Positions 1 to 62,552 of a stretch of 62,552 bases of DNA are shown here, one piece after another; the stretch's first letter is position 1, and the number at the start of each line of letters is the position of its first letter. Location: contig JBAZML010000004.1 of the NCBI GenBank assembly GCA_041649835.1, positions 1-62,552 of the forward strand, in the 5' to 3' direction. The position numbers and the translations under genes were made by a program. The notes beneath the pieces were generated by a model that worked only from the letters and a program-made list of their open reading frames with translations, searched no databases and was not told the origin of the DNA. Source of the DNA: Candidatus Shapirobacteria bacterium (lineage in GTDB: Bacteria > Patescibacteriota > Microgenomatia > UBA12405).

Positions 1-273
1 ATTGTTTTCCATAATTGTCGCCAAACGAATTATGGGAATAAGGTGAGATTTACGGCAATTATCGAAAAAGTCCTGCCAAGTATTTTTATCAAGTTGGTCA
101 GTCCTGATGACGACCGTAACATAGCCACAATCACCACCATTACTGTTGATAATATTTTTGGCAGAATCTAAATCTGCGGTTTGCGTCAGGTGAAGACCGA
201 AGATATTTCGTTCAGATGCTAAAATAGGATTGATATTCAGGAAGAATATCGACAGAAGAAAGAATAAAAACAT
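1..273 (-). CDS. Secreted glycoside-hydrolase-like (TIM-barrel) protein, N-terminal part; runs off the window start
   Basis: Not in ORF track. Read manually from ATG at 273: MFLFFLLSIFFLNINPILASERNIFGLHL...NSNGGDCGYVTVVI...WQDFFD...HLIPIIRLAT. Signal peptide plus a motif pattern I recognise from a common Microgenomates GH-like family; frame is open to base 1. Confidence 0.7.
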   Translation of the reverse strand, partial: MFLFFLLSIFFLNINPILASERNIFGLHLTQTADLDSAKNIINSNGGDCGYVTVVIRTDQLDKNTWQDFFDNCRKSHLIPIIRLATIMENN

Positions 274-293
274 AGTCCTTATATTCTAACAAA

Positions 294-1394
294 ATGATTA
301 AAGAAGAAATCTTATCAAAAATTGCTGCAGTGGAAAAAGAAATCCACGATACGCCATATGATAAAAGTAGCCAATTTCACCATGGAGTTTTAAAGGCTAA
401 ATTGTCACGACTTAAAGATGCCTTAGAGGATAGGATAAAAATGGGTAGTGGTGGGGGTGGAGGTGGTGTTGGTTATGCAATTAAGCATTCAGGAGATGCT
501 TCTGTGGTTTTGGTGGGTTTACCTAGTGTGGGTAAATCAACCCTACTAAATGCGGTAACAAACGCAGAATCTAAAGTGGGAAATTATGATTTTACAACTT
601 TGGGAGTAGTTCCCGGGATGATGGAATATAAGGGAATTAGAATTCAAATTTTGGATTTACCGGGAATTATCGAAGGCGCGGCACAGGGTAAGGGTTTTGG
701 TAAAAAAGTTTTGTCAGTTATTAGAGCCTCAAATTTGGTAGTGTTGATGACTGATATTCAAAGATTAGCTTGGTTATCAAAAGTAAAACAAGAGTTGGAA
801 AATGCCGGAATAAGGTTAAATAAGAGACCGCCAAAGGTTCATGTTCACAAAATGGGAAAAGGGTCGATCCAAATAATTGATCCTTTTAATTCCTTGGATA
901 TGGAAATGATGGTGGAGGTAGCCGAGGAGTTGGGTCTAGAAAATGCGGTCATTCAATTAAGTGAAAAGATTCATACAATTGATGAATTTATTGACGCCTT
1001 GAGTAAAACTAGAACTTATATTCCTTTGGTGGAGGTGGTAACAAAGGTGGATATTGCCAGACGAGGAGATTTGCGAAAAATTGAGGATGGAGTGGTCCAA
1101 ATGAGTGCCGGAAAAGGAATTGGAATTGATGATTTTAAAGAAAAAGTATGGCAGGGTTTGGCCCTATGTCGGGTTTATTTAAAAAGAGAAAGAAATGGGG
1201 AAGCAGATAAAAAAGAACCATTAATAATGAGAAAAGGACAGACACTGGATTCGGTGTTGAAGAGGGTTTCTGGTGAAATGAGAGATGATGTAAATAGAGC
1301 CTGTATTTGGGGTAAAAATGCAAGATTTCCCGGACAGGAAGTTAGTTTCTCTTTTCCGGTTTTTGATGAGATGGAAGTGTGGTTTGGGAGATAA
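294..1394 (+). CDS. OBG-family GTPase, DRG/Rbg1 subfamily, with C-terminal TGS domain
   Basis: G1 GLPSVGKS, G2 YDFTT, G3 DLPG, G4 TKVD. DRG-type N-terminus (TPYDK..FHHGVLKAKLSRLK) and TGS-like C-terminus (IWGKNARFPGQEV). Confidence 0.9.
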   Translation: MIKEEILSKIAAVEKEIHDTPYDKSSQFHHGVLKAKLSRLKDALEDRIKMGSGGGGGGVGYAIKHSGDASVVLVGLPSVGKSTLLNAVTNAESKVGNYDFTTLGVVPGMMEYKGIRIQILDLPGIIEGAAQGKGFGKKVLSVIRASNLVVLMTDIQRLAWLSKVKQELENAGIRLNKRPPKVHVHKMGKGSIQIIDPFNSLDMEMMVEVAEELGLENAVIQLSEKIHTIDEFIDALSKTRTYIPLVEVVTKVDIARRGDLRKIEDGVVQMSAGKGIGIDDFKEKVWQGLALCRVYLKRERNGEADKKEPLIMRKGQTLDSVLKRVSGEMRDDVNRACIWGKNARFPGQEVSFSFPVFDEMEVWFGR

Positions 1395-2400
1395 GATTTC
1401 GAAGTTTTTGAGATCTAAGTTTGACAGTTTCCTTTGATAATTTTTCTGATTCTAAAAATAATTTCCGAGCAATGGTTCCGGGACGGGGTGAATATTTGAA
1501 AACGTGAATTTTGGTAAAACCTATTTGTTTAGAAAGATCATAGGTTTCTTGGAAATCGGTATCAGTTTCACTAGGGAAACCAACGATAATATCAGTGCCA
1601 AAAGAGAGGCTAGACCCAAGATTATTGAGAAGAGAAAATTTTTCTAAAATAATTTTTTTGGTGTAATTACGTTTCATTAATTTGAGGATTTTTTCAGATC
1701 CAGATTGAATAGGAATATGAAGAAATTTTTGTATTCTATTGGGATAATTTTTAAATATTTTTATTAAGTTTTCGTCAATACAATTAATGGGAATTGAGCC
1801 GAAAGAAATTAGGGAAATTTCAGTTTGTTCTAAAAGAGCTGTTATTAGATTTGAAAATCCAGGAGTGTACTGATTTAAATTTACACCGGTAATAATTACT
1901 TCTTTATATCCATCCTGAACAGCTTTTTTAACCGTATTTATGGCAGTATCTATCGGAAGAGACCAAAGATAAAAACGTTTATAAGGAACAGTACAGTAAG
2001 TGCAAAAGGCAGTGCAACCGGACTGTACTTTTAATAAAAAACGATTGGTGTGAGAAAATTTATCGAGAATTTTATGAGTATAGGTACAGTTGAGATCGAG
2101 TAATTTTTTCTCTTTTTCTTGATTGTCTAATATTGAAATGTTGTCTGATTGAGAAATGTTTTTTAAGTTGGCACATCCAGATACAATGATTTTTGAATTC
2201 GGAAATATTTTTTGAAGTCGACGAATGAGGCCGACTGATTCCTTGTTAGCCTTTTTAGTAATTGAACAGGTATTGATAAAAATAGTGTTGGGATTGTTTT
2301 GATCTGGAACATAACCCTGATTTATAAGAGATTGGGCAAATTGGTTAGTTTCGGCGGCGTTAACCCGGCAACCAAAGTTGTAGACAGCAAAAGTTTTCAT
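1342..2400 (-). CDS. mtaB: MiaB/MtaB-family radical SAM methylthiotransferase (MtaB-like, no TRAM domain)
   Basis: N-terminal GCRVN, NTCSIT and VSGC; radical SAM CTAFCTYC; HIPIQSGS; TDIIVGFPSET; FKYSPRPGT. Confidence 0.8.
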   Translation of the reverse strand: MKTFAVYNFGCRVNAAETNQFAQSLINQGYVPDQNNPNTIFINTCSITKKANKESVGLIRRLQKIFPNSKIIVSGCANLKNISQSDNISILDNQEKEKKLLDLNCTYTHKILDKFSHTNRFLLKVQSGCTAFCTYCTVPYKRFYLWSLPIDTAINTVKKAVQDGYKEVIITGVNLNQYTPGFSNLITALLEQTEISLISFGSIPINCIDENLIKIFKNYPNRIQKFLHIPIQSGSEKILKLMKRNYTKKIILEKFSLLNNLGSSLSFGTDIIVGFPSETDTDFQETYDLSKQIGFTKIHVFKYSPRPGTIARKLFLESEKLSKETVKLRSQKLRNLISQTTLPSHQKPEKRN

Positions 2401-2870
2401 TTAAGAATTTTAAAATATTCGGAATATAGAGGTTTAAAACCAGATGATGTAAAAGTGTTTTGAGCAGCTTCGTTAAATTGGTAGATTTTTGCCTTTAACC
2501 ATTTAAGACTCCTTTTTTTAGCAATTTTTTCCGCTGACTCTATTAGTTTTTTAGCTACCCCTTGTTTTCGATAATTTTTGGAAACATAAATATCATCAAT
2601 ATAAAGAATTCTATTCTGATAATAAAAACTTTCTATCATTTCGACATTTAATTTTATTAATCCAATAATTTCTTCCTTGTCTTCGGCTATAAACAGATAT
2701 GATTTATAGGAATGATTAAAACAATTTTTTAGATAGTTCTTTAAATTAGTATTTTCAAAAGTTTTGGGATTGATAAATTGTGATTCATTATTTGAATGGT
2801 TTATCCAAGAATCAAGTAAAAAATCTCTGATTTTAGGAATGTCATTGATTGTTCCTTTTCTAATAAACAT
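2397..2870 (-). CDS. GNAT-family N-acetyltransferase
   Basis: YIDDIYVSKNYRKQGVAKKL acetyl-CoA motif. Start reassigned to MFIRK (2870), directly after the epimerase stop. Confidence 0.85.
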   Translation of the reverse strand: MFIRKGTINDIPKIRDFLLDSWINHSNNESQFINPKTFENTNLKNYLKNCFNHSYKSYLFIAEDKEEIIGLIKLNVEMIESFYYQNRILYIDDIYVSKNYRKQGVAKKLIESAEKIAKKRSLKWLKAKIYQFNEAAQNTFTSSGFKPLYSEYFKILK

Positions 2871-2871
2871 A

Positions 2872-3744
2872 TTATTTGTGGGGGTTTTTACTGATGAAGT
2901 CTTTAATGTAGTCGAGGATATCAACGGTTGTAGTCCAAGCCAGTTCTTCGCGAGCTTTAGTGGGTGTTTCCCCAGATTCACTGCGACCGGGATAGCCTTC
3001 TATATATTCAATTGGGCCGCCAAAAGCCTGAGCTATTTCAGCAACTGAATATTTTTTTGAATTTTCCAAAGCATAACCGTCACCATTGCCCTTTTCTCCG
3101 GCTAAAATCATTCCTTTAGCTAGATCTCCAACATAGGTAAAGTTCCTTTTTTGAGTTCCCGGTTTAACTACCGGAAATGCTTCTCCGTTAAGATAGGCCT
3201 GTTCATATTTTGCGATTAAAGTGGCATATTTCCCCACTCCATTCTCTCTTGGTCCGAAGGCATTATAGAAATAACAAATGGCATAGGGTAGTTTGTACCA
3301 ACGACCATAGTTGTTGATTAAATCAACATTAGTAGCTTTTGAAAAAGAATAGGGGTTTTGATGACGACCATTACCTTCTGCGGCAAATTTAGTGCTTGAG
3401 GCGGCGTAGACTAATTTTCCCACTTTTCGTTGACGACAAAATTCAACTACGGCGAAGGTACCAATAGTATTCATGTCGAAAACTTTTTCAGAATCATCAA
3501 AAGAGGGGGCAACACGGGCGTATTCCCCAAGGTGATAGACGATGTCCGGTGTTTCAGAAATAATTTTATTGATATCTTTTGTATGTCCAACCCGATATTC
3601 AGCTCCTTCAATATGATTTTTAGTACTACCGGTAAAATAATTGTCGAGAGAAATGACCTTATTATTTGAATCCTTGACTAGATTTTCAATGATATGTGAG
3701 CCGATATGTCCGGCACCGCCAGTAACTAAAATTGTCTTTTGCAT
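2872..3744 (-). CDS. NAD-dependent epimerase/dehydratase (extended SDR)
   Basis: TGGAGHIG Rossmann motif, YSFSK catalytic YxxxK, YFYNAFGP, RNFTYVGD. Confidence 0.9.
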   Translation of the reverse strand: MQKTILVTGGAGHIGSHIIENLVKDSNNKVISLDNYFTGSTKNHIEGAEYRVGHTKDINKIISETPDIVYHLGEYARVAPSFDDSEKVFDMNTIGTFAVVEFCRQRKVGKLVYAASSTKFAAEGNGRHQNPYSFSKATNVDLINNYGRWYKLPYAICYFYNAFGPRENGVGKYATLIAKYEQAYLNGEAFPVVKPGTQKRNFTYVGDLAKGMILAGEKGNGDGYALENSKKYSVAEIAQAFGGPIEYIEGYPGRSESGETPTKAREELAWTTTVDILDYIKDFISKNPHK

Positions 3745-3750
3745 AGGTAA

Positions 3751-4839
3751 TTATAACTCAGAATAAACAACCCGCAGGGTTTCCATTAGTTTTGAATAAA
3801 AACGTAGATTATGAATTGTTGCCAATCTTAAGGCGGTTATTTCTTTGATACGAAAAAGATGGGCTAAATATGAGCGGGAATATTTTTGACAAAGTAGACA
3901 ATCGCAATATTTTGAAACCGGTTGGGAATCCCGATAATGAATACTTTTGTCTGGAGTGTAATATTCATATCCTTGGCTATTTTTCTCACTATAGACATAA
4001 AGTCTTTTGTGACGGGCATCACGAGTGGGTAGAACACAATCAAAAATATTCCACCCCATTTTTACTAAAGCGGTGATTTCGTGTGGTTTACCAATACCGA
4101 GGGCGTAAAGAAAGTAATTTTTGGGAGTAAAATCGGCAATAGTTTTTGCCACTTCATAATCAAAAGTACCATCAGCTTTAATCGGCCAGCCACCATAACC
4201 GAGGCCATCAAAGCCAATTTTGACTAGCTCTTCCGTACAGTATCGACGAAGATCAAGAAATTTTCCGCCCTGAACAACACCTAAAAGATAAGGAATTTTA
4301 TCGGGTCTTAGTTTTTTCTGAGCGATTAATATATCGAAAATTTGACGACATTCCCGTGCCCACTTTAGAGTGCGTTCAACACTAATTTTGGCTTCTTCAT
4401 AAGTACTTTTTGGATCAGTAAAGTCGTCTAGTACCACGACCATGTCGCTTTTTAATTCAAGTTGAAGTTTGATGGACATTTCCGGAGTAAAAAGAATTTT
4501 TTTACCGTCAAGTTTAAAGGTAACGCCAATATCTGTGACGGCTTTGTTGCCACCCATCGTTTTAGCTAAAGACATGACTTGGAAACCACCAGAATCAGAG
4601 ATGACTCCCCCACTCCAATTCATAAAGGGACGGACACCTTTAAACATTTTAATGACATCATGACCCGGATCACGGTATAGATGAAAAGTATTAACTAAAA
4701 TACCTAAGGTTTGGGTATTTTTTATGTCTTCAGAATCCAGGGTCTTTAAGACGGCTCGGGTTGCATCGGGAAAAAATACCGGAAGTTGGATTTTATCTCC
4801 TTGAAGAGTTTTGAAATGTGTAGGACGAGTAGAGTTCAT
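3751..4839 (-). CDS. tgt: tRNA-guanine transglycosylase (queuine tRNA-ribosyltransferase family)
   Basis: LVNTFHL, SDSGGFQVMSL, VVQGG, FDCVLPTRDAR, Zn site CDCLLC...TIHNL. Confidence 0.92.
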   Translation of the reverse strand: MNSTRPTHFKTLQGDKIQLPVFFPDATRAVLKTLDSEDIKNTQTLGILVNTFHLYRDPGHDVIKMFKGVRPFMNWSGGVISDSGGFQVMSLAKTMGGNKAVTDIGVTFKLDGKKILFTPEMSIKLQLELKSDMVVVLDDFTDPKSTYEEAKISVERTLKWARECRQIFDILIAQKKLRPDKIPYLLGVVQGGKFLDLRRYCTEELVKIGFDGLGYGGWPIKADGTFDYEVAKTIADFTPKNYFLYALGIGKPHEITALVKMGWNIFDCVLPTRDARHKRLYVYSEKNSQGYEYYTPDKSIHYRDSQPVSKYCDCLLCQKYSRSYLAHLFRIKEITALRLATIHNLRFYSKLMETLRVVYSEL

Positions 4840-4844
4840 TTAAG

Positions 4845-4918
4845 TCGGGGATACAGGATTCGAACCTGCAACCTCATGGTCCCAAACCATGCACGCTAGC
4901 CAATTGCGCCAATCCCCG
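4845..4918 (-). tRNA. tRNA-Pro(TGG)
   Basis: Manual cloverleaf: anticodon arm CATGG-TTTGGGA-CCATG, T-loop TTCGAAT. Confidence 0.95.
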
Positions 4919-4940
4919 ATGCTCACTTCGTTCGATCGGG
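4915..4940. repeat. Short REP-like hairpin abutting the tRNA-Pro 5' end
   Basis: CCCGAT-gctcacttcgttcg-ATCGGG inverted repeat. Confidence 0.5.
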
Positions 4941-4961
4941 ATAAACCCCGCGAAATGAGGG

Positions 4962-5045
4962 TGCCGCTGGCGGGAATCGAACCCACACGGTATTGCTACC
5001 ACAAGATTTTAAGTCTGGCGTGTATACCAATTTCACCACAGCGGC
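4962..5045 (-). tRNA. tRNA-Leu(TAA)
   Basis: Cloverleaf with long variable arm; anticodon loop CTTAAAA; T-loop TTCGATT. Confidence 0.95.
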
Positions 5046-5061
5046 AATTTGTTAATGAATG

Positions 5062-5134
5062 AGCGAGAGACGGGACTCGAACCCGCAACCTTCTCCTTGG
5101 CAAGGAGATGCTCAACCAATTGAGCTACTCTCGC
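5062..5134 (-). tRNA. tRNA-Gly(GCC)
   Basis: Anticodon arm CTCC-TTGCCAA-GGAG; T-loop TTCGAGT. Confidence 0.95.
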
Positions 5135-5158
5135 AAACGTCCCGCATTATCGGGATTG

Positions 5159-5231
5159 TGCCGAAGATTGGACTCGAACCAATATCCCAGGTTTTTCAGA
5201 CCAGTGCCGTGACCATCTTGGCTACTTCGGC
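5159..5231 (-). tRNA. tRNA-Phe(GAA)
   Basis: Anticodon loop CTGAAAA; acceptor stem GCCGAAG/CTTCGGC. Confidence 0.95.
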
Positions 5232-5289
5232 AAGAAGTACTAGATATTATAGCAACTTTTATTCTTTTTTAGTTTTTAAAATTTGATAG

Positions 5290-5371
5290 TGCCGTCGAGA
5301 GGAATCGAACCTCCATGGATTGCTCCACACGCTTCTGAAACGTGCTTGTCTACCAGTTTCAACACGACGGC
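5290..5371 (-). tRNA. tRNA-Leu(CAG)
   Basis: Anticodon arm CACGT-TTCAGAA-GCGTG; long variable arm. Confidence 0.95.
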
Positions 5372-5401
5372 AAGATGAAATATTTTACCATTGGACTGGA
5401 T

Positions 5402-5608
5402 TTAACGGTGTTGGTGGAATGTTTCGTGATGATTATTCCTTTTTCTTAATTTACAAACAACTTCTTGGGTTTTTTGTTGTCGGGGATGAAAATCAGGACC
5501 ATAGCTTTTCCAAAATTGTGCTTGAATGTTTGCAATTTCAGCTTCAGGCATGCCACTATTTATATCAAGCCTTTGACCATCAGAAGTTATATATGTAATA
5601 ATTTCCAC
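5402..5608 (-). CDS. Small hypothetical protein between the two divergent tRNA groups
   Basis: 68-aa ORF (GTG start) fills the only tRNA-free gap in the cluster; no recognisable motif. Confidence 0.5.
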   Translation of the reverse strand: MEIITYITSDGQRLDINSGMPEAEIANIQAQFWKSYGPDFHPRQQKTQEVVCKLRKRNNHHETFHQHR

Positions 5609-5673
5609 AGTTTGGGATATATTACATCTGACTATCTAATTTAGTCAACATTTTTGATAAAATAACATTTAAT

Positions 5674-5747
5674 GCGGGTATAGTTTAGTGGTAGAACGAA
5701 AGATTTCCAATCTCTCGGCGAGAGTTCGATTCTCTCTACCCGCTCCA
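5674..5747 (+). tRNA. tRNA-Gly(TCC), CCA encoded
   Basis: GCGGGTA...TACCCGC-T-CCA; anticodon loop TTTCCAA. Confidence 0.95.
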
Positions 5748-5752
5748 AATCC

Positions 5753-5777
5753 AAATCCCCTACTTTGGGGATTTTTT
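5753..5777 (+). terminator. Intrinsic terminator after tRNA-Gly
   Basis: AAATCCCC-tacttt-GGGGATTT followed by a T tract. Confidence 0.75.
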
Positions 5778-5801
5778 CTTTACTGATAAAATATAGATAT
5801 T

Positions 5802-5874
5802 GGCTGTTTAGCTCAGTTGGTAGAGCATCCCGTTTACATCGGGGCGGTCGGGGGTTCAAATCCCTCAACAGCCA
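5802..5874 (+). tRNA. tRNA-Val(TAC)
   Basis: Anticodon loop TTTACAT; T-loop TTCAAAT. Confidence 0.95.
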
Positions 5875-5979
5875 CAACGTAATGCCGATAAACCGGCAAA
5901 CGTTGTTAGGAACATAAAATTAATAATTTGTACGTTCCATCTCATTCTGTTGCTATAATATAGCGTTCTTTTATAATCT

Positions 5980-6061
5980 GCCGACGTGTTGAAATTGGTA
6001 TACAAGCACGCTTGAGGTGCGTGTGGAGCAATCCATGGAGGTTCAAGTCCTCTCGTCGGCA
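5980..6061 (+). tRNA. tRNA-Leu(GAG)
   Basis: Anticodon arm CACGC-TTGAGGT-GCGTG; long variable arm. Confidence 0.95.
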
Positions 6062-6073
6062 CATAAAAAACGA

Positions 6074-6144
6074 TGCCCCGTCGTCTAATGGTAGGACAAC
6101 AGCCTTTGGAGCTGTCTACTGTGGTTCGAATCCATGCGGGGCAA
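6074..6144 (+). tRNA. tRNA-Gln(TTG)
   Basis: Anticodon arm ACAGC-CTTTGGA-GCTGT; T1-A72 acceptor pair typical of tRNA-Gln. Confidence 0.95.
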
Positions 6145-6190
6145 CAAAGAAAATATAACCATAAGATAGGATAATATGATGTTAAGAAGT

Positions 6191-6415
6191 TTAGTCTTTG
6201 TTTTGAAAAATATCTTGATGTTCGACTTTTATAATTAAGTCTTTTTTAACACCGGCGATGGCTGGTAATAAGTGATTAAGGACCTGTTCGGCTGTCATAC
6301 GGAATTCATTCCCTTTTGCTGATATTTTTAACCATCCTTTTTCATCTTTAAAATATTTTTCAGCAAAGTTTTTTGTACCAATAAAAATTGTATAGCTTTT
6401 ATTACTCAGGTTCAT
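6191..6415 (-). CDS. Small hypothetical protein
   Basis: 74-aa ORF; extended -10 (TGtTAGAAT) 7 nt upstream of the ATG. Confidence 0.65.
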   Translation of the reverse strand: MNLSNKSYTIFIGTKNFAEKYFKDEKGWLKISAKGNEFRMTAEQVLNHLLPAIAGVKKDLIIKVEHQDIFQNKD

Positions 6416-6523
6416 TGCCTAAATTCTAACATCATGGGTTTTAAATTCATTCCAATGAGTCAATAAATAGTCTTATAATGTTGTATTTGATCAATAGATT
6501 CTGTACAATCTGCCTCATCTAAC

Positions 6524-6976
6524 ATGAAAGTAATAGAAGTGGGCTGCCATACTGACATAATTCAAATTATGAAACATGAGGCGAAGATAAACAATCTTCC
6601 TAACGGACAAATTGGGTTACGACATTTCCATATATCTCAAATAGAAACTGTTGAAGCTACTGGTACAGATAGAAATAGTCAGGCACAAGTTTATGAAGGT
6701 GATTGTGATAGCCGAGGAATACATGCAAAACCCGAAGAGGTTACTTATCTTAGAATTGTTGATACTAGTCTTGATGTACCAATGTGTGTTCCAAAAGCAA
6801 GAAAACAAATAGGGTTGATTGATAGTCTTGATTATTTAGGTCACTTATCGACTGATAAAGCACATTTACTTTATGATCCAAGAAAAATTACAAGAGCTTC
6901 TGAAAATGAGTTTTGGTTTACGGGAGACGCAAGAGAGTCACTTATTGCTGTAGTAACAATAAAACAGAAGCCTTAA
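6524..6976 (+). CDS. Hypothetical protein
   Basis: 150-aa ORF with no overlap of other genes; no recognisable motif. Confidence 0.65.
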   Translation: MKVIEVGCHTDIIQIMKHEAKINNLPNGQIGLRHFHISQIETVEATGTDRNSQAQVYEGDCDSRGIHAKPEEVTYLRIVDTSLDVPMCVPKARKQIGLIDSLDYLGHLSTDKAHLLYDPRKITRASENEFWFTGDARESLIAVVTIKQKP

Positions 6977-7044
6977 TTTTTATATCATTTTAGTGATCAA
7001 CATTAGTATTTATGCAACTTATTGATTCGGGATAGATTAGAATT

Positions 7045-8247
7045 TTAAAGTTTTTTACTTTTTGAGTCGAAAGTTCTTCTGGCAATGATTGCGGTAATGA
7101 TTGCTAATAAAGCGAAACAGGCACTGACACTAAACACGTGAATAACTCCAAATTTATTTGCAATGATTCCAAATATTAGAGGGGCGGAAGCGGTAGCAAT
7201 TCCAACGATAAGTGAATTTAAAGCAAATACTTTTTCATATGAATGTTCCTTTTCAGTTGCTTCAGCTAGCATTGTTTGAATGACGGGGACGGTACCTTTG
7301 GTTAGAGCCCCTAATATTACGGCGATAATAATGATAGCAATCCAATTTTGACTTAAGGCAAATAAAATAATATTTACAGCCATAAAAAATTCTGCAGTGA
7401 TAAAGACTTTTGTATTTCCAAATTTATCGACAAAACGACCCAATAGGCTTTTTCCAAGAAAATTTCCAATGAAAAAGAACCCTGTAAATGTCCCTAAAAT
7501 TGCCGGATTAACTCCCTTTGACAAAAGTAAAAATGGGATAAAGACAAAAAGTGAGGAACTGGCAAACGAATCAAGAAAACCGGTAAGTGATACCGTTAGA
7601 AAACTTTTATGTTTTAAAAAATATAGTAATGAAACAGATTTCTCATCTGATTGCTTAACTTTGACATTATCTTTTTGACTGAATGTAATTAAGAGAGCGA
7701 AGATACCTAGAGCCACAGCTCCATAGATACCACTTGTTAGTCTCCAACCAATATAAGAAGCAAAAAAAGTAACACCGGCTGATACTCCAACCCTTCCGAG
7801 GTCACCAATGGCGGTAAAATTTCCCATGGCTTTACCCAGTCGTTCTTTTTGTGCCCATTTAGCGACCGAAGCAAAAGCAATTGGATGAAATATTCCAAAA
7901 CCTGTACCTGCAATTAAAAATGCAATAACTACAAACCAGTAATTTGGAGAAATTGAGGTTGCAATAAAACCCAAACTATATAAACCAATTGCCCATGTCA
8001 ATGATCTTAATCCGCCTAATTTTGTAGCAATTATTCCTGCGGGCAATGCCAGGAATATCCCCAATAGATTGAGTACAGAGCCTAAGAACCCAATTTGAAT
8101 TAAATCAAGATGAAGATCTTCTTTTATAAAGGGCAACAACAGTGGAAGACTGACAATGAAACCATCGTTTAAAACATGAAGTATATTGAGTAGATTTACA
8201 TTGTCGATATTTTTTATTGAGAAACGCATCAAAAATAATTTTAGCAT
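7045..8247 (-). CDS. MFS transporter
   Basis: About 12 hydrophobic segments; loop motif GRFVDKFG; GFGIFHP (Fsr-like). Confidence 0.9.
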   Translation of the reverse strand: MLKLFLMRFSIKNIDNVNLLNILHVLNDGFIVSLPLLLPFIKEDLHLDLIQIGFLGSVLNLLGIFLALPAGIIATKLGGLRSLTWAIGLYSLGFIATSISPNYWFVVIAFLIAGTGFGIFHPIAFASVAKWAQKERLGKAMGNFTAIGDLGRVGVSAGVTFFASYIGWRLTSGIYGAVALGIFALLITFSQKDNVKVKQSDEKSVSLLYFLKHKSFLTVSLTGFLDSFASSSLFVFIPFLLLSKGVNPAILGTFTGFFFIGNFLGKSLLGRFVDKFGNTKVFITAEFFMAVNIILFALSQNWIAIIIIAVILGALTKGTVPVIQTMLAEATEKEHSYEKVFALNSLIVGIATASAPLIFGIIANKFGVIHVFSVSACFALLAIITAIIARRTFDSKSKKL

Positions 8248-8311
8248 TAAGTCAAAAGGGAATAATTAGTACCATTTCTGAAGGTCTTTTTGTAAGTTTA
8301 TAAAAAGGTTT

Positions 8312-9064
8312 TTATTTCCAATTACCTCTCATTTTTACTGGTAAGGTGGAAGCAAGATTTCTCATTAGCAAATCGAGAGAGGGTGAATCCTTGGCTGTTT
8401 CCTGAATAAAGGTATTGCCAATAGTTAAATTTACCCGATGAAATAAATTTGCTCCGTTTCTATCAAAATTATGGTCGTAATGAATACCAAGCGGAATATA
8501 TATGGCCGGGGGTAATAGCCTACCGCAAGCGATAACACCACTTTCCCCGTTGTCAAGAATTCCGGTATCACTGCGGTGCCCTTCAGGATTGATCATGACG
8601 CCGGTGGGAGTGTGTGATTTACCCAATTCCTGAAGATGTCTCAACCAATTCTTATAAGTAGCGGTAGCTTGTTCTTGACTGTAACCAAATTCGGGGTCGT
8701 TAATTTGATATGACTGAATAACTCTAATTGTTTCAACTCCGCATTGTTGGGCTTCGTTTATCAAAGCTGAAAATAATTTACCTCGTGGTTCACTTGGATC
8801 GGTATGAGAGTATGAAACCGGGGCGATTAAGTGTCTATTTTGTCCATGATCTAATCTTCGGGAAATATAGGCTTCATATAGTGGATCGGGATATGAAATG
8901 TGGTTAGAATAAACGATAAAGCTAAGCTCCGGTCTTCTAACCAAAAGATCGGAAATTTCAGATATTTTTTCTTTTGATTCTTTATCAATATTTATCCGAT
9001 AACAAAGACTGGGGATTAAATTAAATGAAAAAAATCTTCTGACGGAGTGATTTTCTTTAGACAT
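8312..9064 (-). CDS. Lysophospholipid/glycerol-3-phosphate acyltransferase (PlsC superfamily)
   Basis: Catalytic NHxxxxD (SNHISYPD) and block III NPEGHRS. Confidence 0.75.
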   Translation of the reverse strand: MSKENHSVRRFFSFNLIPSLCYRINIDKESKEKISEISDLLVRRPELSFIVYSNHISYPDPLYEAYISRRLDHGQNRHLIAPVSYSHTDPSEPRGKLFSALINEAQQCGVETIRVIQSYQINDPEFGYSQEQATATYKNWLRHLQELGKSHTPTGVMINPEGHRSDTGILDNGESGVIACGRLLPPAIYIPLGIHYDHNFDRNGANLFHRVNLTIGNTFIQETAKDSPSLDLLMRNLASTLPVKMRGNWK

Positions 9065-9183
9065 AAAGAATTATTTTAATATGTAATTACAATTATATCT
9101 AATTCAAGTATTAAAAGTAAAAAAATTTGATAGATGATAATCAATGTGGGTGGAAAAATGTTATTTTGTGAGAGAATCAAGAA

Positions 9184-9810
9184 ATGAATTTATTTTTAGC
9201 AGCAGAGGCCAAAAATCCCCTTTCACTTGAAAAATTAAGGGAAGTGGTCGGTGGATTTAAAGATAAAAAAATTGCATATATTCCAACCGCTGCCAATGGA
9301 GAGCGGGGCTGGGAATGTTGGAAAGAGGGTGGTTCCTGGAAAATGATTAATACTTTAGAAGCAAAAGTTTCATTAATTATTTTGGAGAATTATGGAAATA
9401 ATTCGGTTATAAAATTATTGGAAGGACAGGATATAATTTGGTTTGCCGGAGGTTGCCCCGGGTATTTAATGTATTGGTTGAAAAGAACTGAGATTGATAA
9501 AAATTTACCTAGATTATTAAAAAATGAAAAAGTTTGGTTTGTTGGTTCAAGTGCCGGAAGTATGGTGATGGGAAAGACATTGGATGCAGCGGAATGGGAT
9601 TTTACGGATGCTGAAATCGGTGCCCGAGATATGGGAGCATTGGGTTTGGTAAATTTTGATATATTCCCCCACTATGAGGAAGATTTATTGACAGATATTA
9701 GGAAAAATCATAAAAGAAATAAACTATATTTGTTAAAAAATGGTGAAGAGATAATTGTTAGAAATGGTAAGGTTGAGGTGGTGGGTGAAGAAAGAATTTT
9801 GATAAAATAA
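9184..9810 (+). CDS. Peptidase S51 / dipeptidase E family
   Basis: IAYIPTA, FAGG, nucleophile elbow GSSAGS, FPHY. Confidence 0.88.
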   Translation: MNLFLAAEAKNPLSLEKLREVVGGFKDKKIAYIPTAANGERGWECWKEGGSWKMINTLEAKVSLIILENYGNNSVIKLLEGQDIIWFAGGCPGYLMYWLKRTEIDKNLPRLLKNEKVWFVGSSAGSMVMGKTLDAAEWDFTDAEIGARDMGALGLVNFDIFPHYEEDLLTDIRKNHKRNKLYLLKNGEEIIVRNGKVEVVGEERILIK

Positions 9811-9814
9811 ATTT

Positions 9815-10237
9815 ATGAGATTTAATCATTTAATACCGGAATTAAGTGTTTCCGATTTTAAAAAAAGTTTGGATTTTTATACTAAAATTTTAGGCTTTAA
9901 GGTTGAATATGATCGCCCGGAAAAAAATTTTGCCTATCTATCATTTCAGGGTAGTCAACTAATGATTGATCAGGGAAACAATGAAAAAAGTGCTTGGTTT
10001 ACTGGAAAATTAGAGTATCCAAGAGGCAGAGGTATTCATTTCCAATTAGATATTGACGACTTGAAACCTATGATTGCTTCTTTGAAAAAAAATAAATATC
10101 CCATTAAAGAAAAGGCAAAAGATTATTGGTTTCGAAAAGATAATAAGATGATAGGGATGAGAGGAATTTTAGTTATGGATCCTGATGGGTATCTTTTGAT
10201 GTTTAACGAAGATTTAGGGGAAAAAGTGGTATCATAA
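9815..10237 (+). CDS. VOC/glyoxalase/bleomycin-resistance family protein
   Basis: PELSVSDFKKSLDFY start and DPDGYLL end motifs. Confidence 0.88.
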   Translation: MRFNHLIPELSVSDFKKSLDFYTKILGFKVEYDRPEKNFAYLSFQGSQLMIDQGNNEKSAWFTGKLEYPRGRGIHFQLDIDDLKPMIASLKKNKYPIKEKAKDYWFRKDNKMIGMRGILVMDPDGYLLMFNEDLGEKVVS

Positions 10238-10240
10238 ATT

Positions 10241-10678
10241 ATGTCAAAGGAGAGATTTCAATTAAGGGCGGCAGTATATTTAATGTTAATAAAAGACGGA
10301 AAAATATTGTTGTCGAGAAGATATAATACCGGTTGGATGGATGGAAAATATAGCTTGATTTCCGGACATCTTGATGGGGGTGAAACGATTTCTAAGGCCA
10401 TGATTCGGGAGGCTTTTGAAGAGGCAAATATAAAAATTGATAATAAAGATTTGATACCAGCGACAGTGACACATCGAATGTCTGATGTAGAATATGTTGA
10501 TTTTTTCTATATAGCTTCGAAGTGGGGAGGTGAGCCCAGGATAATGGAAACTGATAAATGTGATGAGTTAAAATGGTTTCCTCTTGATAATTTACCCAAC
10601 AATTTGTTGACCCATATTAGAATGGCAATTGTGAGTTATCAGAATAGGGTAGCTTTTTTTGAAAGTGGTTGGAACTAG
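10241..10678 (+). CDS. NUDIX hydrolase
   Basis: Nudix box GHLDGGETISKAMIREAFEEAN. Confidence 0.9.
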   Translation: MSKERFQLRAAVYLMLIKDGKILLSRRYNTGWMDGKYSLISGHLDGGETISKAMIREAFEEANIKIDNKDLIPATVTHRMSDVEYVDFFYIASKWGGEPRIMETDKCDELKWFPLDNLPNNLLTHIRMAIVSYQNRVAFFESGWN

Positions 10679-10711
10679 CTTGTTTCGGGGTCGATGGTGG
10701 TAAAATTAGTC

Positions 10712-11164
10712 ATGAAAGCGGAAGAGTTTCAGTTAAAAGATCAGGATGGTGTGGTTAGAAAATTATCAGATTATAAAGGTAAGTGGGTTTTGTTATATTT
10801 TTACCCAAAGGATGATACCCCGGGTTGTACGATTGAAGCTTGTAGTTTACGTGATAATTTTTATCAACTAGAAAAATTAGGAGTACAGATTTTGGGAGTC
10901 TCGAAAGATAGTATTGCTTCTCATAAGAAATTTGCAGACAGGTATAATTTAAATTTTCCAATATTAAGTGATGAATTAACAGAAACGATTAAGGTTTACG
11001 GGGCTTGGGGTAAAAAAATATTTATGGGTCATGTATTTGAAGGAATTTTAAGAAAAAGTTTTTTGGTAGATGATACTGGTGAGATAAGAAAGGTGTACGA
11101 AAATGTCAATCCGACGAAACATGCCGGAGAAATATTGACTGATTTGGTATTACTAAAAAAATAA
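10712..11164 (+). CDS. bcp: Peroxiredoxin Bcp/PrxQ
   Basis: FYPKDDTPGCTIEAC. Start moved to MKAEEF, 5 nt after TGgTAAAAT. Confidence 0.92.
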   Translation: MKAEEFQLKDQDGVVRKLSDYKGKWVLLYFYPKDDTPGCTIEACSLRDNFYQLEKLGVQILGVSKDSIASHKKFADRYNLNFPILSDELTETIKVYGAWGKKIFMGHVFEGILRKSFLVDDTGEIRKVYENVNPTKHAGEILTDLVLLKK

Positions 11165-12397
11165 ATGAATATTTTTTCGAAAAAGCTGGAGAGGAATTTC
11201 TCGTTGATGTTTTGGATACAAGCTTTAACCGAGGTTAAAGTAATCAATGTTATAAGCACCTTGTTTATGTTGTCGAGAGGTTTGAGTTTAAGTCAGATTG
11301 TCTATTCGGGAATTGCCTTTTCTTTGGTAACAATTTTGTCCGAGGTACCCTCAAGTTATTTGGCTGATAAATGGGGTAGAAAGAAAATTTTAATATTATC
11401 GGTAATATTTAGTTTGTTTTATTGGGTGATAAACATTTTTGCGAGAGGTTGGTGGTTGATATTGGCGATTGCTGTTTATGCTTTTGCAAATTCGCTAATG
11501 TCGGGAACAGATGAAGCACTGTTGTATGACACCTCAAAAGAATTAAAAACAGAAACCGATAGTCTGAAACAATTGGGCCAGTATTTTTCCGGACAGAGAA
11601 TTTTTAAAATGATCATGCCGGTAGTGGCGGTGTTAATTGCCAAAGATTTGAGTAACCAACAGTATGTTTATTTGCTGTTAATTGATGTTATAGCCAATAT
11701 CGGAGCCTTATTTTTGTGTTTTTTGTTAAAAGAACCTAAACATTTCATGGATTTGGAAACGGTTGAATCCGGAGTGTTTAAAGATGCGTTAAAAATATTT
11801 AAAAACAATAAATATTTACTAAATAGTGTTTTAAATAAGTCACTGATGTTTTTGACAACTTTTATGATTTGGAGGGTGTCTTCTGATTATTTTATGAGTT
11901 TTGGGGCTTCAGTATTATTGATTGGGGTGACTACGTCGATAATGCAAATTTTTATATTTATTATTAATCAAAATGTGACTAAAATTTTTCCAAAAGTGCC
12001 AGAGGCTGAAAGAATAAATATTCTTAATTGGCTGGTATTTTTGTCAGTGTTTGTCTTTTTATTAAATCATTTATTATGGAAAAACATTACTTTGGCATTA
12101 ATTACATATATCATTTTTAATGTTGCTCAGGTGGCGACATGGCCACTTTTTTCACAATTGTTCAATAAAGTAAGTAGGTCTTATAATCGAGCAACTACCC
12201 TATCTTTGGCAAATTTTACAAAAAGTTTTCTTGATATCCCAGTATTATTATTAGGTTCAATTTTAATTGATAAAGGTTATACCTATTTATTTTCCTGGTG
12301 TTTAATGATGGTATTGACAGTGCTGTTATTTTTTAAGATCGGAGGGAGTAGCACTGGGGGTCGAGGGCAAGGTGATGTTACCAGTGGGAATACTTAA
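11165..12397 (+). CDS. MFS transporter
   Basis: Multi-TM protein; EVPSSYLADKWGRK and SGTDEALLYD motifs. Confidence 0.88.
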   Translation: MNIFSKKLERNFSLMFWIQALTEVKVINVISTLFMLSRGLSLSQIVYSGIAFSLVTILSEVPSSYLADKWGRKKILILSVIFSLFYWVINIFARGWWLILAIAVYAFANSLMSGTDEALLYDTSKELKTETDSLKQLGQYFSGQRIFKMIMPVVAVLIAKDLSNQQYVYLLLIDVIANIGALFLCFLLKEPKHFMDLETVESGVFKDALKIFKNNKYLLNSVLNKSLMFLTTFMIWRVSSDYFMSFGASVLLIGVTTSIMQIFIFIINQNVTKIFPKVPEAERINILNWLVFLSVFVFLLNHLLWKNITLALITYIIFNVAQVATWPLFSQLFNKVSRSYNRATTLSLANFTKSFLDIPVLLLGSILIDKGYTYLFSWCLMMVLTVLLFFKIGGSSTGGRGQGDVTSGNT

Positions 12398-12526
12398 GGG
12401 GGCATCTTCGAGTCGTTCCAACACCTTCCAATCGATACTTTGAGAGTAAATCCAACCCGCGTAGGAAAGAAATATAAAGAATGTTGCAATTAGTAGATAA
12501 CCCAATGGGTCGATTTTGTGATTCAT
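12326..12526 (-). CDS. Small single-TM hypothetical protein
   Basis: One TM helix plus Pro/Thr/Ser-rich tail; last gene of the minus-strand run. Confidence 0.6.
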   Translation of the reverse strand: MNHKIDPLGYLLIATFFIFLSYAGWIYSQSIDWKVLERLEDAPLSIPTGNITLPSTPSATPSDLKK

Positions 12527-12528
12527 AT

Positions 12529-13853
12529 TTAATTATTTCTGGTAATAGTATATAGGGTTGGATACTTAAGGAAAATAGCCGGACATTCTTCTAAGAGATC
12601 TTTTTGAAATTCCTGATAGATTTTTTTGCGTTCCTGTTGATCAAATGTTTGTCGGCCATCTTCTAAAAGTTTGTCAATTTTGGGATTATTTATCTTTGTC
12701 AAATTAGTTTTTAATTGAGTAGAGTGCCAAAAAAGATATTGATCCGGATCGGTTGGAATACTGCCATAGGCGAGAATAATATCGTAATTTTGAGTATCAA
12801 TTTGAGTGCTGATGTGGGCATTAACTTGAATTCCCAATATTTCCTCCCAATTTTTTTTGATGTTGTCAGCAATTTCCACCAAACGGCGATCGTTATATGT
12901 TAATTCAATTGATTCAATTCTATTTTTGGAAAAAAACTCTTTGGCTTTTTCCGGGTTAAAAGCATAGTTTTTAACTTGTGGTTATATGCCCATGATGTTG
13001 GAGAGATTGGTGAAATGGTTCTTTCATTTAGATCGGTGGTTTTAGGGGTGGCGTAGGCTAGTGCCTGACGTAATTGTTTGTTACCTAATTTGGCGGTATT
13101 TATAAACAGGGCTATGTATTTTTGGTCAGTACGGATGTTTTTGGTAATATCAATCTTTGGCCAATTGTCAAAATTTTTGGGAATTGTGCTAAGTTGAATT
13201 TGGTTGACTTCGCCAATTTTAAAAGCATTTAAAAGATCAGTTTCATTTTGATAAAAGCGATAAAGAATTGAATTATCCGAAGATTTTAAGTATAAATCTT
13301 TAATGTTTCCGTCTTGATAATCAAAGCGGTCAACTTGGTATTCACCCAGAGAGTCGAAATCTTTTTTGATTAGGGGAAGACTTAATGTTGAAAGAATCGG
13401 AGCAAAAGGTTTTTCTGTTTTGATGGTTAGATGCTGAGAATCGGTAAAGGTAATTGATAGTCCGGTAATTTTATAATTGATATCACTGGAGACAAAGGGC
13501 TTACCCTTATGCCACTTGATATCGGGATTTAGTTCAAAAATATATTGAGTATTGTCCTGACGAATATCAAGATTTTTTACTAATGGAGAAGTTTCAAATT
13601 TATTATTTTCGGTATTAACCGTTAAACCATAGGAAATTTTATTAGTAATATCATTGGGAAGGTTGTTGACAGTGTATAAGCCTTCCAGTCCGATTTTTTC
13701 AAGTGGACGGTTAATTTTTAAATAAAAAGATAATAATTGTTGACGAAAAGTGACTAAAATTATTCCCAAAATTAAACCTGAAAGAAGATAGAGCCAATTT
13801 CTTTTAATATAGTAGAAAAATAGTTCAAATTTGAATCTGATTTTAGTGATCAT
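12529..13853 (-). pseudogene. Family-5 (OppA/DppA-like) ABC substrate-binding protein split by a single-base frameshift at about 12980
   Basis: After ...SPISPTSWAYN the alternative frame reads VKNYAFNPEKAKEFF...LVEIADNIK and joins ORF 12529-12882 (DPDQYLFWHS...KIDKLLEDGR). True pseudogene or assembly error cannot be told apart here. Confidence 0.8.
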
Positions 13854-13856
13854 TTT

Positions 13857-14066
13857 TTAGATCAGTGTTTGGACAATGGAAGAAATTAGAAATAGAAGAA
13901 TTATAAATAGGGTCAAATTAAATAGAATTTTTTCCCAGCCCCGACGTTCGGAATTACTTTCGGAGAGAATATTATTATTTTCGTTACTTCCCTTTGATTG
14001 AAGAAAGATTAATGTAGATAGGACGATGCAAATAAGGATTTGGAAAATAACAAGTGCAGTTTTCAT
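13857..14066 (-). CDS. secG: Preprotein translocase subunit SecG
   Basis: Two TM helices; FLQSKG loop and RRGWEK motif. Confidence 0.85.
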   Translation of the reverse strand: MKTALVIFQILICIVLSTLIFLQSKGSNENNNILSESNSERRGWEKILFNLTLFIILLFLISSIVQTLI

Positions 14067-14428
14067 AGTTTTTTAAAGATATAAAGAAGAGAGCTAATTA
14101 TAAAGGAGGTAAATAGATAAGCAAGAAAGTTAGTCAGTGAGTAATTGAATAGTTGAAGGGGATTAACAGAAAAACCAGAAATTAAAAATGAGGCCAGATA
14201 TAAACCCAGAGTGTTTATAACAATACGAATTAAACCCAAGGTGAGAAAGGTAATTGGTAAAAGTAAAATTTTGATAATTGGCTTGAGAATCAGTTCAAAA
14301 ATGGCCAGTATTAGGGCTACTTTAATTATTGTTTCAATTTTTGGCGAAAAGGCGAGGTTGCCCCAAATTTCATTTTCGATGACTAGGGCAAAAGCCAGAT
14401 AGAGAGTGTACTTAAGTATTTTTTTCAT
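14063..14428 (-). CDS. 4-TM YvlD/'phage holin superfamily IV' membrane protein
   Basis: LKPIIKILLLPITFLTLGL...VINT signature. Confidence 0.8.
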   Translation of the reverse strand: MKKILKYTLYLAFALVIENEIWGNLAFSPKIETIIKVALILAIFELILKPIIKILLLPITFLTLGLIRIVINTLGLYLASFLISGFSVNPLQLFNYSLTNFLAYLFTSFIISSLLYIFKKL

Positions 14429-16184
14429 GAGTTAGACTGGTAATTATTATACCGCTTGTTGCCAAAATAACGAGGCCGACAACGATGCTGATACCTAAAT
14501 TAACAAAATGCTGAGTATAGTTGAGTGTCTGGGTTGAAATTTGTTCATCACTATTTTTGAGAGTATAAGTTATTTTTTGATGTTTTGAAGATAAGGATTG
14601 CCAAAATGATATTTGGGGAATGTCAACATAAATTGATGAATAGGGCAATATTGTATCGATGTTTTTGTTAAAAAGTGGATCGGAGCCGGAAAGTTTTAAA
14701 TTTTTTTGAGAATTAGGAGAAGTATTCTGAATGAGAAGTCGATTGCCTTTGAAGGAAATAATTGGGAGACTGGTTTCTCTTTTTATTTCTTCACTGGCAA
14801 AATCAATAAAAATTGATTTTTCTCCAATATCGTTTTTGTAGGATCCTGGTGGAAGCGGATTTTGACTATTTAAACCATGGGTAACAAAAGTAATGTGATT
14901 TAGATCAAGATCATTAAAATAATCAATACCATTGGTAGTTTTACCCCAAGTTGGATCAATTGCTTTCCAGGTTTTAGTGGCTGAATTGTAATATTCCGGC
15001 CAAGCATGGAGAACATCACTTTGAAGATTGGTGGGTTTAATTTTTGGATTATTTGAATAGGCATAGCCTTCAATTTCCCGAGCAGGAATACCTTTGGCGC
15101 GAGCTAGGGTTACAAATAAATCAGTGAATTCCGTACACAGTGAATTATTGGGATCAATTATGGCGGCGATGGCACCAAGTCGGCCGGAAGAATTGATTCT
15201 TTCATAATTATAATTAAGGGTATTTACGACATAATCGTAAATAGATCTGGTGCTTGATAAGCTCTTAGATATGTCCTGGATTTGAGGATCTGATACCGGC
15301 CAAAAGGTTTGAGATTGGAGATATTGATTTTTATCTGTGAGCTCAATTGGAATATGGAGTCCGGTTTTTACCTGCCCTATAGCTGTAATATTTAATTGCT
15401 CTTTATCAGAAAGTTGATATTTTGCCAGCCAATTTCCATCTGGATCAATACTGATACTAACTGGTGGAGGAGAGATGGATTGATAAAAAACTGATTGTGA
15501 ATAAGTGTCGGGAATTAGGGCAATTTCTGAAATTATTGTATTTGTCGATGGATTTTTTAAAGTGTAATTTAATTTAAAATCAAAAAGTTGATAATCTCCA
15601 AGAATGATTAATATCTTGGCGTGAGAATTATTTTGAAAAGTGGTGATGTTTTGGGTAAGCCCGTCTTGAAATTTAGCCGGAATTGAGGCAAAAGATAAAC
15701 TACCAAAATCGCTAGGGGTTTTAATAGTGATTTGAGTATTGTTTAGAGCTTTATCAGTTAATTGAGGTAAAGTTATTTCCCAAGTTTTCCCCTTATGCTT
15801 GGCTAATTCAGAAATTCTATAAATTAATTTGATTGAAGTAGTTTGATTTTTACCTACTTTGGGATGATTAAATTTAAGTTTAATAACTGAGGTCTCGTTT
15901 TGAGTAATAAAACTACTAAGAATATTACCTTCACTGTCAGTAGCACTAAGATCAGAAAGAGGTAAACCTTGAATTTGAATTTGATATTCATTGGGGTAAA
16001 TTTGAGAGTAATTGTTGGTGATGTTAATCAGATGAGTAACTGTGGCCTGACCAGAATTGTTTATAAGGTATTCAATGTTTTCGTTGATAGTGAAATCGGA
16101 AATGGCAAAGGAAGTGGTAGAAAATAGAAATAAAAAACAATATATAAAAAAAGCTAAACGAGAAAACATATCTAATATTAGCAT
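14412..16184 (-). CDS. Membrane-anchored transglutaminase-like domain protein
   Basis: Signal peptide; CTEFTDLFVTLARAKGIPAR, HAWPEYY and DPTW triad motifs; C-terminal TM. Start may be 16169. Confidence 0.88.
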   Translation of the reverse strand: MLILDMFSRLAFFIYCFLFLFSTTSFAISDFTINENIEYLINNSGQATVTHLINITNNYSQIYPNEYQIQIQGLPLSDLSATDSEGNILSSFITQNETSVIKLKFNHPKVGKNQTTSIKLIYRISELAKHKGKTWEITLPQLTDKALNNTQITIKTPSDFGSLSFASIPAKFQDGLTQNITTFQNNSHAKILIILGDYQLFDFKLNYTLKNPSTNTIISEIALIPDTYSQSVFYQSISPPPVSISIDPDGNWLAKYQLSDKEQLNITAIGQVKTGLHIPIELTDKNQYLQSQTFWPVSDPQIQDISKSLSSTRSIYDYVVNTLNYNYERINSSGRLGAIAAIIDPNNSLCTEFTDLFVTLARAKGIPAREIEGYAYSNNPKIKPTNLQSDVLHAWPEYYNSATKTWKAIDPTWGKTTNGIDYFNDLDLNHITFVTHGLNSQNPLPPGSYKNDIGEKSIFIDFASEEIKRETSLPIISFKGNRLLIQNTSPNSQKNLKLSGSDPLFNKNIDTILPYSSIYVDIPQISFWQSLSSKHQKITYTLKNSDEQISTQTLNYTQHFVNLGISIVVGLVILATSGIIITSLTHEKNT

Positions 16185-16196
16185 CTATATAAAAGG

Positions 16197-16224
16197 TTGA
16201 CTTCGGGTATTGTTCGTGTATGAT
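16197..16224 (+). promoter_or_regulatory. Sigma70 promoter of lexA (leaderless)
   Basis: TTGACT-16 nt-TATGAT, ending 7 nt before the ATG at 16232. Confidence 0.65.
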
Positions 16225-16231
16225 AAATGAT

Positions 16232-16849
16232 ATGCCAGCTATTGTTTATAAAAGACAAAAAGAAATATTAGACTTAATTGCAACTTCAATTGATAAGTAT
16301 GGTTATGCGCCAACTTTGACAGAAATTGCCCAACATTTAGGGCTTTCTTCTTTAGCCACTGTTCATGAACATTTAGCTGCCCTGGAAAAGAAAGGTCTTG
16401 TCAGACGTTATCGGGGTGCAGTTAGGGGTATTGAATTGTTAGATAATGGCGAAAAAGGACGTGAAGATACTATTGAATTACCAGTGTTGGGCTTTATCGC
16501 TTGCGGGGCTCCTATTGAGCCATATACTGACCCAAATGCAACGTTAATGGTCTCGACAACACTAATCAAATCAGGAGATAAATCGTTTGTTTTACAAGCT
16601 AAGGGTGATTCAATGATCGATGACGGTATATTAAGTGGTGATTATGTAGTAGTCAAAGAGCAAAAGATGGCTAATAATGGGGATATTGTTGTGGCAGTGT
16701 TACGAAACGGATTTGCTACTTTGAAAAGATATTATCAGGAAGCGAATAGGATTCGTTTACAGCCAGCAAATTCTACTATGAGTCCGATGTATGTAACTGA
16801 AGTGGAAATTCGAGGAAAAGTAGTCGCAGTGATTAGACAATTTAATTAG
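16232..16849 (+). CDS. lexA: SOS repressor LexA
   Basis: wHTH (PTLTEIAQHLGLSSLATVHEHL), cleavage site ACG, catalytic GDSM and TLK. Start moved to MPAIVY. Confidence 0.95.
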   Translation: MPAIVYKRQKEILDLIATSIDKYGYAPTLTEIAQHLGLSSLATVHEHLAALEKKGLVRRYRGAVRGIELLDNGEKGREDTIELPVLGFIACGAPIEPYTDPNATLMVSTTLIKSGDKSFVLQAKGDSMIDDGILSGDYVVVKEQKMANNGDIVVAVLRNGFATLKRYYQEANRIRLQPANSTMSPMYVTEVEIRGKVVAVIRQFN

Positions 16850-16852
16850 ACT

Positions 16853-17311
16853 ATGGCCAAAAAAGTAACTATCGCTTTTTTATTGAGAGATGATGAAATT
16901 TGTTTAGGAATGAAGAAGAGAGGTTTTGGGGTGGGTTTATGGAACGGTACCGGTGGAAAAGTTGTGGATGGGGAAACTCCTGAAGATGCCGCTAAAAGAG
17001 AAGCAAAAGAAGAATTTGGGGTTGATTTGATTGATTTAGAATATAGGGGAAGGATATTTTTTATATATAAAGATGGGATGGAATTCGAGAGTTCTATTTA
17101 TGTGAGTCGAAAATGGAGTGGAGAACCTACTGAGGGTGAAGAAATGTCCCCAAAGTGGTTTAAAACAAATAGATTGCCATACGAATCGATGTGGAGTGAT
17201 GATAAGCTTTGGTTACCGTTGATTTTAGATGGAAAAAGAATTGAAAGCACTTTTTATTTTAATGACGATGCAAAAACCATAGAAAAATTTGATGTAAAGG
17301 AGATAAATTAA
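16853..17311 (+). CDS. 8-oxo-dGTP diphosphatase (MTH1-like NUDIX)
   Basis: LGMKKRGFGVGLWNGTGGKV, Nudix box, LPYESMWSDD. Confidence 0.9.
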   Translation: MAKKVTIAFLLRDDEICLGMKKRGFGVGLWNGTGGKVVDGETPEDAAKREAKEEFGVDLIDLEYRGRIFFIYKDGMEFESSIYVSRKWSGEPTEGEEMSPKWFKTNRLPYESMWSDDKLWLPLILDGKRIESTFYFNDDAKTIEKFDVKEIN

Positions 17312-17949
17312 TGCTATATATAATCTCAACCCCAATTGGAAACATGAAGGATATCACATTGAGGGCTATCAATATGTTTGAATATATCGATGTTTTGTTG
17401 TGTGAGGACACAAGAAAAACCGGTGTTTTATTAAAAGAACTAAAAATTTCAAATTCACCTAAATTAGTATCTTTCTATGACGAAGTAGAGAGACAAAAGA
17501 TCCCTCAAATTGTTGACATGTTAAAAGAAGGATTAAATGTTGGTCTGGTGACTGACGCCGGTACTCCCCTGTTGTCAGATCCGGGGTGGTTACTGATAAA
17601 AAAATGTCAAGAATTGAGATTACAATATACTGCAATTCCGGGTCCATCAGCGACAATTAACGCTTTAGTGTTGGCAGGATTACCAATGGGGAGATTTTCT
17701 TATTTAGGTTTTTTACCAAAGAGAGATGGGGAAAGAAAGAAGATTTTAGAAAAATATAAAGAAATTGAAGGAGCCAAGGTTGTTTATGAATCACCCTTAA
17801 GAACTGAAAAGTTAGTTAAAGAAATAAAAGAGATTTACGGTGAAAAAGTAGAAATAAGAATTGTAAGAGAGATGACGAAAAAATTTGAAGAGATAAAAAA
17901 TGATTGGGATGGCGATATTCGTGGTGAAGTTGTGGTGGTTTTTTCCTAA
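17311..17949 (+). CDS. rsmI: 16S rRNA C1402 2'-O-methyltransferase
   Basis: STPIGNMKDIT, CEDTR, DAGTPLLSDPG, IPGPSA, YESP, REMTKKFE. Confidence 0.93.
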   Translation: MLYIISTPIGNMKDITLRAINMFEYIDVLLCEDTRKTGVLLKELKISNSPKLVSFYDEVERQKIPQIVDMLKEGLNVGLVTDAGTPLLSDPGWLLIKKCQELRLQYTAIPGPSATINALVLAGLPMGRFSYLGFLPKRDGERKKILEKYKEIEGAKVVYESPLRTEKLVKEIKEIYGEKVEIRIVREMTKKFEEIKNDWDGDIRGEVVVVFS

Positions 17950-17952
17950 AAA

Positions 17953-17986
17953 AATATGCCGAATAATTGTTATTAATCGGCATATT
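17953..17986. terminator. Hairpin between convergent rsmI and ppsA
   Basis: AATATGCCGA...TCGGCATATT inverted repeat. Confidence 0.6.
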
Positions 17987-18001
17987 GAAAATTTAAGATA
18001 T

Positions 18002-20290
18002 TTATTTTTTCTTTTCTTTTTTATCTTCTAGTCGTTTGTTTTCGGCCCAGACGATGATTTCACGGGTACGATCGATGGCGTCGGGTGAAACTGAAATAGA
18101 AGTGATTCCCCATTTAACTAATTTTTCCACTAAATCAGGATGGTTGCTTGGTGCTTGACCACAGATTCCAGCCATAATACCCCGTTTTTTTGCTTTAGTT
18201 ACAAGACGCTTTAGTGACCAAAGAACGGAGGGATCGAGTTCATTAAAGTCTTTGGCAATTTCACCATTGTCACGGTCGAGACCAAGAGTAAGCATAGTTA
18301 AGTCATTACTTCCAATAGAAATACCATCAATACCGACGTCAATAAATTTGTCGAGCATGATGACATTAGTAGGAATTTCTGCCATCATAAAAAGTTTAAA
18401 ACTTGGACTGCGTAATAGTCCGGCGTCAGTAACGATTTTTTTTACTTTAATTAATTCTTCAGGGGAACGACAGAAAGGAATCATCAACCAGAGATTTTTA
18501 AGGTTATATTTATTTCTAATCATCTTTATGGCTTCCAGTTCCATATTAAAGACGTCAGGAGAGTTAATATAACGGAGAGCACCTCTAAAACCTAATAAGG
18601 GATTTGGTTCTTCCGGTTCATATAATTTTCCCCATTTTAGATAGCGGTACTCATTGGTTTTAAAATCGGTGGCCCGATAAATAACTGGACGGGGATTAAA
18701 GTTTTTACAAAAATCAGCCATACCTGCGGCTAATCTTTCAATATATTCTTTTTGTCTTCCCTCTTGAATCATTCGTTTGGGATGAACTCCAATATTGGCA
18801 ATCATGAATTCGGCTCGAAGTAAACCAATACCATCAACATTTCTTTTACTAATTTCTTTAGCTAATTCCGGTTCGCCTAGATTGACATAGAGTTTAGTCG
18901 CTGTTTTTTGAAGAGTGTGAACAACTTTTTTAACAACCAAGCCGGAGCTTTGATCACCACTATATATTTTTCCGGTAGTACCATCAACGGTGATAATATC
19001 CCCTTCCTTTATAAGTTTTGTGGCCTTACCAGTACCAACAATACAAGGGACACCTAATTCACGACTAACAATGGCAGCATGAGAAGTTTGACCACCTTTG
19101 TCAGTAATAATTCCGTTTACTTTTTTCATGGCGGGGACAAAGTCGGGAGTGGTCATTTCGGTAATTAAAATTTGACCTTTGGTAACGCGATTTATTTCTT
19201 TTGGACTTTTGATAATGACAGCAACACCAGAAGCAGAACCAGGACTGGCAGGTTCTCCGGTTAAAATGGGTACGAGATTAACATCTATTTTTGTTTGTTC
19301 GTTGATATTTTTTTGACTAACGTCAACAGTGGTAATAGGTCTGGTCTGAACAAAATAGAGTTTATTTTTTTCAATAGCAAATTCAATGTCTTGAGCTTTA
19401 CCGTAATGGTTGTGAAGTTTTTGGGCTAATTTAGCAACTTTTATGGCCATTGAGTCATCAATTTTTGCCTTATTTTGCTTATATTTAGGAACTTCTAATT
19501 CTTTGTTTCCTTCTTTAAAACGAACCAATTGGACATCTTGGTGAACGTGGTTTTTATATTTAATTTCCCAATTGCTTTTGTCGATGAGATGTTGATCAGG
19601 GGTGACCATGCCTTGGACGATATATTCACCCAAACCCCAGATGGTTTCAACTACAATTTCGTTTTTATTATTGGAAACAGGGTTTAAAGTAAAAGCGATA
19701 CCGGAAATTTCACTTTGGACCATTTTTTGGACTGGAACAGCAACTCCGATTTTAAAATGATCATAATGTTTTTTTACCTGGTAAAAGAGGGAACGGGAGG
19801 TGAAGAGACTGGACCAACAATTACGGACTTGGGAAACAACATTACTTGCACCCATAACATTAAGAAAAGTGTCACCTTGACCGGCAAAAGAGGCGTCAGC
19901 ACTATCTTCAGCAGTAGCTGAGGTACGAACAGCAACAGGAACATCTTTTAGACCTCCAAACGAACATAGTTTTTTATAGGCGACCATAATTTCTTGAGCC
20001 ATGTCTTGAGGAATTGGAGACGAGCGAACTAATTTTCTGATTGAAGCCGATGCTTGAGATAATTGTTCAGGATTGTCGACATCAGTAACATCGAGGATAG
20101 CTTTGATTCTTGGTTTAAGATTATTAGCTTCAATAAATCTAAAATAAGCTTCGGCAGTAACACAGTATCCATTTGGAACTGGGATACCTAAGTTATACAT
20201 TTCACCTAAGTTAGCGCCCTTTCCACCGACAACATTAACGTCGGTAAAGTGGATATCTTTGAACCATAATAGAGAAGGAACTTTTTTCAT
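18002..20290 (-). CDS. ppsA: Phosphoenolpyruvate synthase
   Basis: VGGKGANLGEM, AVRTSATAED, phospho-His motif GGQTSHAAIVSRE, GLLRAEF, SIGSNDLT. Confidence 0.96.
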   Translation of the reverse strand: MKKVPSLLWFKDIHFTDVNVVGGKGANLGEMYNLGIPVPNGYCVTAEAYFRFIEANNLKPRIKAILDVTDVDNPEQLSQASASIRKLVRSSPIPQDMAQEIMVAYKKLCSFGGLKDVPVAVRTSATAEDSADASFAGQGDTFLNVMGASNVVSQVRNCWSSLFTSRSLFYQVKKHYDHFKIGVAVPVQKMVQSEISGIAFTLNPVSNNKNEIVVETIWGLGEYIVQGMVTPDQHLIDKSNWEIKYKNHVHQDVQLVRFKEGNKELEVPKYKQNKAKIDDSMAIKVAKLAQKLHNHYGKAQDIEFAIEKNKLYFVQTRPITTVDVSQKNINEQTKIDVNLVPILTGEPASPGSASGVAVIIKSPKEINRVTKGQILITEMTTPDFVPAMKKVNGIITDKGGQTSHAAIVSRELGVPCIVGTGKATKLIKEGDIITVDGTTGKIYSGDQSSGLVVKKVVHTLQKTATKLYVNLGEPELAKEISKRNVDGIGLLRAEFMIANIGVHPKRMIQEGRQKEYIERLAAGMADFCKNFNPRPVIYRATDFKTNEYRYLKWGKLYEPEEPNPLLGFRGALRYINSPDVFNMELEAIKMIRNKYNLKNLWLMIPFCRSPEELIKVKKIVTDAGLLRSPSFKLFMMAEIPTNVIMLDKFIDVGIDGISIGSNDLTMLTLGLDRDNGEIAKDFNELDPSVLWSLKRLVTKAKKRGIMAGICGQAPSNHPDLVEKLVKWGITSISVSPDAIDRTREIIVWAENKRLEDKKEKKK

Positions 20291-20688
20291 TTTTGACTCC
20301 AGCCCCGATTAGGGGAATTTCTAATAATTTCAGTTTCATCTAAGCGATTGGCATCGTCTTGTAAACGATAAGTAGTCCCCTTTTCTCCGGTGGAGGCTTC
20401 AAAAAGTCTGCAATCGGTGATGGCTTGGAAACGATGGATGGTATTCGGGGTAATGGTATATCCGTTATTGGCAATCATTTTTTCGGTAACCAAGTTGTCT
20501 TTATCTTGTCCCCAAATAATGTTGGCTTCACCAGAAAAAAGGCATAAAGTTTCAAGCTTTTCGTCGTGATATTGAAGTGAGAGGCGTTTACCGGCGTTAA
20601 TCTCTAAAATTTTGGCAGTATAGGGTAATTCGGGAGTGGTGAGTATAATTTCACGACCCCAGGGTTTATCAACAATTTGGGCAGTCAT
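20287..20688 (-). CDS. Cupin-domain protein (mannose-6-phosphate isomerase type II-like)
   Basis: KPWG, RLSLQYH..K.ET, PNTIHRF. Confidence 0.85.
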   Translation of the reverse strand: MTAQIVDKPWGREIILTTPELPYTAKILEINAGKRLSLQYHDEKLETLCLFSGEANIIWGQDKDNLVTEKMIANNGYTITPNTIHRFQAITDCRLFEASTGEKGTTYRLQDDANRLDETEIIRNSPNRGWSQK

Positions 20689-20714
20689 ATGAAAAATAAT
20701 AGCAGAAATTCAGT

Positions 20715-21338
20715 TTAAGAGTCGAGGAGGGAAAAAATTATTTTCTCGATAGCAACTTCTTTTGGCTCATACAGAGTGCCACTTTTAGAATTTTTATCTA
20801 ATTCAATTAAATCAAGATAAGCTTTTTTAAGATTACTTTCAGAAAATTTGGAATAGGTGGTTAATTGACGTCTAAGTGTATTTTTGAACCAAAATAAGGC
20901 TAATTCTAATGGAAAGGAAATCATAAGTTGTTGGTATTTTTTAGAAAAATCGACTTTATTTTTGGGTCGAATGGCATTGAGACAAGTAAAGAGAAGTTCC
21001 GGAAGGGCAAATACTTCAATTTTCGCTTGGGGAAATAATTTTAATTTTGCTGCCTCGATTTTTTTGTCTTGCCAAAATATATAGTCAAAATCGGGATGAG
21101 AATTAATTAATTTAACTATTTTGTCTAATGAAGGTTTAAGAAGAGAGAAGGGATTATCTAAAATAATTACTTTTGTTTCGGAAAAAAGTGAGGGAGTATT
21201 TAAAAAATTATCTAATGAATCGGGGTCAATATTTTTGCCACTTTGATGGAACTTTTCGTGTTTGTCATACTTGTTTATTACTTGAGAAAAGGCGGTATAG
21301 CTTTGAGCATTATGGTCCCCATGGAAAATATAGATCAC
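20715..21338 (-). CDS. Short DNA polymerase III delta (HolA)-like protein
   Basis: MIYIFHGD start, FLNTPSLFSETKVIIL, C-terminal YLDLIELDKNSKSG helix. Confidence 0.7.
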   Translation of the reverse strand: MIYIFHGDHNAQSYTAFSQVINKYDKHEKFHQSGKNIDPDSLDNFLNTPSLFSETKVIILDNPFSLLKPSLDKIVKLINSHPDFDYIFWQDKKIEAAKLKLFPQAKIEVFALPELLFTCLNAIRPKNKVDFSKKYQQLMISFPLELALFWFKNTLRRQLTTYSKFSESNLKKAYLDLIELDKNSKSGTLYEPKEVAIEKIIFSLLDS

Positions 21339-21396
21339 AAGTGAATTTACTATATAAATGATTAAATATCCATTTTAAGTAGTATTATTGTAACCA

Positions 21397-21864
21397 ATGG
21401 GAGAATTTATTAGTCGAATAGAACCGTTAAATTTTAAAATAAAAGTTATGACGACTTCTTCGGGTGAGGTAACTATGATTGGTAATAGTGGTCTTCATTT
21501 CATAAATAATGAAAATAGTTAGACATGGCATTATCAACCGGACGGAAATTCAGGACCGGTTGATGAAAAAAGGTCGGAATATGACACGATATTTTTAGCG
21601 GCCTTTGGTGAGTATATAAAGTGTTGGAAGAAATTTGATACTTCAAAAAGGGAAAAACCGGATTTAATTCAAAGTATAACCAACCCGAAAATGGCTAATT
21701 TTATAATCAAAGAATTTAATGAGGGCATCTGGACAACCCGAGGGAATTTTTGCAATGTCTGTTTTGATATACCAGTTATTGAAAAAAACAAACCCTTGTT
21801 GGAAAAATTTTCCAAAGCGAGAGAAAGTTCTATGAGACAAGGGTTTCAAATGATCGTTAAATAG
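21397..21864 (+). pseudogene. 155-codon hypothetical ORF interrupted by an in-frame TAG at codon 42 (21520-21522)
   Basis: Manual translation MGEFISRIEP...NENS*TWHYQPDG...QMIVK*. It fills the otherwise empty gap between holA-like and tRNA-Glu; not in ORF track. Confidence 0.6.
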
Positions 21865-21934
21865 TTTTTCTGTAAATGTATAGATAGTAGTGTGGTTTAT
21901 GATAAAATACTCACTGTTTCAATAAGGCTAAAAC

Positions 21935-22011
21935 GGCTCCATCGTCTAGTGGCCTAGGACTCCTGGCTTTCATCCAGGCAATCGTGGGTTCGACTCCCAC
22001 TGGAGTCACCA
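21935..22011 (+). tRNA. tRNA-Glu(TTC), CCA encoded
   Basis: Anticodon arm CCTGG-CTTTCAT-CCAGG; ends TGGAGTC-A-CCA. Confidence 0.95.
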
Positions 22012-22021
22012 GTGATTTTGT

Positions 22022-23803
22022 TTATGCTTTCTGATATCCCTCGGCTTGAAGATTAAATGATTTAGCATACATACCTTTTAAATCCACTAGTTCTTGATGA
22101 GTCCCCTGCTCGACAATTTTTCCCTTATCAATAACAATAATACGTTTAGCATTTCGGACAGTGGAGAAACGATGAGAGACAATTATCAGAGTTTTATTTT
22201 TTATGGTTTTATAAAGACGGCTAAAAATTTTACTTTCGGAGACGGCATCTATAGAAGCGGTTGGTTCGTCAAGAATTACTATGGGGCTATTTCGATAAAA
22301 GACCCTGGCAATGGCAATTTTTTGCATTTGCCCCCAGGATGGTTCTTCGCCACCATAGCGATGACTCATAGGAGTATTTAGACTGTTTTTATATTTATTA
22401 ATAAATTGAGCATCGGCTTTCTTTAAGGCATTTAAAATTTTTGTGTCATTTTCTATGATTTTTGGGTTACCAATACTGACATTTTCTCTAAGGCTTAAAT
22501 TATGATAATGATTAAATTCCTGAGCTAAATACGAAAGTTGTGAATACCAATTTTCTAGTTTTATGTCCCGTAGATCAACACCGTTTATTAATATTTTTCC
22601 GGAATTTGGTTCATAAAAATGACATATTAGTTTTATGAGAGTACTCTTACCGGCACCATTTTGGCCTACAACAGCTATTTCTTCGCTAGTGTCGATACTA
22701 AGATTTAAATTTTCATAAACATAACGTTTTGAACCAGGGTATTTAAAAGAGACGTTAACAAATTCAATTTTAGGGGGAAGTGGTTGTTTGATATTTTTTT
22801 TGCCACCGGTAATGATGTTTTTAAGATCGATTACCTCTCGAAAATTACCGACATGATAGGTGTTTTCAGTAATACTGACTGAGCTATAGACCAAACCCCG
22901 AAAAAAATCTGATGTTTGTTGAATGGTTTGAAAAAAGAAGGTAAATAGACCGATAGTTAAGAGGTTGTTTTGGGCATCTGAAATAAGAGTGAATAAACAG
23001 GTGGCGCTAATGGATACTGAAAGAATGATTAATCCCAATTCGCTTGGAGTTTGATTTATCCTAATTTTAACCCTGTTGTTGGTAAAAAAATCAAAGGCAT
23101 CTTTATATTTTTTAAAGAGATAATCGATAGCGTTGTTGATTCTTAATTCAGATATATAATTTTTACTGCGGAGTTGATAATTTAAGTCCCACATCATTTT
23201 ATTTTTGTCACTATTTGATTCACGCAATTGCCAATCTTTTTGGATCCAATATCTTTCAATTAAATATTGCGGTATTTGCGATAGAAAAATTAAAAGCCAA
23301 AGGTAAGGATATCGAGGCAAGATAATGACAGTAACGGCAACCAAACTAATAAAATTACTAAATATATTGCTGATATCTTGGACAGTTTGACGAATGCGCC
23401 AACCAAATTCTTCATCAACTTTGGAAATAAGATTTCCGGTTTTTTTACCTTCCAAATGTTGATAATCGAGCCGAGAAACTTTATCGATAAACATGGTGCG
23501 AAGTTGACCTTGAAGTTTGGTGTCGAGAATTCGACTGAGTTGAGTTTGAAAAAAGAAAAAAATAGAACTAAGGACGATAAAAATTACAAAAATTGTGAAA
23601 ATTTTAAATAAGTTATCGGATTGTCGATAAACAATGATGTCTAAAAGTTGAGAAAATAATTTATTTCGAATAAATGGTGTTCCGGCAGCCAATATTTGAA
23701 AACAAAAAACCAGGCTAAAAATTAAGGGATTGAACTTATAAATTAATTTTATAGTCCACAGAGTATTTCTAATGATGTTTTTTAGCGACTTTGATTCTTT
23801 CAC
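22022..23803 (-). CDS. ABC exporter, fused permease/ATPase
   Basis: N-terminal TM domain; Walker A GQNGAGKS; PSWGQMQ signature variant; ILDEPT. Confidence 0.93.
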   Translation of the reverse strand: MKESKSLKNIIRNTLWTIKLIYKFNPLIFSLVFCFQILAAGTPFIRNKLFSQLLDIIVYRQSDNLFKIFTIFVIFIVLSSIFFFFQTQLSRILDTKLQGQLRTMFIDKVSRLDYQHLEGKKTGNLISKVDEEFGWRIRQTVQDISNIFSNFISLVAVTVIILPRYPYLWLLIFLSQIPQYLIERYWIQKDWQLRESNSDKNKMMWDLNYQLRSKNYISELRINNAIDYLFKKYKDAFDFFTNNRVKIRINQTPSELGLIILSVSISATCLFTLISDAQNNLLTIGLFTFFFQTIQQTSDFFRGLVYSSVSITENTYHVGNFREVIDLKNIITGGKKNIKQPLPPKIEFVNVSFKYPGSKRYVYENLNLSIDTSEEIAVVGQNGAGKSTLIKLICHFYEPNSGKILINGVDLRDIKLENWYSQLSYLAQEFNHYHNLSLRENVSIGNPKIIENDTKILNALKKADAQFINKYKNSLNTPMSHRYGGEEPSWGQMQKIAIARVFYRNSPIVILDEPTASIDAVSESKIFSRLYKTIKNKTLIIVSHRFSTVRNAKRIIVIDKGKIVEQGTHQELVDLKGMYAKSFNLQAEGYQKA

Positions 23804-24401
23804 GTCTATTTAATAGTAAACCTGTGAAAATGAAAATAATACTGATTAGTTGGGCGATTTTAAAATTATTTATGGTCCAGGTATCATTTCTAAAAAATTC
23901 GATAAAGAAACGGATAGTTCCATAACCAATTAGATATAGTGAAGTTGGTGTGTAGTTGACTAATTTTTTAGATCTAATGATAAAAAATAAAATTAAGTTT
24001 AAAGATGCTTCGAGCCACCAGGTAGGAATCTCATGATTAAAAAAGTTGCCGAATCTGCCTATTGCTTGGCATAATGGTAATACAGATGTAATTGAATCTA
24101 AGATTTTTAGAAAAGAGATTCGATGGATTAAAGAGAATAAATATATATATATTCCTATAGCAATTATGGCGCCATAAATGGCTAGTCCTCCGTGCCATGT
24201 TTGGATAATCAAAGATGGGTTATGTTGATAGAATGACCACTGATCAATGACATGATAAATTCTGGCACCAAAAACACCAGAAACTAACAGACCAAATAAA
24301 AAAATATTTTCTAATTTTTTGGGGATAATATGATTATTTTTGGAAAAATAATCGATACCAATGACACAAGCAATACCAATAATTAAACCATAAAGATTCA
24401 C
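23769..24401 (-). CDS. lgt: Prolipoprotein diacylglyceryl transferase
   Basis: YGLI, GARIYHV, GGLAIYG, QAIGRFGNFFNHE, RFFIEFFR. Confidence 0.9.
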   Translation of the reverse strand: MNLYGLIIGIACVIGIDYFSKNNHIIPKKLENIFLFGLLVSGVFGARIYHVIDQWSFYQHNPSLIIQTWHGGLAIYGAIIAIGIYIYLFSLIHRISFLKILDSITSVLPLCQAIGRFGNFFNHEIPTWWLEASLNLILFFIIRSKKLVNYTPTSLYLIGYGTIRFFIEFFRNDTWTINNFKIAQLISIIFIFTGLLLNRRERIKVAKKHH

Positions 24402-24405
24402 GCGG

Positions 24406-24477
24406 TGGGCCCTGCGAGGATCGGACTCGCGACCAATTGCTTAAAAGGCAACTGCTCTACCACTGAGCTAAGGACCC
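24406..24477 (-). tRNA. tRNA-Lys(TTT), T-loop TCCGATC
   Basis: Anticodon loop CTTTTAA; T-arm GCGAG-TCCGATC-CTCGC. Confidence 0.93.
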
Positions 24478-24552
24478 AAATTGTCAAAATTGTGCAATGT
24501 TTTTGGTAATTATGACTAATGTCGACAAATCGACACTGCTTACTACCTCTGT

Positions 24553-24864
24553 TTAAATACTTCTTGAACGAGGTTCGCGTAAGAAATATAGTTTGGCACG
24601 GTGAAGAAGACGTTTGGGACTTCTAAGTTTCTTAACAGACTCAATCCAAGGAGAATTCAATGGAAAGATACGTTCAACTCTTACGCCATCAGTGGCATTT
24701 TTGGAAACTAAGAAATTTTTGTTGTCACCCAATCCGGTGATGGATAGAATGATACCGTCGAAGGCCTGAAGTCTTTCTTTATCTTTTTCCTTAATTTTGT
24801 AGTTAACTTTGACAGTATCCCCAATATGGAATTCTGTATCTTGGTGCATGAATTTGATGGCCAT
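24553..24864 (-). CDS. rplS: 50S ribosomal protein L19
   Basis: GDTVKV..KIKE..KERLQAFDG, VERIFP, RAKLYFLR. Confidence 0.95.
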   Translation of the reverse strand: MAIKFMHQDTEFHIGDTVKVNYKIKEKDKERLQAFDGIILSITGLGDNKNFLVSKNATDGVRVERIFPLNSPWIESVKKLRSPKRLLHRAKLYFLREPRSRSI

Positions 24865-24963
24865 AATTTTTTTATTAAAATTTTAGTAGAAACTTTGGTA
24901 TTTTATATTAATCTTGCCAATGAATCAATATACAGGAAGTATTTTTATATGTAATTTGACCCC

Positions 24964-24994
24964 TTGTAATATATGTCACTATATCATATGATAT
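24964..24994 (+). promoter_or_regulatory. Sigma70 promoter overlapped by a perfect 14-bp palindrome
   Basis: TTGTAA (24964-69)-17 nt-TATGAT (24987-92); ATATCATATGATAT at 24981-24994. Confidence 0.55.
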
Positions 24995-25052
24995 TCTTGC
25001 GTAGTAAAACAAATAACTATGAAGCATATCAAATACATACAGTTTGATGCAG

Positions 25053-25075
25053 AACCGCCCACGGGCGGTTTTTTT
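25053..25075 (+). terminator. Intrinsic terminator 1 in leader region
   Basis: AACCGCCC-ac-GGGCGGTT plus T tract. Confidence 0.75.
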
Positions 25076-25089
25076 GTAGATTTTTTACT

Positions 25090-25115
25090 AATCCCCATTG
25101 TTGGGGATTTTTTTT
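25090..25115 (+). terminator. Intrinsic terminator 2 in leader region
   Basis: AATCCCC-attgtt-GGGGATT plus T tract. Confidence 0.75.
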
Positions 25116-25160
25116 ATCACATATTTATAAATTTATATATTAGGAGGTGAAATAAAAAAT

Positions 25161-25439
25161 ATGCCAGAGATAAATACTTATAACGGAGTGGTCAAATATA
25201 GCGAAGGAGAAAGAATAAAATCGACAGATGAATTGTTGGCCGGTAGTACTGTGGTGGGAGGTATGGGGCTGGGCTTTGAACGGAAACCAAAGGCAACAGA
25301 TCTTAGTCCTGTAAAGCCGAAAAGGGCTTATGATGCTGAAGGTAACGAAATAGTAGTAAGAATGGTAATGGACTATCCGTTGAATAAATTTCCTCAGGTC
25401 CGACGAGAGTCGATGCCTTTTTTGACCCCGGTTCTTTAG
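25161..25439 (+). CDS. Small hypothetical protein with strong Shine-Dalgarno
   Basis: 92-aa ORF preceded by AGGAGGTGA at 25142-25150. Confidence 0.7.
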   Translation: MPEINTYNGVVKYSEGERIKSTDELLAGSTVVGGMGLGFERKPKATDLSPVKPKRAYDAEGNEIVVRMVMDYPLNKFPQVRRESMPFLTPVL

Positions 25440-28400
25440 TTGACGGTTAAAATTCTATCTATCTCTTTCTGTAAAGATGGAGAATAGTTTACGCCGTAAG
25501 AAAGGGCTATCTGTTTGCCGTTTGGAAGAATAATCAAACCACGGTGACCGTTTTGGTGGCTTTTTAAAAGTTGATTTAGTTCCATTAATTGGCTTTGAGA
25601 AGTGCCATTGGGAACTTCAATAACAAAATCATATTTGATAATATTCTCGGGAAGTGTTTCAGAAAGCAGATCAATTAAAACAGACTTATTGTCATCTCGG
25701 ACAGAAATTTTACCCTCGATATATAGTCCCCTATTTTCTTCGATAATATTTTTATGTGTTTCGTAAGCTTGAGGGAAAATTACTCCTTCGATTTGACCGG
25801 TACCGTCATCAAGAGTTATGAAAGCCATGGCTGAATTATTTTTTTTGGTGTGAATTACTTTGAATTTATGAACAACAGCGGCAAATTTTACAGTATCATT
25901 GACATTTTTATTGAGGATTTCATCGATTTTTGATAGTGTGGCCTGTCGAAAAGGAGCTAAAATTTTACTGGTAGGATTTTCAGTAATGTAAACTCCCAAC
26001 AACATTTTTTCTAGAGATAATTTTTCCTTTTCCGGCATGGGGGCAACTTGAGGAAAGATATCTTGGGGAATGACGGTATTGGTGTCAGAATTATCGAAAA
26101 GACCAAATTGACCGGAGTTTTTTTTATCATTGAGTTTGCCACATTTATTTCGGATTTCGTCAAGGGCGGCAAGAATAGCGTTCCTTTCACCAAATTGATC
26201 AAAGGCACCAACTTTTATCAGACTTTCGAGGACTTTTTTATTAACTTTTTGACCATTTGCCCGAAGACAGAAATCGTTAAAGTTTTTATATAAACCATTT
26301 TCATCCCTTTCTTTGATAATTAAATCGATAGCAATGTCACCAACGTTTTTTATTGCTGATAAACCAACTCGGATTGACATTCCATCCAATGATTGATCAT
26401 TTTTTTCAAATTCAAAACCTTTGTGAGAGGTATTTATATCTGGAGGTGAAACAATTATTCCTAAATTCCGGCATTCTTCAATACCATCACTGACTTTTTC
26501 GATATCGTTGGCCTCTGCGGTCAGAAGAGCACACATATATTCCACTGGGTAATTGGCTTTCATATAAGCCGTTCGGTATGACAACATGCCATAGGAAGCG
26601 GCGTGTGCCTTGTTGAAACCATAACCCTGAAAAGGTACAAATAAATCCCAAATTTTTTCTGCCCCGGCTTTGGTCATGCCGGAATGTTCAATACAGCCGT
26701 TGACAAAAATTTCGTGTTGTAAGGCCATTTCTTCCGGTATTTTTTTACCGATTGCTTTTCTTAACTTGTCAACAGTAACCCAGTTGTAACCGGCAATTTC
26801 GATGGCCGTAAACAGAATGTCATCTTGATAGACCAGAACTCCATAAGTTTTTCCCAAGAAATTTTCCATATTAGGATGGAGATATTCGACGGGTTTACGG
26901 CCAAATTTACGGTCGATGTAGGCAGAAATGTTATCCATTGGACCCGGACGGTAGAGAGCAACCATAACCATCAGATCTTCAACCCGGTTTGGCTTTAATT
27001 CTTTTAGCCATTTAGTCATACCATCGCTGCCTAATTGAAAAACTCCCATGGTATTTCCTTTTGACAACATTTCAAAAGTTTTGGCATCATCGAGAGGTAA
27101 TTTTCTAAGATTAATGTCGATTCCCCTGGTTTTTTTGACATTTAAAATTGATTGACCCAAAAATGACAAATTGCGAATACCGAGAATGTCGTATTTGATT
27201 AAACCCACATCTTCAGCAGCATGCATTTCATATTGGGTGATTATTTTATCACCGCCACTTTCGATTTGAGTTGGAGAAAAATCATTGACTATTGAAGGTG
27301 AAATGACGATAGCACAGGCGTGAACTGAAATATGTCGGGCACAGCCTTCAATCTGTTTGGCGGTATTGATAATTTTTTTGGCATCTGCGTCAGTGTCAAA
27401 AAGTTGCATTAAATCTGGGGTGATTTCTAGGGCTTTATCAATTGACATAGGAAAGCCTTGCTTTCCCATAGGTATTAATTTTGAGATTCGATCACCAATG
27501 GAATATTCATATCCAAGAGCTCTGGCGGTATCGCGGACTGCTCCTCGAGCCATCATTCGGCCAAAGGTACAGATTTGAGCCATAGCGTTTTTCCCGTATT
27601 GATCGCTGATATGATAGAGCATTTCTTGCCGTTTATCGTCAGCTATGTCAAGGTCAATATCAGGAGGCGAGGGCCGGTCACGATTTAAAAATCTTTCAAA
27701 AGGTAATTGATATCTAATTGGATCGACAGAAACAATTCCGAGAACGAAGGAAACGAGAGAACCGCCGGCGGAACCCCTGGTGTTGGTGGCAACATGATTT
27801 TCTTCACACCACTTAATGAAATCTCTCATAATTAAAAAATAACCGGCAAAACCTTTGGAACAAATAATTTCTAATTCAAAATCGAGGCGGTCTTTTGTTT
27901 CTTGAGAAATGGTGCCATAAAAATCTTTTGCTTGTTGATAGGTAAATTCACGAAGCTGATCTTCTGGAGTGACGCCCTTGGGTAATTTAAATTTGGGAAA
28001 ATACCATTTTCCCAATTCAATAGAAACATTACATTTATCGGCAATTTTTTGAGTATTTTCTATGGCATCAGGAAAATCTGAAAATTGTTCGGACATTTCC
28101 TCGGGACTTTTAACATAAAAATCTGGAGTATTGGCCATACTCATCCGATTGGGGGTATTGATATTAGTTTGAGTATTGATCATAACCAGGACATCCTGAG
28201 CAAAAGCATCTTCCTTATAAAGATAATGACAATCATTGGTGGCAACTAAGGGAATGCCTAATTCACGGCTAATTTTTATAAGTCCTTCATTAGCTTTGTC
28301 TTGATCACTGAGTCCGGGATGCCTTTGAATTTCTAAATAATAATCATCACCAAACAATTTTTGATATTTTTTGGCAACATTTTTGGCCTTGTCATATTCG

Positions 28401-28843
28401 TCGGCTAAAATTAATTGAGGAACTTCACCGAGAGCACAAGCACTTAAACAAATTAATCCTTCGTGGTACTGTTCTAAAATTTCCCAATCTATCCTTGGTT
28501 TGTAATAAAAGCCTTCCTGATGACCAATACTGACAATTTTCATCAGGTTTTTATAACCTTGATTATCTTTTGCTAGAAGAATTAGATGATTATTCTTTCG
28601 ATTTTGAGAAGTTTTTTCAGATCGATTACCCTGACAGGTATACATTTCACAGCCAATAATTGGTTTAATTTCTGCTTTTTGACATGCTTTATAAAATTCG
28701 ATGGCGCCGTACATATTACCGTGATCGGTAATGGCGCAGGCGTTGCCCCCCTGTTCTTTAATCAGACTAACTAGTTTTTTTATTTTACTAAGACCGTCAA
28801 GTAGTGAATATTCTGTATGAAGGTGTAGATGAACAAAAGCCAT
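25436..28843 (-). CDS. dnaE: DNA polymerase III alpha subunit
   Basis: PHP domain HLHLHTEYSLLDG; RGSAGGS; PDIDLD; GFNKAHA; OB fold. Confidence 0.98.
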   Translation of the reverse strand: MAFVHLHLHTEYSLLDGLSKIKKLVSLIKEQGGNACAITDHGNMYGAIEFYKACQKAEIKPIIGCEMYTCQGNRSEKTSQNRKNNHLILLAKDNQGYKNLMKIVSIGHQEGFYYKPRIDWEILEQYHEGLICLSACALGEVPQLILADEYDKAKNVAKKYQKLFGDDYYLEIQRHPGLSDQDKANEGLIKISRELGIPLVATNDCHYLYKEDAFAQDVLVMINTQTNINTPNRMSMANTPDFYVKSPEEMSEQFSDFPDAIENTQKIADKCNVSIELGKWYFPKFKLPKGVTPEDQLREFTYQQAKDFYGTISQETKDRLDFELEIICSKGFAGYFLIMRDFIKWCEENHVATNTRGSAGGSLVSFVLGIVSVDPIRYQLPFERFLNRDRPSPPDIDLDIADDKRQEMLYHISDQYGKNAMAQICTFGRMMARGAVRDTARALGYEYSIGDRISKLIPMGKQGFPMSIDKALEITPDLMQLFDTDADAKKIINTAKQIEGCARHISVHACAIVISPSIVNDFSPTQIESGGDKIITQYEMHAAEDVGLIKYDILGIRNLSFLGQSILNVKKTRGIDINLRKLPLDDAKTFEMLSKGNTMGVFQLGSDGMTKWLKELKPNRVEDLMVMVALYRPGPMDNISAYIDRKFGRKPVEYLHPNMENFLGKTYGVLVYQDDILFTAIEIAGYNWVTVDKLRKAIGKKIPEEMALQHEIFVNGCIEHSGMTKAGAEKIWDLFVPFQGYGFNKAHAASYGMLSYRTAYMKANYPVEYMCALLTAEANDIEKVSDGIEECRNLGIIVSPPDINTSHKGFEFEKNDQSLDGMSIRVGLSAIKNVGDIAIDLIIKERDENGLYKNFNDFCLRANGQKVNKKVLESLIKVGAFDQFGERNAILAALDEIRNKCGKLNDKKNSGQFGLFDNSDTNTVIPQDIFPQVAPMPEKEKLSLEKMLLGVYITENPTSKILAPFRQATLSKIDEILNKNVNDTVKFAAVVHKFKVIHTKKNNSAMAFITLDDGTGQIEGVIFPQAYETHKNIIEENRGLYIEGKISVRDDNKSVLIDLLSETLPENIIKYDFVIEVPNGTSQSQLMELNQLLKSHQNGHRGLIILPNGKQIALSYGVNYSPSLQKEIDRILTVN

Positions 28844-28926
28844 TGCTTAATTATCAATTTTTATCTGTCAATTTTCAATGTAGATAAACTAAATCAAAAG
28901 CTAAAAATACTAATAAAATGCGGTTA

Positions 28927-29808
28927 TTACATCATTGACTGAAGTGCGGCGATTCGATCATTGACGGGAGGATGAGTTGAAAACATGGAAGCAAATTTAT
29001 TGCCTTTGAATGGGTTACTTATGTATAAGGATGCGGTGGCAGTTGAAGCTTGAGTGAAAGGGGTGCTGTCTGAATTAATTTTTTGAAGTGCACTGATTAG
29101 GCCTGAGGGTTGGCGGGTTAGAGCTACACTTGACGCATCTGCAAAAAACTCCCGACGACGAGAAATAGCCAGTTGAATTAATTGAGCGATAATTGGGGCA
29201 AAAATTATTAAAACTATTCCAATAATGGCAAAAATTCCGGAACGGTTATTTCTATCCCGGTCGTCCCCTCCCCAAAATAGTTTCCGACTAGTCAAGTTGA
29301 TTAAAATTGATAGGGTGCCAATTAATACGGAAACAACGGTCATTAATAAAATATCGTAGTTTTTGATATGGGATAATTCATGGGCAATGACTCCCTCGAG
29401 TTCGGTGCGGTTAAGTTTGTTCAATAATCCGGTAGTGGCACAAACGACGGCGTGGTTAGGATTTCTACCGGTGGCAAAAGCATTCATAGCATCAGTTTCG
29501 ATGACATAAATTTTGGGTACAGGGATTTTGGCTGTCATAGCTAAATTTTCAGTAACGGTATAGAAATCAAAATATTCTTTTCTGGTGGCCGGAATGGCTC
29601 GATTTAGACCTAATACAATTTTGTCACCTAGGAAATAGCTACCAAAAGCGGAAAAGGAAGAATAAATAATGGCAATAGGCAAGAAGTATTGACTGTCATA
29701 TGAATAGCTTAAAATATAGCCGACAGATACGATAAATATTATGAAAATTCCAATAATAAATCCGGAGCGGAGCCGATTACTGTTAATTTGTTCGTAAAAA
29801 TTAGCCAT
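28927..29808 (-). CDS. htpX: M48-family zinc metalloprotease HtpX
   Basis: NAFATG, HELSH (HExxH), SRRREFFAD, FSTHPP. Confidence 0.95.
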   Translation of the reverse strand: MANFYEQINSNRLRSGFIIGIFIIFIVSVGYILSYSYDSQYFLPIAIIYSSFSAFGSYFLGDKIVLGLNRAIPATRKEYFDFYTVTENLAMTAKIPVPKIYVIETDAMNAFATGRNPNHAVVCATTGLLNKLNRTELEGVIAHELSHIKNYDILLMTVVSVLIGTLSILINLTSRKLFWGGDDRDRNNRSGIFAIIGIVLIIFAPIIAQLIQLAISRRREFFADASSVALTRQPSGLISALQKINSDSTPFTQASTATASLYISNPFKGNKFASMFSTHPPVNDRIAALQSMM

Positions 29809-29822
29809 GTAGAACCAAAATA

Positions 29823-30407
29823 TTAATTGAGTTTGACTTCAGGGTTTTTGGTTTCGTCTTCTGAAACAGTGGTAATGTTTTTGGCATCAGTTGTTTCTAG
29901 ACCAGGTTTTTTGGTGAAACCAAAAAGTGGAGCGAGCCACATACCGGGAATGGTAGAAATTTTGATATTAAAATCAGCAGAAAGATCAATAAAGGTGCGT
30001 CTGGCATACATAATTTTATCGGCAGTATCACGAAGTTCTTCCATCATATTGCCAACTAAGTTGGAGGCTTTTATTTCAGGATTTGATTCAGCAATAACTT
30101 TGATTGAGCCCATGGTTTTATTTAGAAGAGATTGAGCGGCATCAATAGCTTTTGGATCTTTGGTGTCAATGGCTTTATCGATTAATTTTCTGGCAGCAGT
30201 TAAATCTTCAAAAATGCCTTTTTCATGGGACATATAACCTTTGACGGATTCAATAAGGTTAGGAATAAGTTGACTTTGACGCTTTAATTGATTACCAATC
30301 TCTTGGATAGCGGCGCCAATATGGACTTCGGTGGTTTTTAAACCATTGAAGAAGAAGAAAACATAAAGAACAATTATAGCGATGATGACGACAATAGGTA
30401 TAATCAT
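29823..30407 (-). CDS. lemA: LemA family protein
   Basis: N-terminal TM; QLKRQSQLIPNLIESVKGYMSHE; upstream of htpX as is usual. Confidence 0.93.
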   Translation of the reverse strand: MIIPIVVIIAIIVLYVFFFFNGLKTTEVHIGAAIQEIGNQLKRQSQLIPNLIESVKGYMSHEKGIFEDLTAARKLIDKAIDTKDPKAIDAAQSLLNKTMGSIKVIAESNPEIKASNLVGNMMEELRDTADKIMYARRTFIDLSADFNIKISTIPGMWLAPLFGFTKKPGLETTDAKNITTVSEDETKNPEVKLN

Positions 30408-30434
30408 GAAATAATTATAGCATTATAATGACTT

Positions 30435-31013
30435 ATGACAGAAATTGAGATAAGAGGAAAATTAAATAAGGAAAAATTCACGGAATTAATGGTTTTAATG
30501 AATCGAGAAGCTAAGTTGAAGGATCATTATAAAAGAATATCTGTAGATATATCTCTCGGTTTTGACGAAAAGGAGAGAAGTTGGAAAAATCTGAGTGGAG
30601 TTGATTTGCGAATTAAAAAATCCGGAAATAAAGAAAAAATTAGCGCTAAAATGGGGAATTTTAATGATAAAGAACGCGAAGAGTTGGATATTAAACTTGA
30701 AGAAGGACAGTTGTTAAATGTAATTAAAATGTTTACAAAATTGGGTTTGAATAAAGGGATGATTTATCAATGGGAAAGTTTTGAATTCGATTATCAAGAT
30801 TTTGAAGTGAAACTGTCTAAATATACGGATGATTATTTTACTTTTGAAATAGAATCAGAGACTGGGAAAAATGATCCTGATGATTTAGCTAAAAGATTGA
30901 ATTTAATCCCCTATTCAGACTGTGAATATCGAGAAGCTATCGTTTTCGAAAACCGAAATATACATCAATTGTTCTCAATTGAAGCTGTAGAAAAAATTTT
31001 GAGGTGTTGGTAA
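30435..31013 (+). CDS. CYTH-superfamily (class IV adenylate cyclase-like) protein
   Basis: N-terminal EIEIR (ExExK-like), LRIKK, FEIE. Confidence 0.75.
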   Translation: MTEIEIRGKLNKEKFTELMVLMNREAKLKDHYKRISVDISLGFDEKERSWKNLSGVDLRIKKSGNKEKISAKMGNFNDKEREELDIKLEEGQLLNVIKMFTKLGLNKGMIYQWESFEFDYQDFEVKLSKYTDDYFTFEIESETGKNDPDDLAKRLNLIPYSDCEYREAIVFENRNIHQLFSIEAVEKILRCW

Positions 31014-31063
31014 ATCAAATAATAGATAAAAGGGACGAGTTTTGGTATAGTATGGAGGCTCTA

Positions 31064-31137
31064 GGACCCGTGGTGCAGCGGTCTAGCACATCCGCCTGTC
31101 ACGCGGAAGATCGTGGGTTCAAATCCCATCGGGTCCG
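31064..31137 (+). tRNA. tRNA-Asp(GTC)
   Basis: Anticodon arm TCCGC-CTGTCAC-GCGGA. Confidence 0.95.
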
Positions 31138-31142
31138 CTAGC

Positions 31143-31170
31143 AAAATCCCCCTTATTTTGGGGGATTTTT
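31143..31170 (+). terminator. Intrinsic terminator after tRNA-Asp
   Basis: AAAATCCCCC-ttatttt-GGGGGATTTT. Confidence 0.75.
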
Positions 31171-31881
31171 ATGAATTTGATAGAATTAATTATGAATATC
31201 CCTGATTATTTAGATTTGCTATTAAAAAAGATTTGGGAAGAGTCGAAACCAGTCTCAATCTTTTTATATGGATCGATGGTGAGGGATGATTTTGAGAAGG
31301 ATAGTGATTATGAAATTGGAATTGTTTACAAAGAAGAGAATAAGTGGTCGAGGCAAAAACTAGCTGAATTAAATAAATACAAAAACGTGAAGGTTTATCC
31401 TTTTGTTTGGGAAGAATTGCAGAAAGGTGAAATTGATACACCTTTTCCAAAAGCAATTTATTTACACGGATTAGTTAATAGTGGAGTAGTTTTGTATGGA
31501 GAAGGATTAGAAAGTGTTATTAAATGTCCTAAAATTACTAAGGAGGATTTAATTGAAGAAGTTGGTTTTTGTTTGGGTAGGGCATACTCAGCAGTGGTTT
31601 CTTCAAGACAAAATGATTGGGTGTCAGTTAGAGATTCTTTTACAAAGTCGGCTTTGTATGGATTGCAGGTTCTAATTTTTATAAAGACCAAAAAATTGGT
31701 TTATTCGTATAAAGAAATTGAGGAAAAGTCAGATAAATTTATTGAAGATGAATATCGAGAATTAATTAAACATGTGATTGGAGTGAGGAGGGGGGATGAG
31801 GTGGTGTTAACTTCCCTACTTTACAAAAACATTAGTTTTTTGAACAGGGTAGTGTTGAAGGATTTAAAAAATTGGAAATAA
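31171..31881 (+). CDS. Pol-beta-type nucleotidyltransferase domain protein with helical C-terminal domain
   Basis: SIFLYGSMVRDDFEKDSDYEI matches hG[GS]x9-13Dh[DE]h. Confidence 0.75.
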   Translation: MNLIELIMNIPDYLDLLLKKIWEESKPVSIFLYGSMVRDDFEKDSDYEIGIVYKEENKWSRQKLAELNKYKNVKVYPFVWEELQKGEIDTPFPKAIYLHGLVNSGVVLYGEGLESVIKCPKITKEDLIEEVGFCLGRAYSAVVSSRQNDWVSVRDSFTKSALYGLQVLIFIKTKKLVYSYKEIEEKSDKFIEDEYRELIKHVIGVRRGDEVVLTSLLYKNISFLNRVVLKDLKNWK

Positions 31882-31883
31882 TT

Positions 31884-32495
31884 TTATTCTAAAATTCCGT
31901 CAAGATTGGCGTCATAGATGATTTCTTCGGAAACCAATCTATAATTTAATATTTCTTTTTTTTCAAACCAAACGTCAATTTCTAATTTGGCTTCTTCTAC
32001 TGATCCAGAAGAATGAATAATATTTCTAACTGAACGGTTATCTATGTTGGCAGCAGAGTAAGAATCAACGGTATAATCCCCACGAATTGTTCCGGGAACA
32101 GAAGATAGTGGTTCGGTAGAACCGGTAATTTTGCGGACAACACCAACAGCATTCATCCCCTGCCAGATCATAACAACAACGGGACCGGAACTCATAAATG
32201 ATTTAAGGGTGTCACGAATTCTTTCGGCATAAACAACAGGGTCATCAGTTCCTAAATCCTCATTTCTGGCCTTGGCAGCTTCCAACGCTTTGGTTCCAGT
32301 TTTAAAAGCCCATTCAGGATCGGTTGAATAATGTTCCAGTGCTTTTGCTTTGGTAGGAATGGTCATTTTCAGAGCTACTAATTTTAATCCACATTGTTCA
32401 TAGCGCTTAATTACTTCACCAATTAGGCTTCTTTGGACGCCATCTGGTTTAACAATAACGAGAGTTCTTTCTTGTTTGTTGTCGTAGTTAATCAT
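31884..32495 (-). CDS. ndk: Nucleoside diphosphate kinase
   Basis: TLVIVKPDGVQR, SGPVVVM, PGTIRGD, NIIHSSGS. Confidence 0.95.
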   Translation of the reverse strand: MINYDNKQERTLVIVKPDGVQRSLIGEVIKRYEQCGLKLVALKMTIPTKAKALEHYSTDPEWAFKTGTKALEAAKARNEDLGTDDPVVYAERIRDTLKSFMSSGPVVVMIWQGMNAVGVVRKITGSTEPLSSVPGTIRGDYTVDSYSAANIDNRSVRNIIHSSGSVEEAKLEIDVWFEKKEILNYRLVSEEIIYDANLDGILE

Positions 32496-32546
32496 TGAGG
32501 TATATTTTGACGCCTGATGAATGATTTTTCAACTATATAATATATA

Positions 32547-32574
32547 TTGACATATTGATGATTATCGATATAAT
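32547..32574 (+). promoter_or_regulatory. Consensus sigma70 promoter with overlapping inverted repeat (likely ArsR operator)
   Basis: TTGACA-16 nt-TATAAT; ATATTGAT-N4-ATCGATAT spans the spacer; GTG start 6 nt downstream. Confidence 0.7.
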
Positions 32575-32580
32575 CCAAAT

Positions 32581-32877
32581 GTGGATAAAATATATAAGGC
32601 TTTAGCTGAAATTAATAGAAGGAAAATTGTGTTTTGGTTGGGTTTAGGTGAGTTAAACGTAACAGAAATTGTAAAAAAATTAGATTTAAGTCAAGCAACC
32701 ATATCAAATCATCTATCGGTTTTGAGGAAGGCGGGACTTGTTGTCTATAAAATTAAAGGTAAGGAAAGAATATATAAGCTTAATTTAGATAAGGCGGAAC
32801 TATTTGTAAAAGAATTAAATAGGTTAATGCCTTTGTCGAGTGAGAAGCTCGTGGATGAAATAATTATACGGAGATAA
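32581..32877 (+). CDS. ArsR/SmtB-family transcriptional regulator
   Basis: YKALAEINRRKI...LSQATISNHLSVLRKAGLV...GKERIY. Confidence 0.9.
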   Translation: MDKIYKALAEINRRKIVFWLGLGELNVTEIVKKLDLSQATISNHLSVLRKAGLVVYKIKGKERIYKLNLDKAELFVKELNRLMPLSSEKLVDEIIIRR

Positions 32878-32927
32878 ATAGCCCTGTAGTGTTGACTATA
32901 GGTTTTGTTTTCGCTATGTTTGTTTAT

Positions 32928-33503
32928 ATGGCTAAACAAGCAAAACAGGGTTTTTTTAAATCAAGAGAAGATGTGGTTAGTATGTTTTTAGGATTAGTAG
33001 TGGTGGTGGCAGTGGTAGGTTTTGTGGTTAATTTTATCGAAAGACGTAAGGGCACTGTTGATATTCCTGGAGTAAGTAATGATATTAAAATTGAGGAAAA
33101 CATAATTACTGACGGAAAAGGAGAATCGATTGATGAAGTTGTGGTGCAAAAAAATGACAGTTTGTGGAAAATTGCTGAGAGCTTTTATGGAGATGGATAC
33201 AAATGGACTGAGGTTGCAAAAGCAAACAATTTAACAAATCCAGGCGTAATTTATGTGGGACAAAAGTTAACTATGCCTAAAATTGAAAAAATAGTTGAAG
33301 TAACAACTTCGGATCCAAAAGTTACCACATTAGAAAAATCTGAATATGTGGTGTTAAGAGGAGACACGTTGTGGAATATCTCGATAAAAATTTATGGAGA
33401 TGGATACAAATGGACGAAAATTTGGATGGATAATAAGGATAGACTAAATAGTCCAGATAAACTGGAAATAGGAATGAAGCTGCTGGTCTATGGTAAAATT
33501 TAG
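32928..33503 (+). CDS. Membrane-anchored protein with two LysM domains
   Basis: TM helix, then VVQKNDSLWKIA and VVLRGDTLWNIS repeats. Start moved to MAKQAK, 7 nt after TTGACT-17-TATGTT. Confidence 0.9.
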   Translation: MAKQAKQGFFKSREDVVSMFLGLVVVVAVVGFVVNFIERRKGTVDIPGVSNDIKIEENIITDGKGESIDEVVVQKNDSLWKIAESFYGDGYKWTEVAKANNLTNPGVIYVGQKLTMPKIEKIVEVTTSDPKVTTLEKSEYVVLRGDTLWNISIKIYGDGYKWTKIWMDNKDRLNSPDKLEIGMKLLVYGKI

Positions 33504-33509
33504 ACCAGT

Positions 33510-33580
33510 GCGGCTATGGTTTAGTGGTAAAATGAATCCTTCCCAAGGATTAGTCGAGGGTCCGATTCCCTCTAGCCGCT
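33510..33580 (+). tRNA. tRNA-Gly(CCC), T-loop TCCGATT
   Basis: Anticodon arm AATCC-TTCCCAA-GGATT; T-arm GAGGG-TCCGATT-CCCTC. Confidence 0.93.
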
Positions 33581-33606
33581 CCGAGCTTAGGTTATATTAA
33601 AATTAA

Positions 33607-33679
33607 GCCGAAGTAGCTCAGATGGTAGAGCAGGGCTTTCGTAAAGCCAAGGTCGGGAGTCCGATTCTCCCCTTCGGCT
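33607..33679 (+). tRNA. tRNA-Thr(CGT), T-loop TCCGATT
   Basis: Anticodon loop TTCGTAA; T-arm GGGAG-TCCGATT-CTCCC. Confidence 0.93.
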
Positions 33680-33697
33680 CTGAGGTAAAATATAAAT

Positions 33698-34429
33698 ATG
33701 TCAGAATTTTTTAAATCAAAACAACGGTCCAGATTGGATCGAAAGGAAGACGAGGAAATTACAAAAAAAACAATTATTTTGGGGGGGGTTACAGTTCTGG
33801 CTTTTGTAATTGTAATTATTTTTGGTTTACCTATGTTGATAAAATTATCAGTTTTGTTGGGTAATGCAAAAAATTTATCTAAAACAGATAATCAGGAAAA
33901 AATGCTGCCTCCTTTGCCCCCCAGATTGGTGATAAGTTTTGAGGCAACTAATAGTGCTAGATTTTCAGTTTCGGGGGTAGCGGAGCCAAAGGTTAATGTG
34001 GAATTAATGAAAAATGATGTTTCTTTGGGTAAAAAAACAGTTGATGACAAAGGTAGCTTTGTGTTTAATGATATTACTTTGGATAAAGGTGGCAACACTT
34101 TTACCGCATTGGCTTCAACTGAAAAAGAAGGTAATAGTGAATTGTCAAAAACTGTTACGGTGATATATGACGATCAACCTCCATCTTTAAGTATGATAAA
34201 TCCATCTGAGGATAAAATAACAGTCGATTCGGCTGATTTTGATGTGACAGGTAAGAGTGAGAAGGATGTAAGTGTTACCGTCAATGGTAAATTGGCTTTA
34301 ATTGATGATGAGGGGATGTTTAAATTGAGAGTGCAGCTGAATGCTGGAAAAAATAGTTTGGAAATTATTATTCGGAATCCAGCGGGTAATGAAATTAAAA
34401 AAACAATAGAAATTACTTACGATATCTAG
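33698..34429 (+). CDS. Single-TM protein with two bacterial Ig-like domains
   Basis: TM helix, then VSGVAEP/GGNTFTA and VTGKSE/GKNSLEI beta-sandwich patterns. Confidence 0.75.
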   Translation: MSEFFKSKQRSRLDRKEDEEITKKTIILGGVTVLAFVIVIIFGLPMLIKLSVLLGNAKNLSKTDNQEKMLPPLPPRLVISFEATNSARFSVSGVAEPKVNVELMKNDVSLGKKTVDDKGSFVFNDITLDKGGNTFTALASTEKEGNSELSKTVTVIYDDQPPSLSMINPSEDKITVDSADFDVTGKSEKDVSVTVNGKLALIDDEGMFKLRVQLNAGKNSLEIIIRNPAGNEIKKTIEITYDI

Positions 34430-35483
34430 ATTCGAATATAAGAAAAAACAGAATCCAAGGATAGAGTAAAGAGTTGGCAAAAAGTGAGTGAATAAAAATT
34501 GTCAGAATGAGGCTTTGCCAGTATAAAGTAGTGGTATTTAGACCGGTAGTGAATATTTTGGTAAAGAAAAATAAACCGATAATACCGGTGGTTACAGCAA
34601 TGGTTAATAAGCTGCTATCGAAACCGGAATTCGCATGTGAATTTTTATTTTCCCTTATGGTAGGTAAATTGTTATATCCAACTCCTATAAGTGGTGAAGA
34701 AGAAAAAAGTTTTAGTCCCTGTTTGTAATTTTCAATTTTAGCTTTTATGGAACTATCTCGTTCGAGTTTGGTGCCTTCTCCGGGCATACGGGGGAGAAGA
34801 ATAATAGTAAAAAAGATTAGCAGTGAAGTAGTAAGAAAAATTTTTATATTCTTTTTAATTATAGAAATATAGGCGAAGGTAATAAAAAAGGAGAGAAGGG
34901 TTGAACGGCTGTAAGTTAGAGCAAGTCCCAAATAAATAGGAAAGATGAGTAGGTAATTAGATGGACTGTGAAAATAAACCTTTAAAAGAAAAAGTAAAAA
35001 TATAAGACCGGTGAAAGTTGGATCAAAAAAAGTACCGACCAGCCGATATAAATGTGGGTCCCAATTAAACGTTGAAAAATAGGTAAAGTCTGGCCAGAAA
35101 ATATATTGGATAAAGCCAAAAATTAGTGATGCCCATAAAATTGATTGAAAAAAGATGTCGATTTTCCGGTCAATTTTTGGTGGAAATAAAAGTAATGATA
35201 ATAGTGAAGTTAAACGAAGCCAATAAAAAAAACTGACTAATGAAAACGGAGTGTAAAGCCAATTAAATTTTAAAGTAAATAATGAAAATACGACAAAATA
35301 AAAAATAGGAGAATGAAGTTTTTTTAGAGATATTTTTTGAGATAGAAGGTTATTGATTGCGAGAAATAATATGGCGATATCGAAAATTGGAAAAAATATA
35401 TTGGAAAATTGAATACGAAAAAGTTGCCCGAAGAAAAAACAAATTATAGTTATGTAGAGTGCTACTTTTGTGACAGATGCCAT
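34413..35483 (-). CDS. O-antigen ligase/Wzy_C-family polytopic membrane protein
   Basis: RLVGTFFDP, LTYSRS, PLIGVGY, HANSG (Wzy_C), HSLFANS. Confidence 0.85.
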   Translation of the reverse strand: MASVTKVALYITIICFFFGQLFRIQFSNIFFPIFDIAILFLAINNLLSQKISLKKLHSPIFYFVVFSLFTLKFNWLYTPFSLVSFFYWLRLTSLLSLLLFPPKIDRKIDIFFQSILWASLIFGFIQYIFWPDFTYFSTFNWDPHLYRLVGTFFDPTFTGLIFLLFLLKVYFHSPSNYLLIFPIYLGLALTYSRSTLLSFFITFAYISIIKKNIKIFLTTSLLIFFTIILLPRMPGEGTKLERDSSIKAKIENYKQGLKLFSSSPLIGVGYNNLPTIRENKNSHANSGFDSSLLTIAVTTGIIGLFFFTKIFTTGLNTTTLYWQSLILTIFIHSLFANSLLYPWILFFLIFESRYRK

Positions 35484-36226
35484 AGTTTGGAACGGACAAG
35501 AAAGCTGTTAAAGGAAATAGCTAGACAAAAAATTATCCCGGCGGTACCGTCAAGGAATCCCAGTCTTAAAAAGTAGAGTTCTAGAAATTTAAACTTGGGA
35601 TATAAAATAATTTCCCATAGGTGAGGCCGATGTTTTTGGTCTAAAAGTTCTTGAGCCCGAATTGAGGAGTAAAAATTAATTTTTTGGAGAAAGTCAGATA
35701 AAGATTTGATGGAATAATGCAGAATTATTTGGTTGGTGTCGATGGTACCAGCGGAACTATCCCAGATTTCGTGAACAGGTTGAATAAATTTACCCTCATC
35801 TTTATTAAAAAGTTTTATAGGGAGATCGTTGAGACATTGTCCATGGGAAATAGTGCGACCAAGATAGACAATGTTCCGCTTAAATGTATAATTATTACCT
35901 TTTTCTAGGGATAATTTGTTGATGTAGTTAATGGTTTTTTCTGTGGGGATTTCGTCGGCATCAAGGCTCAAAATCCAATTATTTTTACATTTTGTTAAAC
36001 CAAAATTTCTTTGTTCAGAAAAATTATTATTGAGTTTTTTAAAAAAAACACTTACCGATAATTCCGGGCTGTCAAGGGAATTCAATATTTTTACGGTATT
36101 GTCGGTCGACTCATCGTCAATGGCTATTATTTCATTTACCATCTTTAATTTATAAATCCAACTTCCCCATTCTTTTAGGTTTTCCGATTCGTTTTTGGTG
36201 AGAAGAAGAAGGGAGATGTTATTCAT
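35462..36226 (-). CDS. Glycosyltransferase family 2
   Basis: TKNE, IDDESTDNT, LSLDADE. Start moved to MNNIS, overlapping the upstream stop. Confidence 0.9.
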   Translation of the reverse strand: MNNISLLLLTKNESENLKEWGSWIYKLKMVNEIIAIDDESTDNTVKILNSLDSPELSVSVFFKKLNNNFSEQRNFGLTKCKNNWILSLDADEIPTEKTINYINKLSLEKGNNYTFKRNIVYLGRTISHGQCLNDLPIKLFNKDEGKFIQPVHEIWDSSAGTIDTNQIILHYSIKSLSDFLQKINFYSSIRAQELLDQKHRPHLWEIILYPKFKFLELYFLRLGFLDGTAGIIFCLAISFNSFLVRSKLWHLSQK

Positions 36227-37281
36227 GTTTTTAATGTTTTTAATATTTGATCGACGGTATAATCCCAATCAATTATACAAGTTTTAAAAAATGTAATCGT
36301 CTTTTTTTGATTAATTTTTTTAATTATATTTTTTGCCTCTATTATGTTGTCAATAGGTATAAGTGATCCGTTATAGCCGTTTTTAATAATTTCAGGAGTC
36401 CCTCCTTCATTTCTTGCAAAGACATAACAGTTGTTATTTGTTGCTTCAAGTGTTGTTAAACCAAAAGACTCATTGATTTGATTTGCTAAAAAGAATGTGT
36501 GATTTTTATAGATGGTGTTTTTGTTTTTTTCTCCCAATTTACTATGTATTGAGATGTTTTTAGGTAGATATTTTGTGATATCTTCATGTGATTTTTCACC
36601 GTAGATTTCTACTTCAGGAACAAGTTCTGCAGAAATATGATGTCCTTTTAACATACTCAATAATCCTAGTGATAAAAATTTATGGTTATTTTTAATGATA
36701 ATTTTTTCTGGCCTAATTTTCTTCATTCCTGGATAAATTACAATAGAGTTTTTATTGTAAATCCTTATAAGATTGTTTTTTGAAAAATTTGAGTTTGATA
36801 TTATGTGTTCGATAGACTTGCAATTAATTTGATCAAATATTTTTATTGGATATCGAATTATTCTTGAAAGAATTCTTTTGGGTGTGAAATAATCAAATGA
36901 AGTTTTCTCGTAAAACTCTCTTTTTGTTTCAAGAAAAAAATAATATGTATTTTTTTTTGGTAAGAACCTAAGAATGTGTGGGGATTGAACGATATAACAT
37001 GGAAAGACAAAAGTATAGTCATAATGTTTCTTGCTAATATTTTTTGATATTGAATGTTGTGTTTTGCTTAGTTCAAAAATGGCTTGAATGGATTGTTCGA
37101 TTGAATTGTGGGTTAACTTTATTGGATAATAAAAATTATTATTTACCCCATTAATTGAGTGTTTTTGATGAGAATATATATCTATTTTATATCCTTTTTT
37201 TGAAAGTCTGGATACTATTTCTTTTATTTGATTTAGTCCCCCACCTTGTTTTAGATTATGGAATATTGCAATTTTTATCAC
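36223..37281 (-). CDS. Glycosyltransferase family 4
   Basis: GT-B motifs QGGG, ESFGLTTLEA, EGGTPEII. Confidence 0.85.
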   Translation of the reverse strand: MIKIAIFHNLKQGGGLNQIKEIVSRLSKKGYKIDIYSHQKHSINGVNNNFYYPIKLTHNSIEQSIQAIFELSKTQHSISKNISKKHYDYTFVFPCYIVQSPHILRFLPKKNTYYFFLETKREFYEKTSFDYFTPKRILSRIIRYPIKIFDQINCKSIEHIISNSNFSKNNLIRIYNKNSIVIYPGMKKIRPEKIIIKNNHKFLSLGLLSMLKGHHISAELVPEVEIYGEKSHEDITKYLPKNISIHSKLGEKNKNTIYKNHTFFLANQINESFGLTTLEATNNNCYVFARNEGGTPEIIKNGYNGSLIPIDNIIEAKNIIKKINQKKTITFFKTCIIDWDYTVDQILKTLKT

Positions 37282-37299
37282 AAATGTATATTATGAATT

Positions 37300-39537
37300 A
37301 TGTTAAAAATAATACAAACATTTTTTATTACGTTAACGCTATTTTTTATTATTTCTGTAAAAGAATTATATGCTTTTGCTTTGTTTTCTGATGATTTTAA
37401 TTATAAGGATAATTCCAAATGGTCCTACTTGAGTAATGACGGTAGTATTGATTTTGTTGGTGGTGTTATGAACTTATCTAGTTCTTCCCTGTATTTTCCA
37501 TATATTACTAATTCAATTGGCCAACTATTGAGTAGTGATGGAAATGAAGTAATTGAGTTCAAGTTTAATTATAAATATATAGACTATATGGGTGATGGAA
37601 TTGGAGTTGGATATACAGGTGTGAATGGATATCCATATTTTCAATTTTCAATTTGGGATGATTTGACAACAGGTCCCGTGTTGCAGTATCAAGATAAAAG
37701 TGTTTCGTCAAATGGAGTATGTATTTATACCAGTGGATTAAAGAAAATATCGTTAAAGAATAAAATTACTGATAATTCTTGGCATATATTTAAAATTGAA
37801 AAAATTCTAACTGTATATAAAATTTTTTTAGATAATGAATTGATCCTGACAACTCCAGAGAATCAGTGTATTCCATCAAATATAATGGTTGGTAATCCTT
37901 TAAGTGGAGGTAGGACATGGTGGTCGAAATTAAGCTTAGATTATATTAAAGTTTTTACGGGTAATTATATTCAAAATAAAATTGTCATTATTCCAGGTCT
38001 GGGGGCGAGTTGGAACCCAATATCAATATTGTCAAATATTGCTGTTCCAGCAAATCAGTGGACAATGACTCCATTTGTAAAAAATTATGATTTGCTAATA
38101 ACTGCTTTTGAAAACAATGGTTTAGTTAAAAACCAAGATTTTTATGTATGGAATTATGATTGGCGCAAACCTCTCTCACAAATTGTTAATGATTTTAATA
38201 TTTTTGTGAATACTTTAAATCTTAAAACGGGTCAAAAGATTGATTTAGTAGGTCACAGTTTAGGAGGCTTAGTGGCCCGACTTTGGACTCAGGATCATCC
38301 AACTTTGGTTGACAAATCTATCACTCTTGGTAGTCCTCACTTTGGTTCGGTAATGGCTTATGAAGCTTGGAATGGGGCAAAAATCAGTGACAATTTAGAT
38401 ATTGCTTCAATTGCTTTAAATGTATTGCTCCAAGTTCAAAAGAAAAACAATGATACTGCGGTTCAGACTTTAAGAAAATATGCACCAATCGTTTTTGATT
38501 TATCCCCCACTTTTACATTTTTGAAAAGAAATGGAAGTAACGTAATTGGTAAATATAGTTCATATTTAATGGATAAAAATAACTTAGTGACAGCAATAAA
38601 TGAAAAATTATCGACCATTGATGGCAAGGGTGTGAATACTATTGAAGGGATTTCTTTGGGTGACCGATCTTTATTTGATAAGGTTTTAGGAATTTGGGAA
38701 GATGGCCGACCATTGTCATATGTGAATGGTGTGGGTGATGGAACGGTCTTGAAAAAGAGTGCCCAAATTCTGGGAAGTGAAATAGTCGAGTTTGATTCGA
38801 ATCATGGTGAAATTGTAGATAAATCAACCAATTGGGTATTAGAAAAATTAGGGTTGGGAGTAACTATAAATTTGATAAGCAGTTATCCTCAAAAACAGGC
38901 TATATTTTATTCAGATTCCCAGGCGACAATGAATGTTAATTGTGGTGGCATAGAAATGGATGAGAATGATGGTTGGGTAATAGTTGAAGATCAGGACGGT
39001 AAAAATTGCCAAATAAATTTATTAGGTAATGATAATGGTGACTACCATGTAGTAACAAACAGCGGAAATAATTGGCAATATTTTGAAGGAACTATTGCCA
39101 ACAATGAAGTAATCAACATAGATATTGGTGGCTCTGAAGTTTATTGGCAAAGTTTGAAACAAAATTTGAGTAGTATTGGGGCTGTCAATGCCGTTTCAGC
39201 GGTTACTCAAAAAAATATAATTTTGGCTATTGATGAATATATAAAATATCGATCAACTTCAAAAATATTTAGATTTAGCGAAGAAATTTTAGAAAATATG
39301 AGGTATCTTTTGAACACAAAGGTTTATTTAGCATTTGAGATAAGAGGGATGTATTTAAAGGCTTTGGCAAGCAAATCTTTAGTGGAAACAAATTTGAGGT
39401 TAATGTCGAGAAGAGGAACAATTCCTACATATTCCAGTGCTTTAAATAATGAGCAGGCGAACATTTTAATGAAAAATGGAGAAAATTATGCCGCAAATTA
39501 TATTGCCAATAAGTTATATGGAATTGTTTGGAAATAA
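37300..39537 (+). CDS. Secreted protein: ConA/lectin-like N-domain plus PGAP1/LCAT-like alpha/beta hydrolase
   Basis: Signal peptide; IIPGLGASW oxyanion region, YDWR, VGHSLGG nucleophile, LGSPHFGS, GDGTV, H. Confidence 0.8.
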   Translation: MLKIIQTFFITLTLFFIISVKELYAFALFSDDFNYKDNSKWSYLSNDGSIDFVGGVMNLSSSSLYFPYITNSIGQLLSSDGNEVIEFKFNYKYIDYMGDGIGVGYTGVNGYPYFQFSIWDDLTTGPVLQYQDKSVSSNGVCIYTSGLKKISLKNKITDNSWHIFKIEKILTVYKIFLDNELILTTPENQCIPSNIMVGNPLSGGRTWWSKLSLDYIKVFTGNYIQNKIVIIPGLGASWNPISILSNIAVPANQWTMTPFVKNYDLLITAFENNGLVKNQDFYVWNYDWRKPLSQIVNDFNIFVNTLNLKTGQKIDLVGHSLGGLVARLWTQDHPTLVDKSITLGSPHFGSVMAYEAWNGAKISDNLDIASIALNVLLQVQKKNNDTAVQTLRKYAPIVFDLSPTFTFLKRNGSNVIGKYSSYLMDKNNLVTAINEKLSTIDGKGVNTIEGISLGDRSLFDKVLGIWEDGRPLSYVNGVGDGTVLKKSAQILGSEIVEFDSNHGEIVDKSTNWVLEKLGLGVTINLISSYPQKQAIFYSDSQATMNVNCGGIEMDENDGWVIVEDQDGKNCQINLLGNDNGDYHVVTNSGNNWQYFEGTIANNEVINIDIGGSEVYWQSLKQNLSSIGAVNAVSAVTQKNIILAIDEYIKYRSTSKIFRFSEEILENMRYLLNTKVYLAFEIRGMYLKALASKSLVETNLRLMSRRGTIPTYSSALNNEQANILMKNGENYAANYIANKLYGIVWK

Positions 39538-39540
39538 TTG

Positions 39541-39612
39541 TGGCTGCTAAAGGGATCGAACCTTTGACCTTTCCAATGTGAATGGAATGCTCTACCACTG
39601 AGCCAAGCAGCC
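39541..39612 (-). tRNA. tRNA-Val(CAC)
   Basis: Anticodon arm TTCCA-TTCACAT-TGGAA. Confidence 0.95.
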
Positions 39613-39662
39613 TACACGGGGAATTATACCAAAATATAGACAAGATTTAGGTATAATAGACT

Positions 39663-41030
39663 ATGTCTGAATTAAGTATAGTCATATTTGGCGTCACGGG
39701 AAATCTATCAGAAAAAAAATTGATACCGGCATTATTTGAGTTATGGAAAAACAAAAATATTCCTGAGGATGTATCCATTTTTGGATTGTCGCATCGGAGT
39801 AGAAGCCAAGATGAATTAAAAACTCTCTTTGAGAAATCATTAAAGTCTAGATATGCAAAATTAGACGAAAAGCAGGCGGATGATTTTTGGAAGAAATTTT
39901 ATTTTATGTTTGGTGATTTAAGTGATAATTTGGTTTACAAAAATTTGAAGGAAGTACTGGATAAAAAAAAGAGAAATATTATTTATTATTTAGCTACTCT
40001 TCCAACTTTATATCAAAACATATTTGAAAATCTAGATAAAGAAAATTTAAATAAAAACGATGATGGTTTTGTAAAGATAATGGTCGAAAAACCAATTGGA
40101 AACGATTTGGTCTCAGCAAAAAAATTAAATAAATTATTAAGAAAACATTATTTAGAAAAACAGATTTTTAGAATTGATCATTATTTAGCCAAAGATACGA
40201 TTCAGAATATTCTGGCTTTTAGATTTCATAATAGTGTTTTTGAATCAGTTTGGAAAAAAGACAGAATTGATCATATTCAAATTACTGTTGCTGAGAGTTT
40301 TGGTGCCGAATTCAGAGGAGCTTATTATGATTCAGTTGGTGCTTTAAAGGATGTGGGACAAAATCATGTCTTACAAATGTTGGCTTTCATAACAATGGGT
40401 AGGCCAAGAAAATTTGATAATAAAGAAATAACTTCTAAAAGATTGGGAGTATTGCGGAATCTTGTGGCTTTACCAAAAAATTTGGTGTTGGGCCAATATG
40501 AAGATTATTCTGATAGAAAGATAAATACCAACACATTTTTTGCTTTTAAAACCTATATGAAAAGTGGCAAATTTAAAAATGTGCCCGTATACCTACGTGG
40601 TGGAAAAAAATTAGCGAAGACGGTAGCCGAAATATCAATTGTTTTTAAGGGAGACAATATGGAATTAGCCAATACTTTAACTTTTAGAATTCAACCAAAT
40701 GAAGGAATTGTTTTCAGAATGGCAGTCAAAAAACCTGGTCTGGAGATGAATTGTGAAAGAGGGACAATGCAGTTTTGTTACTCTCAGGTAGGAGAGATAA
40801 AAGATGCCTATGTACGATTGCTAATGGATGCTATTGTTGGCGAACAAACATTTTTTAATGATGCAATCGAAGTTGAGGCTCAGTGGAAATTTATTGACTC
40901 TCTTGGGGCTGAAGCAGTTAAAGTATCTCCTTATAAGGTTGGCACCTGGGGTCCCAAAGAATCCGATGAGTTAATTAGAAAAGATGGTCGGGAGTGGTTA
41001 GTACCATCTGAAGACTTATGCCAAATCTAA
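39663..41030 (+). CDS. zwf: Glucose-6-phosphate 1-dehydrogenase
   Basis: IFGVTGNL, VEKPIG, RIDHYLAK, DVGQNH, RIQPNEG. Confidence 0.95.
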   Translation: MSELSIVIFGVTGNLSEKKLIPALFELWKNKNIPEDVSIFGLSHRSRSQDELKTLFEKSLKSRYAKLDEKQADDFWKKFYFMFGDLSDNLVYKNLKEVLDKKKRNIIYYLATLPTLYQNIFENLDKENLNKNDDGFVKIMVEKPIGNDLVSAKKLNKLLRKHYLEKQIFRIDHYLAKDTIQNILAFRFHNSVFESVWKKDRIDHIQITVAESFGAEFRGAYYDSVGALKDVGQNHVLQMLAFITMGRPRKFDNKEITSKRLGVLRNLVALPKNLVLGQYEDYSDRKINTNTFFAFKTYMKSGKFKNVPVYLRGGKKLAKTVAEISIVFKGDNMELANTLTFRIQPNEGIVFRMAVKKPGLEMNCERGTMQFCYSQVGEIKDAYVRLLMDAIVGEQTFFNDAIEVEAQWKFIDSLGAEAVKVSPYKVGTWGPKESDELIRKDGREWLVPSEDLCQI

Positions 41031-41069
41031 AGATTGTGATAAATCAATATAAGTTATAAACTTGAAGAT

Positions 41070-41648
41070 ATGAAATTTAGAAAAGCTTTCTCACTGGGTA
41101 ATTTTATTTTAGAGTTTGTGCAATCGATAGTATTGGCTTTGTCAGTATTTGTATTGCTCTATTTATTTGTGGCTCAGCCCAATCAGGTTAAAGGAAGCTC
41201 AATGGAACCAAATTTTACTGATGGTGAATATCTGTTAACTGACAAGATAACTTATCAGTTTGCGACTCCACAGCGGGGTGACGTAGTTGTCTTTAAAGCT
41301 CCCTCAACAGAAGCATGCGCCGAAGATGAGTGCGAATATATAAAAAGGGTGATTGGTTTGCCAGGTGATACGGTAATGGTTCAGGAAAGTAAGGTGTATT
41401 TAAACGGTAAATTACTTGAACAGAAATTTTTACCTGATGATTATGTGACGAGTCCGGGTGCTTTTTGTCAGGAAGGTCTAACTGTATCTGTACCCGAAGG
41501 CCAATATCTTGTTTTTGGAGATAACCGGGGTCACTCTCGGGATGGACGTGAATTCGGACCAATTAAAAAAGATTTAATATTGGGAAGAGCCTTTTTTAAA
41601 TACTGGCCTATTAATGCAGCGGGATTAATTCCGACTATCAGATTGTAG
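41070..41648 (+). CDS. lepB: Signal peptidase I
   Basis: GSSMEP, IKRVIGLPGD, GDNRGHSRDGR. Confidence 0.95.
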   Translation: MKFRKAFSLGNFILEFVQSIVLALSVFVLLYLFVAQPNQVKGSSMEPNFTDGEYLLTDKITYQFATPQRGDVVVFKAPSTEACAEDECEYIKRVIGLPGDTVMVQESKVYLNGKLLEQKFLPDDYVTSPGAFCQEGLTVSVPEGQYLVFGDNRGHSRDGREFGPIKKDLILGRAFFKYWPINAAGLIPTIRL

Positions 41649-42473
41649 ATCTTTTTTACAGACTTCTTTGTAGAGTTCGCTAAGTTGTTCAAAACGTTTC
41701 TCAACTGGTCCCCTAAATTGAAAGACAACCCGGGTATAGATGTTGGTTTGAGATATTTTTACTTGAGTGGTTTTATCTTCAAAAATAGATTCGAAATCAG
41801 AACTTATGTTATCGAGTCGTGATTTTAAGAATTGGGGAATATTTTCTTTATTGATGGGAATTAAACCCTCTTCAATTTTTTGACGCATACGTCTGGCAAT
41901 GTCCTCAGCGCGGCGGACAGAAGCGTTTTCTTTAAGAATAAGTTTATAGGCTTCAATCATTAAACGGGTATCGCCAATGCCACTGAGGGCTCGGGCATGG
42001 CCTTCGGAGATTAATCCTGATAATAATCCATCTTTTAAAGCATCAGGAAGACTGAGAAGCTTTAAGACATTGATGATATAGGGAATACTTTTACTAACTT
42101 TTTTGGCAATAGCATGATTGTCCAAACCAAATTCCTCTTTTAATCTCAGAAAAGCCTTGGCTCTTTCAATTGGATTTAGATCCCGACGTTGAACGTTTTC
42201 CACAATAGCCATTTCCAACATTTGTTGGGGGGTGGTCTTTTTTATTATTGCTGGTACGTAAGGTAGTTTTAAAATTCTGGCAGCGCGCCAACGACGCTCA
42301 CCGGCAATAATTTGATAACCGGCAGGTGTTTGGGCAATGATGAGAGGTTCTAAAATACCGTGTTCGCGGATAGATTCAACTAACTCAGAAACAGAATCGG
42401 GATTGATAATACCTCTGGGTTGAAGTGGATTCGGTTCAAGTTGATTGGTAGGAATTTGAGTGACATCTTTCAT
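41625..42473 (-). CDS. parB: ParB/Spo0J chromosome partitioning protein
   Basis: NPLQPR, GILEPL, IAGERRWRAA, ENVQRRDLNPIE, EGHARAL. Confidence 0.95.
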   Translation of the reverse strand: MKDVTQIPTNQLEPNPLQPRGIINPDSVSELVESIREHGILEPLIIAQTPAGYQIIAGERRWRAARILKLPYVPAIIKKTTPQQMLEMAIVENVQRRDLNPIERAKAFLRLKEEFGLDNHAIAKKVSKSIPYIINVLKLLSLPDALKDGLLSGLISEGHARALSGIGDTRLMIEAYKLILKENASVRRAEDIARRMRQKIEEGLIPINKENIPQFLKSRLDNISSDFESIFEDKTTQVKISQTNIYTRVVFQFRGPVEKRFEQLSELYKEVCKKDLQSDSRN

Positions 42474-42530
42474 GCTAAAAGCATACTATGAAAACCCTTG
42501 TGAAAAAATGGGGACGAAATGTATCAGATT

Positions 42531-42950
42531 TTACTTTTTAGCAACGGAAACGGATTTTTTAGCTACTTTTTTTACAGCAACTGCTTTTACAGCCACTTTT
42601 TCTACGATGGTATTTTTAGTGACGTATTTTGCATTGACAGCTTTTTTGACTCTAACAATTTTTTTTATTTTAGCAACTTCTTTTGTCTTAATGACTTTTT
42701 TAGCTTTGATAACGGAAACAAATTTTTTACCTAATCTGGTGAAAAATTTGACGATTCCGGGACGCATGGCATAAACAGTAAAGTCTTTACCGGTTTTGGT
42801 ACCAACACCTCCGTGAACTTTTGATCCTACTTGACGAACAATAATTTGACCAACAGTAATTTTTTGGTCACCAAATTTTTTAATACCCCGTCTTTGTCCA
42901 GGACGATTTGATTTTTGATTGGTTTTACCCTGTGATTTGGTATGTGCCAT
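42531..42950 (-). CDS. rpmA: 50S ribosomal protein L27 with Lys/Ala/Val-rich C-terminal extension
   Basis: MAHTK...IIVRQ.G...GKDFTVYA...GIVKF core, followed by about 58 extra basic residues. Confidence 0.92.
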   Translation of the reverse strand: MAHTKSQGKTNQKSNRPGQRRGIKKFGDQKITVGQIIVRQVGSKVHGGVGTKTGKDFTVYAMRPGIVKFFTRLGKKFVSVIKAKKVIKTKEVAKIKKIVRVKKAVNAKYVTKNTIVEKVAVKAVAVKKVAKKSVSVAKK

Positions 42951-42986
42951 AGTTTTAGATGATTAGTTAATTAGATAAGAAGATAA

Positions 42987-43292
42987 TTAGTAATTTATCT
43001 TGGTGATTTTAATGTCAGCAAGTTGAGCTCGAAAGCCGTGAGTTTTTCGGTAACGGGATTTGGCTTTAAAAACAGAAACGCGGAGTTTTTCACCCTGATA
43101 GTCGCGAACGTTTTCAAAATCGACTGAGGCGCCTTTGACAAGAGGAGTGCCAACAGTAACTTTATCGTCATTAACGGTCAAAAGAACTTGATCGGTGGAT
43201 TTAATAGTGGGATCAAATTTATCAACAGTAATGGTTTGATTTTCCTCAACTTTGTATTGTGTGCCAGAAATGGCAATTACCGCATATTTCAT
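42987..43292 (-). CDS. rplU: 50S ribosomal protein L21
   Basis: MKYAVIAISGTQYKVEE...KAKSRYRKTHGFR. Confidence 0.95.
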   Translation of the reverse strand: MKYAVIAISGTQYKVEENQTITVDKFDPTIKSTDQVLLTVNDDKVTVGTPLVKGASVDFENVRDYQGEKLRVSVFKAKSRYRKTHGFRAQLADIKITKINY

Positions 43293-43321
43293 ACTTTTCG
43301 ATTATATCATAGGATAAATTT

Positions 43322-44320
43322 TTAGGCGGAGGAAATAATTCCAAGAGAAAAAAGCAAGGCCATAATAGAGTTACCTCCGACAGACATAAACGGCAGAGGA
43401 ATGCCGGTGACTGGTAATAAACCAAGATTCATTCCAATGTTAATAAAAGTCTGGGCCCAAATTTCAAAGGCGATTCCTAAGGTAAACAGGAATAGGGGCA
43501 AATTATTTGTGGTACTGAATGCCTTGCTTAGAAGTGTTTTGATAATTAAAAAATATGAAGATAGCATTAATATGACTGCAAATAGGCCTAATTCCTCGGT
43601 GGTAGCGGAAAAAATGAAGTCTGAATGTTTTTCAGGTAAAAATAATAATTGTCCTTGAGTCCCTTGGCGGTAACCTTTGCCAAACAAACCTCCAGAGCCG
43701 ATGGCTATTTGAGATTGAATCAGATTATAACCTTGACCAAGCGGATCAGAAGCAGGTTTTAAAAAATGTTCGATACGTTGACGTTGATAATCTTTTAAAA
43801 TAAATTTGTAGGCTAATGGTGAAGCGAGAATTAGAATAATACCGGCAAAAATACTAAGTCTCAAAAGTTTTTTGTTATAAAGTATTATCGGAATCATAAG
43901 AATGAATACTGTAATTGCACTTCCAAGATCAGGTTGAAGCATGATAATTCCAACCGGGATTAAGTGTAGTAGTGGCATTGTGGTTGTTGATAAAAAAAGC
44001 ATCAATGGACCTTTAACAATTTCACTAGGTTGGACCGAAATAGGGCCAATATAAAGCCAGCGTCTAGAACCTCGAATAAAGTTTCCGGTAATAATTGGTA
44101 TCAGTAATATGATGCAAGATATGATCAACAACATTATTCCCTGCCCTTTAACTTGTTTTGGATTTATTTGTGTACCAACTATAAATAAAATGATTCCGAG
44201 TATCCAAGCAAATAATTGCTTCCAAAAAAGTTGGGGTGCCAAAGAGCTAATCATCAGTAGATTAAGTGAACAAAGAATTATCAGGCTAATTATGAGAGGT
44301 AGAGAGATAATTTTTCTCAT
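43322..44320 (-). CDS. rodA: SEDS peptidoglycan polymerase RodA
   Basis: GSRRW, QPSE, QPDLG, QRQRI, QSQIAIGSGG, LPEKHSDFIF, GIPLPFMS. Confidence 0.92.
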   Translation of the reverse strand: MRKIISLPLIISLIILCSLNLLMISSLAPQLFWKQLFAWILGIILFIVGTQINPKQVKGQGIMLLIISCIILLIPIITGNFIRGSRRWLYIGPISVQPSEIVKGPLMLFLSTTTMPLLHLIPVGIIMLQPDLGSAITVFILMIPIILYNKKLLRLSIFAGIILILASPLAYKFILKDYQRQRIEHFLKPASDPLGQGYNLIQSQIAIGSGGLFGKGYRQGTQGQLLFLPEKHSDFIFSATTEELGLFAVILMLSSYFLIIKTLLSKAFSTTNNLPLFLFTLGIAFEIWAQTFINIGMNLGLLPVTGIPLPFMSVGGNSIMALLFSLGIISSA

Positions 44321-47097
44321 GAACTTTTTTCAAGACTAAGAGTATCTCCAACCTTGATAGAGTTGGCTAAAGTTTTTTCTAAAAGCTTTGATTCAAATTC
44401 TTTTGGCCAAGTTGGTGCAATGATAGTAATTCTATCTTGAACTTGTAGGCCTTGAGTTTTTCTTAAAACCTGAATATTTCTAAGTAAATCCCGATATTCA
44501 CCTTCGGCGGCTAATTCTGGGGTAATAGTTGTTTCTAAAATTGTTTTAATATCAGGAGTTACTTTTGTTATATTGACACTTTTTACATTAACTTCTTCGG
44601 CAATAATATCGAGTAAATCCTGACTTATTTCATTGGGACAATGAATATCAAGATTGGATAATGGTTGCCGGATTTTAATGGCAGCTTTTTGTCGTTCGGC
44701 ATGTGCCAATTGACATAAAGCTCTAACCAGTTCCATGTCCTTTTCTAACTTTTCGTCGATAAGTGTTTTATCACTTTTTGGCCAAGCTTCGATGTGAACG
44801 GATGATTTTTGATGGAGATTTTGATATAAAATTTCACTTAAAAATGGAGTTATGGGTGCCATTAATATAAAAATATTGTCAAAAACATGGGTTAACAATT
44901 CAAAATTATCATTCCTATCTCGACTTCTGCGGATATACCAGGTTGAAAGATCGTTAACGAATTTTTCGATACTTTCAGTAACTTTAGAAGTATTATATTT
45001 TTCTAAATTTTTGGTGGTAATTTCAATAGTATGATTTAAACGTGAAAGTAACCATTTATCCATAGGATGGGTAAATTGCTGTGCAACTCTTTTTACTACA
45101 TCTTGATTTGGTTGCCAGTTTTCTATGTTGGCGTGTTGAGTGAAAAAACGATAAGAATTCCATAGAATTAAAAGGAAATCTCGTTTGACTTGGTCAGCGA
45201 TGTTATAACCAAAGTTGACACTGGTGTGAGCTTTTTGTTGGCAATAAAGCCATCTCATAGGATCGGCACCCATTTTTTCAATGGCTTCGTCAAAAGGAAT
45301 ACCATTTTTTTTGGTTTTACTCATCCTTTCTCCTTTTTGATCACGGACTTCGGAATAAGTGACGACACTTTTGTAAGGAGCGACACTCTCAAGAGTGACG
45401 CTGAAATAAAGCATGGAATAAAACCAAAGACGAATCTGTTCGGTCATTTCTAAAACCATTTCGGCAGGGAACCATTTTTGCCAATATGATTTATCGCTGA
45501 GATATTCAAGAGTAGAAAAAGGTACAACTCCAGCATCAAGCCAAACATCACCAACATCAGGGATTCGTTTGACGTTTTTGCCACATTTGGGACAAGTTAT
45601 TTCGATTTCATCAATCCAGGGACGATGAAAAGATGGTAATTTTTCGACCATTTCAGGATTAATGGCTTTTTGCTGTAACTCTTCTTTGGAACCAATGACC
45701 GTTAATTCACCACAATCACATTGATAAAAGGGTAAAGCCAGACCATAGAAACGTTTACGGCTTATCATCCAATCTTCCATGGAATCAAGCCAGTTTTGCA
45801 TCCGGCGACCGGTATATTTGGGATGCCAGTCAACTTTTTTGGCAGCCTCTTTTAATAAGGGACGGATTTCGTCAGAATTGATGTACCAGGAGTTTTCTAG
45901 TTTAAACAAACACTTGGTTTTACAGCGCCAGCAATGGGGATAACGATGAGTTATGGATTCTGTTTTAAAAAGCGAGTCAATTGATTTTAAATATTCAAAA
46001 ACTTCATCATTAACTCCATGGGCATATTTTCCGGTCAAATTACCATAACCCTCACCAATATGGCCATTGTCTGTTAGGGGTGACAACATATCAGCATTGA
46101 GTTTTTTACCTAATTCAAAATCCTCTTGACCACAGCCGGGGGCAATATGAACAACGCCCGTACCTTCGGAAGGATTTACCTGGTCCCACTCGGTAATGTA
46201 GTGATTAATCCCCTGTTGAGCTGGGATATTAAAGACTGAATCATATTTTAAATTTAATAATGTTTTACCATCAATTGGTTCATAATCAGTTAATCCCAAC
46301 CTATCAGCAGATTCACGAGCGAGATATAAAATTTGATTTTCGTATTTGGCTTTTACATATTCAAAATCAGTATTAATAGCTAGTAAAACATTGGCGGCGA
46401 GAGTCCAGGGAGTAGTAGTCCAGGCGAGAACATATTCATTGTCGCGACCAGATAATTTAAATTTTAAAAAGACAGAAGTATCGGTATCCATTTGATAACC
46501 ATCAGTCTGTTCATGTTGAGAAAGACCGGTTTCACAACGGGGACACCAGGTGGTGGCACTTTTCTTTTTGACAAGCCAGCCTTTTTGCCAGACAGTTTTC
46601 AAAAAATGCCAGATATAAAGATTGTTAGTTTGAGAATTGGTGTAATAAGAGTTATCCCAATCCATAAACATACCAAGACGTATGGATTGTTCAGTTTGGA
46701 TTTTTGAAAATTTATCGACACGAGCCAAGCAAGCTTTGGTGAAGTTTTCCACCCCAAATTCTTGAATGTCTTTTTTAGAGTTAAAACCATTTTCTTTTTC
46801 AACTTCAACTTCGACCCAAAGTCCTTGACAATCAAAACCATTTTGAAACCTTTGAGCGAACCCCTCCGCATTTTTAAATCTCTGAAAAACGTCTTTTAGA
46901 GTTCGGCCACGGGCATGATGAACACCCATGGGAGCGTTGGCAGTAATTGGTCCATCAATAAATGAAAAGGTTTCGGTAGAGTTGTCATTTTTGTGAAGAT
47001 ATTTTTCGAAAATATCGTTTTTTTGCCACCAAGTTAATATTTCTTTTTCCTGTTGAGGAAAATCAGGAGTATTGGGAAGTTCTTTGAAGTAAGACAT
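44317..47097 (-). CDS. ileS: Isoleucine--tRNA ligase, type 2 (IleRS2)
   Basis: GPITANAPMGVHH, GFDCQGL, WTTTPWTL, GTGVVHIAPG, DWMISRKRFYG, RMSKT. Confidence 0.93.
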   Translation of the reverse strand: MSYFKELPNTPDFPQQEKEILTWWQKNDIFEKYLHKNDNSTETFSFIDGPITANAPMGVHHARGRTLKDVFQRFKNAEGFAQRFQNGFDCQGLWVEVEVEKENGFNSKKDIQEFGVENFTKACLARVDKFSKIQTEQSIRLGMFMDWDNSYYTNSQTNNLYIWHFLKTVWQKGWLVKKKSATTWCPRCETGLSQHEQTDGYQMDTDTSVFLKFKLSGRDNEYVLAWTTTPWTLAANVLLAINTDFEYVKAKYENQILYLARESADRLGLTDYEPIDGKTLLNLKYDSVFNIPAQQGINHYITEWDQVNPSEGTGVVHIAPGCGQEDFELGKKLNADMLSPLTDNGHIGEGYGNLTGKYAHGVNDEVFEYLKSIDSLFKTESITHRYPHCWRCKTKCLFKLENSWYINSDEIRPLLKEAAKKVDWHPKYTGRRMQNWLDSMEDWMISRKRFYGLALPFYQCDCGELTVIGSKEELQQKAINPEMVEKLPSFHRPWIDEIEITCPKCGKNVKRIPDVGDVWLDAGVVPFSTLEYLSDKSYWQKWFPAEMVLEMTEQIRLWFYSMLYFSVTLESVAPYKSVVTYSEVRDQKGERMSKTKKNGIPFDEAIEKMGADPMRWLYCQQKAHTSVNFGYNIADQVKRDFLLILWNSYRFFTQHANIENWQPNQDVVKRVAQQFTHPMDKWLLSRLNHTIEITTKNLEKYNTSKVTESIEKFVNDLSTWYIRRSRDRNDNFELLTHVFDNIFILMAPITPFLSEILYQNLHQKSSVHIEAWPKSDKTLIDEKLEKDMELVRALCQLAHAERQKAAIKIRQPLSNLDIHCPNEISQDLLDIIAEEVNVKSVNITKVTPDIKTILETTITPELAAEGEYRDLLRNIQVLRKTQGLQVQDRITIIAPTWPKEFESKLLEKTLANSIKVGDTLSLEKSS

Positions 47098-47126
47098 GGT
47101 TTATTATATAAAATTTTAATTGATTT

Positions 47127-47152
47127 ATCCGACTCGCTTGTGCTCGCTGGAT
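47127..47152. repeat. REP-like hairpin
   Basis: ATCC-gactcgcttgtgctcgct-GGAT; core resembles the element at 4915-4940. Confidence 0.4.
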
Positions 47153-47200
47153 GGTATTTTAGGAAAAATTTTTCACTTTGTTTAAATTTTTATCTAAAAT

Positions 47201-47228
47201 ACAAAAAAATCCGCTTTTTTGCGGATTT
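47201..47228 (-). terminator. Intrinsic terminator of the dcw/ftsZ transcript
   Basis: Minus strand AAATCCGC-aaaaaa-GCGGATTT followed by a T tract. Confidence 0.75.
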
Positions 47229-47234
47229 AAATAT

Positions 47235-47267
47235 GCCATCGTCTCCCGACTTGTCGGGATGGATGGC
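47235..47267. repeat. Long GC-rich hairpin (REP-like)
   Basis: GCCATC-gtc-TCCCGAC-tt-GTCGGGA-tg-GATGGC. Confidence 0.55.
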
Positions 47268-47318
47268 TATGTAATAATTATTGAATTAATACTGAACACT
47301 GGGCTTATTATACAATGA

Positions 47319-48470
47319 TTATTTATTTTTTCTTAAAAAGGCGGGGATGTCGAATTCATCTTCAATTTCAACACCCATGGGAATTTCCTGATCTGCCATC
47401 AAGTTTTGAAGTTGAGGAGCCAACTCTTTTGGTTCTTCAATGGAGTCAAGATTAATAAGTGTTTTTTGGAGAGATAGTGGTTTTTTGTAGGAGGAATATA
47501 CTGAATTTTTAGCAGGGTCAAAACCGGTGGCAATGACAGTAACCTTAATTTTATCCTTTAGATCAGGATCTATTGATGCTCCAAAGATGACATTGGCATC
47601 GGTAGCAACGTGAGAGGTAATAGTTTTTGCTGATTCTTCAATTTCGGCCATAGTTAGGTCCGGGCCTCCGGTTATATTGATGAGAACTCCGCGAGCACCA
47701 TCAATATTAACCTCAACTAAGGGTGAATCAATTGCGGCTTCAACGGCATCTTGGGCTTTGTTAGCACCTTCCCCTTCTCCAACGCCCATTAGAGCGGATC
47801 CGGCGTTACTCATAATGGATTTAATATCAGCGAAATCCAAGTTAATGAGTCCGGGTGTAGTTATAAGATCGGCAATGGCTTTGGTGCCCTTGGTTAAGAC
47901 TGAATCGGCGATTTTGAAGGCTTCAAGCAATGTTGCTTGAGAATTAACCACTTCCATAACCCTTTGATTAGGAATAACAATTAGGGTGTCGACGTTTTGC
48001 CGAAGTCGAGATAGACCCTCATCTGCCTTGCTCATACGTCGGGTGCCCTCAAATAAAAATGGTTTGGTGACGACGGCAATTGTTAGAATATTTAATTCTT
48101 TTTTGGCTATTTCAGCAATTATTGGAGCTGCACCGGTACAGGTGCCTCCACCCATGCCACCAGTGATAAAAAGCATATCTGTACCCTCAAGGACTTCTTT
48201 GATGCGTTCTCGGGATTCTTCGGCAGCTTGTTGACCGATGTTCGGATCGCCTCCAGCTCCAAGACCTTTGGTGATTTTTTCGCCAATTTGAATTTTGATC
48301 GGAGCCAACGAATTTAATAAGGCTTGAGAATCGGTGTTGACAGCAATAAAATCGACACCTTTGATTTCTTCTTGAGAAATCATTGAGTTGACGGCGTTAT
48401 TACCACCACCACCGACACCGATGACTTTTATTTTGGCAAATTGACCAGTAAGAGTTTTAATTAAGCCCAT
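47319..48470 (-). CDS. ftsZ: Cell division protein FtsZ
   Basis: GVGGGGNNAV, GGMGGGTCTG, NLDFAD, C-terminal DIPAFLR. Confidence 0.98.
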   Translation of the reverse strand: MGLIKTLTGQFAKIKVIGVGGGGNNAVNSMISQEEIKGVDFIAVNTDSQALLNSLAPIKIQIGEKITKGLGAGGDPNIGQQAAEESRERIKEVLEGTDMLFITGGMGGGTCTGAAPIIAEIAKKELNILTIAVVTKPFLFEGTRRMSKADEGLSRLRQNVDTLIVIPNQRVMEVVNSQATLLEAFKIADSVLTKGTKAIADLITTPGLINLDFADIKSIMSNAGSALMGVGEGEGANKAQDAVEAAIDSPLVEVNIDGARGVLINITGGPDLTMAEIEESAKTITSHVATDANVIFGASIDPDLKDKIKVTVIATGFDPAKNSVYSSYKKPLSLQKTLINLDSIEEPKELAPQLQNLMADQEIPMGVEIEDEFDIPAFLRKNK

Positions 48471-48472
48471 AT

Positions 48473-49726
48473 TTAGGGTAAAAGAGGTTCAATAAAATTT
48501 TTAAGACGTCCAAAAATTCCATCAAAAGATACTTTTAATTTTTTGTTTGAAGAATTATTTTTTGGGTTAATTTTATGGGTTTGAAAGTACAGGATGGTAC
48601 CAATAGTACTGGAAAATGCCGGATTGGTGATGTCATCAACCAAACCTCCTAATCGTGGAGGTTCTGCTATTCTGACCGGGAGTGGAATAATATCACCGCA
48701 TATTTCTTTGGCTAAAATGGTTTGAGAACCACCTCCGGTCAAGACAATACCGGCCGGGATAGAATTTTTATAGCCATTATCTTCAATTTGATCGAAAATA
48801 AGACCAAATATTTCTTCTAATCTGGCTTTAATAATACCGTTAACTGTGGTAGAAAAAGAGATTTTCTTTTTATCTTCGCCAAGAATACCCAGATGAGTCA
48901 ATTCAATTTCGTCTTCAAAGCCTTTTTTGTCGGCATAAGCTTTTAATTTTATTTTGATTTTTTCGGAATCTTGAAGGGGCAGTCTCAGACCTATAGCTAA
49001 ATCATTGGTGATGTTGTTGGCACCAATGGGAATAACACCGGAAAAGATGGGTGAGGATTCCTGAAAAATTGTCAGAGTAGTGTTACTTCCACCAATATCC
49101 ACAAGAGCAACACCTAATTCTGTTTCAGTATCAGTCAGGCAAGCTTTGGCAGCAGTTAAACCGGAATATGCCAATGAATCGACTTTTATACCGATATCTT
49201 CGAGACACTTGTAGAGATTTTTTAAAGCTGGAGTTGAAGCTATGATTAAATGAGTTTCCACTTCAAGACGAATACCATTCATTCCAATTGGATCGACAAC
49301 ACCTTCCTGACCGTCAACAGTATAAAGTCTGGGAATAACATGAATAATTTCTTTGTTGGCTGGTAGCGAAATTGCCTTGGCAGCTTCGATAGCTCTTTCG
49401 ATATCAGCTGCAGAAATTTCTCCGTTGGTACTACTAATGGCGGTAACCCCTTTGGAGTTAATTGATTCAAAATGAGGAGCTGTTAGGGAAATGAAAGCAT
49501 GATTGATTTGAAAACCAGCCATTCTTTCAGAAGATTCTATACATTCGGTTATAGTTTTGGAGGCTTGTTCAAGATTAATAATTTGACCCTTTTTAAATCC
49601 AACAGCTGGAACTGAAGCAACCCCAACGACATTGATTTTTGTTTCATTTTCCGGATATTGCCCGATAATGCTGGTTATCTTTGAGGTACCGATGTCTAAA
49701 CAATTGATAGTCTTAAAATGTTGCAT
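48473..49726 (-). CDS. ftsA: Cell division protein FtsA
   Basis: LDIGTSK, VDIGGSNT, GIVLTGGG. Confidence 0.96.
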   Translation of the reverse strand: MQHFKTINCLDIGTSKITSIIGQYPENETKINVVGVASVPAVGFKKGQIINLEQASKTITECIESSERMAGFQINHAFISLTAPHFESINSKGVTAISSTNGEISAADIERAIEAAKAISLPANKEIIHVIPRLYTVDGQEGVVDPIGMNGIRLEVETHLIIASTPALKNLYKCLEDIGIKVDSLAYSGLTAAKACLTDTETELGVALVDIGGSNTTLTIFQESSPIFSGVIPIGANNITNDLAIGLRLPLQDSEKIKIKLKAYADKKGFEDEIELTHLGILGEDKKKISFSTTVNGIIKARLEEIFGLIFDQIEDNGYKNSIPAGIVLTGGGSQTILAKEICGDIIPLPVRIAEPPRLGGLVDDITNPAFSSTIGTILYFQTHKINPKNNSSNKKLKVSFDGIFGRLKNFIEPLLP

Positions 49727-49735
49727 GTTTTAATT

Positions 49736-50815
49736 TTAGAGCCTTTTGATAAGTTTTAATAGTTTAAGATTTGGTGACGGTGGAATTGAGGAGGTATTTT
49801 TTTTAATATATAAAAGTTTATAGATAGCACTATCAAGTGAATCACTGGTAAGTTCCGCATCTTTAATTATAATTGTATTTTTGGGTGATTTTTTTTGTAA
49901 CCATAAAGCATTTTTAAGTTGTTCATCTTGTTGGCTTATGGGTAAGGGAATAACAATGGAATTGAGATTTAAGGTGGCAATTTCTTGGGTTGTATTGGCA
50001 CCGGCCCGGCTGATAGTAACTGCAGCATGATGAAATACCCAACCAATATCAGCTGAATCAATGTAGTCTTTGGTTATGTAATTAGGGAATTTTTTAGAAA
50101 GCCGGCTGAAGGACTTGAAATCTTTTGGTCCGGTTTGATGGATAACTGTAAAATTTTGAGTCAGAAAAGATAATAACTTTTTTAAAATTATGTTTAGGTG
50201 ATGAGAACCTTGATTACCTGCAGTAAGATAAATCAGTGGAAATTTTTTGAGATTGAATTTTTCTTTTTCGAAAGTTTCGGAGTGAATATTAAATATTTCT
50301 CTTCGAAGAAGATTACCAGTCAAATGATGTTTGTCAGACATTTTTTGAATCGGAAAGGAGAGAGCTGTAAATTGCGAAAAGAGTGAATTAATTCTGGTAG
50401 ATAAACTCAGAGTTTGAGTTTGTTCATGAGTAATGGAAGGGATTTTATTAAAATAGGCGGCTATGACGACGGGAACGGAGACATAACCACCAAAGGAAAC
50501 AACCAGATGGGGTTTAATTTTAGTGATGATTTTATGAGCCTCCTTAAAGCCGATAAAAATTTGGGGTAAACCGGAAAGAGTATTTGGTAACCAACGACGA
50601 TCAAATTTACCACAAGGAATACCGTAAAATTTAACTTTATAGTGCGGAATTATTTTTGATTCAATTGAAATTTCTGTATCAACACTGGAATTAAATTGCC
50701 GACCAATGTAATAGATATCCCAGTTGATGTCGCGATCATCTCTTAGTTGATGAATTAATTCAAGAGCGGGAGTGGTGTGGGTGCCGGTAATGATTATTTT
50801 TCTCGTTTCGGTCAT
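49736..50815 (-). CDS. murG: Lipid I N-acetylglucosaminyltransferase MurG
   Basis: TGTHTTP, FGGYVSVP, HEQ, GNLLR, GNQGS, SRAGANT, Q..NA. Confidence 0.92.
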   Translation of the reverse strand: MTETRKIIITGTHTTPALELIHQLRDDRDINWDIYYIGRQFNSSVDTEISIESKIIPHYKVKFYGIPCGKFDRRWLPNTLSGLPQIFIGFKEAHKIITKIKPHLVVSFGGYVSVPVVIAAYFNKIPSITHEQTQTLSLSTRINSLFSQFTALSFPIQKMSDKHHLTGNLLRREIFNIHSETFEKEKFNLKKFPLIYLTAGNQGSHHLNIILKKLLSFLTQNFTVIHQTGPKDFKSFSRLSKKFPNYITKDYIDSADIGWVFHHAAVTISRAGANTTQEIATLNLNSIVIPLPISQQDEQLKNALWLQKKSPKNTIIIKDAELTSDSLDSAIYKLLYIKKNTSSIPPSPNLKLLKLIKRL

Positions 50816-51890
50816 TAACTGAGTATAGCAATTTAGAATATCTTTTTTCGATATTCATAGCCAAACCAAGAGCGCAAAACAAGGTTATTAATGAAGATCC
50901 TCCATAGGCGATGAAAGGAAAAGGAATGCCGGTTAGTGGTATCAGGGCAACAATAGCTGCGAAATTAATTAAACCTTGATAAGCAATCCAACAGGCAATG
51001 CCCCCCAAAAGTAATTTTTCGTAAAGTTCGGTAGCGATTTGAGAAATTCGAATAAGACGAGAAATTAATAACAAATATAAATAAGTAATCAGAGTCAAAC
51101 CGATAAATCCTGTCTCTTCACCGACAATAGCCAGTATCGAATCGGTACTAATTTTGGGGAGAAACTTGTATTTATGATCAGAATTGGCAAAACCTTTACC
51201 TGATAATCCGCCAGAGGCAAGTGACAAAATCATTTGTTCACTGTGATAACTAAGATTTTGGTCGGTCTGTTGATTTAATAAAGTTTTGACACGATTAAGT
51301 CGGTATGGAGATATCAAAATCAATAACAAACTCATGATAGTAATGACAAATCCCGCTGAAAATAGACTCAATATTTCTGCACCTGATAAATAGTATATGG
51401 AGATAACAATGGCAGAAATCATAACGGTAGTACTCAGATTTGGTTCAGAAATAATCAAAATTAAAGGTAGTCCTAAATATAAGGCTAAATTTTTGAGATT
51501 TCTTTTTTCCGACAATGAAAATAAATAAGAAAAAAAGATAACTGATGCCAGTTTGAAAAGTTCAGAGGGTTGAAAATTAAAAAATCCGAGATCAATTTGT
51601 CGTCGGGCTCCAAGAATTTTAAGGCCAATTCCGGGAATTAAGACTAAAATTAGCAGGATAACGGAGACAAAATAAATTCGAAAAGAATTGTTGACAAAAA
51701 TACTCAGTTTGATTTTTGAAATGATGAACATACAGATGAATCCGAATCCTAGCCAGATGAGTTGTTTTTTTAAAAAAAAATACGGATCACCAAGAGTTTT
51801 TTCAGCCTCAAAAAGTGATGAAGAAGAAATAAAAAGAAGACCAATAAATGACAAAAGTGACGAATAAGTGAACAAGGGAGATATCTTCAT
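50760..51890 (-). CDS. ftsW: SEDS protein FtsW
   Basis: KKQLIW, GARRQI, FQPSELFK, EPNLS, YRLNR, GIPFPFIAYGGSS. Confidence 0.93.
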   Translation of the reverse strand: MKISPLFTYSSLLSFIGLLFISSSSLFEAEKTLGDPYFFLKKQLIWLGFGFICMFIISKIKLSIFVNNSFRIYFVSVILLILVLIPGIGLKILGARRQIDLGFFNFQPSELFKLASVIFFSYLFSLSEKRNLKNLALYLGLPLILIISEPNLSTTVMISAIVISIYYLSGAEILSLFSAGFVITIMSLLLILISPYRLNRVKTLLNQQTDQNLSYHSEQMILSLASGGLSGKGFANSDHKYKFLPKISTDSILAIVGEETGFIGLTLITYLYLLLISRLIRISQIATELYEKLLLGGIACWIAYQGLINFAAIVALIPLTGIPFPFIAYGGSSLITLFCALGLAMNIEKRYSKLLYSVNDRNEKNNHYRHPHHSRS

Positions 51891-51891
51891 T

Positions 51892-52983
51892 TCAAAATTT
51901 TGCTAGGATTTCAGGTCTAATAATAATTGGATCAATTTGATTTGAAAATATTTCAAATGAATTATATTTTTGGATGGTAATCCCCTTTTGATCTCTTTTG
52001 GTTAATTCCGAACCGATTATATTTTGATTGCTAAATCTTTTTTGTTCCTGAGCAATATCGATTGAGTAATTTAAATTGATAAATTCGGCTAAGTGATAAT
52101 AAAAAAGAGGGGTTAAATTGTTAATTAATTCAATTTGGGTATAAAAAGCAAAAGAAGCGGTCAGACGGGGATTACACTCCAGTAGATAAACCTGATTATC
52201 TGAGACAATAAAGTCTAAACCAAAAAAACCACGATAATTTAATGGTTTTAATATTTTTTCAGAAAAATTGGTAGTGATTTGATTTATTTGTTCCTGAATT
52301 TCCACGGGTGCAAGGGAGGGCCATTGGCGTCCAACTGTGGCAAAAGGATTTTGGGTAAAATCGATTAGACCAGTATATTGAAGTGCCGGAGGACTTTGAA
52401 TTAATCCGTAACGAGTGAGACAACAATTATTTAATAAAGAATAACCTGTTAAAAGCGGCGAAAATTTGGCTAAAGTTTTTTGGGGAATAATAGTTTGAGC
52501 AATTTCATAATTATTGAAATGGTGAGTACTGTTACCTGCCCAACCAAAATGAGTTTGGATAATTAAATTTTCACCGAATTTTTCCTGGGTTTTTTTAAAA
52601 GATTCCTGATTGAATTCCGCAATTATACCCGGTACAACCGGTAATTTATTTTGTTGACATATATCGAAGAATTTAACCTTATCTTCTAAAAATCGGTTCA
52701 TAGAAGCGGCATTACTGGCATTAATCCAGTGATTTTTTAAAGTTAAATGTTCAATTTTAGCGGAAGGTTTAAAAGGAATAATGACGGGTTTTGGAAATAA
52801 TTTTATTTTTTCTTGAATATTATTTTGAGACAAAAGGAAACCGCTATTTTTTATTTTTAAATTATCTTGAAAAATAGACTGAAAATTAGGTAGCTCGGGC
52901 AAATTTATGTCTAAAAATTTGTCGACTACTAAGAAGAAAAAATCGTAACCGGAATTTTTTAATAAATCTTCTAAATGATTCAT
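51892..52983 (-). CDS. ATP-grasp carboxylate-amine ligase of unknown specificity
   Basis: LEDKVKFF, FGWAGNST loop, YRGFFGLDFIV...VYLLECNPR. Confidence 0.82.
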   Translation of the reverse strand: MNHLEDLLKNSGYDFFFLVVDKFLDINLPELPNFQSIFQDNLKIKNSGFLLSQNNIQEKIKLFPKPVIIPFKPSAKIEHLTLKNHWINASNAASMNRFLEDKVKFFDICQQNKLPVVPGIIAEFNQESFKKTQEKFGENLIIQTHFGWAGNSTHHFNNYEIAQTIIPQKTLAKFSPLLTGYSLLNNCCLTRYGLIQSPPALQYTGLIDFTQNPFATVGRQWPSLAPVEIQEQINQITTNFSEKILKPLNYRGFFGLDFIVSDNQVYLLECNPRLTASFAFYTQIELINNLTPLFYYHLAEFINLNYSIDIAQEQKRFSNQNIIGSELTKRDQKGITIQKYNSFEIFSNQIDPIIIRPEILAKF

Positions 52984-53780
52984 AATCTGGCGGTACCGGT
53001 CAACAAAATAACCGGATATTCCCCAACTTCAAAGCTTTTTCGGGCTTCATAGAATGAGGCAAGGGTTAATGCAGATTCGGGAGAAGCTCTAAATTGTTTC
53101 ATAAATTCGAGACAATTGATTGCCTGAGTGTTTTTGACGATAATTCCAATACCTTGATGTTTTTTTATTGCCTGAATAATTTCCTTTTTTAGAGGTAGAT
53201 ATTTGACACTGAGAGCGTCGGTAATAGTTTCTGTTTCTAGTGTATATTGAGGGTCAAAGCTACTACAGATAGTGGGATTACTGGCGGGTTGAGCAGCGAA
53301 AATTTTAACGCTATCGGGCATAATTTTGCTGATTCCCAAAAGGGTGGTGCCGCTGCCGACAGGAATAAAAATACTGGTGATTTGAGGTAATTGGGCTAAT
53401 ATTTCGGTGGTAATTTGACCGTAGCCGGTTTGAGCAGTAATGTCGGTTGATTGACGAAGTAGATATGATTGGTTGGCTTTTGAAAATTTGATGGCATCAC
53501 TAATGGGTTTAAGGGATTCGATAATATGTCCTTTGATAAGGGATAATTTTTTGGGATTAATGTTTGGAGATACAAAAACGGTTAAAGGGATGCTGGCCTG
53601 TTGACAGTAAAAAGAGGCTGAAATAGCAGCGTTGCCAGTAGAGGAAATTACCGCTGATTTAAAGTCATTATTAATTAAATTTTGAACTTGTAAGGGCAAG
53701 GCTCGGTCTTTGGCTGAACCGGTAGGATTTTGATCTTCTCTCTTGAAATAAATTTCATCAATTTTGGTTAAGGGTGTCAT
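52980..53780 (-). CDS. Fold-type II PLP-dependent enzyme (threonine synthase/cysteine synthase-like)
   Basis: KREDQNPTGSAKDR (PLP lysine), SSTGNAA, PVGSGTT phosphate loop, VILLTG. Confidence 0.88.
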   Translation of the reverse strand: MTPLTKIDEIYFKREDQNPTGSAKDRALPLQVQNLINNDFKSAVISSTGNAAISASFYCQQASIPLTVFVSPNINPKKLSLIKGHIIESLKPISDAIKFSKANQSYLLRQSTDITAQTGYGQITTEILAQLPQITSIFIPVGSGTTLLGISKIMPDSVKIFAAQPASNPTICSSFDPQYTLETETITDALSVKYLPLKKEIIQAIKKHQGIGIIVKNTQAINCLEFMKQFRASPESALTLASFYEARKSFEVGEYPVILLTGTARL

Positions 53781-53849
53781 ATTAGATAAATAGTTGATTA
53801 GATGAGTAGATGTGTAATAATCGAATTGATTATATTTTAACTAAATTAT

Positions 53850-54014
53850 ATGTCAGATACTAATAATAAGGTTATTTGTCCTGATTGTCAGGTAGAGATA
53901 GAAAGTGAAACTTTCGGAGTGGGAGATATTCTAGAATGTCAGGAATGTGGAACTGAGGTAGAAATCATATCAATAAATCCGTTACAATATCGTGAATTAG
54001 TTGAGGAGAAGTAA
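53850..54014 (+). CDS. LysW-like small acidic Zn-ribbon (amino-group carrier-like) protein, 54 aa
   Basis: Not in ORF track (under 60 aa). MSDTNNKVICPDCQVEIESETFGVGDILECQECGTEVEIISINPLQYRELVEEK: two CxxC pairs in the LysW pattern (CPxC...GDILxCxxCGxExEx...P.L); ends EEK rather than EDWGE. Confidence 0.82.
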   Translation: MSDTNNKVICPDCQVEIESETFGVGDILECQECGTEVEIISINPLQYRELVEEK

Positions 54015-54542
54015 GCGGTAAGCTCCATCATATTTGAAACTATTATCAGTGATTTCAAACTCTCCATAACGGACTCCCCTACCTAGTCGGGAAGAATCAA
54101 CGTAAATTACCTTGTTACCAATTTTTTCGATAACGAATAAAAGATGGTGGCCATTTTTTTGACGGATTAAATCGGCAGTTTGAATGTCATGAACATCGAT
54201 TCTTTTTGATAGAGGATGTGAGGTAAGCATGTCGGCGGAGATGCGGCGGACATCAAGATTGATAGAAAAATAGAAATTTAAGAGATGACAAGCGAGACCA
54301 GAGCAGTCGATACCTAATTGGTGTTTCTTCTGAAAATTGTAGATTTGTTGAGGACTTAAATCGATTATTTTAATATTCTCATTATTGGCAAATTCAATGG
54401 TTTTTAAGGCTAATTCTTTGGCATTTCCTTTGCCGATTAAAGTATTATCAGATGAAATTTGCTTGGGAATATTAGTGTGATACGGCAAGCCGATGTATTT
54501 TAGAATTTCCTGACGGAGTTCTTCTAGTTTAATCCGAGCCAT
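53997..54542 (-). CDS. NlpC/P60-like (papain-fold) protein
   Basis: YIGLPY...GIDCSGL...ADLI....GHH...VDSS. Confidence 0.75.
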   Translation of the reverse strand: MARIKLEELRQEILKYIGLPYHTNIPKQISSDNTLIGKGNAKELALKTIEFANNENIKIIDLSPQQIYNFQKKHQLGIDCSGLACHLLNFYFSINLDVRRISADMLTSHPLSKRIDVHDIQTADLIRQKNGHHLLFVIEKIGNKVIYVDSSRLGRGVRYGEFEITDNSFKYDGAYRLLLLN

Positions 54543-55558
54543 AATCCAAAAATTGCTAATATGACTGTTGCCAGCCAGGCTCTAAATACTATTTTTGGTT
54601 CTTCCCAACCATTTTTTTGCAGGGTTAAATGAATTGGAGCTGCCGGAAATAATTTTTTATGAAGGTATATTTTACTAAAGATTTGTAAAGCACTAGACAT
54701 ACCTTCGATAATAAATGGGGCGCCAACAATAAACAAAGGAACTACTTTACCTAGTAGTAGAGCGATAACAGCGAAGGTGGCACCAAAAGAGAGAGAACCA
54801 ACATCACCGAGCCAAATACGGGCTGGGTAAACATTGAAATAGAGAAAGGCAATTAAAGATCCTATCCATAAAGATAGAAATAGAGAAATGGGTGTATCCA
54901 ATGAAGTTCCGGCCAAAATCCAAAAGGCAAAAAGGGAAATCATTAAGGTACCACAAGCTAATCCATCTAAACCGTCGGTAATATTGAAAAAATTAGCAAA
55001 AGCAACAATGATTATTGTAGAGATAGGAATAAAAAACAGACCCAGGCTAACGGCGCCGATAAAAGGTAAATAGATAAAATTGATACCAAGTTGAAAGTAA
55101 ATAAGTAAGGAAATAATGGTTGCCAAAACCAACTGAAGTAACAACTTGTATTTCATCCGAAGACCAAAAAATCCGGTATTTTTAAAATTAAAAAACTTGA
55201 GAATATCATCGTAAAGTCCAAGGAGGCCAAAACTTATAAAGGTAAAGAAAATAACGATTAGTTCGTTAATTAAATGATAATTACTGGAAATAAAAAGTCG
55301 TGACATTTTTAAAATTGGGAACAGAAATGAGAACAAAATGACAACGGTGAGAATAATCAAAAGTCCCCCACCAACAGGAGTGCCGCTTTTTTGAGCATGA
55401 AATTTATCAAAAATAGGGGTACTTTTATTTTGAAAATCTAGAGTTGATTGCTTTTGCCGTTGAAATTTTAATCGGTAAAGAAGATTAATATAGGGAACTA
55501 CCAGGATGCTGGTGGCGAGGAAGGAAAACAATAATAGGCCGAGGTATAGGTGGATCAT
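54524..55558 (-). CDS. mraY: Phospho-MurNAc-peptide transferase MraY
   Basis: KSGTPVGGG, GLYDD, NITDGLDGL, WLGDVGS, APIH. Confidence 0.95.
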   Translation of the reverse strand: MIHLYLGLLLFSFLATSILVVPYINLLYRLKFQRQKQSTLDFQNKSTPIFDKFHAQKSGTPVGGGLLIILTVVILFSFLFPILKMSRLFISSNYHLINELIVIFFTFISFGLLGLYDDILKFFNFKNTGFFGLRMKYKLLLQLVLATIISLLIYFQLGINFIYLPFIGAVSLGLFFIPISTIIIVAFANFFNITDGLDGLACGTLMISLFAFWILAGTSLDTPISLFLSLWIGSLIAFLYFNVYPARIWLGDVGSLSFGATFAVIALLLGKVVPLFIVGAPFIIEGMSSALQIFSKIYLHKKLFPAAPIHLTLQKNGWEEPKIVFRAWLATVILAIFGLWLGLN

Positions 55559-56883
55559 GTTTTTATATATTTTATATTAGCACCAAGGGAACAGAGCCGG
55601 TCGGCTAACTTTTCATATCCTCGCTCAATAAATTCAACATTATCGATAATACTTTCACCGTTTGCTGTCAGAGCAGCCAATGTGGCGGTGGCACCAGCCC
55701 TCAAATCGGAGACGGCGATGTGAATTGGTTTTAATTTTGAAGGACCGTATATTTTGACTCCATGAAAATATTCGAGATTATCCGATTCAGGATTAAAATG
55801 GTAGTACTCTGAGGGATTGGTGACTTCCGGATTAAAAAATTTTGTTTTGGCTCCCATCTGATTTAGAGTGCTGATATGTTGAAAACGTGAAGGAAATATT
55901 TTTTCAATAATGGAGCTACAACCAACAGATTGTGTCAGAACCAAACTAAAAATTGCTTGCCAATCGGTCATGAATCCTGGTTCGGGACCGGTTTCAATAT
56001 CAATGGCTTTTAAGTTTTTAACCCAATTTATGGAAATTTCATCTCTACCCCGAATTACTTGTGCCCCCATTAGTTCAATGATTCTTAAAAAAGTTTCAAT
56101 ATTTGTAGGTCTAATCCGCATAATATTAATTGAACCTTTGGTACATAATGCGGCACAGGCAAAGGTTACGGTTTCATTTCGGTCACCGATGATTTGATGT
56201 TCTGTTCCGTTAAGTACTGAAACGCCTTTGATATAAATTTTTTTTGGATCAGAGGTGTCCCGTTTTATCTTGGCCCCCATGTCATTTAACATTTCAATGA
56301 GATCATCTATTTCTGGCTCTAGGGCGGCATTTCTAATAACTGTTTCACCATTGGCAACAGCGGCCGTCATGATTACCACTTCGGTGACAGTGTGGGATGG
56401 TTTTGGAAATTCAAAATCGGTTGCTTGAATTCCGGAAGTAGTGAAACGTAAATGATCAGAAAACTCTTCGACATTAATATTCATTTTTTTGTAACATTCG
56501 AAAAGCCGATCAAGAGGTCTGGCACCCAATTTGTCACCACCTGGAATTGGGACGATAGCTTCGCCACAACGAGCCAATAAAGGAGCGGCGAACATAAATG
56601 AGGAACGGGAAACATTTCCGGTACCGTGTGGAACAACCGATGAGTTAATTTTATTGGTGGTGATTTCCAAGCTGTGAGTGCCGGTATAATTTATCGTTGA
56701 ACCCATTGATTTGGCGATACTTTCGGTAATATGAACATCTGATATGCAGGGAACATTGAGTAAATGAGTAGTCTCTTTGGATAGAAGACTGGCAATTATT
56801 TGTTTAAATGAAGCATTTTTGGCACCTCGGATGGAAACTTCACCATTTAGTGGTTTACCACCATTAATAATATATCGGGACAT
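55555..56883 (-). CDS. murA: UDP-GlcNAc 1-carboxyvinyltransferase
   Basis: GAKNA, PGGDKLGARP (Asp at the Cys115 position), EPEIDDL, PGFMTD, DLRAGA, RGYE. Confidence 0.93.
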   Translation of the reverse strand: MSRYIINGGKPLNGEVSIRGAKNASFKQIIASLLSKETTHLLNVPCISDVHITESIAKSMGSTINYTGTHSLEITTNKINSSVVPHGTGNVSRSSFMFAAPLLARCGEAIVPIPGGDKLGARPLDRLFECYKKMNINVEEFSDHLRFTTSGIQATDFEFPKPSHTVTEVVIMTAAVANGETVIRNAALEPEIDDLIEMLNDMGAKIKRDTSDPKKIYIKGVSVLNGTEHQIIGDRNETVTFACAALCTKGSINIMRIRPTNIETFLRIIELMGAQVIRGRDEISINWVKNLKAIDIETGPEPGFMTDWQAIFSLVLTQSVGCSSIIEKIFPSRFQHISTLNQMGAKTKFFNPEVTNPSEYYHFNPESDNLEYFHGVKIYGPSKLKPIHIAVSDLRAGATATLAALTANGESIIDNVEFIERGYEKLADRLCSLGANIKYIKT

Positions 56884-58181
56884 TATTTATTATTTTTGTA
56901 TAAATTAATAATTTTTTGAAATATTTTTAGACCATCAGAACCACCAGAACTAAAGTGTACCAGTATGTCACCAGTTTTTAGACTATTTTGGTAATGTTTT
57001 ACAATCTCTTCCGGAATAGGTAAATAAATACTACGGGGAATAATATTTAAGAAATCTTTGGCAATGAGACGGTCGGATTGTTTTATCTTGGAATTGAATT
57101 TTAATTTATAGATTACTGTTTCAGTGGCAAGTTCAAAAGATGGTAATAAAAGGTTTAAATTGGAACGATATTGCATAAATGAGGCGTGATTTTCATAAAA
57201 AACTTTTAATCTCGATTGGGGATGGGTATCTTTTATGGCTTTGAGTGCAGCACCAATTCTGTCGGCTGATTGGGCAAAATCATCGATAAAGATTATTCCT
57301 TTATTATTTCCAACCACTTCTAAACGTCTTTTTATACCTTTAAAATTTTTGAAACTTCTCTTTATTGATTCTGAAGATATCTTGAGCTTATTTGCCAAGG
57401 TTTCAACTGCCCCTAGATTTTCCTGATTATGTTTGCCTAACAACTGATTGGATATTTTGGTTTCACTGTAGGGTATTTTTTGACATTTGGCGAAACTAAG
57501 CAAAGGTAAAATTAAGGTATCATTTGAATTGTAAATTAAAAGACCATCTTTGGGGATGTTCTCTACCAATTGTTTGAAAGCATTAAAATTTTCGTTTTCA
57601 TTAGAATAACTTTCCCGATGTTCCCATTTGGCACTGGTTAGGATTAGGTATTTGACAGGGTAATATAAAAATTTAGCTTTGGTATCAAGTCCATTTATTG
57701 ATTCGTCGGCTTCGACAACTGACCAATTTGAATTGGAAAAATGGAGAGAATCTAAGCGATTAAGGCTTTGACCTCCAATCATGTAAGCAGGGTCATAATT
57801 AGCATTTTTAAGCAAATAAGTGACGGCAGCAGTAATGGTGGTTTTGCCATAAGACCCGGCAATTAAAATGGAGTTGTTCTTAATTAGGTTTTGGGAAATG
57901 TATTGAGTGGCGGAAATGTAGGGAATTTTTTGAATTTTTATATCTTCAAAATCTGTCTGAGTATTATGGAATGAAGCATAGGATGAACCGATAATAGCTA
58001 AATCAATCTGAGAATTAATCTCTGTCTGATTTATGGGAATGTTGGCTTTTTTTAGTTGTTTATTGAAAGGCGGATAGGTTTTTTCCTGATCTGACCCGCT
58101 TATTTGATGACCTTGTTTTTGTAGAGCTAAGGCAAGTGGCGCTGTCATGGAACCGGCAATGCCAACAAGGTGTATATGCAT
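56883..58181 (-). CDS. MurC-family ligase, Mpl-like (UDP-MurNAc:peptide ligase)
   Basis: IHLVGIAGS, GSDQEKTYPP (Mpl-type GSDxxxYPP), AGSYGKTT, VEADE, GIKRRLE, DDFAQ. Confidence 0.75.
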   Translation of the reverse strand: MHIHLVGIAGSMTAPLALALQKQGHQISGSDQEKTYPPFNKQLKKANIPINQTEINSQIDLAIIGSSYASFHNTQTDFEDIKIQKIPYISATQYISQNLIKNNSILIAGSYGKTTITAAVTYLLKNANYDPAYMIGGQSLNRLDSLHFSNSNWSVVEADESINGLDTKAKFLYYPVKYLILTSAKWEHRESYSNENENFNAFKQLVENIPKDGLLIYNSNDTLILPLLSFAKCQKIPYSETKISNQLLGKHNQENLGAVETLANKLKISSESIKRSFKNFKGIKRRLEVVGNNKGIIFIDDFAQSADRIGAALKAIKDTHPQSRLKVFYENHASFMQYRSNLNLLLPSFELATETVIYKLKFNSKIKQSDRLIAKDFLNIIPRSIYLPIPEEIVKHYQNSLKTGDILVHFSSGGSDGLKIFQKIINLYKNNK

Positions 58182-58183
58182 AT

Positions 58184-58786
58184 CTATTGATTATATGACA
58201 ACCACTGCCCTTGAGTAAAATACTGGAATCCTGGGAAATTTCTTTTGTAGTAGCCAAGCTTGGTTTTGGCATTAAAACGTCCCAAGTAACAATACTTTAA
58301 CTTTGAATTAAAACTATCAGTAACTAACTGGAGGGAGAGTCTAATGGGTAAATCATTGTGAGCTAATTTGGGATTATAAAAAACATAGGCTATATGAGAG
58401 ATATTTTTATCGATATAGCAAATTGAGTAGGCACAAATTTGCTTATCCTGGTCATACCATTCATATAGATAGTTAAAAATATGATTGATGAATACGGTTT
58501 TTATTGAGGATACTGGGAATTCCCAACCCAATTCTTTGACCCAACTGACAAGTTGTTTTTGAATTTTGGGAGTATATAAAAACTCAGATAGAGGAATTAG
58601 TTTGTAGGTAAAATTTTCGGTTTTTTTGATAATTCTTCTGTTTTCTGATGATAATTGAAATAAATTCAAATTGCATCGAGAACTGGAATTTTCATCAATG
58701 TAAAAAGTATGTTTGGAATTTCGTTGTGGTAAAAGACCATTTTGATAATTTTCTTCAATCGAATGATCGTTTTGGATATTATACAT
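58184..58786 (-). CDS. Bpt/ATE-like aminoacyl-tRNA-dependent transferase
   Basis: SR..LNLFQLSSENRRIIKK, YVFYNP.L...L, YCYLG....GYYK..F align by eye with the ATE_N/ATE_C pattern of Bpt. Start moved to MYNIQ, overlapping the murE stop. Confidence 0.65.
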   Translation of the reverse strand: MYNIQNDHSIEENYQNGLLPQRNSKHTFYIDENSSSRCNLNLFQLSSENRRIIKKTENFTYKLIPLSEFLYTPKIQKQLVSWVKELGWEFPVSSIKTVFINHIFNYLYEWYDQDKQICAYSICYIDKNISHIAYVFYNPKLAHNDLPIRLSLQLVTDSFNSKLKYCYLGRFNAKTKLGYYKRNFPGFQYFTQGQWLSYNQ

Positions 58787-60032
58787 TTTGAGATTTAAGC
58801 CGAAAGGCAGTTCTAAAAGCTTCGGCTTCTGACCAGGGATATTCAGTGGAGCCATGAAGAATACTAGTTTCATGACCTTTGCCACAGGCGATAATAGTGT
58901 CCCCTGCTTTGGCGATTTTAATTGCTAGGTTGAAGGCATCCTGACGGTTGGGAATATTGGCATAATGAAATTTACTTGGGTCGGTAATAATCGGATTCAA
59001 TGAATCAATTAAAATTGATTTTTGAAGATTAATCCCGGAAATTATTTGTTGATTTATATCTTCGACTTTTTCATTTCTGGTATCGTCAGCAGTAATAATG
59101 GCAATATCTGACAATTCAGATACATTTTTTCCCATTATGGGCCTTTTACTTTTGTCCCGGCCACCGGTAGCTCCAAAAATAACAATTATTCTACCTTTGG
59201 TAGTGAGACGAAGAGAGGAAAGGGTAACCAAAAGAGCGTTGGGAGTATGGGCAAAATCAATGATTGTCTTTAGATGAAGACTGTTTTCAATTATTTCTCG
59301 ACGACCTTTAGTTTCGGGAAATTTGATAATTGTTTGAGAGAATATTTTTGGATCAAGGTTTAATTTTGAAAATACAGCAAAACTAGCCAGAATATTATAG
59401 ATTTGATATTCATAATTACTGTCGGTAGTTAGCTTATGATCATTTACGGTAAAGTTTAGGGTATTGGAATCGATTTCTATATTTTTGGCAGTAAAATCGG
59501 ATTTATTTTTTATACTATATGTTGAAACCGGAATAGTAATCATTTTACTTAGTGCCTGATATTGAGAGTCATCACGGTTAATGACACCGAAGTCAGATTG
59601 TGAAAAGAGTTTGGCTTTGGTAGCGGTGTAATTTTCAATTGTTTTGTGGTAATCAAGGTGCTCGTGAGAAATATTGGTTATCAAACTTATTTTAAAATGA
59701 CAGCCAAAATATCGATATTGATCAATGGCGTGTGAGGTGACCTCGCAAATGACATGGGTATAACCATTTTTTTGGTAATCCAAAAACATTTGTTGAAGTA
59801 TTTTGGGATCAGGACTGGTGGTGTGTAGGCCAGGAGAACTTATGGTACTAATGACTCCACATTTTATACCGCTGTTTTCCAATAGTTTTTGTAATAAGGT
59901 ACAGGTAGTAGTTTTACCGTCAGTTCCGGTGACTCCAATTAGAATAAGTTTACGGCTAGGAAATTTAAAATATAGATTCCAAAATATGCTTTGAGGTAAG
60001 TGCCAAAGGAGATTTTTTAATTTACGAATCAT
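58779..60032 (-). CDS. murE: UDP-MurNAc-dipeptide--diamino acid ligase MurE
   Basis: GVTGTDGKTT, CEVTSH, TNISHEHLDYH, IDFAHTP, FGATGGRDKSKRPIMG, DDTR, GKGHE. Confidence 0.9.
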   Translation of the reverse strand: MIRKLKNLLWHLPQSIFWNLYFKFPSRKLILIGVTGTDGKTTTCTLLQKLLENSGIKCGVISTISSPGLHTTSPDPKILQQMFLDYQKNGYTHVICEVTSHAIDQYRYFGCHFKISLITNISHEHLDYHKTIENYTATKAKLFSQSDFGVINRDDSQYQALSKMITIPVSTYSIKNKSDFTAKNIEIDSNTLNFTVNDHKLTTDSNYEYQIYNILASFAVFSKLNLDPKIFSQTIIKFPETKGRREIIENSLHLKTIIDFAHTPNALLVTLSSLRLTTKGRIIVIFGATGGRDKSKRPIMGKNVSELSDIAIITADDTRNEKVEDINQQIISGINLQKSILIDSLNPIITDPSKFHYANIPNRQDAFNLAIKIAKAGDTIIACGKGHETSILHGSTEYPWSEAEAFRTAFRLKSQNV

Positions 60033-60045
60033 AAAAGATGTTTAA

Positions 60046-61641
60046 TTATAACAAAGGCTTCAATTTTTGAGCTATTTCGAACCAGATTGGGGCAGCGGTT
60101 GATGAGCCCCATTGAGATAATTTGGGATTGTTAACGGTGACAATCATAGTAAATATGGGATCGACACAAGGATAAAAACCAATGTATGAACCAATAGTGT
60201 TGGAATCGATATATTCCCCCTTTATAGCAACCTGAGCAGTACCACTTTTAGCACAAACTTCCATGTCTTTTGGTTTTAAAACGGCAATAGGACTATTATC
60301 GACAGCATAGCTTAAAATATCCCTCATTAAAGCCATGGTTTCGGGACTGTAGACGTCACTTTTTTCAATGGGACTATTTTGATTCAGATGGACTTTTACT
60401 AATTGACCATTGTTGGCGATAGCGTTGAAGGCTTGAATCATCTGGAGTTGATTTACAGCCAATCCCTGGCCAAAAGCAGCAGTGGCCAAATCAATATCCG
60501 GCCAAATTGTTTTAAGAGGAGAGATTGATTCTCCGGTTAATTCAACCCCGGTTTTTTGATCGAGTTTCAAACGATGAAAATAATCTAGGAAATTCTTTAA
60601 TCCCATTTCACCAATTATGTAACTCATGCCAATATTATCGGAATTTTTAATAATATCTTTTAAAGTCGAATCGGCATGGAAATTGTTGTCCCAGTTGTTG
60701 ATTGTATATTGACCAATAGTTCTGGATTGATTACATTTTTGACAGATAAAGTCAGAACTGATGCTTTTGGAATCCAAAGCGGCAGACATAATTAAGGGTT
60801 TAAAAATAGATCCCGGTTCAAATAAATCACTTATATTGGATACTTTTGTTTTTTCTTGGGCAGAAGGACTGGATTCGTAGCTAGCCATGGTAATAATTTC
60901 ACCACTTTGAGGTTTTATAATAATTATTGAGGCTGAATCAGCCTGATATTTTTCAACTCCTGCCTTTAAGGCTTTTTCAGATAAAAATTGAATTTGACGA
61001 TTGAGAGAAGTACGAATATTTTGGCCGTCTATTTCATTTTTTTGCCAATTTTTACGGGTTAATAAATTTCCTCCAGTACCATCAACAATGGTTCTGGTGA
61101 AACCGATTTGTCCGGAAATTTGTCGACGGTAATATCTTTCCAGGTTAAAAATAATATTTGAAGCTAAATTTTTTTCCGGGTAATAACGATTTTGTTTTAA
61201 ACTAAAATCTAAGCCATCAAGAGTTGACAATTTGAGCATTTCATCACGATTGAATTGAGTGATAAATTCCATCCATTTTTGAGCCGGATTGTTATATTTT
61301 TCTAAAGCTTTGGCGTTTTGGGTAGCAAATTCTGGTTTGATAGCGCTTATCTCGGTTAGAATTTCAGATAAATCTTTTTTAAAATTTGGCTTGTAAAAAG
61401 CAAGATTATAATAAGAATAGTCTAAACTTAGGGGATAATTATCTGAACTTAAAATGTGTCCCTGTTGAGGAACAATTTTTTCCAGTTTATATATTTGGGA
61501 AATAGCTTTATCATGAAGTTCCTGGCCTTTGATTACCTGCCAATAAAATAATTTGGCTAATATAAAAATAAAACAAATATAAATAGTAACTAGAATTGTT
61601 TTAGGGCGTGATGATTCCATTGAGGGCGTATTTGTTGGCAA
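60046..61641 (-). CDS. ftsI: Class B penicillin-binding protein (FtsI/PBP3-like)
   Basis: N-terminal TM; SxxK (GSIFK), SDN, KSGTAQ. Confidence 0.9.
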   Translation of the reverse strand: MPTNTPSMESSRPKTILVTIYICFIFILAKLFYWQVIKGQELHDKAISQIYKLEKIVPQQGHILSSDNYPLSLDYSYYNLAFYKPNFKKDLSEILTEISAIKPEFATQNAKALEKYNNPAQKWMEFITQFNRDEMLKLSTLDGLDFSLKQNRYYPEKNLASNIIFNLERYYRRQISGQIGFTRTIVDGTGGNLLTRKNWQKNEIDGQNIRTSLNRQIQFLSEKALKAGVEKYQADSASIIIIKPQSGEIITMASYESSPSAQEKTKVSNISDLFEPGSIFKPLIMSAALDSKSISSDFICQKCNQSRTIGQYTINNWDNNFHADSTLKDIIKNSDNIGMSYIIGEMGLKNFLDYFHRLKLDQKTGVELTGESISPLKTIWPDIDLATAAFGQGLAVNQLQMIQAFNAIANNGQLVKVHLNQNSPIEKSDVYSPETMALMRDILSYAVDNSPIAVLKPKDMEVCAKSGTAQVAIKGEYIDSNTIGSYIGFYPCVDPIFTMIVTVNNPKLSQWGSSTAAPIWFEIAQKLKPLL

Positions 61642-61807
61642 AATCTATTTCTAATTTTTGATTTTCATATTTTAATTGAGCATATTTTTTTTCAGATTCA
61701 GAATATTTTTGATTATAGGCAACTATTTGTCCGGAATAATAAACGGAAAATGATAACTGAAAGGCAAGTAGTCCCAGGGCAATGGCAAAAATTACACGAT
61801 TTGACAT
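61601..61807 (-). CDS. FtsL-like small bitopic coiled-coil protein
   Basis: TM helix plus coiled coil; lies between rsmH and ftsI. Confidence 0.65.
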   Translation of the reverse strand: MSNRVIFAIALGLLAFQLSFSVYYSGQIVAYNQKYSESEKKYAQLKYENQKLEIDFANKYALNGIITP

Positions 61808-62550
61808 TATTTTATTTTATAAAATCTAAGAACGGATGAACGGGATAAGGGATTTTTTCTTATTTCAGTATGGTTTGGCAGAATTTTTTTGGTTTCCAGA
61901 TGATGAGTGATTATAAATTTTTTCACTATTCGGTCTTCTCCGGAATGAAATGAAATGATGGCTACTTTGGCATCTTTTTTGGTGATTTTTAGACTAGTTT
62001 CAAGAAGTTTTTTCAGATTAAGAAATTCCTGATTTACTGCGATTCTAAGGGCTAGAAATATTTTAGTTGCCGGATTTTTAAAAGTGGAATAGTGCTTTTT
62101 TTGATAGTAACTATCAATAATATCGCTTAAATATTTACCGTTTTTTATAGGTTTTTTTTGTCTGGCCTGAATTATTTCAAACACAAGTGGTTTGGCTAAT
62201 TTTTCCTGAGCATATTTGGTGAAGAGTTCATATAATTGGTCTTTATCCCAAGTGTTAATTATTTCTTCGGCAGTAAGTGATTGAGTTTTGGGATTTAATC
62301 TCATATCAAGTGACTCAATGTCGTTAAAAGAAAATCCCCTACCGCTTTCTGATTGTTGATTGACACTTAAGCCTAAATCGGCCAAGATTCCGTCTAAAGG
62401 GATACTAATTTCTTTTTTCCAAATAGTTAATAATTTAGAAAAGTTACCTTTTATGGGGTAAAAATTGGTTGATAATTCTAATTTTTTTATTCTATCAATA
62501 GCAACTTTTTGATTTTCAGGATCGGCGTCTAAACCATAAACTGTGGCCCC
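61807..62550 (-). CDS. rsmH: 16S rRNA C1402 N4-methyltransferase RsmH; 5' end outside the window
   Basis: Frame stays open to the window end (GATVYGLDADP...GNFS...DGILADLG); LDMRL, FLALRIAVNQE, ISFHSGEDRIVK, NPLSRS. Confidence 0.93.
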   Translation of the reverse strand, partial: GATVYGLDADPENQKVAIDRIKKLELSTNFYPIKGNFSKLLTIWKKEISIPLDGILADLGLSVNQQSESGRGFSFNDIESLDMRLNPKTQSLTAEEIINTWDKDQLYELFTKYAQEKLAKPLVFEIIQARQKKPIKNGKYLSDIIDSYYQKKHYSTFKNPATKIFLALRIAVNQEFLNLKKLLETSLKITKKDAKVAIISFHSGEDRIVKKFIITHHLETKKILPNHTEIRKNPLSRSSVLRFYKIK

Positions 62551-62552
62551 TT

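Follow-up and report, generated by a model that had tools for sequence, protein, structure and literature searches.

The gene at positions 56883-58181 on the minus strand of the window, which is the whole 62,552-nucleotide stretch of DNA analyzed, from an ultra-small CPR bacterium (Candidatus Shapirobacteria), raises the question of which substrate is joined to UDP-MurNAc by its product, a ligase of the MurC/Mpl family, and where this substrate comes from. An earlier note on the sequence had read the product as Mpl-like rather than MurC-like and had suggested that the wall is built from scavenged host stem peptides, bypassing MurC and MurD. The rooted maximum-likelihood tree described below places the ligase on the Mpl side and not with MurC, as the note had expected, within a clade designated MplX here. 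From its kinship with Mpl and its confinement to genomes without MurC and MurD, MplX would probably load a preformed short peptide onto the wall precursor. It is more likely that this peptide is provided by the neighboring genes than by the host, and host salvage as its main source, although conceivable, is not supported.

Sequence Motifs of the Ligase

The ligase consists of 432 amino acids, is matched by all three Mur-ligase domains in Pfam, and has an AlphaFold model with a pLDDT of 94.3. The two motifs listed in the earlier note were both found again, GSDQEKTYPP at residues 29-38 and DDFAQS at residues 300-305. Their counterparts in E. coli are GSDANVYPP and DDFAHH in Mpl, and GSDLAPNP and DDYGHH in MurC; the spacing from GSD to YPP is one residue longer in the window ligase than in E. 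coli Mpl. Features specific to Mpl have been described as Tyr35 (the Y of YPP), an (S/T)AFFDKRSK loop with Tyr182, DDFAHH with F374-A375-H376-H377, EPRSNT at residues 402-407, and SNG at residues 483-485 (Das et al., 2011; PMC3060825). From this list the window ligase contains YPP, with the equivalent of Tyr35 in Y36-P37-P38, as well as DDFA, SSG in the place of SNG, and a diverged loop with the sequence NGLDTKAKF. This loop insertion is as long as that of Mpl and has D166, K170 (97-100%), and F171 conserved, the rest being different and the position of Tyr182 being occupied by a serine. The one-residue loop insertion in the C-domain of Mpl is kept as well. HH and EPRSNT are missing and are replaced by QS and ENHASF, respectively.

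The P-loop lysine, the Mg-binding glutamate and histidine, and the adenine, ribose, and phosphate ligands of active Mur ligases are all kept in the window ligase, and little or no variation is seen within the MplX clade at K113, E157, H188, N255, R286, and D301. MplX is best explained as a catalytically active Mur ligase that uses ATP and UDP-MurNAc, belongs to a clade not characterized before, and stands in for MurC.

Mur Ligases Encoded in the Genome

The genome is 99.7% complete and contains only four Mur-ligase-M genes, namely those for MurE, MurF, FolC, and MplX. Neither another murC nor a murD was found in it, therefore MurC and MurD are really bypassed, as had been suggested before. MurI was not detected by tblastn, for which the E. 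coli protein was the only query. Two weak matches were rejected, since the match to the MurC HMM on C15 is EF-Tu and the MurI candidate on C21 is a radical-SAM protein. Retained are MurA, MurB, MurE, MurF, Ddl, and Alr, with Ddl, Alr, and MurF forming a cluster.

The same pattern was observed in a set of 151 CPR genomes, in which MurD is absent from all 10 genomes with MplX and present in 119 of the 141 others. Within the order, MurD and a canonical MurC occur together in family f2 only, which has no MplX. In Shapirobacteria and a number of further CPR families, MplX is best regarded as the sole enzyme of the MurC/Mpl type.

Phylogenetic Position of MplX

The main tree was calculated with IQ-TREE (LG+C20+F+G4) from 98 sequences with MurD as the root. 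In this tree the clade of true Mpl proteins (support 100/100) is the sister of the MplX clade (100/99), and the two are joined, apart from MurC, with a support of 100/99. The window ligase is a member of the MplX clade and lies outside both the MurC clade and the clade of characterized Mpl proteins. Matching topologies were obtained with FastTree (195 rows) and in a quick IQ-TREE run (111 rows). A grouping of MplX with MurC, a constraint chosen after the tree had been seen, was marginally rejected in the AU test (delta lnL 23.1, p = 0.046).

Pairwise comparisons point in the same direction. The window ligase reaches 146 bits against E. coli Mpl and 86 bits against E. coli MurC in BLASTP, its closest solved structure is the Mpl of Psychrobacter (3hn7), and among the best 150 matches from 1.84 billion representatives nearly all score higher with E. 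coli Mpl than with E. coli MurC. A homologue search with E. coli Mpl returned only Enterobacterales with 82-100% identity and was of little use for diverse Mpl proteins. On the profiles, the window ligase stays below both cut-offs, with 154.2 bits on TIGR01081 (Mpl, cut-off 388.7) and 201.3 bits on TIGR01082 (MurC, cut-off 335.1). The higher MurC score was dropped as a sign of MurC identity, because TIGR01081 is a narrow model and genuine gammaproteobacterial Mpl proteins themselves reach 250-285 bits on TIGR01082. Foldseek against the PDB also fails to separate MurC from Mpl (2.5e-29, for MurC 1p31, versus 3.1e-29), and the differences in TM-score reflect domain closure.

Taken as a sequence-based assignment, the position of MplX as the sister group of bona fide Mpl, not of MurC, is well supported. 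This position alone does not fix the substrate, because E. coli Mpl can use L-Ala when overproduced and basal members of the superclade are apparently MurC enzymes.

Residues Distinguishing MplX From MurC

The motif GSDxxxYPP had been taken as an Mpl signature, which does not hold in CPR bacteria. Both YPP and the Mpl-type loop insertion are also present in the sole ligases of MurD-positive CPR genomes, which must act as MurC, and YPP is 100% conserved in this basal group. These two characters were therefore dropped as diagnostics of a peptide ligase, and YPP should not serve for calling Mpl. The YPP-type MurC proteins of families f11, f25, f26, f39, f47, and f48 have YPP and a six-residue loop insertion and share a superclade with MplX. 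In contrast to the MplX clade, these proteins make up a basal grade in which DDYAHHP, PHT-YSRT, and M(S/A)VG are retained; their scores come up to or close to the MurC cut-off, and their genomes also encode MurD.

The characters common to MplX and Mpl alone are located in the C-terminal domain, at the L-Ala contacts of H. influenzae MurC; neither MurC itself nor the YPP-type ligases from CPR genomes with MurD have them. In the numbering of H. influenzae MurC, Tyr346 is changed to Phe or Leu, the loop from His376 to Arg380 is longer by one residue, the invariant Arg380 has been lost together with the Thr that follows it, and Ala/Val412 is changed to Ser or Asn. In the window ligase, Tyr346, His348, His376, and Arg380 correspond to F, Q, H, and Q. 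The tyrosine and the arginine of the L-Ala site are 95-100% conserved both in MurC and in the basal YPP group.

Genes Adjacent to MplX

The MplX gene starts two nucleotides past the stop of a gene for a homologue of ATE/Bpt-like aminoacyl-tRNA transferases (58184-58885, minus strand), the real start of which is probably near 58786. Upstream of it lies murE (58779-60032, minus strand), whose product scores above the TIGR01085 cut-off and has no N-terminal domain. The stop codon of MplX overlaps the start codon of murA (TAATG), so that the gene for this UDP-GlcNAc enolpyruvyl transferase (55555-56883, minus strand) is translationally coupled to MplX. It is followed by mraY (54524-55558, minus strand) and a gene for an NlpC/P60-like cysteine hydrolase lacking a signal peptide (53997-54542, minus strand). 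Further along are the genes for a LysW-like zinc-ribbon protein of 54 amino acids ending in EEK (53850-54014, plus strand), a PLP-dependent enzyme with the PALP fold that resembles threonine synthase or dehydratase (52980-53780, minus strand), and an ATP-grasp ligase (51892-52983, minus strand). E. coli mpl, in agreement with what the earlier note had stated of mpl in general, lies outside dcw, beside fbp.

The order of ATE-like, MplX, NlpC/P60-like, MraY, LysW-like, PLP, and ATP-grasp genes recurs in distant families, and the ATE-like gene is directly upstream of MplX in every genome with the module. Among the 151 CPR genomes it was found in 9 of the 10 with MplX, always at this position, and in none of the 141 others. 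In addition, MplX is fused to the C-terminal domain of the ATE-like protein (ATE_C::MplX) in P0125 of family f7, to an NlpC/P60-like hydrolase at its C-terminus in P0154, L194, and L195 (the latter two being f7's distant relatives of f67), and to MurB in P0137. Next to the ligases of four deeper members of the clade (P0141, P0160, P0215, and P0261) the module was not detected. MurE scores above the family cut-off in 37 of 41 relatives and adjoins the ligase in nearly all of them.

As support for a salvage route, the earlier note had named an OppA-like binding protein and the NlpC/P60 protein of the window. The hydrolase ORF itself has no Pfam match; its homologues match PF00877, and the top ten Foldseek matches of its AlphaFold model (pLDDT 94.7) are all NlpC/P60 or CHAP hydrolases. 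The OppA-like ORF (317 amino acids, 12900-13853, minus strand) lies 43 kb from the ligase without an adjoining permease gene. It matches SBP_bac_5 over 51 residues with 47 bits in Pfam and reaches 33.5 bits on Opp4A (cut-off 650). Neither an AmpG nor an Opp system was detected in the vicinity of the ligase, and both MFS proteins of the window are generic without an AmpG signal. OppA and AmpG were dropped as support for salvage on account of the short match and the generic MFS proteins.

Proposed Peptide Substrate of MplX and Its Possible Origin

The chances seem about even for the reading that we prefer, in which a preformed L-Ala-(D)-Glu peptide from the neighboring module is joined to UDP-MurNAc by MplX, after which MurE and MurF act normally. 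The bond formed by MplX would connect the lactyl carboxylate of UDP-MurNAc with the L-Ala residue at the N-terminus of this short peptide, in the simplest case L-Ala-D-Glu, and the retained MurE, followed by MurF with Ddl and Alr, would extend the product in the usual way. Since MurE is above its cut-off in most relatives, a UDP-MurNAc-dipeptide is expected as an intermediate. The known substrates of the ATE/Bpt family are N-terminal Asp or Glu. Because an aminoacyl-tRNA transferase acylates only free amines, it is able to make L-Ala-Glu, whereas an extension of UDP-MurNAc-L-Ala is beyond it; the L-Ala-Glu so formed would need an Mpl-type ligase. An endogenous source of the peptide is indicated by the linkage of the ligase, which is locked and in some cases also fused to the transferase homologue and clustered with the LysW-like, ATP-grasp, and PLP genes.

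In the inferred pathway, for which the nature of the peptide and each of the chemical steps are our proposals, Glu would be handled by the ATP-grasp ligase together with the LysW-like carrier and the PLP enzyme, the ATE/Bpt-like transferase would transfer L-Ala from Ala-tRNA onto the free alpha-amine of Glu, and the NlpC/P60-like hydrolase would free the peptide. The complete scheme is proposed tentatively and is rather doubtful in its entirety. According to it, positions 1 and 2 of the stem would be made by a hitherto undescribed route in the reverse direction in Shapirobacteria and at least five other CPR families. Glu would be loaded by the ATP-grasp enzyme onto the LysW-like carrier with its lysine tail, epimerized by the PLP enzyme, acylated with L-Ala by the Bpt/ATE-derived transferase, and released by the hydrolase. 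MplX would then act as a UDP-MurNAc:L-alanyl-D-glutamate dipeptide ligase, and the route would replace MurI, MurC, and MurD.

It is unlikely that MplX instead works as a MurC, adding free L-Ala (or Gly or L-Ser) to UDP-MurNAc, with a non-homologous enzyme carrying out the MurD step on the nucleotide, e.g., the ATP-grasp ligase using D-Glu from the PLP enzyme, and with the ATE-like protein acting elsewhere, e.g., in a Fem-like branch on residue 3. Such a role is consistent with the basal YPP-type ligases, which must function as MurC, since their genomes encode MurD but no further MurC, with the chemistry of ATP-grasp enzymes, which could form the L-Ala-D-Glu bond, and with His332, the counterpart of His376 in H. 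influenzae MurC, which is kept in about half of the MplX sequences. E. coli Mpl also has a latent activity with L-Ala, which it can use when overproduced (PMC3060825). The better score on the MurC profile would fit too, but is uninformative given the scores of true Mpl proteins. However, the L-Ala-site residues Tyr346, Arg380, Thr, and Ala/Val412, invariant in MurC and the basal group, are lost in MplX and the Mpl-type loop insertion is present. Furthermore, the ATE-like gene is fused to MplX and not to MurE and is confined to genomes without MurD, and no role would be left for the NlpC/P60-like fusion partner.

Improbable, in our estimation, is a salvage ligase for host stem peptides, be it tri-, tetra-, or pentapeptides or L-Ala-D-Glu cut by the cytoplasmic NlpC/P60-like enzyme, with a wall dependent on scavenged host muropeptides. 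CPR cells are generally host-attached, and the kinship of MplX with Mpl, the missing MurC and MurD, the failure to find MurI by tblastn, and the signal-less hydrolase adjacent or fused to the ligase would suit such a route. Cytoplasmic NlpC/P60 enzymes of the YkfC type free L-Ala-D-Glu from recycled tripeptide (PMC2954226; bioRxiv 10.1101/2022.11.17.516864). Yet the retention of MurE above its cut-off beside the ligase means that salvage of whole tripeptides is not the sole route. The ligase co-varies with a tRNA-dependent transferase, the carrier, ATP-grasp, and PLP neighbors are biosynthetic rather than catabolic, and the OppA-like match is very weak evidence, so that the salvage proposal of the earlier note is not supported as formulated. 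The hydrolase could still release L-Ala-D-Glu of host origin from imported peptides for use by the ligase. We regard it as very improbable that the stem peptide is built in full, as a tri- or pentapeptide, off the nucleotide by MurE and MurF enzymes lacking domain 1, and is attached by MplX in one step, as by Mpl. In favor of this, the N-terminal domain, which helps to bind the UDP moiety, is missing from MurE and apparently also from MurF, and tri-, tetra-, and pentapeptides can all serve as substrates of E. coli Mpl (PMC3060825). MurE and MurF look otherwise canonical, however, and MurE is N-terminally short in all 38 relatives that have it, including f2 with its canonical MurC and MurD; the truncation is therefore a trait of the lineage unrelated to MplX, and short MurE was dropped as a sign of such an assembly.

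Comparison With Known Systems

Mpl and MplX have the same three-domain fold and share YPP, DDFA, S-(S/N)-G-G, a loop insertion with K-F at its end, and one additional residue in the substrate loop of the C-domain; UDP-MurNAc and ATP are presumably used by both. MplX differs in being outside the true-Mpl clade and far below its profile cut-off, and in lacking AFFDKRSK as written, N69/R73/G74, HH, and EPRSNT, and the P-loop histidine of Mpl is changed to Tyr or Phe. Mpl is an accessory recycling enzyme encoded outside dcw beside MurC and MurD, whereas MplX lies inside dcw as the sole ligase in their absence, and its substrate is likely shorter (a dipeptide) and endogenous. With MurC, MplX shares the fold, presumably the nucleotide substrate, the place in the pathway, and the location in dcw. 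It differs from MurC in forming a separate clade, in lacking the MurC-invariant Tyr, Arg, and Thr of the L-Ala site and the G-A-G motif at the C-terminus, in its score below the MurC cut-off, and in never occurring with MurD.

Several points run counter to the preferred reading. MplX retains neither EPRSNT, a motif of the peptide site of Mpl, nor the HH of DDFAHH, the module was not detected beside the deeper members of the clade, and the MurD step on the nucleotide could in principle be taken over by an ATP-grasp enzyme.

A rewired D-Glu step in the absence of MurI has a precedent in the MurD2/MurL route of Xanthomonas, in which MurC and a MurD homologue are kept and epimerization takes place on the nucleotide (PMC8788868). 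In contrast, the MplX genomes have neither of the two ligases and use a relative of Mpl instead. The recycling systems of Bacillus and Chlamydia with a YkfC-type NlpC/P60 enzyme and Mpl show the same pairing of a cytoplasmic enzyme yielding L-Ala-D-Glu with a UDP-MurNAc peptide ligase. The enzymes of these systems are catabolic or recycling enzymes and are unfused, whereas MplX and the NlpC/P60-like hydrolase are fused in some lineages and encoded in a biosynthetic operon.

Significance

MplX proteins are currently annotated as Mpl in IMG and as 'Mur ligase family protein' by NCBI, and neither label is accurate. In the literature on CPR/Patescibacteria with mpl, murC, or murD no description of the MplX system was found. 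The cytoplasmic Mur pathway of MurC, MurD, MurE, and MurF is regarded as common to all wall-bearing bacteria and serves as a paradigm for drug targets. In the large and coherent group of CPR bacteria described here, two of these four ligases are missing, probably along with glutamate racemase, while the other steps of the pathway are kept. Should MplX prove to be a dipeptide or peptide ligase, an enzyme of the recycling type would have been turned into a main biosynthetic step, and translation, through aminoacyl-tRNA, would be tied to the backbone of the wall and not to its side branches alone. A whole module of 'hypothetical' CPR genes would then gain a directly testable function.

Gene neighborhood of the Mur ligase

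The Mur ligase gene at 56883-58181 (minus strand) encodes a protein of 432 amino acids with three Mur-ligase domains, in which the motif GSDQEKTYPP occupies residues 29-38 and DDFAQS residues 300-305. It is part of a dcw cluster on the minus strand with the order rsmH, ftsI, murE, a gene for an aminoacyl-tRNA transferase homologue (ATE/Bpt-like, 58184..58885), the ligase gene, murA, mraY, a gene for an NlpC/P60-like hydrolase (53997..54542), a LysW-like gene (plus strand), genes for a PLP enzyme and an ATP-grasp protein, ftsW, murG, ftsA, and ftsZ. Two nucleotides separate the stop codon of the ATE-like gene from the start of the ligase gene, the stop codon of which overlaps the murA start (TAATG). 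The NlpC/P60-like assignment is based on PF00877 matches in homologues and on Foldseek, where the top ten hits were all NlpC/P60 or CHAP hydrolases (E-values 2.5e-3 to 7e-2, probabilities 0.95 to 1).

The nearest homologues of the ligase are labelled Candidatus Shapirobacteria or Patescibacteria and are annotated as Mpl (murein peptide ligase) in IMG, automatically, or as "Mur ligase family protein" at NCBI. A 34-kb contig assigned to Candidatus Methanoperedens also encodes a ligase homologue (P0303, 66% identical) and a homologue of the NlpC/P60-like protein (P0418, 76% identical); mis-binning of CPR DNA into an archaeal MAG is the probable explanation.

Elsewhere in the window, an open reading frame of 317 amino acids (12900-13853, minus strand) is flanked by genes for an MFS transporter and a transglutaminase-like protein. 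Its match to family-5 solute-binding proteins spans only 40-50 residues, and no ABC permease gene adjoins it.

Relationship to MurC and Mpl

The ligase scores 201 bits with the NCBIfam murC model (cut-off 335) and 154 bits with the mpl model (cut-off 389). These scores do not discriminate, since 250-285 bits with the murC model are also reached by genuine Mpl proteins of Gammaproteobacteria. In BLASTP it matches E. coli Mpl with 146 bits and E. coli MurC with 86 bits, and the closest solved structure by sequence is Psychrobacter Mpl (3hn7). Nearly all of the best 150 matches among 1.84 billion representative proteins score closer to E. coli Mpl than to E. coli MurC, and nearly all contain GSDxxxYPP. 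The AlphaFold model of the ligase (pLDDT 94.3) retrieved MurC (1p31) and Mpl (3hn7) in a tie with Foldseek, so the fold cannot settle the assignment.

A maximum likelihood tree of 98 sequences (LG+C20+F+G4, rooted with four MurD) separates MurC (92/83) from a clade on the Mpl side (98/87). Within the latter, Mpl and the clade named MplX are joined (100/99), the true Mpl proteins including E. coli Mpl (100/100) being sister to 36 MplX sequences (100/99), which comprise the window ligase and all related CPR ligases. The same topology was obtained with FastTree for 195 rows. The trees support the earlier note in placing the ligase on the side of Mpl and not of MurC. Forcing MplX together with MurC was marginally rejected by the AU test (delta lnL 23.1, p = 0.046) under a constraint picked after the tree had been seen.

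P0141, an early-branching ligase of the MplX clade, overlaps the end of a DUF1611 gene (L209:2142-3209 and 3206-4612). A MurE-like gene but no ATE-like gene is located nearby, and the ligase may have a different set of partners here.

MplX, Mpl, MurC, and a basal group of YPP-type MurC were compared column by column. The tyrosine of DD(Y)A, present in 95-100% of MurC and basal sequences, is replaced by phenylalanine or leucine in MplX and Mpl. Furthermore, both have a PH(x)-YSR loop extended by one inserted residue (0/37 MurC and basal sequences), have lost an arginine that is invariant in MurC and the basal group as well as the following threonine, and show serine or asparagine instead of Ala/Val412, yielding S-(S/N)-G-G. 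These columns map onto Tyr346, His376-Arg380 and neighbouring residues of H. influenzae MurC, which are reported L-Ala contacts (PMC3060825). Other changes are specific to MplX: the P-loop histidine of GTHGKT (residue 111 of the window ligase), conserved to 95-100% in MurC, Mpl, and the basal group, is tyrosine or phenylalanine in about 90% of MplX, the second histidine of HH is serine or threonine, and position 308 is always basic (alanine in Mpl, glutamate in MurC). Conservation of the residues that bind ATP and Mg predicts an active enzyme.

YPP-type ligases in genomes with MurD

An MplX profile was searched against 151 CPR genomes and the sequences of the next-best scorers were compared. 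Families f11, f25, f26, f39, f47, and f48 each have one ligase in which YPP and the Mpl-type loop (six residues) occur together with DDYAHHP, PHT-YSRT and M(S/A)VG and which scores at or near the MurC cut-off. Their genomes also encode a canonical MurD, so these ligases must act as MurC. Therefore GSDxxxYPP, which the earlier note had read as an Mpl signature, is not diagnostic of a peptide ligase. In a quick IQ-TREE run with 111 rows, such ligases (L213-L220 and L225-L227; genomes G127, G174, G078, G140, G065, G103, G064, G091, G116, and G115) branch as a grade at the base of a "YPP superclade" (99), outside the Mpl and MplX clade (98). With an Mpl-like YPP and loop insertion, yet a MurC-type C-terminal domain, they seem to represent an evolutionary transition between MurC and Mpl/MplX. 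In another CPR family, MurC-like and MurD matches share one open frame of 1341 amino acids (G151:C20:7477-10110), which looks like a MurC-MurD fusion.

Distribution, gene fusions and Mur gene content

In the set of 41 relatives, family f2 alone has canonical MurD and MurC; the remaining families all have MplX. Phylum-wide, MplX was found in 10 of the 151 genomes (six families), none of which encodes MurD, vs 119 of the 141 others (Fisher's exact p = 5e-8, uncorrected for phylogeny). The ATE-like protein is present in nine of the ten, always immediately upstream of MplX, and in none of the 141, one chance-level match aside. The order MurE, ATE-like, MplX, NlpC/P60-like, MraY, LysW-like, PLP, ATP-grasp is also found in distant families.

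In addition, natural fusions were identified. In P0125, an N-terminal ATE-like part (ATE_C) is joined by a Pro/Ser-rich linker to an MplX part 99.8% identical to the ligase of family f7 (G030). P0154 and two f67 proteins (L194:4130-5473 and L195:3880-5214) carry the NlpC/P60-like hydrolase C-terminally of MplX, and P0137 carries MurB in this position.

The genome itself (assembly 99.7% complete) contains four Mur-ligase-M genes, namely MurE, MurF, FolC, and the window ligase; neither MurD nor the second MurC for which a search had been suggested was found. Weak extra hits proved to be EF-Tu and a radical-SAM protein. Searches of the genome by tblastn with the E. coli proteins as queries detected MurB, Ddl, Alr, and MurF, the last three clustered at C13:25015-28286, but did not detect MurI. 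The P-loop of MurF (C13:27072-28286) is located near residue 41, preceded by a hydrophobic N-terminus. The match of MurE (58779-60032) to TIGR01085 begins at about position 75, so the N-terminal UDP-binding domain is missing. MurE exceeds its cut-off in 37 of the 41 relatives, and all 38 MurE-bearing ones lack this domain, MurD-containing lineages included; the truncation is therefore uninformative about MplX.

Proposed role of MplX

Bpt/ATE enzymes target N-terminal Asp or Glu, and Glu as acceptor of the ATE-like transferase would fit this. Because it acylates amines only, the tRNA-dependent transferase is unable to replace MurD on the nucleotide, but it could make L-Ala-Glu for subsequent attachment by an Mpl-type ligase. 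YkfC, of the NlpC/P60 family, releases L-Ala-D-Glu from L-Ala-gamma-D-Glu-X (PMC2954226). With roughly even confidence we propose that MplX ligates a preformed L-Ala-(D)-Glu peptide, made by the neighbouring module, onto UDP-MurNAc, followed by MurE and MurF. MplX may instead be a MurC-like L-Ala ligase in a pathway where a non-homologous enzyme replaced MurD, which seems less likely. The earlier note had suggested a wall built from scavenged host stem peptides. Host salvage as the main peptide source is improbable. Slightly less probable still is that the complete peptide is put together away from the nucleotide and attached as a unit.

A literature search found no paper on the MplX clade or the pathway proposed here, in which MplX would attach the preformed dipeptide. 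The closest earlier example of rewiring at the D-Glu step is MurD2/MurL (PMC8788868). Ddl, Alr, and MurF have a cluster of their own, which marks the D-Ala-D-Ala branch as canonical; the rewiring would concern stem positions 1 and 2.

Follow-up and report, generated by a model that had tools for sequence, protein, structure and literature searches.

A trimmed ATE/Bpt-type aminoacyl-tRNA transferase homologue paired with a putative Mpl-type ligase in Patescibacteria lacking canonical MurC and MurD: a probable enzyme of cell-wall precursor synthesis

The MurC-to-MurF ligases are drug targets and, to our knowledge, the series is treated as universal for peptidoglycan. Within this series, MurD makes the bond between L-Ala and Glu with ATP, through an acyl phosphate and after attachment to UDP-MurNAc. 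Wall precursors are also the substrates of FemX, the two-domain FemABX proteins and MurM, which form tRNA-dependent peptide bonds independently of the ribosome, as side-chain branches. ATE1, the eukaryotic arginyl-tRNA-protein transferase, and Bpt, a bacterial Leu-tRNA-protein transferase for N-terminal Asp/Glu, have a GNAT-derived fold and likewise use an aminoacyl-tRNA donor. Both acylate Asp or Glu at the alpha-amine (PMC9351520). Mpl enzymes join pre-formed peptides to UDP-MurNAc; classical Mpl, the product of a recycling gene, prefers tripeptides, and the Psychrobacter enzyme shows weak activity with L-Ala-D-Glu and with L-Ala (PMC3060825). A literature search returned no description of an ATE-type enzyme in Mur operons or of a route without MurC and MurD. 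In the genome analysed here, which the names of homologues assign to Candidatus Shapirobacteria, one of the ultra-small CPR/Patescibacteria, a gene coupled to murE encodes a protein that, judged by its predicted fold and core motifs, is a trimmed ATE1/Bpt-type aminoacyl-tRNA transferase. We put at about 80% the probability that this ATE-like protein is a transferase of wall-precursor synthesis that works with the Mpl-type ligase encoded beside it. The enzyme is of a known kind, and its role in the pathway is plausibly new.

The window, that is, the whole stretch of 62,552 nucleotides that was analysed, carries a minus-strand cluster in the order rsmH, ftsL, an ftsI-type PBP gene, murE, the ATE-like gene, a MurC/Mpl-like ligase gene, murA, mraY and an NlpC/P60-like gene, continuing with a LysW-like zinc-ribbon gene on the plus strand, a PLP enzyme gene, an ATP-grasp gene, ftsW, murG, ftsA and ftsZ (Table 1). 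The ATE-like gene is real. Its start had been read from the letters alone as overlapping the murE stop, and this was confirmed: the ATG (58786-58784) and the murE TAA (58781-58779) both lie in the 8-nt overlap ATGTATAA. At the other end, the stop codon (58186-58184) is separated by 2 nt from the ATG of the ligase gene (58181). A longer frame, started by GTG, is also present from 58885; the alignment of about 500 homologues begins at the 58786 Met. A search at E<=1e-3 recovered 516 homologues, each about 200 aa long, which indicates that the gene is under selection. The family is nevertheless small, with 214 matches at the same E-value limit among 1.84 billion representatives of 50%-identity clusters.

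Table 1. Positions of the ATE-like gene and of the neighbouring genes discussed in the text
Feature	Coordinates	Strand	Description
ATE-like transferase	58184..58786	-	200 aa, P0001; homologue of ATE/Bpt-fold aminoacyl-tRNA transferases, without the ATE_N Cys motif
Mpl-type UDP-MurNAc ligase	56883..58181	-	432 aa; Mur_ligase N, M and C domains; GSD-x-YPP; assignment predicted
MurE	58779..60032	-	417 aa, without N-terminal domain 1; Pfam/NCBIfam
mraY and murA, canonical	54524..56883	-	Between the two halves of the module
NlpC/P60-like (DCSG) protein, cytoplasmic	53997..54542	-	Weak Pfam match; syntenic in genomes with the ATE-like gene
LysW-like zinc-ribbon carrier, ends -EEK	53850..54014	+	Pfam Zn_ribbon_LysW 35.9 bits, cut-off 27
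Fold-type II PLP enzyme	52980..53780	-	266 aa; Pfam PALP E 6.5e-38; syntenic in genomes with the ATE-like gene
ATP-grasp ligase	51892..52983	-	363 aa; Pfam ATP-grasp_3

To place the protein, profile and structure comparisons were combined. The Pfam ATE_C model (PF04377) matched with 25.4 bits (cut-off 25, E 2.3e-5), and six NCBIfam arginyltransferase (Bpt) models matched residues 35-198 with E-values down to 3.6e-7; the best NCBIfam score was 29.9 bits against cut-offs of 170-358, so that the equivalog level was not reached. Profile-profile comparison with a set of Bpt-like proteins (hhalign) gave a probability of 99.6% and an E-value of 2.9e-24 over 167 columns, covering residues 35-200. The AlphaFold2 model, built with 55 homologues, consists of a single domain and has a pLDDT of 94.3 and a pTM of 0.90. 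Its top Foldseek matches in the PDB were human, yeast and K. lactis ATE1 (E 3.5e-9), with TM-scores on the query of 0.70-0.74. MprF/aa-PGS and FemX ranked after ATE1, FemX at rank 49 with an E-value of 2.4e-5; all of these, ATE1 included, are aminoacyl-tRNA transferases. When the family profile was run against PDB sequences, nothing relevant was returned, and this kinship came from the structural search. Taken as a whole, the similarity to ATE/Bpt is more than chance. In the tree, the ATE-like clade is set off from the Bpt-like proteins by a long branch.

The sequence-only reading had also named two traits of the protein, and both were recovered. The F-Y-x-P and Y-L-G...Y-K motifs lie at F136-Y137-N138-P139, Y167-L168-G169 and Y180-K181, and most of their residues are invariant in the family. 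Among 40 diverse members, the invariant residues include G17, R37, S47-E48-N49, R51, F136, Y167-L168-G169, Y180-K181 and W195; the SSENRR motif and the Tyr-Lys pair persist at 26-35% identity. The Cys-rich N-terminal motif is indeed missing: ATE_N (PF04376) gave no Pfam match, and the first 35 residues hold no conserved Cys in the same 40 members. Outside Shapirobacteria the protein is usually about 260 aa long, being extended by an FPYQV segment at the N-terminus and a tail at the C-terminus, and again has no Cys motif. The family therefore resembles Bpt and ATE1 in its predicted fold and in its Y-K, YLG, F-Y-x-P and SSENRR-type motifs, and presumably also in pairing an aminoacyl-tRNA donor with the amine of an acidic residue. 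It differs from them in lacking the ATE_N Cys/zinc-finger region, in its length of only 200-260 aa, in its position in the dcw cluster, paired or fused with a Mur ligase, and in the absence of ClpS from the genomes that encode it.

Residues of the active site were mapped through a chain of alignments with two intermediates, leading from the ATE-like protein to the Bpt-like protein P0245 (hhalign) and then by way of S. cerevisiae ATE1 to K. lactis Ate1. By this chain, Y180-K181 aligns with Tyr303-Lys304 of K. lactis Ate1, of which Lys304 is the proposed stabiliser of the reaction intermediate (PMC9351520). The Arg-binding residues S255, S273, E277 and Y289 fall on I132, L150, V/L154 and C166, respectively. 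These four residues are apolar and have more bulk than their Bpt counterparts A, A, Q and L. The acidic residue of the ATE1 donor pocket, Glu277, thus appears to have no equivalent, its place being taken by V/L154, an assignment of moderate confidence in view of the chained alignment. A pocket filled in this way by apolar side chains would fit a small apolar donor and exclude Arg. In the N-terminal acceptor region, residues 1-34 do not align with ATE_N, and for this reason the equivalence of R22 and Y29 with R80 and Y87 of the K. lactis enzyme is only a guess.

The neighbourhood of the gene was surveyed across related genomes. Homologues from at least 15 GTDB families are consistently encoded in dcw clusters. 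Within the class, the order murE, ATE-like gene, ligase gene is kept in 15 of 17 loci, and in other classes a ligase gene of the same type directly follows the ATE-like gene in 10 of 12 loci, a frequent order there being ATP-grasp, P60-like, mraY, ATE-like, ligase, LysW-like and PLP enzyme. Control clusters with MurD run murE, (pgeF), murC, murB, murA, murF, mraY, murD, ftsW, and contain none of the additional module genes. The LysW-like protein ends in E-(E/G)-K in 20 related loci, and orthologues of the ATP-grasp gene were present in 32/32 genomes of the class sample that have the ATE-like gene. A role of the ATP-grasp protein as a Ddl replacement was considered and rejected, as canonical Ddl and MurB are encoded inside the cluster in family f15. 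The N-terminal truncation of MurE was likewise rejected as a correlate of the ATE-like gene. It is class-wide (profile start at about 58-85) and is shared by relatives that contain MurD (G028, G008, G025 and G003); because most MurE proteins of the class are truncated, those of MurD genomes included, it is uninformative on a peptide-first pathway specific to the genomes with the ATE-like gene.

The adjacent ligase was then compared with MurC and Mpl. A maximum-likelihood tree united 26 ligases encoded next to ATE-like genes in one clade (96/90), which was sister to E. coli Mpl with an ultrafast bootstrap of 98 and an SH-aLRT of 95, Mpl being represented by a single long-branched sequence. E. 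coli MurC grouped with the MurC proteins of CPR genomes, both those that contain MurD and those of family f37 (94/97). The alternative placement of the ligases with MurC was not rejected by the AU test (p = 0.109). The motif GSD-x(2-4)-[YF]PP is present in all 26 partner ligases and in Mpl and in none of six MurC sequences (0/6). The Mpl-specific (S/T)AFFDKRSK motif, on the other side, is unconserved in the clade, where only the insertion and K-F remain, and the ligase of the window scored higher with the NCBIfam murC model (201 bits) than with mpl (TIGR01081, 154 bits), both below cut-off (388.7 for mpl). From these comparisons we infer that the partner ligase is probably of the Mpl type and would use a pre-formed peptide. 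It shares with Mpl the GSD-x-[YF]PP motif and, in this tree, takes the sister position; it departs from Mpl in the unconserved AFFDKRSK and the score under the TIGR01081 cut-off, in being encoded by a biosynthetic gene of the dcw cluster, and in its substrate, likely a dipeptide where Mpl takes a tripeptide.

Several observations tie this ligase to the ATE-like protein. The two trees contain the same major clades, and ATE-like::ligase fusions occur in at least two separate lineages. One of these, P0121 (645 aa), recurs on three contigs, which belong to at least two assemblies and show the same dcw surroundings; another is encoded in the closed genome G581 by a 688-aa ORF with ATE_C and the Mur ligase N, M and C domains. 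A further fusion joins a P60-like domain to the C-terminus of the ligase in genome G383; a 704-aa open frame in G441 resembles it and is a candidate for the same arrangement. One genome counts against a joint function: in G065 the ATE-like gene is present and an Mpl-type ligase was not detected.

The distribution of the gene was compared with those of the Mur ligases. The genome of the window is 99.7% complete and has only four genes of the Mur-ligase type, encoding MurE, the Mpl-type ligase, MurF and FolC. Searches of this genome found no canonical MurC, no MurI and no MurD, the best MurD matches (88 and 64 bits) being cross-matches to MurE and the adjacent ligase. MurF is encoded beside alr on contig C13, and relatives have murF inside the same cluster, so the suggestion that the ATE-like protein substitutes for MurF did not hold. 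In the sample of 301 genomes of the class, the ATE-like gene was found in 32, among them 19/19 from the family of the window and representatives of seven others. MurD exceeded the curated cut-off in none of these 32, compared with 211 of the 269 genomes without the gene (Fisher p = 1.7e-19, computed ignoring phylogeny); the anticorrelation may reflect only a few evolutionary events. A broader profile applied to a sample of the phylum detected the gene in 18 further genomes from seven families of other classes, and in these MurD was again absent, with best matches of <=91 bits. MurD and canonical MurC were thus both missing from 50/50 sampled Patescibacteria with the ATE-like gene, and by the TIGR01082 cut-off canonical MurC was found in 0/50 of them and in 9/10 control genomes. 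MurI also never passed its cut-off in the class genomes with the ATE-like gene; its absence was rejected as a specific correlate, as only 81/301 class genomes have MurI anyway. MurD and the ATE-like gene were both missing from 37 genomes of the sample, 20 of which were also without MurE. The other 17 have MurE in unusual or partial clusters, which implies that other routes or salvage pathways exist.

A natural control was provided by family f37, in which an ATP-grasp orthologue is present in 19/19 genomes and the ATE-like gene in none. This family keeps a canonical murC, with pgeF, and has a divergent MurD-like gene that scores 162-188 bits, below the cut-off, and lies upstream of the ATP-grasp gene at a distance of about 1.3-1.4 kb. 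The gene in its murE-murC gap was considered as a divergent ATE-like gene and rejected, being PgeF/YfiH-like. The idea that the ATP-grasp protein replaces MurD was weakened, since f37 has it in addition to MurC and a MurD-like protein. The transferase with its Mpl-type ligase and MurC with MurD look like alternatives. Read in this way, the f37 pattern would let the half of the module that comprises the carrier, the PLP enzyme and the ATP-grasp protein serve either a MurC and MurD-like pair or an ATE-like and Mpl-type pair, and would assign the job of MurC and MurD to the latter.

The exclusion of MurD and MurC, together with the tie to an Mpl-type ligase, points to the backbone step between residue 1 and residue 2 of the stem peptide. 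We give somewhat better than even odds to a scheme in which the ATE-like protein acylates the Glu amine with L-Ala supplied by Ala-tRNA and so makes the bond that is normally the work of MurD. The donor would be a tRNA charged with a small apolar L-amino acid, most likely L-Ala-tRNA(Ala). Glu, as residue 2, would accept the aminoacyl group at its alpha-amine, either as the free amino acid or in a form tethered to the LysW-like carrier, which would give the peptide bond from L-Ala to Glu. The Mpl-type ligase would join the pre-formed peptide onto UDP-MurNAc, and MurE and then MurF would complete the pentapeptide, the transferase and the ligase jointly replacing MurC and MurD. An aminoacyl-tRNA transferase acylates amines only, and UDP-MurNAc-L-Ala has none; the ATE-like protein cannot, for that reason, extend this precursor. 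We infer the donor Ala-tRNA, the Glu amine as acceptor, the order of the steps and the involvement of the carrier alike. The L-Ala to Glu bond is the sole bond of the stem peptide without an enzyme in the genomes that have the ATE-like gene, and the scheme is the most economical one, with every retained gene used. Against it counts that the ATE/Bpt acceptors known to us are L-residues inside peptides, not free D-Glu.

Compared with MurD, from which it would take over the same L-Ala-Glu bond and with which it is mutually exclusive across genomes, the ATE-like protein has an unrelated fold, would draw on the ester of a charged tRNA for activation, and would act before attachment to UDP-MurNAc. 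With FemX, FemABX and MurM it shares a structural superfamily (Foldseek E about 2e-5), and it is proposed to form peptide bonds on wall precursors in the same tRNA-dependent, ribosome-independent manner; it belongs to another family, as seen from the lack of a PF02388 match, has one domain and not two, would make a bond of the stem backbone, and is encoded by a gene tied to the loss of MurC and MurD.

How the remaining genes of the module might contribute can be sketched only tentatively, and a carrier-based assembly of the stem that employs the LysW-like, ATP-grasp, PLP and P60-like proteins along with the transferase and the ligase strikes us as possible, with the odds against it. The ATP-grasp enzyme would tie the carboxyl of Glu to the invariant C-terminal Lys of the LysW-like carrier, and the tethered Glu would be epimerised by the PLP enzyme. 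The ATE-derived transferase would use Ala-tRNA to give L-Ala-D-Glu on the carrier, from which the P60-like peptidase would free the dipeptide for attachment to UDP-MurNAc by the Mpl-type ligase. In a variant, the ligase would N-acylate Ala-tRNA with UDP-MurNAc and the transferase would then shift MurNAc-Ala onto D-Glu.

Other functions of the ATE-like protein have to be weighed against the same evidence. A Fem-like transferase, one of the two roles offered by the sequence-only reading, would act on UDP-MurNAc-pentapeptide or lipid II, where an amino acid taken from its tRNA would be attached either to a bridge residue or to the amine in the side chain of residue 3, and the L-Ala-D-Glu for the Mpl-type ligase would come from another enzyme of the module, for example the ATP-grasp protein as a dipeptide ligase. 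The shared superfamily with FemX among the Foldseek matches, the dcw location, the ATP-grasp ligase always present in the genomes concerned and the precedent of tRNA-dependent wall branching are all in keeping with this. We nevertheless consider it unlikely: FemAB (PF02388) gave no Pfam match at E<=1, f37 with its MurC and MurD-like gene speaks against the ATP-grasp protein as a replacement for MurD, the pairing and fusions involve a cytoplasmic Mpl-type ligase and not MraY or MurG, and the exclusion with MurD and MurC would stay unexplained. Salvage was also considered, in which the P60-like peptidase and the transferase would re-tailor scavenged fragments of host or own walls, for instance by placing L-Ala from tRNA onto gamma-D-Glu-diamino-acid, and the ligase would re-attach a tripeptide or longer peptide. 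The tripeptide preference of classical Mpl (PMC3060825), the want of amino-acid biosynthesis and of MurI in CPR bacteria, and the cytoplasmic NlpC/P60-like protein, fused to the ligase in G383, would all suit such a function. However, MurE was found in 14/14 genomes tested that have the ATE-like gene and is encoded adjacent to it throughout the class sample, which would be redundant if tripeptides were ligated, and the carrier, ATP-grasp and PLP enzyme look biosynthetic; salvage is accordingly judged distinctly unlikely.

We are more doubtful of a transferase directed at proteins, which would aminoacylate the N-terminus or a Lys of the LysW-like carrier or of a division protein for regulation or degradation. 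The family is known for modifying the N-termini of proteins (PMC9351520), and the cluster itself encodes a small carrier protein. ClpS (PF02617), however, was over its cut-off in 0/50 genomes with the ATE-like gene, which makes a role in an N-degron pathway unlikely; the ATE_N Cys domain is missing, the LysW-like carrier of the window begins with MSDT... and not with Asp or Glu, and such a role would explain neither the loss of MurC and MurD nor why a Mur ligase is fused to the protein. That the protein is a non-catalytic partner, its degenerate ATE fold serving as a scaffold or specificity subunit of the ligase, is hardly credible in our estimate: its trimmed N-terminus and very low scores with the curated ATE/Bpt models would agree with degeneration, but no change is seen in the Tyr-Lys pair or in the SSENRR motif at 26-35% identity, and the fold is predicted very confidently with the cleft region intact. 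Of the original proposal, that an N-end-rule enzyme was repurposed for the wall, the general part is thus retained, the ATE/Bpt fold, the dcw context and the absence of ClpS all speaking for it, and the kinship with ATE has been upheld by the ATE_C score and the ATE1 structures at the top of the Foldseek list. Of the roles that were specified, substitution for MurF is not retained and Fem-like transfer is not favoured; the latter would leave both the MurD/MurC exclusion and the fusions with an Mpl-type ligase unexplained.

If formation of the L-Ala to Glu bond by the ATE-like protein and its Mpl-type partner is confirmed, a large part of the CPR/Patescibacteria would form the first bond of the stem peptide with a charged tRNA and an enzyme of the N-degron type. 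This would be a second, non-orthologous solution to an essential step of wall synthesis, and would tie translation to the wall at the backbone, beyond the cross-bridges of the Fem type. Should the carrier-based route or its variant prove true, it would be the first assembly of a peptidoglycan stem backbone that depends on both tRNA and a carrier protein. For the ATE/Bpt family, a new biological role would be added, and the "missing murC/murD" of CPR genomes would be read differently in metabolic reconstructions.

Among the sampled genomes of family f4, G213 was the only one with the whole module and without MurD. At its locus L046, the ATE-like gene was found with genes for the Mpl-type ligase, the P60-like protein, the PLP enzyme and the ATP-grasp protein. 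Most of the other sampled f4 genomes contained MurD, and often MurI as well. This suggests that the module was gained as one unit. In genome G065 (96% complete, 4% contamination), an ATE-like gene was located apart from murE, and the Mpl-type ligase was not detected at E<1e-25.

Positions of the features discussed
Feature	Position or locus	Genome	Remark
ATE-like gene	L045:8751-9566	G065	apart from murE
Mpl-type ligase::NlpC/P60-like fusion	L084:7386-9473	G383	695-aa ORF, NlpC/P60-like part C-terminal
MurE	58779-60032 (-)	window	
LysW-like gene	53850-54014	window	
dcw clusters	L058, L062, L056	G120, G042, G253	family f8
dcw cluster	L052	G051	
ATP-grasp/MurD-like region	G036:C6:18812-22049	G036	family f37
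ATP-grasp/MurD-like region	G160:C23:19188-22585	G160	family f37

Besides the ligase fusion in G383, a 704-aa open frame on contig C54 of G441 is a candidate ligase::P60-like fusion, based on its resemblance to the former. The representative search also returned P0173 (809 aa), a distant member of the ATE-like family joined to PPDK_N and PEP-utilizers domains. These domains are of the PEP-synthase/phosphotransferase type, and the architecture is an unrelated one.

The LysW-like zinc-ribbon protein ended in Lys in every case, in the window and at 20 related loci, with the variants …EEK, …DEGK and …VEK. Its gene was often on the opposite strand, flanked by mraY or the P60-like gene and the PLP enzyme gene.

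In the window, MurE is truncated at the N-terminus, where the UDP-binding domain 1 is missing. Most sampled Microgenomatia, MurD-positive and MurD-negative alike, have a MurE shortened in this way, with full-length matches only in G045, G007, G213 and G038.

The four dcw clusters listed in the table hold MurE, MurF, MraY, FtsW and MurG, but MurC, MurD and the ATE-like gene were not observed in any of them. At some of these loci, murE is followed by a short MurB-like ORF (~190 aa). These four genomes could rely on salvage or some other route.

In family f37, the ATP-grasp orthologue is present and a divergent MurD-like gene, scoring 162-188 bits, below the MurD cut-off, lies ~1.3-1.4 kb upstream of it. 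Canonical murC and pgeF are retained, and neither an ATE-like gene nor MurI was found in the f37 genomes. Family f37 is a second version of the rewired pathway.
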